Origin: Eledone cirrhosa
Taxonomy: Eukaryota
DNA: 64,000 nucleotides
Direction: 5' to 3'
Assembly: GCA_964016885.1 (NCBI GenBank)
Contig: OZ024749.1
Coordinates: 48,546,001-48,610,000, forward strand
Shown here: piece by piece, positions 1 through 64,000 of the stretch
How the letters are laid out: every line of letters begins with the position of its first letter
How positions within the stretch are numbered: the first letter of the stretch is position 1
Translations under genes and position numbers: made by a program
Notes under the pieces: model-generated
Databases searched by the model: none
What the model was told of the DNA's origin: nothing
What the model saw: the letters and a program-made list of their open reading frames with translations, nothing else

Positions 1-498
1 AAAAATACCAACGTATATGTGTGTACAGACACATACACAAACACACACACACACACATATATACATTATACATATATATTTATATACATAGAGGGAGATA
101 GAGAGAGTGAAATGTGGTGGCTTTCTGTCAGTTTCCACGATGTCCATTCCTTTCCATCAATCAATTGAACAAACTACTCAATGAATTCGATGTTAAATGG
201 CTATGTATTCACAAAATACGTAAACGTTTAGCGTAAACCTAGGGCAGATTATGTGTAATATAGTGTTTGGTGAGACTTGCCTTTTAAATACAGATACAGA
301 CCAACTCTCTTGCCTGCACTCATTAGAGGAAGTCACGACCAAGCGGCTATTAGCGACTCCTCGCTTCGATGCCGTCCCGGGTTCGATACAAATACCTTGA
401 ATCTCGGGCAATTTTGACTGACTACAATTTCGATTTCTCTCATTCTCCGAACTCTTGTTAGGCGAATTACATATGCCATATGTATATATATATATATA

Positions 499-567
<69 letters not shown>

Positions 568-597
568 GCACACACAGACACATACATACACACACAT

Positions 598-641
<44 letters not shown>

Positions 642-760
642 TATGCATATAGACACCTGAAACATTTTCTCTTTTATTAACCACTCTCTCTTTTCTTTAT
701 AGCAACACACACACACACATACATACATGTATATATATATATACATACACATATATATAT

Positions 761-818
<58 letters not shown>

Positions 819-870
819 ATATATAACAACACAGAGAGTAACATTTTTTTTTTTTTTACTTTTGACTTAC

Positions 871-1321
871 CTCGTCTGGGAACATAGAGATTTAGGCTTA
901 AACAATCTTCTAGTTGTTTGGAAAGTAAAGGTGCTATCCTTTTGTAGTGCTCATAACGGCTCTCAGGTATTTTTCCTTTTAATTCGTTGAGATCGGGAAC
1001 ATTCTGTGGGCACACGGGACTCATCTCAAGAACCACTCTGGTACCGGTCCATTTCTCCATTGGACTGGTGGGAGGCATGAAACGAAGGTTGCCTCTAAGT
1101 AAAGAGGCGTAGGGCAATCCTAGATACGCATCGACTGGTTTGAGATGACGGTTAGGGAATTCCACCATCACACCTCTGACCGTTCCGTAACGCGTGGTCA
1201 CCACCCTGTCACTTAAAGTACGCGTGAAAACCACACACTCGCCGATGTTTAAAACCAGAACCACAAGGAGAATAGAGACACATGCTGATCCGATAAAGGG
1301 CGATGTTACAGTTCCACCCAT
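871..1321 (-). CDS. NLGN: First coding exon of a neuroligin-family (cholinesterase-like adhesion) gene; the rest of the gene lies left of the window
   Basis: ATG at 1321 in good context (GAAATGG). Hydrophobic signal peptide ([14 protein letters not shown]), then [12 protein letters not shown]...[12 protein letters not shown]...LRFMPP...PVCPQ...[21 protein letters not shown], typical of the neuroligin esterase-domain N-terminus. Ends at a canonical donor GAG|GTAAGT at 871/870 (phase 1, 150 codons + 1 nt). The paralogue cannot be assigned. Confidence 0.9.
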
Positions 1322-1368
1322 TTCTTTTTCGGGTGAAATAGCAAGAGAATTTTTCCTATTGATTGCAT
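1306..1368 (-). promoter_or_regulatory. Out-of-frame upstream ORF (20 aa) overlapping the neuroligin start codon
   Basis: ATG at 1368 reads [20 protein letters not shown] and stops 15 nt downstream of the main ATG's A. Only relevant if this sequence is in the mature 5' UTR. Confidence 0.35.
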
Positions 1369-1556
1369 GACACTTTGAAGTTGGATTACGTCTTTGCAAA
1401 GGACATCACTTAGGTTTGGCTTGTATAACGAAACAACCGCCACGATCTCGGAGAGAATTTTTCAATTTACACTGCTTCTCCTCTCTCTATCTCTCTCGCG
1501 CGCTCGCTCTATATCTCTCTCACTTATTTTTTTTTTAATTTCCTTATATATATATG

Positions 1557-1589
<33 letters not shown>

Positions 1590-1896
1590 TTAGTTTTGTT
1601 TGGTGATTACTTAAACTTTTTTTTTTTTGTCAAGGGCCTTTTTGTTTCTTGGTTTTTTGTTTGTTCGCCATTCTTTAATCATTCTTGAATCTTTTTTTTT
1701 TCCTTTTCTCTTTCTTTTTTGTTAAATAAATAAATAAATATAAATGGCAGCGCGGCAGTTAAAAATTTTACAAATATATTCTGTCTGAATGTCTGACCGT
1801 CTGTTTATCTGTCTGTTTGTCTGGATATTTAGTGAATGTGTATATGCGTATAGCTATGTGTGTGGAAGTATGAATGTTTATGCGTGAATACATACA

Positions 1897-1951
<55 letters not shown>

Positions 1952-2128
1952 CTTTATATACATACGTGTGTGTCAAATTGTGGGTGTATAATGATGAGGT
2001 ATTTCGGTATTTTTTTTTTTTTTCTGGTTTTCTTTATATTTAACCTGAGATAATATCTTTCTGTTTCATATTCAGTTCGTGTGAAGTTATATATGTATAT
2101 ACCGGTATGTTTATGTATGAATATGTGG

Positions 2129-2182
<54 letters not shown>

Positions 2183-2653
2183 ATGTATGTATACTATATT
2201 ATGTATATATGAGTGCGTGTGTGTCTATGTATGTGTAAGTTTTTCAGGTGTTAATGCGTGTATATTTTAGTATGTATGTGTAGGTGTATATCTTTTTTTT
2301 TTTTTATAGAGATATCTGTTACCTATCATCATTTATTTTTCCAAACGATATATGATGGATTCTTTTCTATTTATGCTTGGATGGATTGATGGATAGATGG
2401 ATGGAAAAGGAATTCGCGTGTATGTATGTATGTATGTGATTTTATTTGCTTGTGTATATAATAATGTACGTACATTTGTGTGCATATATTTAGCTCCAGG
2501 CATGAATATCCGTTTGTGTGTTTATATAAGTTGTATTCCTTCATGTGTAGAATTATAAAAATATTGTATATATATAGTCCGAAATTTTGCGCCAGTAGTT
2601 CGGGTGGTGATATTGTTGTTGATATTGTTGTCGGAATAGATGCTGGTAGCCAC

Positions 2654-2664
2654 AATGATGATGA

Positions 2665-2700
<36 letters not shown>

Positions 2701-2914
2701 TGGTGATGGTGATGGTGATGGTGATGGTGTTAGTGATAATGATGATGATGATGATGCTGCTGAGGGGGAGATGCTAGGGATGATATTATTAGTGATGATG
2801 GATAAATTGCTTTTTGATAAATGCCGCTCTTTGACACTCTTGCTCTCGTTCGCAACAACAACAACGACGACGATGATGATGATGATGATGATATGAGATA
2901 TGAACGACGACGAG

Positions 2915-2958
<44 letters not shown>

Positions 2959-3051
2959 TGGCGGCGGCGACGACGGCGACGGCTGCGGTGACAACGTTGA
3001 CGTTGATGATACTGCTAGGGATTTTTTGGGTAAATATGATAAGGTTGGTGT

Positions 3052-3086
<35 letters not shown>

Positions 3087-3845
3087 GTGGCAATGATGAT
3101 GACGACGACGATGATGATGGTGGTGGTGGTGGTGGCGGCGGCGGCGGTGCTAATTACAACAACAACGGCAACGACGATGACGACGACGACGACGCTGGGT
3201 GTGGTGGGTGATGGTGGTGGCGACGGCGGCGGCGGCGGCGGATGTCGTTTATACCGATGACGAAGGGAAGGAGAGGAGGAAGGTGGCGAGCTTGAATTGG
3301 AGATAGGGGGGGTGATGTGTGTGGTGGTGGTGGAGGAGAGGAGGAGAAGGAGGAGGAGGCGCCGGTAGAGACTGTGTCAGTGAAGGTGGTGGTGGTGGTG
3401 GTGGTGGCTGAGTCGGTGCTTGTGGCGATGGCGGCGGTGGCGATGAAGAGGTGTGACGTGGAAGGAGGACTAAACAACAATTTAGCGATGCCTTGCGTGG
3501 CCGGTATTACTGCTGCTGTTGCTGTTGCTGTTGCTGCTATTACTGCTGCTGCTGCTGCTGCTGCTGCTGTTGAAATTTGCTGCTGCCTGTTGCTGTTGTT
3601 ATTATTGTTGTTGTTGTTGCCGTTGTTATTATTATTAATAATATTTATGTTGCTATTGTTGCTGTTATTGTTGTTGATGCTGTTGTTGTTGTTGTTGGTG
3701 TTGTTGTTGTTGTTGTTGATGTTGCTGTTGCTGTTGTTATTGTTGTTGTTGTTGTTGATGTTGCTGTTGGTGTTGTTTTTGTTGTTATTAATGCCGCTGC
3801 TGTCCTCGTTGATGCTGTTCTTATTAGCAGCGGTCTTACATCGGG
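2654..3845. repeat. Mosaic of trinucleotide/hexanucleotide repeats: (GAT)n, (GAC)n, (GACGGC)n, (GGT)n, (GCT)n, (GTT)n
   Basis: Directly visible tracts; they explain the poly-D/S/V/L pseudo-ORFs. Confidence 0.95.
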
Positions 3846-5668
3846 TGATGGTGGTGGTGGTGGTGGTGGTGTAGTATGGTGGAGGTGTGTGGTGGTGGTG
3901 TAGTGTGGTGGTGGTGGTGGTGGTGGTGGTGGTGTAGTATGGTGGAGGTGTGTAGTGGTGGTGTAGTGTGGTGGTAGTGATGTGGTGGTGGTGGTGTAGT
4001 ATGGTGGAGGTGTGTGGTGGTGGTGTAGTGTGTGGTGGTGGTGGTGGTGGTGGTGGTGGTGTAGTATGGTGGAGGTGTGTGGTGTTGGTGTGGTGTGTGG
4101 TGATGGTGTGTTGGTGGTGGTGTAGTATGGTGGAGGTGTGTGGTGTTGGTGTGGTGTGGTGATGGTGTGTTGGTGGTGTAGTATGGTGGAGGTGGGTGGT
4201 GGTGTAGTGTGGTGGTGGTGTGTTGGTGGTGTAGTATGGTGGAGGTGTGTGGTGGTGGTGTAGTGTGGTGGTGATGTGGTGGTGGTGTAGTATGGTGGAG
4301 GTGTGTGGTGGTGGTGTGGTGTGGTGATGGTGTGTTGGTGGTGGTGTAGTATGGTGGAGGTGTGGTGGTGGTGTGTGATGGTTGTGGCGGTGGTGTGTGG
4401 TGGTGGTGTGGTGGTTGTGGTGGTGTAGTACGGTGGAGGTGTGGTGGTGGTGTGGTGGTTGTGGTGGTGTAGTGTGATGGAGGTGTGTGGTGGTGGTGTA
4501 GTATGGTGGAGGTGTGTAGTGGTGGTGTGGTGGTTGTAGTGGTGTAGTGTGGTGGAGGTATGTGGTGGTGGTGTAGTGTGGTGGAGGTATGTGGTGTAAT
4601 ATGGTGGAGGTGTATGGTGGTGGTGTGGTGGTTGTGGTGGTGTAGTATGGTGGAGGTGTGGTGGAGTTGTATGGTGGTGGTGTGGTGGTTGTGGTGGTGT
4701 AGTGTGGTGGAGGTATGTGGTGGTGGTGTGGTGGTTGTGGCGGTGTAGTGTGGTGGAGGTGGGGTGGTGGTGTGTGGTGGTGGTGTGGTGGTTGTGGTGG
4801 TGTAGTGTGGTGGAGGTATGTGGTGGTGGTGTAATATGGTGGAGTTGTATGGTGGTGGTGTGGTGGTTGTGGTGGTGTAGTGTGGTGGAGGTATGTGGTG
4901 GTGGTGTGGTGGTTGTGGCGGTGTAGTGTGGTGGAGGTGTGTGGTGGTAGTGTAGTGTGAAGGTGTGTGGTGGTGGTGTAGTATGGTGGAGGTGTGTAGT
5001 GGTGGTGTGGTGGTTGTGGTGGTGTAGTGTGGTGGAGGTATGTGGTGGTAGTGTAGTATGGTGGAGGTGTGGTGGTGTGTGGTGGTGTAGTGTGGTGGTG
5101 TAGTGTGGTGGAGGTGTGTGGTGGTAGTGTAGTATGGTGGAGGTGTGGTGGTGGTGTGGTGGTGTGTGGTGGTGTAGTGTGATGGAGGTGTGTGGTGGTA
5201 GTGTAGTGTGGTGGAGGTGTGGTGGTGTGTGGTGGAGGTGTGGTGGTGGTGTGGTGGTGTGTGCTGGTGTAGTGTGGTGGTAGTGTAGTATGGTGGAGGT
5301 GTGGTGGTGTGTGGTGGAGGTGTGTGGTGGTAGTGTAGTGTGGTGGAGGTGTGGTGGTGGTGTGGTGGTGTGTGGTGGTGTGTGGTGGAGTAGTGTGGTG
5401 GTGTAGTGTGGTGGAGGTACGTGGTGGTGGTGTAGTATGGTGGAGGTGTGGTGGTGGTGTGGTGGTGTGTGGTAGTGTAGTGTGGTGGTGTGTGGTGGTG
5501 GTGTAGTGTGGTGGAGGTGTGGTGGTGTGTGGTGGAGGTGTGTGGTGGTAGTGTAGTGTGGTGGTGTGTGGTGGTGGTGTGTGGTGGTAGTGTAGTGTGG
5601 TGGTGTGTGGTGGTGGTGTGTGGTGGTAGTGTAGTGTGGTGGTGTGTGGTGGTGGTGGTGTAGGTGGT
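3846..5668. repeat. ~1.8 kb G/T-rich degenerate minisatellite built from GTAGT(A/G)TGGTGGAGGTGTGTGGTGGTGGT modules
   Basis: Dozens of variant copies of a ~25-30 nt module; the plus strand is nearly devoid of C. Confidence 0.95.
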
Positions 5669-5949
5669 AAAATCAGGCAGCGTCTAGATGTAGCGCGTAG
5701 CAGTACTGATGCTGCTGCACTTACTACTGCTGCTGCTAAAACAATTTCTCAACTATGCTTAAGATGACGACGATGATGATGATGATTGTGATAATGATTA
5801 TAGTATTGCTGATTATAATAGTGATTAATGAATTAGATTAGTGATGTTGCTTAAGATGATGGTGATGCTGATGATTACGCCCGTTTTGTTTGTTTATTTG
5901 TGTTATTTGTCTCGTTTGTTACCTTAGCTGGAGGTAATAGTACAGGTAA

Positions 5950-5950
5950 A

Positions 5951-5992
<42 letters not shown>

Positions 5993-6129
5993 CAGCAGTT
6001 GTTGCTGTTGTTGTTGTTGTTGTTGTTGTTATTCTAATAGTAGTAGCTCTTGTTGTTGTTTTAGTAGTAGTATTAGTAGTAGTTGTAGTAGTAGTAGTCG
6101 TTGGTGTTGCTGTTGTTGTTGTAGTAGTT

Positions 6130-6173
<44 letters not shown>

Positions 6174-6182
6174 TGCCGTTGC

Positions 6183-6216
<34 letters not shown>

Positions 6217-6316
6217 ATTCTAATAGTAGTAGCTCTTGTTGTTGTTTTAGTAGTAGTTGTAGTAGTAGTACTAGTCGTTATTGTTGCTGCCGTTGTGGTA
6301 GTAGTTGTAGTAGTAA

Positions 6317-6358
<42 letters not shown>

Positions 6359-7821
6359 AAGTAGTAGTAGTAGTGGTGGTGGTTGTGGTGGTGGTGGCGG
6401 TGGCGGTGTAGTTTGTTGTTATTGTTGGTTGTTGTGTTTGTTTTGATTTTTGCAGATCGTTCTGGTTATGTTGGTGGTGGCGTAGTGTGTTAGTCGTGGT
6501 GTTTTTGTGGTGGCGGTTGGTGGTGGTGGTGGTGCAGCTTGTGGAATTGGTGGAGTTTCTGGCCTGGTATTTCTTATAGTAACTGTTGTTAGTGGTTTTG
6601 ATAACAGTATTGGAGTTAGTGGTGGTGGTGGTGGTGGTGGTGGTGGACGTAGTTGCGTATATGTGAGAGTGTGTTATTAAAAAAAAATATATATATTCTT
6701 AGTAGTTGTGGTTTTCATTGATGATGTTGATGCTGATATTGTGACTGGTATTATAGATGTGAGAGATAGTGATGATGTTGTTGGTGTTGGGATTCATGTT
6801 GATGTTGTTGATGATGTTATGTTGATGGTCGTAGTGTTTAGTGGTGTGGCTCATGGAAAGGCGGTGGATGTGTGTTTTGAAGGAGGTCGCGAGTATGATG
6901 ATGTTTATGAAGTTAATTTGGAAAAGGATGATTGTGACAACAGCACCGCTAAATACCCTTTTTAACCCTTATTATGAAATGGGCTACACTGATATTATGT
7001 AAAGCGAAACACAAACATAAACGCACACATACATACACTCACACACACACGCACTTACAACCGTCACACACACACACAAACAAAGAAATATTTTGGGAAA
7101 ATAAAAAAAAAATTCGCAAAGACACTAACAAAAATCACTGTGAACATAAAACATATGTAAAATAGTATAACTGGTGGAACGTGTAATAGTAATTGTTTGT
7201 GAAGTAGTATGTGTAGTATTACTACTACAACTTATGATGTTTTGCGGGAGTATTAGTAATTGCTGAATTAGTAGTAGTATAACACTTGGAAGTATTACTC
7301 GCACTTTCACTCTAAAAAAATATGATTTTTGGTAAAAATGATATTATACAAAGTCAAATTATGTGTAGTAGTAGTCGTTGTAGTAGCAGTAGTAGTATTA
7401 CTAGTAATAGTATCCATAACAGTAGTATCCATTGTAATATCCAAAGAAGTAGTAGTACTAGTAGTTACACACACATATATATATATATAGTTGGTTACTT
7501 GGATGGTTCGTTTAATAATAGTAATAGTAGTATTTGTAGTATTTCGAAACTACAAGCATTTACAACAGTAACATCAACACAAGTAGAACTGTAACAGCAG
7601 CAACAGCTGCAGTAGTAGTAGTAGCAGGAGCTGTAGTAGTGATAGCAGCGGTGGCAGTGTCGGCAGCAGTAGCAACAGTTGCAAGCAGTAGTAGTAGTAG
7701 TAGTAGCAGTAGTAGCAATATTAGTAGTAATGGTGGTGGTGGTAGTAATAATATTATTGGCAGTAGTAGTGGTCGTAGCAGTAGTGGTAGTACTAGGACA
7801 GATAATAGTTGTAGTAGTATT

Positions 7822-7876
<55 letters not shown>

Positions 7877-8190
7877 AGGTGGTGCTGGTAGTAATAGTAG
7901 TATCAGTAGTAGTGGCAGTAATAGTGGCAGTAGTAGTAGTGGTAATAACAGAAGTGATAGTAGTAGTTGTAGAATTAGTAATAGTAGTTATAGGTAATAT
8001 AATTGGAGGTAGGTAGTAGAAGTAGTGGTATATAGTAGTGGCGCTAGTAGCAATAGTAGTGTTTACGAAGTAGTATTACCAAAATAAATGCGTGTAGGAG
8101 TAATACTAGTAGTGTCAATGTTAGTAGCTGTTGTATTAGTAGTGGTGGTTTTATAAGTACTAGTATAAGTAGTAACAATATTAGTAGTAT

Positions 8191-8268
<78 letters not shown>

Positions 8269-8376
8269 CAGCAGCAGCAGCAGAAACAGTAATAATAGTA
8301 GTAGCAGTTGTATTAACAATATCAGCAACAGTGTTAACGGCAGTCGATGTTTTTGTAGCTGTAGAAGTAGTAGTAC

Positions 8377-8433
<57 letters not shown>

Positions 8434-8461
8434 CAGTAGTAGTAGTAGTAGCAGCAGCAGC

Positions 8462-8519
<58 letters not shown>

Positions 8520-8640
8520 TGATGATGATGATGAGGGAGGGGGTCTAAATAAGTAGTGGTAGTAATGATAGTGTTAGCAGCAGCAACAGAAGCAGCAGTA
8601 TTAATACTATCAGCAGCAGCAATAGCAGCAGTAGTAGTAG
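5950..8640. repeat. (TAG)n/(GTT)n/(CAG)n compound microsatellite region with short unique spacers
   Basis: Long tracts at about 5950-6410, 7610-8050 and 8190-8520. Confidence 0.9.
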
Positions 8641-9012
8641 TATAAGCCGCTCTAGTCGCACTTTCTTTAGTACTGCATCAAAGAATTTCTAGTTGCAGTA
8701 TATATTGGAGTGTGGAAGAATATACATACGGAAAAATAGAAGGAGCTGAATTATTAACAAAATTAATAAAATTTATAATGATGTTAATAGACAATAATAT
8801 GCCGGGTAGATGTCGGTGTATGTGTGTCTATATAAGAGTGTGAGTATGTGTGTATTTGTGTGTGTATACGTGTGTGTTTGTGGGATGTGGTGGTTCGTGT
8901 GTGAGTGAGGAAATCAAGATTTATTTGTTAACGTAATGAAAAAAAGAGAGAGATCGTAAAAAGCTATGTAACAGCGACTATGACTGTATCTCTTAGATAG
9001 ATAGAGTAGTAG

Positions 9013-9052
<40 letters not shown>

Positions 9053-9135
9053 TTATATATATATATATATGTTATTTATGTATATATATATATATATATA
9101 ACGAATATTGTGGAGGCGAGTGAGAAAGAGCGAGA

Positions 9136-9270
9136 GAAGAAGAAGAAGAAGAAGAAGAAGAAGAAGAAGAAGAAGAAGAAGAAGAAGAAGAAGAAGAAGA
9201 AGAAGAAGAAGAAGAAGAAGAAGAAGAAGAAGAAGAAGAAGAAGAAGAAGAAGAAGAAGAAGAAATAATA

Positions 9271-9301
<31 letters not shown>

Positions 9302-9443
9302 TTGTTTCTAGTTTTAGGCCCAAGGCCAGAAATCCCAGTGCATTACTGGTACTTTATTTTATCGAACCCGTAAGGTTGAAAGGCATAGTCAACCTCGGCG
9401 GGATCTGAACTCAGATCGTAAAGGGACAAAGAAGAAGAAGAAG

Positions 9444-9475
<32 letters not shown>

Positions 9476-9492
9476 GAAGAAGAAGAAGAAGA
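9136..9492 (-). mobile_element. Head-truncated tRNA-derived SINE (9301-9428) between (GAA)n tracts
   Basis: Matches the dominant SINE (ATTGTTTCTA...GGCC...CAGTGCATTACTGGTACTTTATTTTATCGA.CCCGTAAGG.TGAAAGGCA...GAACTCAGA); flanked by (GAA)n/(AAT)n. Confidence 0.85.
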
Positions 9493-9787
9493 ATGATGAT
9501 ATATATGATGATGATGTATAAAAAGAAGAAGAGTGAACAAAAGTGTGTATGACTTTGAGAAGATATGTTAACCTATGGAAAGTAAGATATTGAGAAAGTA
9601 AGAAGGGAACAGTGGAAGAAACTAGAATAGAATCACGCTCGCACAACCTTTAGTTCAAAACGGGCAGAAGTCTGTCATAGGTTAGGAAAAAATCAGAGAA
9701 TTGAAGCCTAAGTGTGAAGATGTACGACTGTTTGAGTCCGTTTAGGAGTATGTGAGCGTGTATGTAGTATGTGTGCGTACAAGTGAG

Positions 9788-9865
<78 letters not shown>

Positions 9866-9920
9866 CACATATCCATGCATGTACATGTATATATACATAC
9901 CCGTATATAATACATGCATA

Positions 9921-9952
<32 letters not shown>

Positions 9953-9953
9953 A

Positions 9954-10008
<55 letters not shown>

Positions 10009-10020
10009 TGTAAGTACATA

Positions 10021-10065
<45 letters not shown>

Positions 10066-10094
10066 ACATATATATATAAATATGTAAGTACATA

Positions 10095-10135
<41 letters not shown>

Positions 10136-10174
10136 ATACATATGTAAGTACAAATGCATCTTTCTATCTATCTA

Positions 10175-10209
<35 letters not shown>

Positions 10210-10217
10210 CTTTTGTT

Positions 10218-10258
10218 TCTTTAATGACGAAGGTCTAATGTCCGATATTTTGAGGACA
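10218..10258 (+). ncRNA. Heavily decayed hammerhead-like motif, probably the same family as 32.9 and 53.6 kb
   Basis: aTGACGA-AGGTCTAATGTCC-GATATTTTG inside an island flanked by (TA)n. Confidence 0.3.
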
Positions 10259-10352
10259 CTTCACTTTTTCTTAGAATACTTTTTAGCAATTGTTCGATGT
10301 TTGTTTTTCAATTTTGCTCTCCCTTTAGATACACATTATATATATGCATATA

Positions 10353-10480
<128 letters not shown>

Positions 10481-10484
10481 TATA

Positions 10485-10594
<110 letters not shown>

Positions 10595-10658
10595 CAGACT
10601 GTTTTGATCTCTTAAATGATTCTTGATGATGATGTTGGAGTAGAATATACTGTAATGT

Positions 10659-10700
<42 letters not shown>

Positions 10701-11076
10701 GAGGAGGAGGAGCAACAGCAGCAGCATCAACTTCGATTCCAACAGTAGCAACAGTATAGAACTTAGAAAAAAGGTGAAACATTATGTTCGCTTCGCGGCT
10801 TGTCTCTTAACACTTTCGGCAGAATCTAATTTGTTGTTTAGCTTATAGGAAAAGAAGTACAGTATCTTTTTTCGTTACAGAAACGAAATACTACTATTAA
10901 TTGTTTCTGACATTGGTTGAAGACTGGCACAACTTTGTGGAGAGTTGCTACCTTAACAAAATTAAACACGGTGCATAGCTGGTATTTTAAACTATCGACT
11001 ACGAAATGAAAATTAATGTATGAGAGAAAAAAAAAGTCTAAGTCTGTATTAAACCAGAAGGTTCATTTTTACTTGT

Positions 11077-11290
11077 GCTTATCTTGGTTTCATGGCGTGA
11101 AGCGACGTAGGGTACAAAACTCCCACCTGGAAAAGGCGCCAGACCATCGCAGGTTTTACTGATACTCGATTTACTAGAGCAACGTGAAATGAAGTGTTTT
11201 GCTCAAGAACACAACATGCAACCCAGGAATCGAACCTATAGCATTATGATCGTAAGTCCAACACACTTACCACTAGGCCACGTGCCTCCG
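11077..11290 (-). mobile_element. tRNA-derived CORE-type SINE (second family)
   Basis: Minus strand: A box TGGCCTAGTGG, B box GGTTCGATTCC, CORE-like TGTGTTCTTGAGCAAAACACTT, then CCTGCGATGGTCTGGCG..TCCAGG. Confidence 0.75.
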
Positions 11291-11514
11291 CGTATGGGAG
11301 TAAGGCAAATTGAAAAATCTAAGAATTAAGAAAAAATAAAAAAGTATAGTCACAAGGTCACAGGTATGTAGGGATCAATGGGGAATTATGTATTGGCTAG
11401 TATCTTTTTAATCAAGCCTTCATAGAGAGAAAGGGTGGAGAGATAACTAGATATATAGATAGAGAGAGATAAGAGAGAAGGTAAAGTGAAATAGAAGTAA
11501 AAACGAGTTATATA

Positions 11515-11665
11515 GAGAGGGCGGAGATTGTTAGATAAGGAGAGATGAGAGAAAAGGAGATATATAGAGAGAGTTCGGAGATTGTTAGATGATGAGAGAT
11601 GAAAGAAAAGAAGATATATATAGAGAGCGGATATTGTTAGATGGGGAGAGATTAAAGAGATAAGA
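11515..11665. repeat. Three degenerate ~55 bp purine-rich tandem units
   Basis: CGGA(G/T)ATTGTTAGAT..GAGAGAT recurs near 11522, 11576 and 11628. Confidence 0.7.
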
Positions 11666-12100
11666 GAGAGAGAAGGAGATATATAGTGAGGAAAGAAAGG
11701 AGAAAGTGATGAGAGAGAGAAAGAGAGACAGAGAGAGAGATCGGAGTTAGTGTAGCGAGAGAAAGAGAAGTTAGAGAATAGAGAGAGAAAGAGAAACCAT
11801 CAAAAAGTGTGAAACGGAAGTGAGTTGTATCAAATAGAATTCTGGAGAGATGTTACTTCATAACGAAAAAAATATATCTAAATAAATAAATAAATAAGAA
11901 GGTATGTAATGAAATACGGAAGGCTATTTTGTCTGGAATCCTACTGATGCCGACATCCACCTTTCTAACTACGCTGATGGTGACGACGGCGAAACTGATG
12001 GTCACGTTGTTGATGCTTATGTAATTATTCAGGAAAATACTCATACACACACACACATTGTATATATATATATATATATATACATATATAATATAATATA

Positions 12101-12138
<38 letters not shown>

Positions 12139-12142
<4 letters not shown>

Positions 12143-12318
12143 GGAACGAGTAGGACCCCGACGGCTGAGCTCAAGCGGTTTCGACGAATTAGCCGTCGAA
12201 ACGGCTTGAGCTCAGCCGTCGGGGTCCTATTCGTTCCTATTACCCACTCTACTACCCTAAGTATTGAGTAATTTGATGCGTTATGGTCCACCTGGTTCCT
12301 TACCACACTTCCTTCGTT
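12139..12318 (+). mobile_element. Short element in (TA)n with a ~100 bp fold-back and the 3' half of a hammerhead motif; second copy at 51.3 kb
   Basis: ATAGGAACGA...TTTCGACG-aattagc-CGTCGAAA...TCGTTCCTAT inverted repeat. GAAACGG-CTTGAGCTCAG-CCGTC forms stem III plus a GTC site. Confidence 0.7.
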
Positions 12319-12337
12319 ATATATGTATATATATAAG

Positions 12338-12370
<33 letters not shown>

Positions 12371-12412
12371 GTGTTTGTGTATGAGCGTGCGTGTGTCTGT
12401 GTGTGTTTGTGT

Positions 12413-12443
<31 letters not shown>

Positions 12444-12761
12444 ATTAAATTTAAATCATTAACCATTTTCTTTATACCATTTGAGATGCGAACCGAGTTA
12501 ACATGTTTCATAACCTAGACTAACGTATGACACAAATCACCGGCAATAATGTTATTATTATAACGATTTGTTTTTACCGTTGTAACATTGTACTAACTCT
12601 GCGATATCATATTATTACAGTATATGTTTGGTGTTTGCATGGTCTACACGTAGTATATCAATGGTGTCTGTTGTATTGATGGCGCTGGTCGTAGTAGTAT
12701 TAGTAGTTGTAGTAGTAACAAGCTAGGGTCGTTTAGAATCGACAACATAGGGCATATCTAG

Positions 12762-12838
<77 letters not shown>

Positions 12839-12854
12839 CACACACATACACACA

Positions 12855-12900
<46 letters not shown>

Positions 12901-13156
12901 CATATGTGTGTATGTGTGTGTGTGTGTGTGTACGGGTAAATTCGAAGCTGCTTGAACTGCTATAAGTTTAACATTACCTACTTGCAGGCAGCTTCGTTAC
13001 TGTTATTGTTCGGAGCCTTATTACCATTAAAGAAATTCTAGCAAATTTGCAAAACTATTTGTCGGATTATACTAGTTCTTTTCAACTAGAGAATTAGCAT
13101 TCCGAATTTCATATCATTCTCCACAATTTATACTTGAGTAAAATTATTCATTTGCG

Positions 13157-13219
<63 letters not shown>

Positions 13220-13297
13220 TTATATGTATAATATATGTGTGTGTGTGAGAAAAACCACAGATGTGAGAAAAACCACAGACCCTCCATCTCAACTCTA

Positions 13298-13332
13298 CTT
13301 TTGAAAAGCAGAAGAACTGCGAAACCGTAAAG
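13298..13332 (+). ncRNA. Minimal type I hammerhead, U3-A8 variant, one base lost in loop III; within a ~150 bp element at 13246-13402
   Basis: CTT-TTGAAAA-GCAG(aagaa)CTGC-GAAACCGTA-AAG. The host island matches 18391-18540. Confidence 0.55.
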
Positions 13333-13395
13333 GAACCAAATAAATATATATATATTTTTTTAAAAATAAGACTCCAGTTGCATTTTCGATTTCAT

Positions 13396-13496
<101 letters not shown>

Positions 13497-14116
13497 GTGT
13501 TTGTGTGTGTGTGTGTACATGCATTTTATCTCGCGAGTCAGTTCTTTCGTTGCTACAGAACACGCGGCAGGAACTGCCGGTCGCTATCTTCAATTTGCAA
13601 ACCTCTTTAAACTGTATGTTTACTCTGAGGTCTATACCTTGTCGAGTGCTCGGCTGCACTGCTGAATGCATTCGTCAGCTTAGCTGCGGCTCGATCTTCG
13701 ACTGTGCTGTACTTTCATTTGTATATTTATATATATAAATATATATAGAGAGTTCGTTGAGATATATTTGAATATATATATGTGTGTGTGTGTGCGCGCA
13801 TGTGTGTGTGTATGTGTGTGTGCTTGTGTATTTATATACATTATAGATGATAATATGATTAAGATGGAAGAGAGGAGATACATAAGAGCTGAAGCAAACA
13901 AATGAAGGCTAATTAAGGTTAATTAATGAGTTGTGTCATTTAATAATATAAAGTTTCTCCAACATTGTCTGTGGTTAGTAACAATTTATTTATCATCACT
14001 ATTCAAAAATTGTTTTCAAATATCCATTTGTTGCTCATTTTTCTGTTTCTCTCCCTATATATGTTATTATTTTCCAATTGATTTAATCTCGTTATATACC
14101 CTAAAAAATCCCGTCG

Positions 14117-14228
14117 ATATTAACTTTGCCTTTCATCCTTTCGTGGTCGATAAAATAAAGTACAGGGGTCGATTCAATCGACTTTTCCCTCCCCCAAAAT
14201 TGCTGGCATTGTGCCTATATAAGAAACC
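14117..14228 (+). mobile_element. Partial SINE, dominant family or close relative
   Basis: TTAACTTTGCCTTTCATCCTTTCGTGGTCGATAAAATAAAGTAC...TTGCTGGCATTGTGCCTA...AGAAAC. Confidence 0.75.
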
Positions 14229-14398
14229 AGTATATACCCTAACTGTATTCTATTCTCTAACTATATTTCACATACAATGTATTTCATATGTTAAAATACA
14301 CACATGTATGTATATATACACACACATACAAATATTCAGATATACCTGCACCTCCAACCACTCGACCAACACACACAAGCAATCAATATATATACAAT

Positions 14399-14438
<40 letters not shown>

Positions 14439-14787
14439 CATATACAGGGCGTCCTCCCAACATGTATACCCACTTCAAAAGATTTCTAATAAATATTGCC
14501 TGTTCAGGTAATCAAAATATGTATACATTTGTGGGGAGGGGACCCTTTTGTATATGTATTTATAATTTTACTAATATTTGACAGAATATTTGATGAAGCA
14601 TCTAGATTTTATTTAATTATACACTATATTTATGTATTTAGCTCTATTTTTTGTTGGTGGTGGGGTTGATAGCAAATGTAAACATTCAAAAGAACACAGA
14701 GATTTGTAGCGTAGACTTTTATCAATATATATATATGTATATATATATATATATGTTTACAGTACTCAATTTTTATTAAACTGCACT

Positions 14788-14841
<54 letters not shown>

Positions 14842-15137
14842 GTGTTTGCTTCATTTTAACCAAATGACCAACTTACATGAAGTTTAAAGAGAAAAATCAG
14901 AGTCAATGTTTAAAATGCTGACCACCTTATTCAGGAGGGGCACAATTTTTAACCCCGAAAACACTCTGGAGCCTGAAAGAGTTTTTTTCTTGTGCGAAAT
15001 CATTCTGGATACGAGTCATCAGGCCAGTTGTGAAGTGGTTTGGCCTCAACCTAGGGTCACACGAAATTAACTAAAACGAAATACTCTAATGTAAGCAAAC
15101 ACACAGACACACACAAACTCACATAAATATATGCATG

Positions 15138-15264
<127 letters not shown>

Positions 15265-15283
15265 ATATATATGTATGCATAGC

Positions 15284-15406
<123 letters not shown>

Positions 15407-15802
15407 CAAGAATCCTTTTGTAAGAACTTTATAATTCCAATCCACAGATTCCTATCCATATTGTTTTCCCTTTCCGTTTTCCTCTTTTAAGCATATTTGT
15501 ATTAAATCCGTCGTTGTTATTCTAATAGATAAGTTTATTTTATTTTTCTACTTTATATCCCACGTTGCCACCACATATATTAATTAATACTGCTTCATAT
15601 ATTAGTCCCATTTAGTAAGGTTTTGTGAAATTGTTTCATTATTTTGTACGTGATATTTTTTCCTGACTATTTTTTCCAGCGTAATATAATCCTTTTTAAA
15701 TCCCGGGTCACAGGGTTTAGACTCGAGTAGCTATTACAGTTACTACAGCAACTGTATAAGCTTATCTTCAACAAGTAGAAAATTAAATAAATAATAACAA
15801 TA

Positions 15803-16150
<348 letters not shown>

Positions 16151-16496
16151 GTCAATGGATGATAATTATGATGATTAAGATGATGATGATGATTTTGTGG
16201 ATGCAGCAATAGCAACAACAACATTAAATAATTAAGTACACCCATGGTAGGGATTTAAAATGTATAAAACAAAATAAAATCAATTTAAGAGTTATAAACA
16301 AAAATAGATATATATATATAGACAAGTAATTCTCTCTAAATACACTAAAAATATTAATTAAATTATAGAAAAAAACTTCCAGATAATTAAGTCTCCTCAG
16401 ACAAAATGCATTTAAAAAAATCTTTTTTCAATCTGTGTTGAGGATAATTTAATGGGAAAAAAAGTACGAATAATAATAACAACAACCTCAAAATAC

Positions 16497-16706
16497 TTGT
16501 TTCTACATTTGCCACAAGGCCAGTAATTTTAAGAAGAGGTGAACGACGATTAAATCGACCTCAGTGCATTACTGCTGATTTATGTTTCTATCAGGTAAGA
16601 ATAAAAGACAAAACTAACCCAGTGGGATTTGGACACGGAACGTAAAGGGTCGTAAGTCTATGTCGCAAATCATATAGTCGGACGCTCTACCGATACTGCC
16701 TAGCCA
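16497..16706 (-). mobile_element. Diverged full-length tRNA-derived SINE
   Basis: TTGTTTCTAC..GCCACAAGGCCAG...CAGTGCATTACTG...CGGACGCTCTACCGATACTGCC. Confidence 0.8.
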
Positions 16707-17274
16707 CATAATAATAATAATAATTCACAGCAAAAGGAAGATGTCAAAATTGTTTTTTCGTGTGATGGGGGTGTTGTGATGCCACTTTTATGGGACCCAA
16801 ATATTTCATTAGATGCTACAATGCGTTCTCCACTCCCGATCGATGTAAGAGGAACCAGAACTTGGTGGTATTTTGAACCAGAATATAAATTCAGTACTAT
16901 TAACAGTAACACTTCTCACTGTAAACTATCGGACCCTATATGATAACTGTGGGTTATCAAATGGAACACTATGCCGGTAGGATTTTGTGAGACATGTAGA
17001 AAGAATGAATTTGCTATTTTGTAAGTTTTTCGTGAATTGTTGTATTAATGGAATATATTATACCCCATCCAGATTTTATTAGGTAGACCGTCCTATGATG
17101 AAATATATACCAAATATCTCGATCTCGTATTCTTTGCAGTATTATCCAATATATCTTGTGTATGGTATCAATTCCGAGTTAATTAACAGCTATGTCTAGC
17201 AGGTTTATTACAAACGTAGCGTCTCCTCCGTGGATATGAAGTTGTGTTTATGTAAATGTGAGTCCTGGGTGTAC

Positions 17275-17345
<71 letters not shown>

Positions 17346-17381
17346 TATATAGATAGATAGATAGATAGATAGATAGAGAGA

Positions 17382-17455
<74 letters not shown>

Positions 17456-17830
17456 GGAATGACTGAGAGAGAGAGGACATGACTGCCTGACTGACAGATA
17501 TATTTCTAAGTTTGTATATACGTGTGAATAAATTGATATAACTTATAGATTGGTGGATCGTTATGTGTATCCATTGCTTAGATTGTGAACGGATCCATAC
17601 TTATTTATGTATTGTAATGACAGAGTGTGGATCAATCATCTACTACTGTTTGGTTATAGTTGCTAGTCGAACACACGAACATAGAAAAGTCCCACTCTGT
17701 TCATCTTTCCCGATGAATAGAAACTACCATAATTTGAAGCTAACTGAACTGATTTATAACTTTCACTCTCTCACTTACTCTCTATCACCTCCCTCTCTTT
17801 CTCTCTCTCTATATATCTCTCTCTCTATTT

Positions 17831-17902
<72 letters not shown>

Positions 17903-18079
17903 CGCCCTAGGTCTTGATCTACCTTATATGATGTGTCCTATAGGAGTGTACAAATGTCATTTCGGAGTTATTTGTCCTTTATATTTAACATGATGAATGT
18001 TCATACTGAGGTACATTGCTAAGGTTGATATAACTGGTGTCTTTTTTTTTCAGTTCGAATGTGAAACTATTAAAACTTC

Positions 18080-18178
<99 letters not shown>

Positions 18179-18208
18179 TGTATATGCATATATATATACA
18201 TATATATA

Positions 18209-18393
<185 letters not shown>

Positions 18394-18433
18394 AGAAAAA
18401 CAGATGTGAGAAAAACCTCATACACTCCATCTA

Positions 18434-18469
18434 CTTTTGAAAAGCAGAAGAACTGCGAAACCGGTAAAG
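18434..18469 (+). ncRNA. Minimal type I hammerhead ribozyme, U3-A8 core variant with palindromic loop III
   Basis: Stem I CTT/AAG; core TTGAAAA; stem II GCAG/CTGC; GAAA-CCGG-TA (ACCGGT palindrome). Directly follows a (TA)n tract. Confidence 0.65.
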
Positions 18470-18836
18470 GAACCAAATAAATATGTATATATTTTTTTTA
18501 AATAAGATTCCAGTTGCATTTTCGCTTTCATCTTTTTTTTTATACATTCACTCGTGTAGGAAACCTCAGTTATTTTTCATATTGTAAAAAAAACCTCACA
18601 TTCTAATATATATATATATTTGGAAATCTCTCAGATCTCACCTTCTCTCATCGTCACTCTAAATGTCAAATGCACCCTACTCCATTTCCTTTGGGCCCCC
18701 TTTGAAAAAAAATATCTTTGAATAGCTGTACTTGTTGTTAATGTTGTTATTTTAAAATGTTCTCAAAGTTATATTTGTAGAAATATGTTTTCCTTCCAAT
18801 ATTAACATTTGTAATGCTATTTATACACACACACAT

Positions 18837-18875
<39 letters not shown>

Positions 18876-19151
18876 TTGGATCTTCCCTTTCCATTTTTTA
18901 TATTATATGTAAATGTTTCTACGTGTACGATTACTGATGAAGTTGTGGCATAATCTCCATATGTACATGCACTGAGCCGACCTATAATAAAAGTCTTCCA
19001 CCTGTCATGAACTTATCCACTGACATCGTGAATATCTGGTGAGCTATTATCCAATGTGTATGCACATTTGCAGTCGGAACGTGGCAATTTCAGAGTGAGG
19101 GGACTGAATGTTTTAGCAAATATACAATTATCCACGTAGTATCTACATGGG

Positions 19152-19292
<141 letters not shown>

Positions 19293-19294
19293 TA

Positions 19295-19356
<62 letters not shown>

Positions 19357-19392
19357 TATATATGTGTATATATATATATATACACATATATA

Positions 19393-19462
<70 letters not shown>

Positions 19463-19667
19463 CATGCATATATGTATGTATAGCTAAACATATAAATACA
19501 TATATACACATACTTACATACAAACATGTGTACTATTACCAAGTGTACAGTGAATACATTTGAGTTTTATAAGGGCAATTTTCCAATTTATAGCAAATTG
19601 GTATTTTTTAGTTTTTAGTTTTTGTCCTGTCCCTTGTTAGTTGTTCATTCTGATTCTATTGTGTATT

Positions 19668-19716
<49 letters not shown>

Positions 19717-19760
19717 CACTCATATATATATAAATAAATAAATAAATAAATATATATATA

Positions 19761-19828
<68 letters not shown>

Positions 19829-20035
19829 CATAAATACATATATATACATATATATACATATATATACATATATACATATATATATATATAATTACATATA
19901 TATATATGTATAATACATATATACATATAAACATATATGTTTATATATACATAGATATATATGGATATATATATATATATACAGATATATGCATACATAT
20001 ATATATATAGTTATATATATATATCTATCTATCTA

Positions 20036-20099
<64 letters not shown>

Positions 20100-20126
20100 C
20101 ATATATATATATATATACACATATAT

Positions 20127-20175
<49 letters not shown>

Positions 20176-20194
20176 TACATATATACATACATAT

Positions 20195-20251
<57 letters not shown>

Positions 20252-20596
20252 TACACATATATATATATACATATATATATTTATATACACACACACATAT
20301 GTAATGTGTGTGTATATATATGTACATAATTACTAATAACTAGTCTTATTTTTTCCTTATATTAATAATGTCAAATATACTTGCTGCCCATTACGTTTAT
20401 TTTATTCTTATATTTATCTATATATTTGTATTAATATATTGCCCAATTATTGCACTGAAACCAACATCAATACGGTATGTATCAATAAATATATTTGTTT
20501 TCATCTATGTATTTATTTATATGAATATAGACATATACCCTCCCATTCCCTCTACCCCTCCCTCTCTCTCTATCTCTCTCTCGCTTTATATATATT

Positions 20597-20664
<68 letters not shown>

Positions 20665-20683
20665 TATATATATATATATATAC

Positions 20684-20810
<127 letters not shown>

Positions 20811-21727
20811 CATATTTATATGTATATGCATTATGCGCTTATGTGTTTGTTGTGTGGTCGGTATGCGCCCATGTGTCCATACATATATGTTTAATGAGAA
20901 GGAGAAAGAGAAAGAGAGATGGAAATGTGTAAATGTTTGAGCGTGTGTGCACGTGTGTGTACTTTGTCTGCACATGCGCGAACGTTTGTTCATATATTTT
21001 TACTTTGAACTTTATTATTACTCTATTTTATTTCTTTTTTCAATACAAAGTTATCTAGTGTTTTTTCTCGTCCATCATATTATTTTTACAAAAATAAATA
21101 ATAGTCACAAACCAACAAACCTCGTAAAATAAAGAAAACATATTTGCTTTTTCCCTTAATGTTTATTTATATTATTTTTGCAATATCTACGCATAATATT
21201 ATTATTACTATTTTTTATCATTTTACAGAATCCTTAGAACGTTGCTCAAAATGTTTTATTTCCTTCGGCACTTCACCCTCTATTCTCAAATATAACCGAG
21301 CTCAAATTTGATATTATTATTCCGAGTTCGATGAATTAAGATAACAGTCCTGTAATGAGAGTCGTTTAATGGAATTTCCCATCCAACAAATTGCTAACTG
21401 TGAGCTTAAGTTAAATTCCGTTATTATTATTAATCTATATGTGTTATATATGTATCCACTTCCATAATGTATCACCCATTCGTACGTCAGTCGTCGACGA
21501 AGTAATTTACACAGGCGAAACATTGCAGCATTTTCCTTCCTTTGTGTGTTTAGACCTAACGTGCACATACACGCACATACATACACACTCTCATTCCCAC
21601 ACACACACACACACATATATATATATTAGAAATTAGAAATTATAAGCTTTCACCGTATTTTAGACTAAAGACATTTCTAGCCTGATAGTGGGGTTTATAA
21701 CCTCGGAGAAATGGAAAAAGATGAGTG

Positions 21728-21800
21728 TTGCCGTACATGGCAGTCGAACCCACATCTTTGGTTATCCAGACCACTGTGCTACCATTACACCAATACACAT
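21728..21800 (-). tRNA. tRNA-like sequence (element-borne, probably non-translational), inverted copy
   Basis: Reverse complement of 22128-22198 with a few substitutions. Confidence 0.55.
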
Positions 21801-22127
21801 CCCATCTCCTTCCATTCGAATTAGAAGCTATGAACTTAGCAAGTGAATGATAAACAAGCAAATTATAAACGTAAACATGTAAGTATGTTTTTGAAACGGT
21901 GCGCGAGTTTGAAATTAGAAATTATAAGCTTTCACCGTATTTTAGGCTAAAGACATTTCTAGCCTGATAGTGGGGTTTATAACCCTCGGAAACTTATAAT
22001 TTCTAATTATAATTTCAAATTCGCGCACCGTTTCAAAAATATACTTACATGTTTGCGTTTATAATTTGCTTGTTTATCATTCACTTGCTAAGTTCATAGC
22101 TTCTAATTCGAATGGAAGGAGATGGGA

Positions 22128-22198
22128 TGTGTATTGGTGTAATGGTAGCACAGTGGTCTGGATAACCAAAGATGTGGGTTCGACTCCCATGTACAGCA
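22128..22198 (+). tRNA. tRNA-like sequence (element-borne, probably non-translational)
   Basis: A box TGGTGTAATGG, anticodon-like arm TGGT-CTGGATA-ACCA, T arm TGGG-TTCGACT-CCCA, partial acceptor pairing TGTAT/GTACA. Confidence 0.6.
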
Positions 22199-22536
22199 AC
22201 ACTCATCTTTTTTCATTTCTCCGAGGGTTATAAACCCCACTATCAGGCTAGAAATTCCTTTAGTCTAAAATACGGTGAAAGCTTATAATTTCTAATTTCT
22301 AATTTCAAACTCGTGCACCGTTTCAAAAACATACTTACATGTTTACGTTTATAATTTGCTTGTATATATATATATACATACACATATATGTATTTATATG
22401 TATGTATGTATATGTATATATATATATATATATATAAACTCATATATACATATACATAAAATCATGCTTACTTCCCATACCATGTATCCATAAAATGTTC
22501 TGATGAAGAACTTCTGATATTTTAACCTTTATTATA

Positions 22537-22583
22537 TACTCCGATGAAACCGGGCATGTGCTAGCATGAAACGATCGTAAGTA
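22537..22583 (+). ncRNA. Minimal type I hammerhead motif with U4C change
   Basis: TACT-CCGATGA-...-GAAAC-GATC-GTA-AGTA. 4 bp stem I and palindromic ACGATCGT; island between (TA)n tracts. Confidence 0.6.
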
Positions 22584-22670
22584 ATTAAATGATCAAAAAT
22601 GTCTTTGATTGTTGTTTATAAAGTATACACACACACACACATACAGACGTATATATATATAATATATATA

Positions 22671-22763
<93 letters not shown>

Positions 22764-23977
22764 TCTTCCATATTATAAACCTCAAAACAGAGTCGACACC
22801 CAAATGTATATGAACATCTCTAAGGGAAACGTAAAAAAACTAATGCGGAGAAGAATGAAAGGAAGTATGCGAGACAGATTCAATGGAAGGAATGCAGAAA
22901 GAAGCAATAAAATAAAATAAACAAATGATTATCTTATGTGTGGAACTAACAACTTAACTAGTGAAGTTGCGTTAAATATGTTGTTTACCGACGTTTAAGA
23001 TAAGAAACACACTTGCTTAGTATCTTGACTGATAATAGTTTCGCCCGGTGCTTCACTTCATTTTATTTAGTTATGTATAAGTGGAACTATTTTATATGTC
23101 AGGTTCGTGGACTGGTAGGTTCTCTATAGCATCATACTACAATAGGATTTGCTGCATTTTGTTACTGGAATCTTTGAGATAAAATCCCATGAAGGTTAAT
23201 TTTGCCATATTTTGGTCAAGTACTAGGGAATTTTATATCACTTGTTGCCCATTTTCTCCTTCCAGTTTTACATAAAAAAAATAGCCTTCCCAATAATCCT
23301 TACTCGCAACGATCTCATTTCAAATCCCGCAGAAGCTAATTTTAACCTTCATCCTACCAGAGTCAATTTCATGAAGTACCACTGAAGTACAGAAAGCTTT
23401 ATAATCGGTTCGCTTTCGCAAAGTTACTGGCAGTGTGCCTAAATTAGAAACAATTATTTAATACTTAATATATTTGATGCTACGGCTGTAAAGCTGCTGG
23501 AGTTTCTCTGCTGATGTTTCTGCTACTCATACTACTGCAGCTATAACCAGGGCTGCTGCAACTGTTTTCCTTTTAATTTTTGATATTATTTATGATTTTA
23601 TGAGAAACTATAGAAAGTAAAAATGCTTTGCCTCTACTCAGTTGATTTCGTGAAATACTTTACGGAATGAACACGATGAAAACTTACATGTCTATGTCTA
23701 CCACTATATATGTTGTTGTTACCATTGAAATAAAAAAAGTCCTAGGCCTGTAAACGTCACTATTAAAGAAAGAACTGTTAGTATGAACTATTTATTCACT
23801 GAAAGACCATTGTGAATGTATAAAAGAGTTATTGTTTTTATAATATGAGGTTTATTTCGATTTTATAAATTATAACGAATCTGAAATCATAACGTCGTCC
23901 CTATCGTCCACCTTCTTCGAACATTACATATGTAAGAATGTATGACAATTCTTTTATCTATCAATACATATATAAAC

Positions 23978-24075
<98 letters not shown>

Positions 24076-24154
24076 TGTTCTATCCACATATACATAGCTG
24101 TCTGTCCAATCAACTCTCTCTCTCTCTCTCTCTCTCATTCTCTATGTATATATA

Positions 24155-25079
24155 TAAAGCAGGCTACCTCAACAAAATAGAGTACATAGATGGGAACAAT
24201 CAAAACACCCAAAATAAATCCCACATAGGTAGATATAATAACACAACACCAAACCACACTTACTACCATAGTATGCACACCAGTAAACCAACAAACAAAA
24301 CTAATAGAAAGCGATGCAAAGAGTACTTATGGTATAACCCCGAATACAATAGCTCCATTAGTACAAATTTACCAGTACTCTTCTTTAAAATAATTAAAAG
24401 ACATTTTCCCACATCACACAAATACCACAAAATCCTAAACCCTACCACTATAAGACTGTCATACTCTACAGCGTTAAACCTTGAACAACACATAAAAAAG
24501 ATCAATACTAGAAGGTTAAACGAAAACACTAAGAACTTAAGTACAAAGAACCCCAAAAAAACAGTAGACAATACACTACAGAACATAAATAAACCACACC
24601 TAAGTTCGTCCGCAATACTACTCCAGAGAAAACCCAACGTACACAACTGTAACTGCACCTATCCTGACAACTGCCCCCTCGGCAATAACTGCCTGGAAAA
24701 AAATATTATTTATAAGTGTACCATTAAATCCGGAGGCAACGAGTGGTATTACGTGGGATCAACGGCAACATCGTTTAAATCTCGATTGTATAGGCATTCT
24801 TACTCAATAAAACACCAGAGCCAAAGAAATGTAACAACTTTAGCAGAGAAAGCTTGGACGATCAGAGATAGCAATCAAAAGTTTACCCTAAAATGGGAAA
24901 AATTAGCTAAAACCCAAAGCTTTTCCAGGAGCCAAAATTTCTGCAAATTGTGTAATCTTGAGATTTATTACATAATCACACACAAGAAGAAACTGCTGAA
25001 TAACAGAATTGAACGAACATTATTCTGCCGTCACAGAACTAAAACCCTTTTTTCCCACTACAAGCCGAATATTACATAA
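24155..25079 (+). mobile_element. 5'-truncated Penelope-like retroelement (Neptune-type): RT thumb/linker plus GIY-YIG endonuclease ORF remnant
   Basis: Open frame of ~308 codons with LWYNPEYNSSISTNL..FFKIIKRHFP..HKYHKILN..TIRLSYS, Zn motif CNC....NCPL...C, GIY-YIG-like NIIY...YYVGST..FKSR..H, CKLCNLE, LLN.R.E and CRH. The predicted ATG comes from the flanking microsatellite. Confidence 0.88.
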
Positions 25080-25191
25080 AAGAGGGACATCCCCCAACTA
25101 TATAAACCTTAATCTAGTTAGAAAAATATAAAAACAATCTCTTTTCAACATATATTAATAACCTTAAATTACCATACTAATAATGAAAAGA

Positions 25192-25249
25192 TATGCTGAT
25201 GAGAATAGGTACAAATATGCGATAATGAATGTGTCTAAAAACGTCCATA
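25192..25249 (+). ncRNA. Decayed hammerhead ribozyme in the 3' pLTR of the Penelope-like element
   Basis: TATG-CTGATGA-(long stem II)-AAAACGTC-CATA, ~115 nt after the ORF stop. G12 is mutated. Confidence 0.6.
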
Positions 25250-25348
25250 AGTATGTATATATATGTGAAAATGTATATAAATAAGTAAATATATATATAT
25301 GTTTGATGTGTATAGTTAGATGTAAGTGTATTCATGTATTAAAGTGCT

Positions 25349-25383
<35 letters not shown>

Positions 25384-25406
25384 ATATGTGTGTATATATG
25401 TATGTG

Positions 25407-25437
<31 letters not shown>

Positions 25438-26028
25438 GTATATGTATATATGTATATATATATGTGTATGTATGTATGTGTATATGGATGTGTATGTATG
25501 TGTATGTGTGTACACATGGACTAGAGTATGTATGTATATATGTGTGTGTCTATACGTGTGTATATATAAAGATAAGTTGAGTATGAAAATGTATACACAT
25601 GAGCGCGTATGTATGTACATGAATACATGTGTGTATATATATGTGTATGCATGTGTATATATATGTAAGTATGAATATGTGAATTGTGAGTATATGTATT
25701 TTGTAGAGGTGTGCAAATATATTTGTGTGTGAATGCGTGGGTGAAAGAATACGTACACTTGAAAGAAAAATTTAAGTCTGAATGTTAAGTGCAAACACAA
25801 AACCAACCACGCATATCTTTACTATCTCTAATCCTTCTATAGATTTAGAAAAATAACCAATAATATATTCTATAAAAAATGTCAAAACAACAGATGGGAA
25901 TCTAATTAATCACTGCCACCAAGAATTCTCACTGCTATCGAAAAACCACTCCTTCAACTATTCTTCTAACAACTTCACCCCTTCCTCCTAATATTCTCTA
26001 TAAAAACTAAATAGGTCCTCAGTAATAT

Positions 26029-26074
26029 TATTCTGATGAAATGACAGTAAATAATAACATTGAAATATTGAATG
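26029..26074 (+). ncRNA. Minimal type I hammerhead motif
   Basis: TATT-CTGATGA-AATG(14 nt)CATT-GAAATATTG-AATG; palindromic AATATT; G at the cleavage position. Confidence 0.55.
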
Positions 26075-26291
26075 TCTGCATAACTAAAAGTTTGTAGATA
26101 GCTGTTTTAGGTTATGTAACTGTTATAGAAACACGTGTCAGTAAATTCCTTTCAACTAAACTGTATCCATTCAAATCTTTCTATTTTTCTCCGGATTACT
26201 TTTGGAACTACAACTGGAACCGTCGAGCAAACTCTACGTGAGCTGATAATCTACTGTGTGTAATATTTATATTACAACACAACGGAAAATA

Positions 26292-26351
<60 letters not shown>

Positions 26352-28342
26352 TAGGTTTATTGTAAATTACACAATGTATAGACGTTCATACTGGGAATCT
26401 TTAGACAATATAATGTCTAAAGCAGTAGTGATGTTCACATTTAGGACAACAAACAGTAAACATCTTCATTGGCGATGATCTCCACTCAATATATTATCCT
26501 TTGAAATTTTGAGAGTTTTCTTTCCTGCTTCTTTTGAGAATGATTTCCATTATCGCTAATGGCTTATCTTCTCCTCAGGTGTATAAAACCTATTGATTAA
26601 ACTTTATTTTCAAATTAACACTTTAAGTACGGTTTTCTGCACTTAACAATATGATCATCATGAACAAAGCACCTATGGGAAATACTCGTGAGTGACTATG
26701 TGTGTTTGTGTATATTTACGTGTGTGCGTTTATGTTCATCTTTTACTTTCAAATATAGTCCATACTATCAAAATGAGTACTTACTTCCGCCTGCTACTTG
26801 TGTTCGTCTCTATTTGTCAAGTCATCAAAGTCATGGATCACAAATATACACACCAGGATCACGAAAAATATAGCACACTTACACATGTGTATATGCTGGG
26901 CATCACCTCTGATTCCTATACAAATGTCTCTAAAAATGTCAGAAAATTCACTTCCTGTGCAAACGTATTTCATATGGAACTATGTGGTTGTAAAAGGAAC
27001 CCGCAATCTCGAAGTTATGTTGACGGGTGTACGTATTATATACACATTTGAACGTGAAAATATCAATTCATAAATGTATTCTCTGTTACATTGATTTATC
27101 GATTTGTAGGTAATGTAAATAAAACCATTGTGAACAATTTCAGCATTTTTTTTTTATGGACTGAATTTACAATTGTCTACATTTTTATAAAGGCCATTCT
27201 TATTAGCTTGTACCCAGATATACAGAAGATAATATATCACAATTAATCTTGCTCCAGAAATCTTCAATTAAAATATGTTTATATAAAATACCAAGATTCT
27301 ACCTGTTGAAAATTTTACAGAATATTTTGACAGTTTGTTTTTTCATGACAACTGCTAAAGTCTGACTCAAAACACAAACATTCCTCTGCAATTCATTTGA
27401 AATACAACACAATAGAGAACCCTTTACAATTGTCCTTCTGCTAGCTGTGTTGTCAAGGCTACAGTCAGAATCAGAATGGAGAAATATCTAACAAACACAA
27501 TGAACTTCAAGTATACGGACAGAATTTAGAGTAGAAATATTAAACAAATCTAGACTAGAAATATTGATTTTGTTTGACTAGCCACCGGCTAATTCTTTTA
27601 AAAATCTCACCAACCAACGCGATTGTGATTGGCCTAGCTTCTTGTATAGCAAATAATTCCCCCTTAAATCAAATCCTAGTATTACTACAGCGTTATGACA
27701 ATATTTTCTAATCCTCATATCTATGTGGTGGGATGTAAATAATATTGCCAAAACACCCGATGCAAACGAATGTTCTTAAATCATTGTATTCCAGTGTCTC
27801 TCTACCCAGATATAGCTTTCAAATAATTAGGAGAAAAAAAAAACATATCTATCCAGATATAGCTTTTCACCTCATTTTTGGTCAGTTGCTACATATGTTT
27901 TAGATGTGTGTGTGTGTGAATTTAATCCCGCACACACAGACACTCATAGATACATACATATCCAAAATGTGACAAAGGTGTGTTGTTTTCTATTGTATGT
28001 GTAATGTGTGTGTATATTTAATTGCCTGTGTGTGATGATAATGTATCTGCAACTTACGTAGTAACTAACTCGCAAACAAACTCACAGACACATACACACT
28101 CATACAAAATGTGACTCGTCGTTGTCATCGAAACCACATCTTTCTAACTTTGATTTTAAAAGTATGTTTATAATTATTAATTTTTATTTGACTTTTGTAG
28201 CTGTTTCGGCGGCGTAGTTGGAGGAATCAAAGACGGTGGGGATCTTGGTCTAAAGTTCTATCCTTGTCGGGATTAGGATTCCAGGTAAAACTTTTCATTT
28301 TTTTTATGGGATGTAAAATAAAAACTGGAAATGTTTACATGC

Positions 28343-28415
28343 ACCACTGGAACAGGATTGAACCCAAAACCGTGATGTCCACCGTCTCTAGTACCTACCA
28401 CTAGTCCACTGAGAT
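28343..28415 (-). mobile_element. tRNA-derived (Pol III) head of a decayed element
   Basis: Minus strand: TGGACTAGTGG (A box) ... GGGTTCAATCC (B box). Confidence 0.5.
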
Positions 28416-29714
28416 AGCTACGAAAAACTATAGAAAATTCATAATTATAAACCTACTTTCAAAATTTTCAATACGAAATGATGCGGTGTCATTCATGACT
28501 TTCTTAATGTTATTGTTACTAATTAAGATCGTTACATAAAATCAGACACATACACACAAATGTTTTTTTAGATAAAATATTATATTTTAAAAATCTGAAT
28601 GAAAATGAACATTACATATTGACACTCCCGGGGTATATTACTATTACATTGTAAAATATTATTTGATTTGGTCGGGTCATTTGAGAATGCATAGGAACAG
28701 ACAGGCATACAGAGAGACAAATCATTTCATATAGAGAGATATAATTGAATACATAAAAAAGAAATCGTTGTCATCGTCGAATACTTGTCAGTATTACCCA
28801 TTAAAATATGTGTTGCCGTTTGCTGCGTTATGCTTGAGATCTTAACTAAAATTACTGAACAAAACAAGCACGGTTTAACACACCACGGAGCAAACAGAAC
28901 ATCTTTCATAAATCCTTAACATATTCTGTTCACAGCCTCTGAATAACACCATAAACATACTGTAAAATAGGGTTGAAGGTGTGCATTGTTAATTACATTG
29001 ATTTATATGTTTTTTCTAGTACCTAGTCCACCATTACTATTGATTGACACATTGATATAAGCACATACGGTCACGTTTATATACGTGAAAGAAATAGGGA
29101 CAGAGAGGCAAGATTATTTACAACCAGATATTTAGTTTGGCGTTATATTGTTTTCTGACATCTCAAGTACTTTCTACAGTAGAAATATTTGTTTCGTTTG
29201 CAAATGTACTTGCGCTAACATGTGTAAGCCGAGACGATTTCAAGAACGTGGCGTTCATGTCTTATCTAAAGTAAGAGCGTTGAAAATGAATTAATGTAAG
29301 TTTTATTTGTTCTTTCTTTACCTAGAATTCAACACGTAACACAATCTCCACTCGCATGAAAGTTATAGCTTGCTCTATAACAATCACCAATTTTGTGTAT
29401 ATACAAACGTAGACTATTTCAGGGGGAAGAGATGGAAATGATAGTGCGTTTTTATGTCTTCCGAAACCGTACACACTTTGCATTTGACGTGAGGTGTACT
29501 ATATACTGAAACAGTGGTGTGATAATTGCTTAACTCAGTTGTTTAGATGTTGATTATCCCTGGAGATAATTTATGACCCAAAGAGATAGATTGAAATGGT
29601 AACTAGACTTGTTAAAAACAGCAGAAAAAATATCTACATCACATTTTCCCGTCTTAGAAGTATGAAAAATAATTTTACTAAATCGGCCCACCTAAGATTG
29701 GACTAAATAATGTT

Positions 29715-30085
29715 TGATCAAATCGACTTCATTGTCTTAAGGGTGCTGTATTTATCAACCCCGTAAGAATGAAGGGCAAAGCTAACCCCTGCGTGATTTG
29801 AACTCAGAATCTAAAGGGCCTTAACTAGAAGCCGCTAAAGATGTTCGATGCTCTACGGATATGACGAATAAACGCCTGATTTAGGAACAAAAGCAACGAT
29901 ATTTGTTGGTGGGAGGGGAGTGGACTTAATCGACTCCAGTGCATTGCTTAATTTTATCAACCCCATAAGGGTGAATGGTAAAGTGTACTTCGACGCTATT
30001 TGAACTCAGAACGCAAAAAATAAACGTAACTCTATGCCCCAAACTGTGTTGCCCATCGCTCTATCGATACTGTTAATCCACCACA
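29715..30085 (-). mobile_element. Two tandem diverged copies of the dominant SINE
   Basis: TTTATCAACCCC.TAAG..TGAA.GG.AAAG...TTTGAACTCAGAA occurs twice (near 29751 and 29953). Confidence 0.75.
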
Positions 30086-30439
30086 CTAAACGAAATACTA
30101 CTAATAATACGCACTATAGTTCATAGATGTCTTTACATAAGTTGAAATACGATTGACTTTCATAAAATTTATAGTCGACCTTTCTAGTTATTTCTTGATT
30201 TAACGACGTGGAAAAATATTATTATATTAGTGTGTTAATAGGTATTTGATTGTCTTTGCAGAACAAAACGAAACAAATCAAACATTCTGAGAAAAACAGA
30301 AAGGATCGATGATATATTAAATGAGGGATTCGCATGATACTTAAATCTTCGAACATGTCTACCGTATTTATTTATGGTCTTAACTTTCGGATCTCAAATG
30401 TTGTCGAGAGCAATAGTCCTTTTTAAATTTAAGCCCATC

Positions 30440-30441
<2 letters not shown>

Positions 30442-30471
<30 letters not shown>

Positions 30472-30720
30472 CTTCTTCTTCTTCTCCTTCTCCTTCTTCT
30501 TTTTCTTCTTCTTCTTCGTCGTCGTTGTCGTCGACGTCGTCCAATTATTCCTGAGAGGAGCATGGGGGGTTGCAATACACAAATACTCTTTCCAGCGAGT
30601 CCTGTCAGAAGCAACCGTCTTCAACTGATCCGGATGTATACTCAAACGAGACCTGCTTAACTCTTAGATATTATCCAACCATCATGCTCTGGGATCTACC
30701 ACTGGGTCTCTTGACAGTTT
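30442..30720 (-). mobile_element. 3' end of an RTE-like LINE with (GAA)n tail
   Basis: Minus strand encodes a decayed KRPSGR...WLDNI...LKTVASDRTRW, the typical RTE ORF C-terminus, followed by (GAC)n(GAA)n. Confidence 0.65.
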
Positions 30721-30880
30721 TATTAATATATATTTCCAAAAGCGTCTGAGAGATGAGAATATCCGTTAGAGAAGTAAAATAAGAATAGAACATAACTGTA
30801 GCAGTTTAACTTTAGTGAGTTGCTTGAGAACAAGGATGAGGAAATTGTGTTATTATGCGCATAAATCATTTGAGCCAAAA

Positions 30881-30939
<59 letters not shown>

Positions 30940-31349
30940 TCAGTAGTAGTAGTATTGCTGGTGGTGGTGGTCGTAGTAGTAGTGTTGCTGTTGCTGCTGC
31001 GGCTATTACTTTTACTTCTACTGCTAGTGCAACAGCTGCTGTTGCGGCTTCTTTCAGCGCTGTTGCTGATGTTAATGAAAATGGTGTATGATGTAGTTAG
31101 TGTGGCAACTATTACTACTGCTGAACTGTTTCTACTGGATTCTGGTATTATCGAATTCATATATTACCTATCATTTGTAACAGATTCAGTAGAAGCTGTA
31201 ACATTAAGAGCAAAATATTCGGTAGCTAAATGTCATTCTGTGCTGATGTGGTGAACAACATCAACATTGAAAGAACTGCATAACAAATCGTGACTCAGAA
31301 CCAACTTCAATTACTGGTTGATTTAAATAAATTTCATATGCATCTACTC

Positions 31350-31440
31350 TCCTTCGAATTCAATCCAACTGCGCCGTACCTCGGGCAAATCTTTTCAACT
31401 ATAGACTTCGAGTTACCAAAGCCTTTTGAATAGATTTTAA
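31350..31440 (+). mobile_element. Decayed fragment of a CORE-type SINE (third family)
   Basis: TTCAATCCAACTGCG..GTACCTCGGGCAA.TCTTTTC.ACTATAG...ACCAAAGCCTT.TGA resembles an octopus SINE body as I recall it; not verified. Confidence 0.45.
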
Positions 31441-32908
31441 AGAATAAAATAACGTATGGGAGTTAACCCATGAGTGACTAAACCTTTACGAAATTTCGAA
31501 AGAAAAATAGAGTCATGATGTTCAAATAATTTTGAAAGTAATCGAAACGTTATAGGGATTTATTAATATAATTTTATCATTATTAACCTGTCAATTGGAC
31601 GCCTTTACTTAATATGTTATTTTGATAAAACCGCGGTAGAAAGTTTTAGGATGAATATAAACACTTCAAAATAGAAACATAGAACTTCGGGCGCCTTCAG
31701 GCGACATGACATTAAATACATTAATGTCTGATGTACTCTACAATTCTTAATTAATCGAAATGTCATTGCGCACAAATCTAATTGTATCTATTCTTTGCAA
31801 TATTTTCTCAAAATTGCTGTTCTACGTGTAAAACCCGATCGTTTTCATCCTTAATCGGACCAACAAAGATTCAATAGTCACTCTCTAGCTCCTTCTGTAC
31901 TATAACTCGGCATTTAATTTGAATTACAAAATTATAATGCTTCATAAAATCTGACATTGAACGCATAATTTGCATTTTGTTTCATCAGAGGAGATAAATA
32001 ATAAAGTTTAATGTCTCGAACAATATTTCAAGCTAGCTGATGGAAGAGGCTACATTCCGTATTTCTTGTTATACAACGACCATTTGTTTTTTTTTTCCTA
32101 TATTTATAGGCTTAAGTGCATTACGGGAAACAAAGCGTGTTCACTCTTTGCAGACGGCATTAAAATCCGGATTTTTATATCGTTAAGAGGATTAAAACAA
32201 ACATTTATCCAGCGTTAACATCTCATTCAGACCGGTTAATTCTTTAGAAACGTACAGATGAATTGATTTCCTTTAGTTATAATAAATCTTCCATCGGTTC
32301 AATGTAATGTTTCAATAGTGAGTTTACTTTCATTTTGAACATTCATCAATATTGCGTGAGGAGAGATTAAAATCTTTGGGTTGAATGAATACGCTTGCTT
32401 GACTAAGATTAAACACTTGATCGCTCTTCCTGTCAGGAATTGTAGTCAAATTTCTTTTATATTAAACACGATAGTCGTTCCGACTCTCTGCTCTCTGAGT
32501 TCATATCCCGCCGAGGATAACTTTGCTTTTCATCATTTAGAGGTCGATAAGGAAAGTATTCATCTAGTGCTTGGGTCACTTTCTATCGTTCACTGAAAGG
32601 AATCTGGTGTGTTAAAAAACGGAGTGAGATAGCCTACATTGCGCTTACATTTCTACCAGTAGATCCGCACTCCCCCCAAGAAAAAAAACATAACGTAAAT
32701 GTATAAAATATACTTGAATAAATTAAGGGAGTGACATGACTGGAAGGAATTTGAAAATATAAAGGATTTGAAGCGATTTGAAATTAAGAACATAAACAAG
32801 ACACACGCACACACACACATACACCCCCCCCCCCCACAACAAACACAAACGCACGCAAAAACACACATATATATATATACATATTATATAATCTTTTATT
32901 CTCTTTCT

Positions 32909-32946
32909 ATCTTCTGATAAAAGACTACTGACCGAGGCGCTAAGAA
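32909..32946 (+). ncRNA. Decayed hammerhead motif (same family as 53.6 kb)
   Basis: TCTT-CTGATAA-AAGACTACTGACC-GAGGCGCTA-AGAA. Downstream ATCAAGCGTTTA.CTAA is shared with the 53.6 kb island. Confidence 0.45.
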
Positions 32947-33151
32947 TGTTTTACAGATACATCAAGCGTTTATCTAATATGTTTCTTCATTAAGCTGCGT
33001 CTTTCGTTTTGTTGTATATGTTTGCATTTTACACACACACATCTAGCAGCTTGTTCTTTTCATGGCACCGCACGTATTTCCCTTATATCTACACGTGCTA
33101 CAGGTAGTTTACTTTAGATCTCTTCTCTAGTAGTGCGGACAATATCGGTTC

Positions 33152-33220
33152 CTCCACATGCTGATGACCCACAGGGCCGAATTGGAACCCAATTAAGTAG
33201 CGAAACAATCTCCTGGTGAG
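33152..33220 (+). ncRNA. Hammerhead-like motif with intact core boxes and imperfect stems
   Basis: CTGATGA (33161) ... internal hairpin AATTGG/CCAATT ... CGAAAC-AATC-TC. Confidence 0.4.
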
Positions 33221-33372
33221 TTTGTAAATAAGTGATCTAGGTATGATGTTGGTTTCTCCTTTTAATTTATACTTTTAATTGTAATGTTTTTCCTATGCTT
33301 GTAATAGCTTACATTCAAATGAGGCTGGTGATTTGAAATTCGTGTAAAAAAAAACACACTCTTCTGTGTCTT

Positions 33373-33461
<89 letters not shown>

Positions 33462-33463
33462 CC

Positions 33464-33513
<50 letters not shown>

Positions 33514-33536
33514 ATATATATATATATATATATATA

Positions 33537-33593
<57 letters not shown>

Positions 33594-33775
33594 GTAAAAG
33601 GTACAAAAAAAATTATATATATATATATATATAGACATATATTGAACAATGGAACGGGAACAAAACAGAGAGCCAGTACAAACAAAGGTTTATTAGTTTC
33701 ACGCTCTTGAGAGTGTGTGTGTGTGGGTGGGTGGGGGGTTATTATATATATATATACGTGTGTGTGTGTATCTAT

Positions 33776-33914
33776 AATTGTTTCTACTTTTGGCACAAGG
33801 CCAGCAATTATCGACCCCGTAAGGATGAAAGGCAAAGTTAACCTCGGCGGGATTTGAACTCAGATCATAAAGGGCGTCAGGGCATGGCGCCCGACCCTCT
33901 ATCGATACTGCCAG
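33776..33914 (-). mobile_element. Internally deleted copy of the dominant SINE
   Basis: Tail, central domain, B box and A box are all recognisable. Confidence 0.85.
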
Positions 33915-34318
33915 TGTATATATAATACCATGTTATATGGGATCTTATTTGGAACATACATTTTATTTATTTTTTAGCATCTTGTAATAGGTTAAGAATA
34001 ATATACAACATTTAGTATAATTTCACGTGAAACACAACAAAATAGACATGGAAATTACTTATATCAGATAAGCAGAGTTAATATGAGTGAACAAAAATAT
34101 CTAGTAAAAGAAATAACGGAATGACGAGAAGGAAAATAAATATCTGAACGAGTTGTACCGAAACCTAAAACCGAGAACAACATTAAATTACACTGTATAA
34201 GGCGTGATATAAGCTTATCCGCCAGGCTTTCAACTTCGCATACACATCCACATCCACGTTTGCTGGAATATGAGGTTAACACTATATACTCACGCAAATA
34301 TGTTTGTTCAGACGTTTA

Positions 34319-34352
<34 letters not shown>

Positions 34353-34410
34353 CACATATACCCAGACACAGAGGCATACACACTTGCGCACATCTATATA
34401 TATACACACC

Positions 34411-34441
<31 letters not shown>

Positions 34442-34482
34442 GTAAATGTATATATAAATATGTATATATATATATATGTATA

Positions 34483-34525
<43 letters not shown>

Positions 34526-34526
34526 C

Positions 34527-34669
<143 letters not shown>

Positions 34670-35170
34670 TGCTTATACATATATGCATACATATATATAT
34701 ATATGTGTGTGTTGTTGTGTGTGAGTGTGTATGTGTGCGGTTTGTGTGTGGTAGTGTATATCGGTGTTTCTGTGTTGTGAATATGTATGTGTTTGTGGGC
34801 GCTTATTTATATATAACGAAAATATTACATGAATCTTTACGGAGATGTTAGGCAATTCATACAAAGTAATAGAAGAAAGGGTTTTCGTATATCCTCATAT
34901 AAGCATTTAATACCACAGCTCATAGATAAACATACAAACACACATAAGAACATATACACACACAATCACGTACACTTGAATATCAGGTGGTTCAAATCAA
35001 TAAATAGGCTCTAATGCATGTGCAATCCTGTCTTCTATGTGTTGCTCATTGAAACATACAAAAATGAAAACGAGGAAACATGTGTTTATATGCAGGTCAA
35101 AAAGGAAAGATAGATAGATATAGGGAGATGACACGAGTGTTAGAACAATGTAGCATACCTTAAAAGACGC

Positions 35171-35248
<78 letters not shown>

Positions 35249-35527
35249 ATGTGTGTGTGAATGAAGTAATTCCGTCGGAAAAGTCCAGGAAAAAAGAGTG
35301 CTCTATGTAGGTAACAGAGCTTATTTTATTTTATTTTATTATTATTTTATTTTTCCTTTCCTTCTTCCTTCTCCAGCCTCACTTTCATATAGATTGCATT
35401 TTTGTTTTTAAAATCCAAATTCAATAAACAGACCAGGATTTTTTTCATTCTGAGGATTGAAAGCAAAATGTTTTGCTTTTAAGGAACGACTGGTAAATGG
35501 AATAATTGCCTTATGTTGTTTATTACA

Positions 35528-35583
<56 letters not shown>

Positions 35584-36120
35584 CACACACACATATCTAT
35601 ACATAGATATATAGATATACACACACACACTTTTCAGATTCTTTTTCTGATTCCTCTTCCACATATAATATTTACAGTTTGGCGAAGCCTGGGTGGTATT
35701 GTGGTTGAATGGTAATATAAAATCTTTCGCAGTAAATCTGCGAAGGATATTCTATTCATGCACACAGTAAACATATATTCTCTTTCTGGTATAGTTATTG
35801 ATTTCTTACATCGAGTAAGTCTAGAAATTTGTTAGGGAAATATCTCAGTTGACAGAATCGACCTCGAAATAATGCGCCTTGCACTTATATTTTATCGTTG
35901 TGAAATAAAAAAGTAATCAACAATACAATGTCTACATCAACGGAATTCCGAAAATGCCTCAAGGTTAGGCGAGTGAAACTCTTTTGGTGGCGAGGTACTA
36001 TGTTACATGTATCAGAAAGTGAAATACATCCGTAATGAGGAAAATAAAAAAAATGACTTCTAATCATTCATATGCAGGTAACATATATTTTTCTAATAGT
36101 TTTAGCGTACAATTCTTTCG

Positions 36121-36213
<93 letters not shown>

Positions 36214-36216
<3 letters not shown>

Positions 36217-36500
36217 TGGCTGCCAACTCATTTTCGAGTACGGCCACTACTTTATATCCATGTAGGAGAACCCTACCGGTGCGCTGAACGAGTGTGACTT
36301 TTTAGTCCAGCCAGTGACTTGAAAACTCTGGTACAAATACTACACTTGTGATAATTATTGACACATAGTGCTGGGCGTATGGTACCATGTGACGACAAGT
36401 GCAGAGAGAGATCTCTAGATATAAAGCAATGCCTGTGCCGTGAAGCTTTTATAGTGAGCAAAGGCACTGCACAAAGCCAGTCCCACTCTCTTAACCAAGA
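36214..36500 (-). mobile_element. 3' end of an RTE/BovB-like LINE with a C-terminal C2H2 finger, between (TA)n tracts
   Basis: CSICTRVFKSLAGLKSHTRSAHR* followed by a ~60 nt 3' UTR running into (TA)n. Confidence 0.65.
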
Positions 36501-36554
36501 TGATATTTACTATATATATATATACATATATGAATATAATGATGATACTAATAA

Positions 36555-36772
36555 AAATGGTTTCAGATTTAAGCACAGGGTTACCATTTTGGGGGAGAGT
36601 GGGGAGTCCATTAAATAGACCCCAGTGCATTACTGGTGCTCTATTTTATCGACCCAGTAAGGATGAAAGGCAAAGCTAACCTCAACGGGGTTTGAGCTCA
36701 GAACGTGAAGAGCCGCAACTATATGCTCCAAACGTGATGTGCAATGCTCTACCGATACTGCCAACCGACCAA
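36555..36772 (-). mobile_element. Full-length tRNA-derived SINE
   Basis: CCCAGTGCATTACTGGT...ATCGACCCAGTAAGGATGAAAGGCAAAG...CTCTACCGATACTGCCAA. Confidence 0.85.
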
Positions 36773-38740
36773 CCTAATAATAATAACCTAAAAAATCGCA
36801 CACACAGTCCTCAGTGGACTGTATGAAGCGGTTCAGTGCCTGAGTCAACTGTAAATTCATTAAGCTTGAATATTCTGCTGCAGTGTGTGTGTTGGCTTCA
36901 AGCTACTGTTCATTTGGGCCGTAATTGTTATCCTCGTCATTTTCTTCTTGAAGCATCCAGACTCCGCAGCCCTCATCAGACATTTCTAAATTTCTGCGAC
37001 ATAATTCCTCCTCAACTTCTCTAATGAAGTATTGATAGCTGTCAAGAGATTATTCCCTGTATACAGCAATATTTGAGTGGATAGCGTACGTCTAATATAC
37101 ATTATAGATTAAATATGTCCATAACTCGATGAGGTGTACGAGAGCACTGGGAAATTACTGCTTCTCCGATTCGACGATTCATATCATGCTTGTTATCCTT
37201 TTTGTCAGCCTATCTGAGTGCGTTGAAAAAGAATAATGGATTTCACCTTCCAATCGCAGTAGGCAATAACTTTGGTGTCTTACGACCAAGGGAGTCTGCA
37301 GATCAGTTATAAAGGACATCCACATCGTAGTATATGCTAAGTTTGGACGTGAAGCTAATCATGCCACCAGGCACTTCTTTAGCATGAGTCACCATCGGTC
37401 GATCTTACTTATTTCTATTTCCATGAATAAAATTCATATTAAAATGTTGAATTTTGAGCTTAGGTTAAAACTGAAAATCAACGAAATCGTCTTCGAATTA
37501 TTGCTATTGAATCTATTTCCTTCCTCGGGTTAAATGTAAGTGAACAGACCTAAAATCATGGGAATTCTAGTTTATCACATAATACATTATTCAATATAGC
37601 TTTTTACTTTCTAAAGTCGTTCATATTGTTGGGTCAATTCTTTTGAGCTATATAAATGTCTTGCTGGGTATTTATTCTCTTCTCATTTAAATTAAATACA
37701 TCACATTATTTTCAATTAAAGTATATTTAATTTAATTATAATTCATCTGTAATATTTATTACCTAAGATTTCGCAGACAGACTGATTTGACATGGTTGTG
37801 CCTCTGGGGTACATGATAATTAGGAGTATGTTAATTATTACACATCTGTGAAAAAAGAAAGAAGTGGATTTTACAAGACATGATTTTAAATATTTGATTC
37901 AGTTAATATAATTTAATATTCATTTTAGGAAAAAATAATGAAAGAAAAACAATTATTTTTTACAGAGATCTGTTATTTTCATGAAGTTCCACGTAAGTTC
38001 CTCTTCACATGTCACATATTTTTAATCCAAAGTATCAGGTCAAATTTTGAATAAAAAAAAAACAGCTTTGTTTAGTTTCGTGTTATTTGCTCACCAACAT
38101 CTCTACAATGTTTGTATACAGTATATTAGCTTCTGTTTTATGAAGCAAAACACATACTTTAAAAGAAAGGAAATAAGTGGCTTAAGTGAATTATATTCAA
38201 CTGAATGACGGAAATGGCTTGCAGACACGTAGTGCCGGAAGCATATTTCTTGTTTTATACCGAAGGAAAATGTTTCTGAGCAGCATTGATTTAACACATT
38301 GGCAACAGTTAAACATGAAAGAAACAACGAGAGAAACCCTAACTGCTTCTACGACCTGCTAGGAAAAAAATAGCAGCTATAACTTAATTGAAACATTCAT
38401 GATTAAATCAGCCGGGCATAATATGGGTTTCGAATACATATTGTTTCCTCTTTTAGCAGGTTATTGATTCATAGTTTTAAGAAGAGACGAGATAAAAGGG
38501 GTCTATAAATGCTTCCATCGGACCTAATAAATCAAGAATTCAAGAGTAAACAATTTGACTTAACAACCCGGTTGAATCGGATTAAACCCTAGGAAAGGAT
38601 AGTTGAGATATACCCTTAATATATCAATATATATACCTGTAAACACGTACACACATACACAAACACCGATACACACACATATACACACATATATATATAT
38701 ATATAAATAAATATATATATATATAAATAAATATATATGC

Positions 38741-38782
<42 letters not shown>

Positions 38783-38908
38783 TAAGCCAGTGATAAAAGC
38801 TAACAAATTGCTAAGCTGCTTATGTATCTAATGCTCCAGTCTGAAAATGAAACCACAAAAATCTGTATATATTTCTGTTTTACTCGCTTTCTCTTCCCTT
38901 TCACAGCC

Positions 38909-38944
<36 letters not shown>

Positions 38945-39109
38945 CATATACATATTTATATATATACATATATTTATACATATATATATATATATATATA
39001 TAAATCCATATACATATGTATTTATATATACATATATATACACATATATATATATATATATATATACATAAATACATATACATATGTATATATATACATA
39101 TATATATAC

Positions 39110-39143
<34 letters not shown>

Positions 39144-39974
39144 GTGTGTGTGTGTATATATATATGTGTGTGTGTGTATATGTGTGCGTATATGTGTGTA
39201 TATGTCTGTGCAGGTGTACGTGTATATATATATATATATATATATATGGGGGGGGGGGATGTATACCCTTAGAGAGTATCTCGTATTTGTTTGTAGCACT
39301 TCATGTTTAGCTTAACAACAAAATTACCAGCACTACCAGTGTATATAAACAAGTTTATTCGAATGCAGAATTTCTCTTGTGTTTTCTGCTGACGTCGAAT
39401 TGTTCATGTGTTTATCTCGCAGAAACCTATTTTGTCCCAGTTGAGAATATTAAATGTATTATTTGATTTATTTTTAGTTTATATAGTTTGAATTATCTGT
39501 TATGGTCATGCTTTGAACACGCATGAACATAGGTTTGGTAAATTCAAAGGAACTTTACTCTAAACAACTAAACTTATTTATGGTAATATAATAGTATTTT
39601 ACTGAAACAAGCGTAGGTATATGTGTGTAGGTATGTTACTGAATGAAACATACTTATGTGTTCCTGAGTCTGTTACTAAATCAAACATACATATATGTGT
39701 GTATGCGTATGCAAGTGTACTATTCTACCATCACAGTTATTCCAGAGAGCCTATAATTGTTATTGTTGTTGCTTGACTGTAGATCACGGAGAAGTTTATC
39801 ATACAATCAGGCTAAATTTACTTTCAGTTTTATATCGAATGCGTCTTTATACTTACATGTAGTAATGTTAGTTTAGAATGAAAATTGTCTCGTAGATTTA
39901 TCAAGTATGCCGACAAATATGCAACTCCGTCTCCACATTCATGTAATAAAATAATGTCATCGTATGATGAAATA

Positions 39975-40140
39975 ATGGTTCGTTATATAGGCACAAGGCC
40001 TGCAATTTTGGTGGAGGGCAAAGTCGAGTAAATAGACCCCAGGGCGTGAGTGGTACTTTATTTTATCGACGCCGTAAGGATGAAATGTAAAGGTAACCTC
40101 GGTGGGATATAAACTCTGTTCATAAAGGTCCGTAATCTCT
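39975..40140 (-). mobile_element. Head-truncated SINE, dominant family
   Basis: GGCACAAGGCC...TGGTACTTTATTTTATCGAC.CCGTAAGGATGAAA. Confidence 0.8.
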
Positions 40141-41142
40141 ACCGGCCCATTTAATAGAACTCATTGACCTGATCGTGTAGTATAAATTATTCGCTATGGA
40201 ATCTTAGATACAATAGCCACAAATAGAATCAATAGTTTACTTCAAACCCGCAAGAAATGTTTACGCATCACTCCTGTATATCGACTGCATAGTTTAGGTT
40301 CCTTTGCGATTTTGCTCAAGGATTTAGAGTCATGAAATAAAAGCTATCTATACTTTAATTTGTAATTCATAAATCACGTAGAACGTTACTAGATTAGACT
40401 TAACAAACTATTAATCATTTGTTTCGATTACATACTTATTTTTAAGTTTGATTATTGGCAGTCGTCACAGTGTCGGACGAAATGTTTATCAGTATCTGTT
40501 CGGGCTATTTTCGTTCTGGATTTAAATACGGCCGTGTTCAACTTTTGAATTGATCCACCCGGGTAGAACAACTAATGTACCAATAAATAAGTGAGGTTGA
40601 TATAATTTAACTTCCTTCACTATAGATTGCTGGTGCTTTGCTTAAAATATATATCATGCATACGTTTATCTATACCAAACGGGTGTGTGAGTATGTGTGT
40701 GTGAGTGTGTGTTAAGCTAAACATGTGCGAAATGTATGTATGACTACCTATCGAAGTAGGGGAAGTCACTAAATGTGTGGATTAGTTTTTGTTATATGGT
40801 TGGAATTGAAGTTACAATATCCAATCGAGTTTCATTGGTGTTGGGAATCTTAGGAATAATTAAATAGAACGAAATACATCATCAGTATTAGCGCAATTAA
40901 TTAGCTATAAGGAAGAGGAACACAAAACCAATGTGTAGTTAAATAGAGACAATATATGTACAGTCATTACAGAGTTTTCAGACAATTGTTGTTTCTCCCA
41001 GCGTGCAATGAAGTATTCATTAGATATTCTTGTTTCAGAAAAATATGTGTATACCATTTGAAGTCGTATATATACAGCACGAATAGACAATAATGTAAAA
41101 AAAAAAAATAATAATTATAAAGAATTATATATCCAATAAACG

Positions 41143-41324
41143 GCGGTGGATAGGCTCTATTGGTGGAGGGTCGGACGCCATGCTTTCCAGCATAGTTACG
41201 TCCCTTTACGATCTGAGTTCAAATCCCGCCGAGGTTGACTTTGCCTTTCATCCTTACGGGGTAGATAAAATAAAGTACCAGTAATGCACTGGGTAATTGC
41301 TGGCCTTGGGCCTAAAGTAGAAAC
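41143..41324 (+). mobile_element. Young full-length tRNA-derived SINE with a 20 bp target-site duplication
   Basis: B box GAGTTCAAATCC. Identical AATTATATATCCAATAAACG at 41123-41142 and 41325-41344. Confidence 0.92.
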
Positions 41325-41695
41325 AATTATATATCCAATAAACGCTTATGAAACTTTTACGGAAAAAATAACTTGTATTATGCTGTTCAATAGGTAAAAC
41401 AGTCAATAACGAAAACCCTCAAGCGTGTGGTTGTCTAGTATAGTGAATAAACAATTTGAAGTGATATTAACAATTAAAGTTCCAAGCCAAAGGTATTTGC
41501 GAGTATGTTCAAAATTATTTTCCTTACATTCTTATGTGTGTATGTAATTCACTGGCACAAATCTTTTGATGTATACTTACCTGGTAATTATTTATATACA
41601 CCTACATATGTACACACTCACATATACACGGACATGTGCAAACAGACACACGCTGACATATGTATATATGAGAGAGAGAGATTACATGTGTGTAT

Positions 41696-41757
<62 letters not shown>

Positions 41758-41802
41758 TTATATATATATATACACTTCTGTATATGTATGTATGAATGTA
41801 TG

Positions 41803-41937
<135 letters not shown>

Positions 41938-44006
41938 TTGTGGGTGTATTTAAGACAGGAATATTTTGTCTGTTCTTGTGTGGATGCACACACCATTTTA
42001 ACTTTCATTCTTGTGATCAATGATAAATATATTTGTTATTCATACATTTTTTTATATATTTCATTTAAAAGTTTAAGTAGGTTACGAAGGTTGCCTGAAG
42101 CAACACAATAATTATAATGCACGGTTGCCAGATGAAGATATCTGCTAATTATTGCCTCCAGTATTTGGAGATTAGTATAGATTGTGAGATTGTGTTGGTT
42201 TACAACAACATCTCGCTGAATTTTCCTTTATCATCCAATCACAATACCAGATACACCCATTAGCAATATTAGTGGGTGTTCACTTTGTAATTAACAACGA
42301 CAATAGCAGCAACAACAATAATACTACGAGAACAATATATTTGGTTTTAAGAAAATGCAAAATTAAATATTCCAACAATTTGAAGTAATACAAAATGAAA
42401 AAATGAATTGAAATAAAGTAAATTAAAACAAAAATTATTTCAACAACTTTTCCCTTCATTTAGAAAAGCTGATATTAAGAATGGCTACAATTCTGTTTAA
42501 ATAGCAATACTACACTCGTTCGTTAGCAAATATTGGTATTTGAAATAATTCGTACTGATATCATTCTGATAGACATGATCTGAAATTTGAAAATCAACAT
42601 CAATAATAACCAGAATTAGTGAATGACTAACAATAAATAAATGTGTGTAAATGTGTCTTAGTTTGACAGAGAAACTAAAAGATGGAGGGAGAAAGGAAGG
42701 AAAATATAGAAAAATAGGCACTGGAAAGGGAAGTTTCTATATAGATGGAGTTGAGATAGATGATGAAAGAGAAGGCGATCAAGATCGAGACTAGAAAACT
42801 GTCTCGCATGGCGCCTTTTAAGAAAATTTTATTTAAATATATATCTTTTTCTGTGATCTATTGATATATTTTCTTGTTAAAGATTGATTTCATATGGGTT
42901 GAGGAAATTAGTTACGTCAGTGTTTAAATTAATAAATTAAGCAGGTGGGTAATTATGATGTTTCATTACGACTAGATAATTTTAGATATGCATTCAAATT
43001 TCTTTGCATTCATTAAAGGGATAATGTTATGCATACACTTACACATAGGTACATACACACATACATAAATACATACATACATACGTACGTTCATACACAC
43101 ATACATGCATACATACATACGTAGTTCATTCATACATATTTAGATACATACAATCTCGCGTACCTACAAATATATATATTCACATACATGCATGTATGTA
43201 TATATATCTACATATAAAACGAAACACATGTTTGTATGTGGACATATGAGTGTCTGTGAGACTGTATGTGTGTGTGCGATCGAAAGTTAATATCGTGAAT
43301 CTTGATTCGACGCTAGTTAAATTGGTGTTTTTCCTGAGATCTGTTGTAAGTAATATGTCAATTCCGACGAATATTCCATGACATCTAACTAATTGCTATT
43401 GGTCTCGAATCAGCTGTGAATGCTCTTGCATCTTGTTACGCCTTGGCTCAATACACCTGAAGTTATACCCATGTATTGGTTATATTGTTAGTAAACTGAA
43501 TATCAATGAATCTGCATCAAATCATTAAAGACCTGACCAGATTGCACATGAAAAAAATCAATGTAAATTAGAAAGGAAAGGAAGTGTACTTACGTACATA
43601 TCAAAGTGGCTACGAACTCAAGATTGCGAGGAGATTTTATAGGCATGATTGATTCTTTGGTATATGTGACAAATCGAAAATACGAATCGATGTATTGATA
43701 ATGTTGAGCTTTTGGGAGCTGATTGATGTGCATTGATATATGGATGGCACGCGGACAATACACTTGATTCAGAATGGACAAAGATTGCATGGTTATTCTC
43801 AATTATCTCTCATGTTATTCGCAAGTGGAAAGGGTAATACAGACATACGGTGAAGAAAGCAGGTTCTATGTGAAACGTATGTGTACAGTTTCTTTAAACA
43901 TTGTGATTACAGATTGCATAGTGTATTGTCATTCCACTGAAAGCGACATGCAATATATCTATGGAATGGTTATTACATATAGAACCACCTACACACACGC
44001 AAGCAT

Positions 44007-44076
<70 letters not shown>

Positions 44077-44175
44077 TACAAGGACGATTTGTTAAGCCTT
44101 CTTTACGTGTATTGATTCGTGGTGTGTGTGTGCATGGATGTATGATTGTATCAATACACGCATGCTAATACATAC

Positions 44176-44230
<55 letters not shown>

Positions 44231-44633
44231 CGCGCGTGTGTGTGTGTGTGTGTGTGAGTGTGTGTGTGAATGTGTGCGTGTGTGTGTATGTATGAGTATG
44301 TGTGCGCGTGTGTCTGTGTTATGTATATGTGGAAGTGATAATATAGGAAAGATATTTTCTGCAACTTGACTCCTCGAAATTCTAGTCTCCAGAAGGCTCT
44401 GCATTAAAGGTTTCCTAGGATGCTACACATTAAAATAATTCGGCCAGGTTTTTTCTCATAAAATATAATATTTGCTATTATAGCAACTATAATAATATAG
44501 AATGATATATTATTGTATGATATATATGATCATTAAAACTAATAGAATTCTTGTTCCATGCATCATATTCACTTCTTGAATATTTATGAGAGATTCTCTA
44601 AAATAAAACATATTTATACATATAAATATATAA

Positions 44634-44757
<124 letters not shown>

Positions 44758-44781
44758 TCTATCTCTCTCTCTCTTTCTGTC

Positions 44782-44818
<37 letters not shown>

Positions 44819-44866
44819 GTGTGTGTGTGTGCATATCTGTTATCTATATATTTATCACATCTCTTA

Positions 44867-44934
<68 letters not shown>

Positions 44935-45349
44935 ATGTGTGTGTATGGAGGGGGGCGCATGTCTGTATTGATTTTTGCAAACGCAGAAAAAATATTTAAT
45001 ATATTTTCAGTGTGTGATGCTTTTAATTTGAAAACAATATATAAAACATATAATTATATAATAACATACATTATTACAATTGCAATTTTTTAAATTACCA
45101 CGCTTCTTGAGAATTTTGAATGGAAATAGAGTATCTCATTTTATATAAACATTTGCACTTGTGTAAGTGCGCAGGCTATATGTGTAGGACTACGCATATG
45201 AACATTCACGCATCCATTTACAGTCCATATCACTAAATGAAATCGAAAATTCTATTCTGATAATTTCTTCATTGAACATTGTATCTATTGTCTCAGATGA
45301 ATTCATGAGAATGATACATGTCTTGCCCTGCAGAACTCATCTGTCTCAC

Positions 45350-45491
<142 letters not shown>

Positions 45492-45493
45492 AA

Positions 45494-45594
45494 CATCCCG
45501 GGTTCAACCGAGGGTAACCACAGTAAGTAAGGTACTCCTGATGATTTCTCCGGAATTAAACAGTTCTAGTCCCGTATAAGCCTTTCTTTATTAA

Positions 45595-45597
<3 letters not shown>
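45494..45597 (+). ncRNA. Deleted and mutated copy of the 56.5 kb hammerhead element
   Basis: CCGGGTT.AA.CG..GGTAACCACAGTAAGTAAGGTACTC joined to CTGATGATTTCT...TAAACAGTTCTAGTCC.GTA. It lacks the 5' stem I arm and has GAAA->TAAA. (TA)n on both sides. Confidence 0.7.
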
Positions 45598-45655
<58 letters not shown>

Positions 45656-45743
45656 GTGTATAACACTTTGTTCACACTAAATAAGCTCACTTCCAACATA
45701 TCGAACACTGTTTCCTTGATCTTCCATCTACGGATTTCTACCA

Positions 45744-45915
45744 ATTGGCAGTATCGGTAGAGGGTCGGATGCCATGCTTTCCAGCATAGTTACGTCCCTT
45801 TACGATCTGAGTACAAATCCCGCCGAGGTTGACTTTGCCTTTCATCCTTACGGGGTCGATAAAATAAAGTACCAGTAATGAACTGGGTAATTGCTGGCCT
45901 TGTGCCTAAAGTAGA

Positions 45916-45921
<6 letters not shown>
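45744..45921 (+). mobile_element. Full-length dominant SINE
   Basis: A box TGGCAGTATCGG, B box GAGTACAAATCC, central domain, tail AAAGTAGAAACAA. Confidence 0.9.
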
Positions 45922-45972
<51 letters not shown>

Positions 45973-47074
45973 TAATTAGATTATGTGTTAGTCAATCACC
46001 TACACTTTAGTATGCAGGGTAGAGCACGGAGTACGCAGGTGTGCCTCTTCCGGAATATATCTATAAACACGACGTACTATGCACGAATGGATATTTACAT
46101 GCCTGTCGAAAAGTATGTTAATATATGCAATGGTTTTAGGGGGTCTTCTACAACTACTAAAGTATATGTACATTCATCGGTGTCATACATCCTTACTTAC
46201 TTATATATATATTTCTAATTATTTCTGTCCAAATCATATTCCCTTTTTATTAATTGCTTTACATTTTCTGATATATGCTGTAATTATCAGCCTATATAAT
46301 CCAGAATTAAGTACGTAACTTGCACTTCGCCGAGAGATAAACATAAGTAAATGAAAAGCAAACTTTACTTTTAATATTATTTCCATAAACATCTTACCAT
46401 ACTTCTAACGTAATGTATTCCTAACTTTTTAATATATACATATATTGTTTACTATAATTTATGCATAAACTAATGGTGAGGTGCCTTCTTTTAAAATGTA
46501 TGATAAATCGGATTATGTGCCTTCACAGTGTTTCCGCTTCACCGTGGTGACTTTCAAATCCAACATTGGATGACTTACACTTTCATTTCTTCTGGGTCGA
46601 AAATAATGCACCACTCTTAGGGAGGTGGATTCTTTGATGGAATGCTTTGCGTGTTTTCATTAGCATATGTGTATACTACGCTCAAATTGATACTTTGATT
46701 CCATGTGAAGATTATGTCAGCAGTTGCGAGAGGCAGAATTTCTCCTCAATAGAGTGATGAAAATACATTCTTCCTGTTATATACCGAGGATCTGATTTGT
46801 TCTTTACGTTTGTTTACAAATAAAATTAATAGCTGGTATGCTGTAAGAATTTTCTAAACTTAATATATTTTCTAATGATCACAACAATACACAGTTTTAA
46901 ATGAAGACGGATTATATATATAAGCTTATATAAACATTGCTTGACATATATAGTAATAATTATCTCCCTAGTCTGTTAGAATGTTGTTTTCTTTAACGAG
47001 ATAATTTTCGATAACATTTTCGATAACATTTCGTAGTTCGTCATACACGAACATTAATTAATTAATTAATTAAT

Positions 47075-47198
47075 TCTTCTTCTTCTTCTTCTTCTTCTTC
47101 TTCTTCTTCTTCTTCTTCTTCTTCTTCTTCTTCTTCTTCTTCTTCTTCTTCTTCTTCTTCTTCTTCTTCTTCTTCTTCTTCTTCTTCTTCTTCTTCTT
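47075..47198. repeat. (TTC)n microsatellite
   Basis: Pure tract of about 41 units. Confidence 0.95.
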
Positions 47199-47369
47199 CA
47201 CAACCTTTATACATATTATATGCTCCAGTCCAATAAAATTCATTTCTGACGAGGTCATTAGTACTAAAATAATAATGTAAATTATAAACAGAACCTAATG
47301 AAACATACACAGTTTTAATAGCTATCATAATTATTTAAATTATACATCGATGCTTCTTTATGGGAAAAC

Positions 47370-47484
<115 letters not shown>

Positions 47485-47583
47485 GAGAGAGAGAGAGAGT
47501 AAGAGAGAGAGAGATACAGAGAGATATAGAGACATAGAAAGAGAGAGAGATAGAGAGAGAGAGAAAGAGAGAGAGTGAGAGAA

Positions 47584-47670
<87 letters not shown>

Positions 47671-48099
47671 ACAGAGAATATGGAAGAGAAACAAGGAAAT
47701 AGAGAGAAAGTGGGTGTGAGAGAGAAAGTGAAATAAATGAATTCGTGGGGAAAATGATTTCAAAATATCGCACCATGTTCAAGTATTAATTAAGAATCCT
47801 TACTGTGATATAGCGTGAATTGCACATTGCTGTGAAACGAAACGGAGTAATTAAAATAACCTTATTTAATATCTCCATTTATATTTTGCTATATATTTAT
47901 GCATCTAAACAAATAATTATTATTGGTTGTGTTAATTTTATCATTGGTTTCATCTATAGGATTGTATTGCACATTTCATAGATATATTTACTATATTAGA
48001 TGCGGGAATTATTATGTAAATCTAAGAATATAATTTGTTTCAAAATATAATCAATATTTATATATATCTATCTATAACTATATATGTATGCATGTATGT

Positions 48100-48137
<38 letters not shown>

Positions 48138-48444
48138 AGAATATTTTCGAAACAGCGAGTTGGTTTGAAATTATTAGAAACGTTTCTAATAATATATATA
48201 TATATTGAAACACTTGCGTACAAATGTGCGTATGTCGAAGCACACGATTGTTTTCTTATAGGCTTTATTAAATTACATATTTCGACATTAGTGAAGAAAT
48301 TGATATCTAAAGAATATTTCCTTTGATTACCAAAAAACTAAGTGTAACATATCATTGATCTCAGATTAATTTGTTTTATCCTGTAATATATTTACACACA
48401 TACACTCAAACACATAAATGCACACGAATACATACACACACACT

Positions 48445-48477
<33 letters not shown>

Positions 48478-48671
48478 GTGTGCGTTTCACACACATTTAT
48501 ACATGCGCGCGCTTATGTGTTGAAGAGTAAATACAAACGGCAAAAGGCGAGTTTTAGTGATTAACCTGATCATAGTTTTATGATCGTTTCAGATGGACGA
48601 TATATTCGATGTTCTTGTACTAATATGGAAAATAATTATTTGTATTTACTAACGTATGGGTATTATATTCT

Positions 48672-48975
48672 TTTGCCTTTCATCCTTACAGGTTCGATAA
48701 AATAAAGTAACAGTAATGCACTGGGTAATTGCTGGCCCTGTAGAAAACGAATAAACAATTATATTCTCTTATTATATTCTATAGAGCGATGGATTGGCAG
48801 TATCGGTAGAGGGTCGGAAACCATGCTTTGCAGCAATGATTTACGGCCCATTATGGTCTGAGTTCAAATCCCGTCGAGGTTAACTTTGTCTTTCTTCCTT
48901 ACGGGGTCGATAAAATAAAGTACCAGTAATGCACTGGTATGATTGCTGGCCATGTGCTAAATGTAGAAACAATTA
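48672..48975 (+). mobile_element. Truncated plus full-length tandem copies of the dominant SINE
   Basis: 3' half at 48672-48750, complete copy at 48790-48975. Confidence 0.88.
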
Positions 48976-49524
48976 TATTTTCTTATTGATTTCCTTTAAT
49001 GCTCTGTGTGATATTTGAACTCATATTAAGATGATAAAAATGGCATATATTCTACCTATTAGATTTTCATAAAATATCGTGTAGATATGTTTTACAGATA
49101 CACATGCAAATAATGATAGTGAGTGGCATCAGAAAGTGAATCCAGTATGACCTTTACTCATAGTCTATGACGCTACTGTTTATAATTAGTATTCTCAGTG
49201 CATTATTTGAAAGTAAGGTAACTATAAATTATATGTAATTTGTAGGAAAGGGTGTACAGTGGAAAGATAAAACTATATAACTATTAATTGAAGCAAGTAG
49301 AGGAAAATGTTATAGTCTCTCATTGCAGAATGATATCGTCTTGCTATCTAAACATTCTCAATGATTGAATTATGTTTATCATCATTTTGAATTTGGAAAT
49401 GGACATTGAGTTTTCAAGATATATATTATAAATGTCACAATCTGGTGATCTAATTATTTCACCTATACCTATATATATCACATAAGAAACGGAGAATCAG
49501 TGGTGCGATGAATAAAATGTGTTA

Positions 49525-49619
49525 GACATACTTTAATCGTTTCTCTGGCGACCAGCTCGAGGTACGATCGATGCATTGATCGAACCTGACTCTGAAATCG
49601 CAAGATCCTCAGATACGTC
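49525..49619 (-). ncRNA. Type I hammerhead motif with extended stem II
   Basis: Minus strand: GACGTAT-CTGAGGA-TCT(T)GCGA...AGGT(T)CGATC/GATCG(T)ACCT...TCGC(C)AGA-GAAACGATTA-aaGTATGTC. Next to (TA)n. Confidence 0.6.
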
Positions 49620-49653
49620 ACGATTCTACGAAGCAGAGTTTAAATATATATAT

Positions 49654-49745
<92 letters not shown>

Positions 49746-49752
49746 GTATATA

Positions 49753-49809
<57 letters not shown>

Positions 49810-49860
49810 ATATATATATATATAAACATATATACATATGTATATAAACATATATATATA

Positions 49861-49956
<96 letters not shown>

Positions 49957-49974
49957 TAGATAGATAGATAGATA

Positions 49975-50340
49975 TATTTCTTTATTTACCATAAAGGCAT
50001 AAAAATAAGGGACAAATACAAAGGGGGAGTTTGAATACAATCGAGTAAAAAGGGTGTAACATGAAAATAATCGAAAATAACCTCAAAAGGGAGGGGACGT
50101 GATGGGGGTTGCACACACCCCCGAAAAAGTGTGCAATCCTTTGCCCGGGGAGCACATGGAGAAGGTGCTCCCCTCTCCTTTACTTCTTTACCTACAGGAT
50201 GGTATACAGAGAAGGCCCATTTACACGATCCATTCACGCCACTATCACCCACCTTTCATAAAACTGCCCGTGGCCAAGCACCTCTCTCTCCATTCTTATC
50301 CTTCTTCCGAAGTGATATCGGAAGAAGTAGACCAGACTGT

Positions 50341-50342
<2 letters not shown>
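49975..50342 (-). mobile_element. 3' end of a probable Tx1/L1-clade LINE inserted in (GATA)n
   Basis: SLVYFFRYHFGRRIRMEREVLGHGQFYERWVIVA* resembles a Tx1 ORF2 terminus; ~250 nt 3' UTR with AATAAA; (TATC)n on both sides. Confidence 0.55.
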
Positions 50343-50408
<66 letters not shown>

Positions 50409-51318
50409 AATATATAGTATATACGTAAATGTAATTGAGATAATGTTATATAGTATAATACGTAGCACATTTTTCTCACATTGAATTTAATATAATTGTT
50501 CTGCCTGTTCCAATAATTTAGTTCTGAAATATATGTTCATTCACAGTGTCCAGCATTGCGATGAATTAACGGGTTCAATGCATTATACACCGGAGTATTT
50601 AGTCGTCTTTATTACTTTCATTGGTTGAGTTGAATTCCTGCTGTGGTAATATTTATAAATAATCAATCCAAGGTTTAATAAAATAAATAATAATCTATTA
50701 CTGGATGATATAATCACGAATACCTTTTAAATATTCTGTGTCAAGGTGAGTAATAATTAAATAATCTCTTCTCCCATGCAGATAGGAGATAGACTTAAGT
50801 TGAACTGTCAGTGTTCTTCGTAATTCTATCGAGGTCAAGTCAGTGGGCCAGAATTATCGTTTCATGCATTTCATATAAAAATGTGTCATACATATACTGG
50901 TATATATTGAACGTTTTGTGTTTTGTGTTTCTCCAAAATGTAGACATATACATACGTATCACATATTTATCATGTATCTAGTAATTATTAGCTTGTTCTC
51001 CGTTACATCTGTATGATCTGATATGGCAGAAATTGGTTTGCCATTTCAGGTAGATCAAAGAAACCAACAACATAATTCATAGTTCCGCTCAGGTTTCCTG
51101 GTGATAACAAACGTTTTTTTTGTTTATGATTGGAAAATTTTCCTCGGAATATTTCATGTGTGCGAGTATCTAGTAATTGTCTAATAACTTATATAATCTC
51201 ACTGTGAATAACATAAAATCACGGACAATGAAATATATATGTCTAAGCTAAATTCCTTCCATATTCTGTAACGATTGTGTTGTTATTTCTGTTTAACTTT
51301 TACATATATATATATATA

Positions 51319-51446
51319 TAACAAAGGAATTGTGGTAAGGATCCAGATGGACCATAACGCACCAGAGTACTCAATACTTAGGGTAGTATAGTGGAAAATA
51401 AGAAAAGGTATGACCCCAACGGCAGAGCTCAAGCCGTTTCGACGGC

Positions 51447-51452
<6 letters not shown>
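51319..51452 (-). mobile_element. Second copy of the 12.2 kb island, without the fold-back
   Basis: The reverse complement aligns to 12189-12318 (TAGCCGTCGAAACGGCTTGAGCTC.GCCGT.GGGGTC...ACTACCCTAAGTATTGAGTA...GCGTTATGGTCCA). (TA)n on both sides. Confidence 0.85.
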
Positions 51453-51498
<46 letters not shown>

Positions 51499-52055
51499 CA
51501 GAGACAGATAAATACACGATATTGACACAAAGATGTAAAAAAATATATAAATTGTAGAAATTTAATCCAGATATCCGATGATGTGTAATGTTCCTTTACT
51601 TTATTACTAGAACTAATTGTGGCATATGATTTATGAACGACGTAATGCAATATCATTTTCAGTTATATACAATTATTCATTTTATTTTATTTACTGATTT
51701 TTATGAGTTTATATTCATGACGATTGTAATGTAATGATTAAAGAGACTCCACTGAATAGTAGGTAAGTCAATGCTTGTAAATATGTATGCGCATATATAT
51801 AACTATATATATATATGGGGGGGGGTTCTTGATTGTGCAGTAAAGATACACAAGTATTCGCCATGATGAGTATAGAATAACAATGTTACCTTACATTTGA
51901 ATTTTTTTTTATCCTGAAAGATCAATGCCTATAATTTTGTGCTTAACAAATGATGAGATAATAATGAGTAGGGAAAAAGTATAGTTAATATACTCTCCTC
52001 TTTGTATTGCTAACGAGGACACCACATTTCCCAGAGTAAGAAATGTAAATTAAAT

Positions 52056-52545
52056 AATTGTTTCTACTTTAGGGACAAGGCCAGCAATCACCGAGTGCAT
52101 TACTGGTACTTTATTTTATCGACCCCGTAAGGATGAAAGGCAGATTTGAACTCAGATAGTAAATGGACGTAACTATGCTGGAAAGCATGGTGTCTAACCC
52201 TCTAAACAATACTGCGAATCCACCGATAAAGGTCACATATTCCCACTGACTAAATCATTGCACGTTTCCACTTTCCACTCAGAATGCTTTACGATATATA
52301 ACAACATTCATTAGCAATACAATTATACAGCAAGAATTATTATATTTTACTTAAAATATAATTGTTTCTACTTTTGGCACAAGGCCAGCAATTACTCAGT
52401 ACATTACTGGTACTTTATTTTATCGACCCCGTAAGGATGAAAGGCAACGTTAACCTCGGTGGGATTTGAACTCAGAATGATAAGGGCTGTAACTCTTTTC
52501 TGTAAAGCATGGCGTCCGACCCTCTACCGATACTGACAATCCACA
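52056..52545 (-). mobile_element. Two copies of the dominant SINE (52056-52225 and 52360-52545)
   Basis: Each shows the tail, central domain and B/A boxes. Confidence 0.88.
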
Positions 52546-53273
52546 ATGCAAATATGAACAACAAATCTATCTTTCCTAAGCTCTCTTCCATGCATTCTAC
52601 TTCCTTGTTCGGCACATTATGTACCTACACGTTATTCACTATTATTTGGTAAGCACTTCCTTTGTGTCGTACATTAAAATGTTTGACTTCATTAATCTTA
52701 GTTTGTTATCATTTTAATTTATTTATTTTTCCTCTAATTAACATATCACCCCACAAATGCTGAAGCAACATTACAAGTTCATACTCAACATCATTAGATG
52801 TTTTCGTTTTCTTGTATTATGATTTTCTTCATTATACAAAATTAACTCCACAAAATTACTTCTATCTAATGTTTACTGGAGACATTTCAATTAAATGTTT
52901 AACACATTAATCGAACGTTGGTTATTTCACATTAAGAATAAAATAGAAAAAATGCTCTAACATTTTTGGTTGCGTATATCACGAAAATGTGGCGCCCATG
53001 CTGGTTTTTGAAATCTTTACTTAAATTTTTTTAAAAAACCTGCTGATTAATGAATATATTTATTCCTGAAACCTTAGGTCCATCATGACGTGATATTAAA
53101 GCACACAAAATCAATTATATTTACTCCCTGTAGAATATATATCAAATGTATAAGTTGTATACATACATACGCACAAACAAATATATGCATATATATATAT
53201 GTGTAAAGAGTAACAGAATATTGTTAAAGGTAATCCAGTTAGAGGTTGTGAATACTTCTTATTATGGATAGTT

Positions 53274-53278
53274 TTAGC

Positions 53279-53313
<35 letters not shown>

Positions 53314-53315
53314 CG

Positions 53316-53373
<58 letters not shown>

Positions 53374-53375
53374 CG

Positions 53376-53433
<58 letters not shown>

Positions 53434-53435
53434 CG

Positions 53436-53484
<49 letters not shown>

Positions 53485-53488
53485 TAGC

Positions 53489-53540
<52 letters not shown>
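53274..53540. repeat. Higher-order 60 bp repeat of (TA)n punctuated by TTAGCG
   Basis: TTAGCG at about 53274, 53310, 53370, 53430 and 53484, with a matching single G interruption in three units. Confidence 0.85.
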
Positions 53541-53541
<1 letters not shown>

Positions 53542-53624
53542 AAGGGTAAACAAAAATAACAACACAATCGGTACATTATAAGGAAGATATATTTTAGGTA
53601 AACGCTTGATATAGCAGGAAGAGA

Positions 53625-53662
53625 ATCTTAACGTTTTGGACGCTAGTCCTTCATCCGCAGAA
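53625..53662 (-). ncRNA. Decayed minimal hammerhead motif
   Basis: TCTg-CGGATGA-AGGA(CTAGCG)TCC-AAAACGTTA-AGA; palindromic AACGTT; island between (TA)n tracts. Confidence 0.5.
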
Positions 53663-53777
53663 ATAATGAAAAATAAAATAGATTGAGGGGACGGGCGGGA
53701 GGGAATTGGAAAAAATGTCTTTAGATAAAAATAACAGGTCCATTCATGTTGACATATCTTGCCACACTGTTGGTGCT

Positions 53778-53848
<71 letters not shown>

Positions 53849-53850
53849 AT

Positions 53851-53891
<41 letters not shown>

Positions 53892-54086
53892 TTGATAGAG
53901 AGAGAGAGAGATGCAGAGATAGAGAGAGTGATTTTAGATATAGATATATATATATATATATATATATAGATATACATATTATATACATAAATACTTACTT
54001 ATATACATACATACATACATACATACATACATACATACATACATACATACATACATACATACATTCATACATACATACATACATAC

Positions 54087-55140
54087 GTGGTCTAAAATCC
54101 ATATTAACATCATATGAGACCCGGATAGTAACACTGAAGCAACATCTTCAACAGGTTTATGAGCATGAAGAAAAAAATATCATTAGGATAGCCACTGATC
54201 TGTAGGAGAGATATAGAATAAAGGCTGATATAAATCTATCACCCAGAGAAATCGGAAGATCCTATTCAATGTTCAATCAAGATGAAAAAAATGACCAATT
54301 TACAGAAAAAGTTGTGCATGGATACTTGATACGTAAAACACAGACCATAGATGGGATAAACCACTCAAAAAGCATGGCATGGTGTTCCGACAAGTTTATG
54401 ACATCACACCTTGAGGGATATCTCTATGCAATACAGGAACAATAACTCCCTACCAAAAGAGGAGGGCTATCAGCTGACAATAAATGCAGGCTATGTAAAA
54501 CAAAGATCGAAGATGTAAGCCACATAGTTGCCAGCTGCGAAAGAATGTCATCTCGCTACTACCTCACCATGATACACGATAGGATAGCTAGAACCATCTG
54601 GAACGCACTTCGGAAAACAAAATTTAAAACAAACGAGGAAGAATATATTGAGACAGAGGGCACTAAGGAATACTGGTGTAACCTGAAAATAAAAACTGCC
54701 ACCAAATTAAAGCACAACCGGCCTGATTTTGTTGTTTGGGACCACACATTGAACACTTGTTCTGTTGTGGAGATCAGCTGCCCACTTGATGTAAAAGTTG
54801 TCAGAAAAATACAGGAGAAGGAGGACATCTACGGACCATTGATGAGGAGTTTACAAATCCAGTATCCAAGATACACTTTTAGCTTCATACCCATCATTAT
54901 TAGAGCTACGGGGGATATACCAACTCGCTTGGACCAATGTATAACTGAACTTGGATTTGCGCACAAGGAGAGCAGCTCCCTAATTCATAGTCTACAAATG
55001 GCTGCGATAGCTGGCACCGTCAAAATTTGCAAAGCATTCTTGCGATTCAAGGGATGACAACTTCTTTTCTTTTACAACCTTGCCACCAGGAAGATGGCCG
55101 GTCAAAAATATACTCGAAATTAGGAGAAAGAGATAATATA
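54087..55140 (+). mobile_element. 5'-truncated, disrupted R4/Dong-like non-LTR retrotransposon (restriction-like endonuclease) in (CATA)n
   Basis: RGLKS...HG...EGYLYAIQE...CRLC....EDVSHIVASC (CCHC knuckle), IHD (RHD motif), HNRPDFVVWD...VVEISCP (RLE), IPIII.A.G. In-frame stop at 54203. 3' UTR runs into CATG/CATA repeats. Confidence 0.85.
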
Positions 55141-55148
55141 CATGCATA

Positions 55149-55240
<92 letters not shown>

Positions 55241-55609
55241 CAAATACTTTCATACAAAAACCTATATACACACAAAAAAGAGAAACATAGACGTACAGGA
55301 AAATGTGTGAGTGCAATACAACATATTTGTGTGGCGTTTGTATGGGTGCATGACTACGTGTGTGTAAGCGAGTGAGATAAACATACAAACAACATTTTTC
55401 ATCTCTGAATGATTGATTATATTTCGTAGTGTTTTGGAAAGATGCGAATCATAACGCTCCTATATAAATATCGAAATTGATAGTATATCTGGTTGACAGA
55501 ATACGTAGCAGGAATAAAAGAAACATTAGCATACGCTATACAGCCCTTCACACAATTGTATAATGTACTCCGGGCGATGTATTTTCGAGAACACACATAT
55601 ATATATATG

Positions 55610-55732
<123 letters not shown>

Positions 55733-55861
55733 ATGTGTGTATATATATATATTTAAATATATATATATATATCACGATAAATTAACGGAGGCATAGGCCG
55801 TCGTTATTCCCTGTAAATAATGTGCTCAAAGGGGAAGAGATCCTGAGCCCTTTAAAATATA

Positions 55862-56340
55862 ATATGTTGAGAAGGTAACACACCAGAGAGAGATATATGG
55901 TGCGCTCCTAACAACAGTCTTTCCTATCTGTGTTTGGTTGAGCATACTTCTCTGAGTGGCTTTGGGCTGCCCTTTCTAGCAGTTCGTCTCTCAGAGGCCA
56001 CTGGTTCACTGCCCTTAAACACGCTGTGACTTCTCCCTCCCACGTGTAGCTGGACAGTCAATTGTAAAATTCTCTTAGTGTTGTCTGAAATGTATGGCCT
56101 TACACACGCTGATGAACCGAGACTAGACCATTTCTTTCAACAAATTTTCTGGTGAAACATATCTTTGGATTTGTACGTGTGTTATATAGTTATAAAGGTA
56201 TTTATTTACGCTTTAATTTATATTTTTAATTATCGTGTCTATAGTCTGCCTTTCATAGGTTATAGATTCCATACACTGGTGGTTTTTTCCCTGTATTATT
56301 GATAGCGCACCATATATCTCTCTCTGGTGTGTTACCTTCT

Positions 56341-56348
<8 letters not shown>
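55862..56348. mobile_element. ~490 bp element bounded by perfect 45 bp inverted repeats, containing a hammerhead ribozyme
   Basis: ATATGTTGAGAAGGTAACACACCAGAGAGAGATATATGGTGCGCT (55862-55906) is the exact reverse complement of 56304-56348. The right end abuts (TA)n. Confidence 0.85.
56102..56182 (+). ncRNA. Type I hammerhead ribozyme, intact core
   Basis: Stem I ACACACG/CGTGTGT; CTGATGA; stem II ACC/GGT; GAAA; stem III ACA(T)ATC/GAT(T)TGT; GTA site with predicted cut after 56175. Confidence 0.82.
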
Positions 56349-56439
<91 letters not shown>

Positions 56440-56506
56440 CGTTATTCCGGGTTGAATCGGAGGTAACCACAGTAAGTAAGGTACTCAATACATAGCAGAG
56501 TATAAC

Positions 56507-56585
56507 AGTTTTAATATAGAAGAGATTCCTGATGATTTCTAATGAATGAAACAGTTCTAGTCCTGTAGAATCTCTTCTATATTAA

Positions 56586-56589
<4 letters not shown>
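56507..56589 (+). ncRNA. Type I hammerhead ribozyme with a perfect 22 bp stem I
   Basis: AGTTTTAATATAGAAGAGATTC pairs with GAATCTCTTCTATATTAAAACT; CTGATGA; weak stem II (T.T then TTC/GAA); GAAA; stem III ACAG/CTGT; GTA site with predicted cut after 56567. Confidence 0.82.
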
Positions 56590-56628
<39 letters not shown>

Positions 56629-56629
56629 A

Positions 56630-56673
<44 letters not shown>

Positions 56674-56985
56674 TTATATATATATATATATATATATATA
56701 TAAGTAGATACTTTCATGGATTTTATTATTTGTGTTTTGGGCCATGTTTGGGCAACGTGGCTACAATGGCATTCCTGCTTAAGGACGTAGATGTACATTT
56801 TGAACTAGTTTCAGAAATCGAGCAATGGTCACAAAGGATTACTAATCAACCATACTAAGAATCGTGTGCAGAAAAGGACACGAAGAATTAAGGTCAAATA
56901 TTAGACGTATTGATAGATGGTTTATTGACATTATAGAATGATTGATGGCAACATATATATTTATGCAAGTATATATGTATATATA

Positions 56986-57027
<42 letters not shown>

Positions 57028-57524
57028 CTCCTACAAATATTCATATATATATTCATTCATATGTGTGTGTGTGTGTCTGTTAGTTTGTGTGTATATATAA
57101 TCAAACACACATACACACTTTCATGAAAAACTTATGTAGGTTCAAAATGTGTTGACTTCGATCCATGCTTCTTCGGTTATAGTATATAACGTAAGCACAC
57201 ACATCGAAACACGACCTCTACCAACAGGCTTCCCACATGACTGTACATAAGAGAAGATTTGCATATCATTATCTGCTTTAAATGCCATCTAATATTTTGA
57301 AAGCATCTTCCAAATCAGCATTATTATTAAGCTTTTCACTGTCTATTCCTTTAAGTATTCTTACATTACTTAACTAACGTGGCTCATGTGGGTATACTTT
57401 ATTTGTTAGGTTATGAATAATTTCACACATTCTATTCCTCATTGAATAATGCATTTATGGTCTTCTCCTCATAAGAGAGCAGAACCTGATGGTGTACATA
57501 ATTCTATAAGTAATCTAATAATAA

Positions 57525-57710
57525 TGTTCTACTTTTGGCACAAGGCCAATAATTATCCTAGTGCATTACTGGTACTTTATTTTAGCGTCCCCGTAAGGAT
57601 GAAAGACAAAGTTAACCTTGGTGGGTTTTGAACTCAGACCTTAAAAGGCTGTAACTCCATGCTGCAAAGCATAGCGTCCAACCCTCGACTGATACTGCCA
57701 ATTCATCACC
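57525..57710 (-). mobile_element. Full-length dominant SINE
   Basis: Complete family match. Confidence 0.88.
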
Positions 57711-57934
57711 TAAGTCTAATAATAAATAAATATAGAGTCTTTGAATCTTAGGTCATTAAAGTTGTTAAAAACTAAATTGTCTATTTTTACTTCACTATAA
57801 TTTCTCTCCGTAACCCATTCATAAATTATATATATTTATACATGTTTAGATGTAAATAACATTGTGGGTGTGCCTACAAGACTATAAGGGCATATATGTC
57901 TCCTCTCAATTATATGTATTTTAAGTATATTAAT

Positions 57935-58124
57935 GGCGGTGGATGGCAGTATCGGTAGAGGGTCGGACGCCATGCTTTGATGCATAGAGTTACGGCCCTT
58001 GCTATTCTGAGTTCAAATCCCGCCGAGGTTAACTTTGCCTTTCATCCTTACGGGGTCGATAAAATAAAGTACCAGTAATGTACTGGGTAATTTCTGGCCT
58101 TGTGCCAATAGTAGAAACAATTAT
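57935..58124 (+). mobile_element. Full-length dominant SINE, near consensus
   Basis: GGCGGTGGATGGCAGTATCGGTAGAGGGTCGGACGCC...GAGTTCAAATCCCGCCGAGG...GTAGAAACAATTATT. Confidence 0.92.
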
Positions 58125-59207
58125 TGTCTGAGATAAAGAAAGCGTTACTGCAGTAATGATGAAAATGGTGGGGGCGATAGTGAATGCGTTATTGTAGAGT
58201 TTTTAGTGATGAATACGAAAACTAATTAATGCATGCATGGTTTCACTAAATGAATAGCTGGTTAAGAGTTGGGAGGGAGGGGTTGGTAGTATTAATCAGT
58301 TTCCTCTTATTCATTCTTTCCTCCCAAAACCCAGCATCACAATTTCACATTCATTAGCATTTATGGCAGTGTATAATACATAGAATCTGTTTTATCATCT
58401 GTATTGAGTTCATGTTTTTTTGTTCCCTTGTTGATACAGTTACTATTTTTATTGTTATTGTTTTTCGCTGTTCTTTATTTGCATTTCTATATAGGATGAT
58501 AATTCTATATAAATACAAAAATATATAGGTATAACAAACAATTGTAAATATAGGCGTGCAAACTTAACAAATGATATCTATGGAACTCTTATTAAACATA
58601 AAATCATTACAGTGTAATCATTAGCAACGAGAAACGCATCTTCAACAATAAAGACAACTACAACAACAGCCACAATAATTGCAGGAATCTAACAATAGAT
58701 TCAATGACAGTATCAACAATAGCGATAAAACCCTAAGCAGGAAAAAGGTGACATGATGAACATCAACTACAACAAAGAGAATGAAAAAAACGTGAATAAA
58801 AAAAAACGTATAAACAAACGTACTTAAATAAGGATTTCAATGTAACCAAAATTATGTTAGAGATAGCAACCAAATCTCACTCAAATCAAACACTGTCGTC
58901 TTATGAAATGTAAAATATATTGCAAAACGTAATGCTAGACATATATTGTTTTAAAATGAAAAGGGATGGGATGCTTAGACCTCCTTATATTTTGTTTGAT
59001 GAGTCCGAACATTAATAAAAATAACATCATTAGTGACATAAGAAACACAGATAAAAAATAAGAAGAAAATACAACGGATATTAAAATTTTAGAAGAAAAA
59101 AATATCAATGACAGAGAAATAGATACAAGGACAAATACAACAGAATAACATACAAGACATACACATTAACAGAACTACAATCAATACAAAGTTGATAGTA
59201 GTAGCGC

Positions 59208-59227
59208 TGTAGTAGTAGTAGTGGAAA

Positions 59228-59280
<53 letters not shown>

Positions 59281-59281
59281 A

Positions 59282-59315
<34 letters not shown>

Positions 59316-59338
59316 GGTGGTAGTAGTAGTAGTGGAAA

Positions 59339-59390
<52 letters not shown>

Positions 59391-59428
59391 GGTGGTGGTG
59401 GTGGTGGTGGTAGTAGTAGTAGTGGAAA

Positions 59429-59492
<64 letters not shown>

Positions 59493-59595
59493 GGTGGTGG
59501 TGGTAGTAGTAGTAGTGGAAATAGTAGTAGTAGTATTAGTAGTAGTAGTAGTAGTAGTTTTAGTAATAGTAGTGGTAGTAGTAGTGGTGGTGGTG

Positions 59596-59659
<64 letters not shown>

Positions 59660-59894
59660 GAGTGGCAGTGGTAGTAGTAGTAGTGATAGTGGTAGTATTA
59701 GTGGCGGTGGTAGTGGTGGTGGCTGTGGTAGTAGTAGTAGCAGTAGTAGTAGTGGTAGTGGTAGTAGTAGTAGTAGTATCAATAGTAGTAATAGTAGTAG
59801 TAGTAGTAGTAGTGGTAGTAGTAGTAGCAGCAGCAACAGCAGTGGTGGTAGTAGTAGTAGTAGTAGTAGTTGTATTTAGTAGTAGCAGCAGCAA

Positions 59895-59967
<73 letters not shown>

Positions 59968-59977
59968 AACAGCAGCA
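59208..59977. repeat. (GTA)n/(GTG)n compound microsatellite with a higher-order GTGGAAATA-punctuated unit
   Basis: GTGGAAATA recurs at about 59221, 59332, 59422 and 59515. Confidence 0.92.
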
Positions 59978-60234
59978 TCAAAACAAGCAAGATGTAATAG
60001 GAATCATCTCAACAACTGCAAAAACAAACACTACTACTACATGCTGCACAATAAAATAGTAATATTCCACAATATTAACATTAAAGTCACAGCAGGAACA
60101 AGTTAGAAGTATAGATACCATAGAAAACAACTCTAAATCTGTAAATATCGAATGAGAAGCATGAAAAAATGTATAATAATCGTAAACATTAGCTTCTGCC
60201 CACGTATAAGAAACCATTATTATTAGTATATAAG

Positions 60235-60772
60235 GGCGGTGGATTGGCAGTATCGGTAGAGGGGCGGACGCCATGCTTTGCAGCAGAGTTACGTTCCTTT
60301 ATGGTCTGAGTTCAAATCCCGCCGAGCTTAACTTAGCCTGTCATCCTTAAGGGGTCGATAAAATATACCACTAATACACTGTGATAAATGCTGACCCAGC
60401 GCCGGTAGAGGGCCAGACGCCATGCTTTGCAGCAAAGAGTTACGTCCCTTTACGGACTGAGTTCATATCTCGCAGAGGTTAACTTTGCCTTTCATCCTTA
60501 CAGGGTCGATAAAATAAAGTACCAGTAATACACTGGGTAATTGCTGGCCTTGTTCCAAAAGTAGAAACAATTATTATATAATCGCGCTGGATTGGTAGTA
60601 TCGGTAGAGGATTGGACACCATGATTTGACGCATAGAGTTATGGCATTTTCCATTCTGCGTTCAAATGCCACCGGGGTTAGATTTGCCTTTCATCCTTAC
60701 TGGGTCGATAAAATAAAGGACCAGTAATGTACTGGTTAATTGTTGGCCTTGTGCCACAAGTAGAAATAATAA
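60235..60772 (+). mobile_element. Three tandem plus-strand copies of the dominant SINE
   Basis: Heads at about 60235, 60402 and 60586. Confidence 0.88.
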
Positions 60773-61107
60773 TAATTATTATATTAGAAACCATTATTTT
60801 CTGCCACAAGGTTGAGGTTTGATGAGGTATTACAAGATCAAATTCAAGAAATAGTTGGGAGCGTTTCATATAGAACCACCTAGAAGGAAACAGGTAAATA
60901 GAAAAAATAAACGAAACGAATCAACATAAAAGAAAACAAGAAGAATAAGAACAGCAATAACACGAATAAGAATATTGATAACATCACTAATACTAACAAT
61001 GGTTTCTTTATTGGCCACAAGGGCCAACATGAAGAAAAACATTACAGACGGCACAAAACGGTACAGTACGATACAAAATGGGTTTATCACTAATACTAAC
61101 AATATTA

Positions 61108-61870
61108 ATTGTTTCTATGTTTGGCACAATGCCAATAATCTGAGGGGAGAAGAAATTCAATTAAATTGACACCAATGCATTACTTGTACTTTATTTCACC
61201 CACCAAGTAAGGATGAAAGGCAAAGCTAACCTCTGCGGGATGTGAACTGAGAACATAAGGGATCGTAACTCTGTGTCACAAAGCATGGTGCCCGATGCTC
61301 TAACAATTCTGCCAATCCACCACCCGAATAATATTTGTTTCTACTTTTGGCACAAGCCTGAAATTACCCTAGTGCATTACTGGTACTTTAATTTATCGAC
61401 CCCGTAAGGATGAAAGGCATAGCTAACCTCGGTGTGATGTGAACCCAGAACGTAATGGATCGTAATGGACTCTATGCCACAAATCATGGTGTCCGACGCT
61501 CTACCAATTCCGCCAATCCAGCACCCGAATAATAATAATAATAATTTTAGTGATAATAATAATATTAGTTTCTACTTTTGGCACAAGGCCACAAATTATC
61601 CCAGTGTATTACTGGTACTTTATTTTATCGACCCCGTAAGGATGAAAGGCAAAGTTAACCTAGGCGGGATTTGAACTCAGTCCGTAAAGGGACGTAACTG
61701 TGCTGCAAAGCATGGTGTCCGACCCTCTACTGGTACTGCCGACAAGGCCAGCAATTATCCCAATGCATTACTGGTGGTTTAGTTTATCGAACCGGTAAGC
61801 ATGAAAGGCAAAATTAAACTTGGTGGACTTGAACTCGGAACGTAAAGGGCCATCATCCTCTGCCGCATGG
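61108..61870 (-). mobile_element. Four tandem minus-strand copies of the dominant SINE
   Basis: Copies at about 61108-61325, 61335-61525, 61568-61740 and 61742-61870. Confidence 0.88.
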
Positions 61871-62334
61871 TAACCTAATTACTAAAAGGTAAAATAAAAT
61901 GAACTATAAATAAATACAATAGGTGACTATAGATTATAAAAAGAAAAGAAAACGCAAAAAAGCTCTGAATGAAACAATGAATAATAACTATAGTTATGCT
62001 ATGAATATTACTAATAATGTAAAGAAATTTTAAGTAAACGAAAGTGTCGACACACGGACTATAACAATAAATATAATATGGCAATAGCTACAGCCATAAA
62101 AGCGATCAGCATAACAGCAATAGGGCAATATATTTTAACTGAAAATAGAACTACGTTAGAAATAACACACAAAACATCAGTGGAGTTAGAAACACAAATA
62201 ATGAGTTTGAGATCACCAGCAAACAACATCAATAAGCGACTTGGTAACCCTATACGCACTCATAAAAGAGTATAATTATACAGTGCATACACATTAATTC
62301 AGAGTTGCTGAAACAAGCATCACACACACATATA

Positions 62335-62456
<122 letters not shown>

Positions 62457-62723
62457 CACACAAACACACACACACATATATATATACATTTATATATCTG
62501 TGTATGTGTGTGTGTGTATGGTAGTATACACGTATGTATGTATATTATTATAAACGTAACAATAACATTGTAATATGTGACTACTTAAATATAAATATTT
62601 TTCTATCGACCTATCAGTTACCCTATTTCTCTCCACTCATAAACACACATACTCATACACCCCCCTGCACACCTCCATATATATATATATATGTACGTGT
62701 GTGTGTGTGTGTGTATACATATA

Positions 62724-62796
<73 letters not shown>

Positions 62797-64000
62797 GATT
62801 TTAAGAGATTATACATGTCTTGCTGGTGTTTCAACAAATGAAATGTGAAGAATAATGTAAATGGAAAAATTGTATTAACCTCCAGTATAGCATGCACCAG
62901 TCAATTCATAACTAATATCTGAACATAACATGAAATAAACCTCCTTAATGCAAGATTGTACGCCTCTCTTGTAACATGAGTTGAATTAAAAACACACAGA
63001 AACGTTTGGAGAATGTGATCTTCAGAAAAATATCCGAGTATCACGAGTACATTATAAATCTGCTGGTAAAAAAAGAGATCTAAATTGCCGCGGTTTATTA
63101 AATATATTAATGCTCAGATATTGACTTCCGTATATAATCTATAATGCAAGTTAAGGAAAGTCTAATACAAATGTCTTCAATTCCTTCAAAATGTCATTGT
63201 TACTTAAATGTTCTATGCACTAACACTCTGGTTATACAATGAGTTGTTTGCACCAAAAATTAATTCCTGATTATTATCATACACTGATGAACACATTCGT
63301 TTTATTAACTGGTTGCCGAATTAAAATCGTCTCATAATATATTTAGTTACAGATATTTATCATGTATAATACGTATTATTATGAATGGAGCGTTGAAATG
63401 TTTTATATTCCAGGTACTGTTTTGGATTAAGAGATAAATATAAGTTTCGTAATAACTGAAGATCAATAGCATTAATATTTGATATTAACGTACGACTATT
63501 ATTTATTTTAGTTTAAATACCAATGCACTCTGATTCACATCCATATAATAGGCACTGCGTTCATATGCTGCTTAAGGAATTCAACAGATTTTACATTTGA
63601 AAAGTATCTGCGCGTGAAATAAGAATATAAAAAAGCATAATAAAATAAAAATGAATGTGAAAATGGGCGGGGGTAAAATACATACATTGGTGATGTATGG
63701 ACACAAACAACATGTTCATATGTATTATTTTACAAGATACAAGAATAGATTTTAAAGAATTAGTGAATGCGTGTGATTGTGCTACACCTTGGTGTCTCTT
63801 GTATATAATTCCAATATAACTAAAAGCGTTTGTATGGCTCTGAAACTACCATAAATATGAAAGCTATTATTCACTCAACACACAAGGAGTTATATATTTG
63901 CTTTCCTTTGATCCGCCCGAAAACGAATATATATATATATATAGAGAGAGAGAGAATTATTTAATATACATATTTTTTACATATAGTATGATAACTAGAA

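What the first reader, a model, noticed from the sequence alone, without database searches (positions are those of the whole stretch)
21626..22362. tRNA-bearing ~285 bp unit arranged as head-to-head partial tandems forming a ~300 bp hairpin
Seen: each arm holds about 1.3 circularly permuted copies of one unit. The tRNA-like cloverleaf (GGA in the anticodon position) sits inside the unit rather than at its 5' end. The unit also contains GAAAGCTTA with palindromic AAGCTT, like the 3' box of a minimal hammerhead, but I could not find a canonical CTGANGA box. Inference: more-than-unit-length permuted copies plus inversion in (TA)n resemble Penelope pLTR or circular-RNA-templated retrozyme insertions, here with an internal Pol III promoter. 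This is unlike an ordinary SINE.
Basis: partly seen in the sequence, partly recalled or inferred. Interest (0 to 1): 0.7.

Follow-up and report, generated by a model that had tools for sequence, protein, structure and literature searches.

The report
tRNA-shaped passenger of Penelope retrotransposons
This is one insertion of a 290-base non-coding repeat with a tRNA look-alike inside and over a thousand copies in this animal genome; it is likely pasted in by Penelope-type retrotransposon enzymes, and most copies break off right after tRNA base 58, likely because the cell methylates that base as it does in real tRNAs.

Summary
The structure is real. Two arms (21625-21990 minus, 21990-22363 plus) each hold about 1.3 turns of a 290-bp unit, joined 5'-to-5' inside (AT)n. 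A 15-mer of the unit has 1,841 exact genome hits, and sister subfamilies add thousands. In a position-ordered sample, 29 of 61 loci are simple head-to-head pairs, and 26 of the 29 pair one long with one short 3' end. That is the published Penelope-like (PLE) 'tail' signature, so an assembly chimera or ordinary SINE is unlikely. There is no hammerhead: the CUGANGA box is absent and GAAA is not kept in sister subfamilies. The tRNA module sits on a predicted 17-18-bp leader-trailer stem. Copies stop just 3' of T-loop A58 in 41 of 69 passes; in a subfamily with T58 only 8 of 58 do (p=1.6e-7), which suggests an m1A58 block to reverse transcription. The driver PLE, Pol III use and circular RNA are unshown; no RNA run was listed. 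This scan already noted the same family, A58 effect included, at other loci of this genome (unreviewed notes). Verdict: new variant of PLE passengers; interest 0.62.

The parts
21625..21990 (-). Left arm: u147-290 + u1-230, ending at the short 3' end (no tail) against (AT)n
21990..22363 (+). Right arm: u206-290 + u1-290, ending at the long 3' end (with tail) against (AT)n
22126..22198 (+). tRNA-like cloverleaf (u53-125), anticodon loop GGA here but variable between subfamilies
21732..21796 (-). tRNA-like cloverleaf of the left arm
   Evidence: 29.4 bits
22135..22145 (+). A-box-like motif (consensus recalled); promoter use untested
22177..22187 (+). B-box-like motif / T loop; A58 = 22183 (u110), just 5' of the family's truncation peak
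22110..22126 (+). Purine-rich leader, predicted to pair with the trailer and close the cloverleaf on a 17-18-bp stem
22202..22219 (+). Pyrimidine trailer of that stem; holds the only T>=4 run of the main-family sense strand (22208-22213), a possible Pol III terminator
22277..22285 (+).
22304..22363 (+). 60-nt tail between the short (u230) and long (u290) 3' ends, the two inferred reverse-transcription start sites
21615..21626 (.). (AT)n target, left side; target duplication cannot be read
22363..22376 (.). (TA)n target, right side

Best explanation
This is one insertion of a non-coding 290-bp repeat family that is likely copied from its RNA by the enzyme of a Penelope-like retrotransposon (PLE), and whose tRNA-shaped part is likely methylated by the host at A58, which would stall the copying. 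Shown: fixed 3' ends at two sites 60-70 nt apart, variable 5' ends, (AT)n targets, head-to-head pairs with one long and one short end, arms running through up to three unit lengths, and a truncation peak that follows A58. Inferred steps: (1) a multimeric (or circular) RNA is made, by Pol III read-through from the A/B boxes or by host read-through; (2) a PLE protein, probably a dimer, cuts both strands of an (AT)n tract; (3) each cut end primes reverse transcription internally, one at u290 and one at about u230; (4) the two cDNAs run 5'-ward, stop, and are joined through short microhomologies, which gives the hairpin; where only one cDNA is kept, a single arm results; (5) on RNAs carrying m1A58 the enzyme stops at u111 and trimming to the nearby CATG/ATGTA microhomology gives the peak at u115-116. 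PLE mobilisation about 0.85; m1A58 as the cause of the peak about 0.65; Pol III as the polymerase about 0.5.
For: End pairing: long+short in 26 of 29 simple head-to-head loci of the position-ordered sample, none long-long or short-short, 3 other; 15 of 16 and 13 of 14 in two score-selected sets; 22 of 25 in old subfamily C. (AT)3 within 12 nt of 86 of 93 outer 3' ends. PLE insertions are published with partial tandems, an inverted 5'-truncated copy, a tail at one end and microsatellite bias (PMC8557442, passages); a purified PLE protein cuts and extends both strands of AT-rich DNA from two internal RNA start sites that define the tail (PMC11167929). The genome holds RT + GIY-YIG frames of up to 1,096 aa, two of 20 as head-to-head pairs, and a hammerhead-bearing PLE-type end family with the same (AT)n target and an ~80-nt tail. 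The two arms of a locus carry the same u50 allele in 20 of 22 C/T-typed loci (p=1e-4). A58: stops in u111-126 are 41 of 69 passes against 1 of 28 just upstream and 4 of 73 just downstream; 17 of 28 arms in A58-bearing subfamily B stop at u110-118; subfamily C has T58 in 101 of 108 copies, keeps the T stem and CATG, and stops there in 8 of 58 passes (p=1.6e-7). m1A58 as an RT terminator is stated for HIV in PMC4033218.
Against: No driver found: no shared 3' sequence with 84 PLE loci (nhmmer; the one hit is an inserted subfamily C copy) or 7 PLE ends (21 tests, best 5 of 300 shuffles); published non-autonomous PLEs generally share their 3' end with a partner. The tail (60-70 nt) is longer than the published 30-40 bp. 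No excess substitution at A58 in read-through copies (3 of 91; other A sites 0-4 of 91). Subfamily C differs from the others in age and at many sites, so the control is one lineage contrast. A T5 run (T6 and T7 in subfamily C, whose B box is also degenerate) lies in the way of Pol III, and only 2 of 21 passes end near the expected start site. Arm concordance could come from later gene conversion; in this locus the arms differ at the segregating site u183.
Confidence: 0.78

Rival explanations
1. Same PLE passenger, but the truncation peak comes from RNA cleavage in the T loop (3'-tRNA-fragment-like) or from an A58-dependent tertiary fold or bound protein, not from methylation.
For: No misincorporation signature at A58. 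The mode is at u115-116, five bases from A58, at a CATG palindrome and an (AT)n microhomology. A58 also holds the T-loop fold.
Against: The boundary is sharp at u111 (1 of 28 stops upstream). CATG and the T stem are kept in subfamily C without the peak, which rules out microhomology or the stem alone. The strong 17-bp stem base at u146 gives no peak (5 of 77).
Confidence: 0.3
2. A hammerhead retrozyme: self-cleavage near GAAAGCTT makes monomers that circularise and are copied round and round.
For: Unit size, tandem partial copies and low GC fit non-LTR retrozymes (PMC7229834). Arms pass the unit boundary and reach 741 nt in the ordered sample. An X4 contig closes on itself at 290.
Against: No CUGANGA within one mismatch on the sense strand of M, B1 or C; one loose hit in B2. 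GAAA becomes GATA or TAAG in sisters. A self-closing contig arises from genomic tandems too. Rfam found no ribozyme, but it also missed the neighbouring minimal hammerhead, so that blank is weak.
Confidence: 0.07
3. An ordinary LINE-driven tRNA SINE with twin-priming inversions.
For: tRNA-derived module with A and B boxes, 5' truncation and microsatellite-flanked 3' ends; LINEs and SINEs are abundant in an octopus genome (PMC13282606), if this is such a genome.
Against: The tRNA is internal and 19 of 21 passes run through its 5' end into the previous unit. Both arms carry a 3' end, whereas twin priming (recalled) inverts the 5' part of one cDNA. Two fixed 3' ends are strictly paired. No poly(A).
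Confidence: 0.05
4. A DNA-level foldback element or satellite, or an assembly chimera.
For: A near-perfect 300-bp palindrome in a microsatellite-rich region; this locus's own junction was not bridged by a listed contig.
Against: About half of all loci are head-to-head, with different junctions but fixed outer ends. Independent short-read contigs and reads hold such joints, including the CATG one. Half of the loci have no inverted arm, so there are no terminal inverted repeats to transpose by.
Confidence: 0.03

Closest known systems
Penelope-like elements with GIY-YIG endonuclease (PMC8557442 passages; PMC11167929 abstract and results)
   Same: Partial tandems, inverted 5'-truncated copy, tail at one end, (TA)n bias, two internal start sites.
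   Different: No ORF, no hammerhead, tail of 60-70 nt, and a tRNA module; no shared sequence with any sampled PLE.
Animal non-LTR retrozymes (PMC7229834 passages; bioRxiv 10.64898/2026.07.22.740005 abstract and passages)
   Same: Non-coding 170-400-nt units in short tandems, low GC, proposed PLE mobilisation.
   Different: They are defined by a type I hammerhead, absent here; 'tRNA' has no hit in the preprint's main text; circular RNA is shown there and untested here.
Schistosome Sm-alpha / Sj-alpha SINE-like elements (PMC6765202 and PMC2770079 passages; the 1998 paper was not held)
   Same: tRNA-derived module in a tandem unit; downstream copies are transcribed from the upstream copy's promoter.
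   Different: They carry an active hammerhead; the passages read mention no head-to-head pairs, tail or closing stem.
Non-autonomous Chlamys elements such as MRC1 (PMC8557442 passage)
   Same: Non-coding PLE passengers with head-to-tail multicopy insertions from a mostly hammerhead-less clade.
   Different: They generally share 3' sequence with a partner; no tRNA module is described in the passage.
tRNA-derived SINEs (general; octopus OK/OR families recalled, not compared)
   Same: tRNA-derived region with A and B boxes, retrotransposed in trans.
   Different: Here the tRNA is internal, the cloverleaf is kept, and the insertion signature is PLE-like rather than LINE-like.

Membership tests
PLE-mobilised non-autonomous element | Partial tandem copies with fixed 3' end and variable 5' truncation | tested here: met
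PLE-mobilised non-autonomous element | Inverted 5'-truncated copy at the 5' end | tested here: met
   29 simple head-to-head and 5 complex of 61 loci
PLE-mobilised non-autonomous element | Tail at only one end of the insertion | tested here: met
   26 of 29; 22 of 25 in subfamily C; tail longer than published
PLE-mobilised non-autonomous element | Microsatellite/AT-rich target | tested here: met
   86 of 93 outer 3' ends
PLE-mobilised non-autonomous element | 3' sequence shared with an autonomous partner | tested here: inconclusive
   none in 84 loci of about seven families; 150 of 10,596 GIY-YIG candidates were scored
PLE-mobilised non-autonomous element | Reverse transcription by a PLE protein in trans | not testable with these tools
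   needs an in vitro or cell assay
Non-LTR retrozyme | Type I hammerhead core (CUGANGA and GAAA) | tested here: not met
Non-LTR retrozyme | 170-400-nt non-coding unit in tandem | tested here: met
   290 bp, up to about 3.3 units per arm
Non-LTR retrozyme | Circular unit-length RNA | not testable with these tools
   no RNA holder listed
tRNA SINE | tRNA head at the 5' end of full-length copies | tested here: not met
   2 of 21 passes end in u47-62
tRNA SINE | A and B boxes | tested here: met
   22135 and 22177; B box degenerate in subfamily C
tRNA SINE | Pol III transcription | not testable with these tools
   no RNA data; a T5 run follows the cloverleaf
tRNA SINE | LINE-type single 3' end with A-rich or LINE-derived tail | tested here: not met
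   two paired 3' ends, no poly(A)
Functional tRNA gene | Paired acceptor stem and a constant anticodon | tested here: not met
   two acceptor mismatches here; loop differs between subfamilies

The most novel reading that the evidence does not exclude
A SINE-equivalent class for Penelope elements: a ribozyme-free RNA that keeps a full tRNA fold on a long stalk, is modified by host tRNA enzymes, and leaves the modification map in the genome as truncation peaks (A58 in subfamilies M and B; a weaker peak after G9 in subfamily C, 13 of 37 passes). The A58 needed by the B box would also be the base that stalls copying, and subfamily C would be an escape from that conflict. In the boldest form tRNA-processing enzymes replace the hammerhead and make the unit-length circle.
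Probability: 0.4. Interest if true: 0.8.

Novelty: new variant of a known kind. Interest (0 to 1): 0.62.

Why it matters
PLE mobilisation of non-coding passengers has been proposed from co-occurrence and phylogeny. Here the insertion footprint itself (two paired start sites on opposite strands) points to it, in thousands of young copies. The family offers a 290-nt substrate for testing what a PLE protein recognises when neither a hammerhead nor obvious shared sequence is present. If the A58 reading holds, genomic copies record a host RNA modification in germline RNA, and the family gives a direct test of the idea (recalled) that SINEs lose the cloverleaf to escape tRNA enzymes.

Tried and rejected
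Hammerhead: Rfam scan, core scan on both strands of four subfamilies, motif conservation: rejected. Driver search: BLAST against 45 and 20 loci, nhmmer against 84 loci, 21 pairwise tests: nothing; hit L231 is an inserted copy. Parent tRNA: 16 genomic tRNA-like hits compared, none close. A58 misincorporation: none; the five C calls were mostly extension through an internal quasi-palindrome. Folding: the whole unit is not unusually stable (z -1.2); RNAalifold recovers D, anticodon and T arms and a 3' hairpin on the sense strand (-19.1 against -13.4 kcal/mol antisense) with only 2 of 29 pairs changed on both sides, and did not pick the closing stem because of register shifts. Scarcity of T4 runs (1 of 12 T runs) is too weak to use. 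A regex extraction returned nothing and was replaced by BLAST. No RNA holder listed. This locus's own junction was not bridged by any listed contig; 1,046 pieces were not shown. Look-up of earlier notes by sequence was blank. Nine paper searches listed no paper on a tRNA-bearing, ribozyme-free PLE passenger or on A58-linked truncation; Repbase, Dfam and subscription journals could not be searched, and no supplements were read, so a library entry for this family may exist.

Full report
Observation. The region is an inverted pair of partial tandems of a 290-bp unit (u1-290 = 22074-22363). The left arm (minus, 21625-21990) is u147-290 + u1-230; the right arm (plus, 21990-22363) is u206-290 + u1-290. 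The arms join at their 5' ends and match at 298 of 318 columns. A tRNA-like cloverleaf lies at u53-125 of each arm. Both outer ends are unit 3' ends against (AT)n. There is no other copy in the window.

Family. The window lies in a 3.0-Gb animal genome; an octopus-type animal is my guess and was not tested. A unit 15-mer has 1,841 exact hits, control 1. Reads of a relative showed variant forms, which led to sister subfamilies B1 and B2 (shared 17-mer, 4,753 hits) and an older subfamily C (18-mer, 424 hits). Words of the unit are held by runs under seven organism codes, three of them at small shares.

Insertion pattern. My main sample is 61 loci taken in genome order: 21 of the 30 returned loci (9 were second hits in the same insertion) and 40 fetched stretches; two listed loci in that range and those beyond 159.5 Mb were left out. 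It gives 26 single arms, 29 simple head-to-head pairs, 5 complex loci and 1 chance match. The 3' ends fall at u279-u7 (long) or u194-233 (short, mostly u230 and u223). Of the 29 pairs, 26 have one long and one short end and none has two of a kind. Two score-selected sets give 15 of 16 and 13 of 14, and subfamily C gives 22 of 25 with one short-short. (AT)3 lies within 12 nt of 86 of 93 outer 3' ends. This locus fits: short end left, long end right. The two arms share the u50 allele in 20 of 22 C/T-typed loci; shared variants exceed all 2,000 permutations, though about 8 of the 30 are alignment artefacts. Contigs from short reads hold head-to-head joints from other copies.

What makes such insertions. 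PLE insertions are described as partial tandems with an inverted 5'-truncated copy, a 30-40-bp tail at one end and microsatellite bias (PMC8557442, passages). A purified PLE protein cuts and extends both strands of AT-rich DNA and starts at two internal RNA sites that define the tail, without needing hammerhead cleavage (PMC11167929, abstract and results). The genome has 10,596 GIY-YIG candidates and frames of up to 1,096 aa with RT before GIY-YIG (one of three RT hits is under Pfam's cut-off). A separate family, one copy of which ends at 22626, has a minimal hammerhead, the same target and an ~80-nt tail, so long tails occur in this genome. I found no partner by sequence in 84 loci. PLE mobilisation therefore rests on the footprint.

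Hammerhead. The sense strands of M, B1 and C have no CUGANGA within one mismatch; B2 has one loose hit. GAAAGCTT reads GATAGCTT in B1 and TAAGCACA in C. It is not a retrozyme by definition.

tRNA module. D, anticodon and T arms are kept across four subfamilies while the anticodon loop varies; the parent tRNA was not identified. A purine leader is predicted to pair with the trailer (-19 to -24 kcal/mol; 7, 0, 0, 0 of 1,000 shuffles as good). The leader lies upstream of a tRNA-type start site, so this stem could form only in read-through or circular RNA. A and B boxes fit, but T5 follows the cloverleaf, subfamily C has longer T runs and a degenerate B box, and only 2 of 21 passes end near the expected start. 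The promoter role is open.

The A58 stop. Per 16-nt window, arms stop in 41 of 69 passes at u111-126, 1 of 28 at u95-110, and at most 5 of 27 elsewhere (84 arms, complex loci excluded). A58 is u110. In subfamily B, 17 of 28 arms stop at u110-118 (2 of 30 hits dropped as subfamily C). Subfamily C has T58 in 101 of 108 copies yet keeps the T stem and CATG. In 65 loci in genome order (70 less 4 second hits and 1 duplicate; 78 arms) it stops there in 8 of 58 passes (p=1.6e-7). It shows a weaker, post hoc peak after G9 (13 of 37 against 1 of 22, p=0.01). m1A58 terminates HIV reverse transcription (PMC4033218, passage). Against this reading: no misincorporation at A58, one lineage contrast, and T-loop cleavage would look similar.

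Known relatives. Non-LTR retrozymes need a hammerhead (PMC7229834, passages; bioRxiv 10.64898/2026.07.22.740005, abstract and passages). Sm-alpha joins a tRNA-derived Pol III unit to a hammerhead (passages). MRC1 is a non-coding PLE passenger with shared 3' ends. Nine searches listed nothing matching this combination; repeat libraries could not be checked.

Earlier notes. After these tests, one search showed five unreviewed notes on what appears to be this family at other loci of this genome, two with the A58 point. They agree but are not independent support. They led me to the preprint and to PMC2770079.

Verdict. A real insertion of a young PLE-type passenger with a tRNA module and no ribozyme: a new variant of a known kind, interest 0.62.

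Noticed in passing
window 22465-22626 (+): 3' end of a separate, older PLE-type family (about 80% identity, 462 candidates) with a minimal type I hammerhead at 22537-22583 (C4 variant core, palindromic stem III), ending in (AT)n; other copies show an ~80-nt tail and inversions.
   Followed up: partly
L152, L227, L244, L245 3' UTRs: An abundant PLE family carries a hammerhead-like end whose first box reads TTGATAA instead of CTGANGA, constant across copies.
   Followed up: no
L248-L258: A repeated tRNA-derived family with a constant body and varied anticodons (GGC, AGC, GAC, GGT, GTC), probably a SINE head.
   Followed up: no
L141 and L150: PLE reading frames in head-to-head pairs, the autonomous version of the same layout.
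   Followed up: partly
flanks of L203, L204, L210, L233: Another short (AT)n-flanked repeat, often inverted, with a GC-rich stem and a GAAAC motif, recurs beside copies of this family.
   Followed up: no
L109: Two successive units share the same 11-nt deletion, as a variant circle or variant tandem template would give.
   Followed up: no
L018, L027, L028; L386, L387: Same insertions repeated at nearby places, likely segmental duplication; duplicates L027, L028 and L387 were dropped from counts.
   Followed up: partly
The 15-mer count is strand-skewed (603 forward, 1,238 reverse), unlike the other three patterns; unexplained, possibly a tool effect.
   Followed up: no

What the first reader, a model, noticed from the sequence alone, without database searches (positions are those of the whole stretch)
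56440..56590. Complete hammerhead clamped by a perfect 22 bp stem I in a 150 bp (TA)n insert
Seen: intact CTGATGA/GAAA/GTA core, 4 bp stem III, and an unusually long perfect stem I that runs to the (TA)n junction. The base of stem II is T.T rather than the usual G-C. The sister copy at 45.5 kb lacks the 5' arm and differs in the 3' arm. Inference: either the family uses a long helix in place of tertiary contacts, or the arm arose by fold-back copying at insertion. This is the best candidate for an active monomeric ribozyme.
Basis: partly seen in the sequence, partly recalled or inferred. Interest (0 to 1): 0.75.

Follow-up and report, generated by a model that had tools for sequence, protein, structure and literature searches.

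The report
Head-to-head Hydra retroelement stub
The hammerhead ribozyme motif and its 22-base-pair stem are really there, but the long stem is the seam where two short end-pieces of a very abundant Penelope-like jumping gene are joined head to head, likely a by-product of one insertion rather than a special ribozyme design.

Summary
The 150-bp insert is two pieces of the end repeat (pLTR) of a Hydra-clade Penelope-like retroelement, joined head to head in (TA)n. The minus strand 56528-56440 equals native +1..+89 after the cleavage site (0/89 mismatches). The plus strand 56523-56588 equals native -45..+21 (0/66). They overlap in the native 6-bp stem I. The family has 11,584-21,556 cores and a full-length RT/GIY-YIG copy; only 46 carry this exact seam. 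The inverted half holds a 68-nt tail that the core half lacks, so simple fold-back copying cannot explain this copy. Two cDNAs joined at stem I, or later deletion from a full palindrome, can. T.T under stem II occurs in 14 of 25 published Hydra hammerheads. Side result: family copies pile up starting at stem I, often with an extra G, about 30 nt below a TATA box, likely the capped RNA start; none of 100 starts at the cleavage site. The scan noted such stubs and the extra G before on other DNA. Cleavage is untested.

The parts
56345..56439 (.). left (TA)n target microsatellite
   Evidence: TRF array, period 2, 47.5 copies
56440..56528 (-). inverted half: native pLTR +1..+89 after the cleavage site (3' strand of stem I, 3' arm, tail)
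   Evidence: 0 of 89 mismatches to native copy L084
56440..56507 (-). 68-nt 'tail' (+22..+89), present on one half only; long end of the insertion
   Evidence: 3' ends cluster near +21 and +89 (17 and 14 of 54 halves at the two modes)
56523..56528 (.). seam: native 6-bp stem I 5' strand, shared by both halves; likely first six bases of the element RNA
   Evidence: RNA start inferred
56523..56588 (+). direct half: native pLTR -45..+21 with the complete type I hammerhead core
   Evidence: 0 of 66 mismatches to L084
56529..56567 (+). hammerhead core, 3-bp stem II on U10.1.U11.1, 4-bp stem III with 8-nt loop; predicted cleavage after 56567
56507..56589 (+). apparent 22-bp stem I = 6 native pairs plus 16 pairs made by the inversion
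56589..56702 (.). right (TA)n target microsatellite
45490..45597 (+). sister stub of an older subfamily: inverted tail piece joined directly to a decayed core starting at 45538

Best explanation
The insert is two short pieces of the end repeat of a Hydra-clade Penelope-like retroelement joined head to head inside a TA repeat, and the 22-bp stem is the seam between them, likely made as a by-product of one insertion. Shown: the two halves, their native coordinates, the 6-bp native stem, the parent element and the rarity of the seam. Inferred: the element's endonuclease cut (TA)n; its reverse transcriptase made two cDNAs from one uncleaved RNA, starting at two fixed sites (+21 and +89); the short-start cDNA ran to the RNA's 5' end at stem I. 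The two 3' ends then joined through the self-complementary 6-7 bases of stem I, or a full palindrome later lost the ~50 bases between its two same-strand copies of that hexamer. The copy lacks the upstream promoter region and ORF and is likely dead. If transcribed, it would likely behave as a slow minimal hammerhead.
For: Exact two-piece match to a native pLTR. Full-length pLTR-ORF-pLTR parent in L061 with Hydra diagnostic motifs. 11,584 and 21,556 exact core matches versus 46 exact seams. The 30 seam copies fetched mix five loop-2 alleles and both tail orientations (21 inverted side, 9 core side), which points to repeated independent origin. In head-to-head pairs the two halves share alleles (loop 2: 47 of 49 distinct junctions; arm +8: 27 of 27), as for one template. 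Among all 88 junctions of this size class, 47 are the perfect-stem type and the rest are scattered, as microhomology predicts (hand count). Inverted 5'-truncated partners, one-sided tails and (TA)n targeting are described for PLEs (PMC8557442 passages). Two internal RT start sites and both-strand priming were shown in vitro for another PLE (PMC11167929 parts 1-2).
Against: The route (cDNA joining versus later deletion) cannot be told from this locus. For the 9 of 30 seam copies with the tail on the core half, fold-back remains possible. The clamp does raise predicted folding into the hammerhead (5% versus 0.003-0.7%). Pfam barely recognises the parent ORF (GIY-YIG E 0.012, below cut-off, no RT hit); clade assignment rests on motifs and a by-eye comparison with published alignments, with no tree.
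Confidence: 0.9

Rival explanations
1. The long stem is a family design that replaces tertiary contacts and gives an active monomeric ribozyme.
For: Intact core, 4-bp stem III with a loop long enough to close as a monomer (8 nt, against 1-3 nt in the published Hydra table). Higher predicted folding. Natural U10.1.U11.1 hammerheads exist (PMC3088659 passage).
Against: Native stem I is 6 bp with compensatory changes across subfamilies (5 cells changed on both sides, 3 of 500 shuffles as high; 11 hand-picked related rows). 46 seams versus at least 11,584 cores. The extra 16 pairs are an exact inverted copy of downstream sequence.
Confidence: 0.03
2. A single cDNA folded back on stem I and copied itself, making the arm.
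For: Palindromes at PLE inverted junctions have been read as self-priming (PMC3846280 passage). The geometry fits the 9 of 30 seam copies with the tail on the core half.
Against: In this copy and in 21 of 30 seam copies the inverted half carries 68 nt that the core-bearing half does not contain.
Confidence: 0.03
3. The inverted half is a run-off copy of the ribozyme's 3' cleavage product, so the seam records self-cleavage in vivo.
For: The inverted half can be read as starting exactly at +1. 7 genomic copies start at +1 against (TA)n.
Against: The overlap makes any end from +1 to +7 look the same. Among 88 junctions, only 1 ends at +1 without the overlap, against 3, 1, 1 and 2 at the next four positions (hand count). 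0 of 100 tail-anchored copies start at +1 (18 unresolved). About 41 TA-abutting starts at stem I are extrapolated from 13 of 100 rows, against 7.
Confidence: 0.04

Closest known systems
Hydra clade of C-terminal-EN Penelope-like elements (Craig et al. 2021, PMC8557442; abstract, passages, section 11, supplement part 2 and passages read), e.g. Hydra-1_Obim, Hydra-1_Amil, Penelope-13_HM
   Same: Parent ORF of about 713 aa with RW(R), DKT, CxCx5C linker, CxxC and CxH around the conserved E/N; (TA)n targets; type I hammerhead in the pLTR, often with T.T under stem II; inverted 5'-truncated partner and one-sided tail.
   Different: A different family from Hydra-1_Obim (different hammerhead). Tail is 68 nt rather than 30-40. 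Loop III is 8 nt rather than 1-3. More than 20,000 hammerhead cores in the genome.
PLE hammerheads (Cervera and de la Pena 2014, PMC4209133; parts 1-2 of 4 read)
   Same: Short helix I with poorly defined loop 1; many solo or opposite-strand copies; partly palindromic loop III that could pair as a dimer (duplex -13.4 versus hairpin -1.7 kcal/mol).
   Different: A real 4-bp helix III with 8-nt loop; stem II only 3 bp without G10.1-C11.1.
Poseidon PAc of Anolis (Frangieh et al. 2024, PMC11167929; parts 1-2 of 4 read)
   Same: Two RT start sites bounding the tail; AT-rich target; unprocessed RNA as the template.
   Different: Different clade; there the hammerhead overlaps the start codon, here it lies about 135 nt upstream of the likely ATG.
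Metazoan non-LTR retrozymes (bioRxiv 10.64898/2026.07.22.740005, part 1 of 5 read; PMC7229834 listing only)
   Same: Non-coding, PLE-related, type I hammerhead.
   Different: This is not a tandem array of units and shows no sign of self-propagation.

Membership tests
Hydra-clade PLE (parent family) | single ORF with RT and C-terminal GIY-YIG endonuclease between pLTRs | tested here: met
   L061: core, tail, 758-aa open frame, core; YRDD and IVY..YIG motifs; Pfam GIY-YIG only weak, E 0.012
Hydra-clade PLE (parent family) | RWK motif and DKT in place of DKG | tested here: met
   RWR (conservative variant) and SDKT in P0001
Hydra-clade PLE (parent family) | CxCx5C linker, with CxxC and CxH around E/N | tested here: met
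   all three present in P0001
Hydra-clade PLE (parent family) | absence of the CCHH motif in the endonuclease | tested here: inconclusive
   two Cys lie between IVY and YIG but 8 residues apart, not CxxC; judged by eye
Hydra-clade PLE (parent family) | (TA)n insertion preference and canonical hammerhead in pLTR | tested here: met
Hydra-clade PLE (parent family) | phylogenetic placement of RT in the Hydra clade | not tested
   no reference proteins held as sequences; by-eye likeness to supplement alignments only
Type I hammerhead ribozyme | conserved core C3-A9, G12-A14, A15.1-U16.1, NUH triplet, three stems | tested here: met
Type I hammerhead ribozyme | G10.1-C11.1 pair | tested here: not met
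   U.U here; a known natural variant and in 14 of 25 Hydra families (hand count)
Type I hammerhead ribozyme | loop 1 / loop 2 tertiary contact | tested here: not met
   this copy has an unbroken helix; a possible distal stem in native copies is not conserved across subfamilies
Type I hammerhead ribozyme | site-specific self-cleavage | not testable with these tools
   needs an in vitro assay
Non-LTR retrozyme | tandem units each with a hammerhead | tested here: not met
   single head-to-head stub

The most novel reading that the evidence does not exclude
The capped RNA of this Hydra element starts at the first base of hammerhead stem I. Self-cleavage would then cut off a 45-nt capped leader and switch the message off, only uncleaved RNA would be copied, and the thousands of stubs are run-off copies from two RT start sites to the cap. 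Seams like this one would also create clamped, monomer-competent ribozymes by accident.
Probability: 0.4. Interest if true: 0.55.

Novelty: new member of a known kind. Interest (0 to 1): 0.24.

Why it matters
The locus itself is ordinary retroelement debris, and a warning that perfect long stems around genomic hammerheads can be inversion seams. The family is more useful. With over 10,000 near-identical young stubs, it maps where reverse transcription starts (two sites) and stops (likely the RNA cap), and suggests that the hammerhead sits at the very front of the transcript yet is copied uncut. The role of PLE hammerheads is called unclear in PMC8557442; this family makes it testable.

Tried and rejected
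Rfam: no hammerhead among the 150 listed of 238 window matches; weak HH9 only. A DNA search with the 64-nt tail found nothing because common words are skipped; uninformative. No RNA holder listed; the guessed-RNA run gave only low-identity scraps on the parent and nothing on the insert: no evidence on expression either way. Contigs of three other runs cover both halves and show the native continuations as loose ends, but none spans the whole insert. My early idea that native copies have a Schistosoma-type distal stem I with internal loop was dropped: not conserved across subfamilies. Folding numbers for stem III were wrong (index error) and are replaced; only the duplex figure is used. PDB search of the ORF: nothing below E 0.07. 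Lunse et al. (PMC5785218) was not held. Top hits are biased toward copies with junction inserts and were left out of the unbiased counts. Assembly artefact rejected: 46 seams with different flanks and alleles. Supplements of the bioRxiv retrozyme preprint were not seen.

Full report
Observation. The fold is far beyond chance (z -6.75). Numbering below: +1 is the first base after the cleavage site; the native 5' strand of stem I is -45..-40.

Family. The window lies in a 3.0-Gb genome rich in microsatellites, probably of an animal. Earlier scan notes call it cephalopod-like; I did not test that. A 32-nt core pattern has 11,584 exact matches and a looser one 21,556. Thirty unbiased loci show the native order: upstream region with a TATA box, 6-nt stem I strand, core, 21-nt arm, 68-nt tail, then 5' UTR and ORF. 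L061 holds pLTR-ORF-pLTR. Its protein has RWR, DKT, YRDD, a CxCx5C linker, a GIY-YIG-like domain and CxxC/CxH, the features listed for the Hydra clade, whose members almost all insert in (TA)n (PMC8557442 section 11). In that paper's hammerhead table, 14 of 25 Hydra families have T.T under stem II (hand count), so this oddity is common in the clade.

What the insert is. The minus strand 56528-56440 is native +1..+89 with 0 of 89 mismatches. The plus strand 56523-56588 is native -45..+21 with 0 of 66. The two share the six bases 56523-56528. So 6 pairs of the stem are native and 16 are made by the inversion. Native stem I shows compensatory changes across subfamilies (2 pairs and 5 cells changed on both sides in 11 selected related rows; stems II and III invariant and so uninformative). 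The exact seam occurs 46 times. In the 30 fetched, loop-2 alleles are mixed and the tail is on the inverted half in 21 and the core half in 9, so the seam likely arose many times. Among all 88 junctions with an inverted half ending near stem I, 47 are this type (hand count), as expected where 6-7 bases of self-complementarity favour joining. The sister at 45.5 kb is the same kind of stub from an older subfamily with a broken core.

How it likely formed. 3' ends cluster at two places, about +21 and +89. Halves of a pair share alleles (47 of 49 and 27 of 27). This matches the two internal RT start sites and both-strand priming shown for another PLE (PMC11167929). Simple fold-back of the core-bearing cDNA cannot give this copy, because that strand has no tail to copy. 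Joining of two cDNA ends at stem I, or later deletion between the two same-strand hexamers of a full palindrome, both fit and cannot be separated here.

Is it an active ribozyme? Untested. For: the core is intact, loop III is long enough for a monomer, the predicted hammerhead fraction is about 5% against 0.003-0.7% for native contexts (secondary structure only), and U.U variants occur in nature. Against any special status: 83 of 119 sampled cores are equally intact. There is no loop 1 for tertiary contacts, which matter at low Mg2+ (PMC3088659 and PMC6155905 passages). Helix I above about 6 bp is reported to slow standard hammerheads (PMC544870 passage). The TATA region is gone. Metazoan PLE hammerheads tested so far are slow or need protein. 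No RNA data could be brought to bear.

Side result on the family. 5' ends pile up at stem I: 66 of 127 halves end at -46..-36, 6 at -59..-47, 43 further upstream, 12 inside the core (loci from the first 54 Mb of one contig). In 100 tail-anchored copies, 37 end at -46..-36 and none at +1; 18 diverged copies were unresolved. Where the base before the stem is not the genomic C, it is G in 79 of the first 100 of 2,065 (hand count), though some of these G's come from the partner by overlap. In 50 of 303 symmetric junctions listed, the spacer is CWG in 19, a single G/C in 14, never empty; 45 have a G next to the stem on at least one reading, but in the 14 single-base cases that base can also be the genomic C of the partner (hand count). 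The same CWG spacer occurs in 3 of 14 junctions of an older subfamily; in the two checked, the arm would not template a G by fold-back. A TATA box lies 29-33 nt upstream in 34 of 36 distinct native upstream regions. Untemplated G is the accepted sign of cap copying in LINE-1 and SVA (PMC4859970 passages). I infer a capped start at stem I (about 0.7); 1-2 base fold-back remains a partial rival in the young subfamily. Starts at the cleavage site are rare (7; 1 of 88), so the copied RNA was likely uncut. D. virilis Penelope has a TATA-less internal promoter with the start upstream of an intron (PMC2377424 passages); a TATA/Inr pair is noted in a rotifer pLTR (PMC3846280 passage). My searches (listings plus the papers named) showed no paper placing the start at stem I, but the library is partial. 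The scan's own notes report it in other genomes; these are not independent support.

Verdict. A real hammerhead motif in an ordinary dead stub of a new Hydra-clade family; the striking stem is a seam. Interest 0.24.

Noticed in passing
window 23976-26300: 3' part of a second, distant Hydra-type element (36% identity over 256 aa to P0001, CxCx5C linker), with a TA block in its 3' UTR and a hammerhead-like core from 26033, ending at (TA)n near 26295.
   Followed up: partly
window 54446-55057 +: 203-aa frame that looks like the C-terminal zinc-finger/restriction-like endonuclease end of a non-LTR retrotransposon (weak zf-RVT, E 0.006; motif reading recalled).
   Followed up: partly
L007, L009, L016, L017, L042 flanks: Another short (TA)n-inserted family often sits next to these stubs; it shares an 11-nt motif with the tail and often ends in long palindromes. 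A similar motif ends the published Hydra-2_Amil: a possible RT recognition signal.
   Followed up: no
L061 3715-4360 and L068: The parent's 3' UTR is interrupted by kilobases of TA-rich repeats and nested elements, so full-length copies span about 6 kb.
   Followed up: no
L272, L276, L278: Older-subfamily halves with internal deletions that remove most of the core between two short direct repeats.
   Followed up: no
window 22128-22196 +: tRNA-like match above Rfam's gathering score (41.3 bits), possibly a SINE head.
   Followed up: no
core loop III, 56555-56562: Partly palindromic 8-nt loop; two copies of stem-loop III pair at -13.4 kcal/mol versus -1.7 as a hairpin, so dimer cleavage is possible.
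   Followed up: partly
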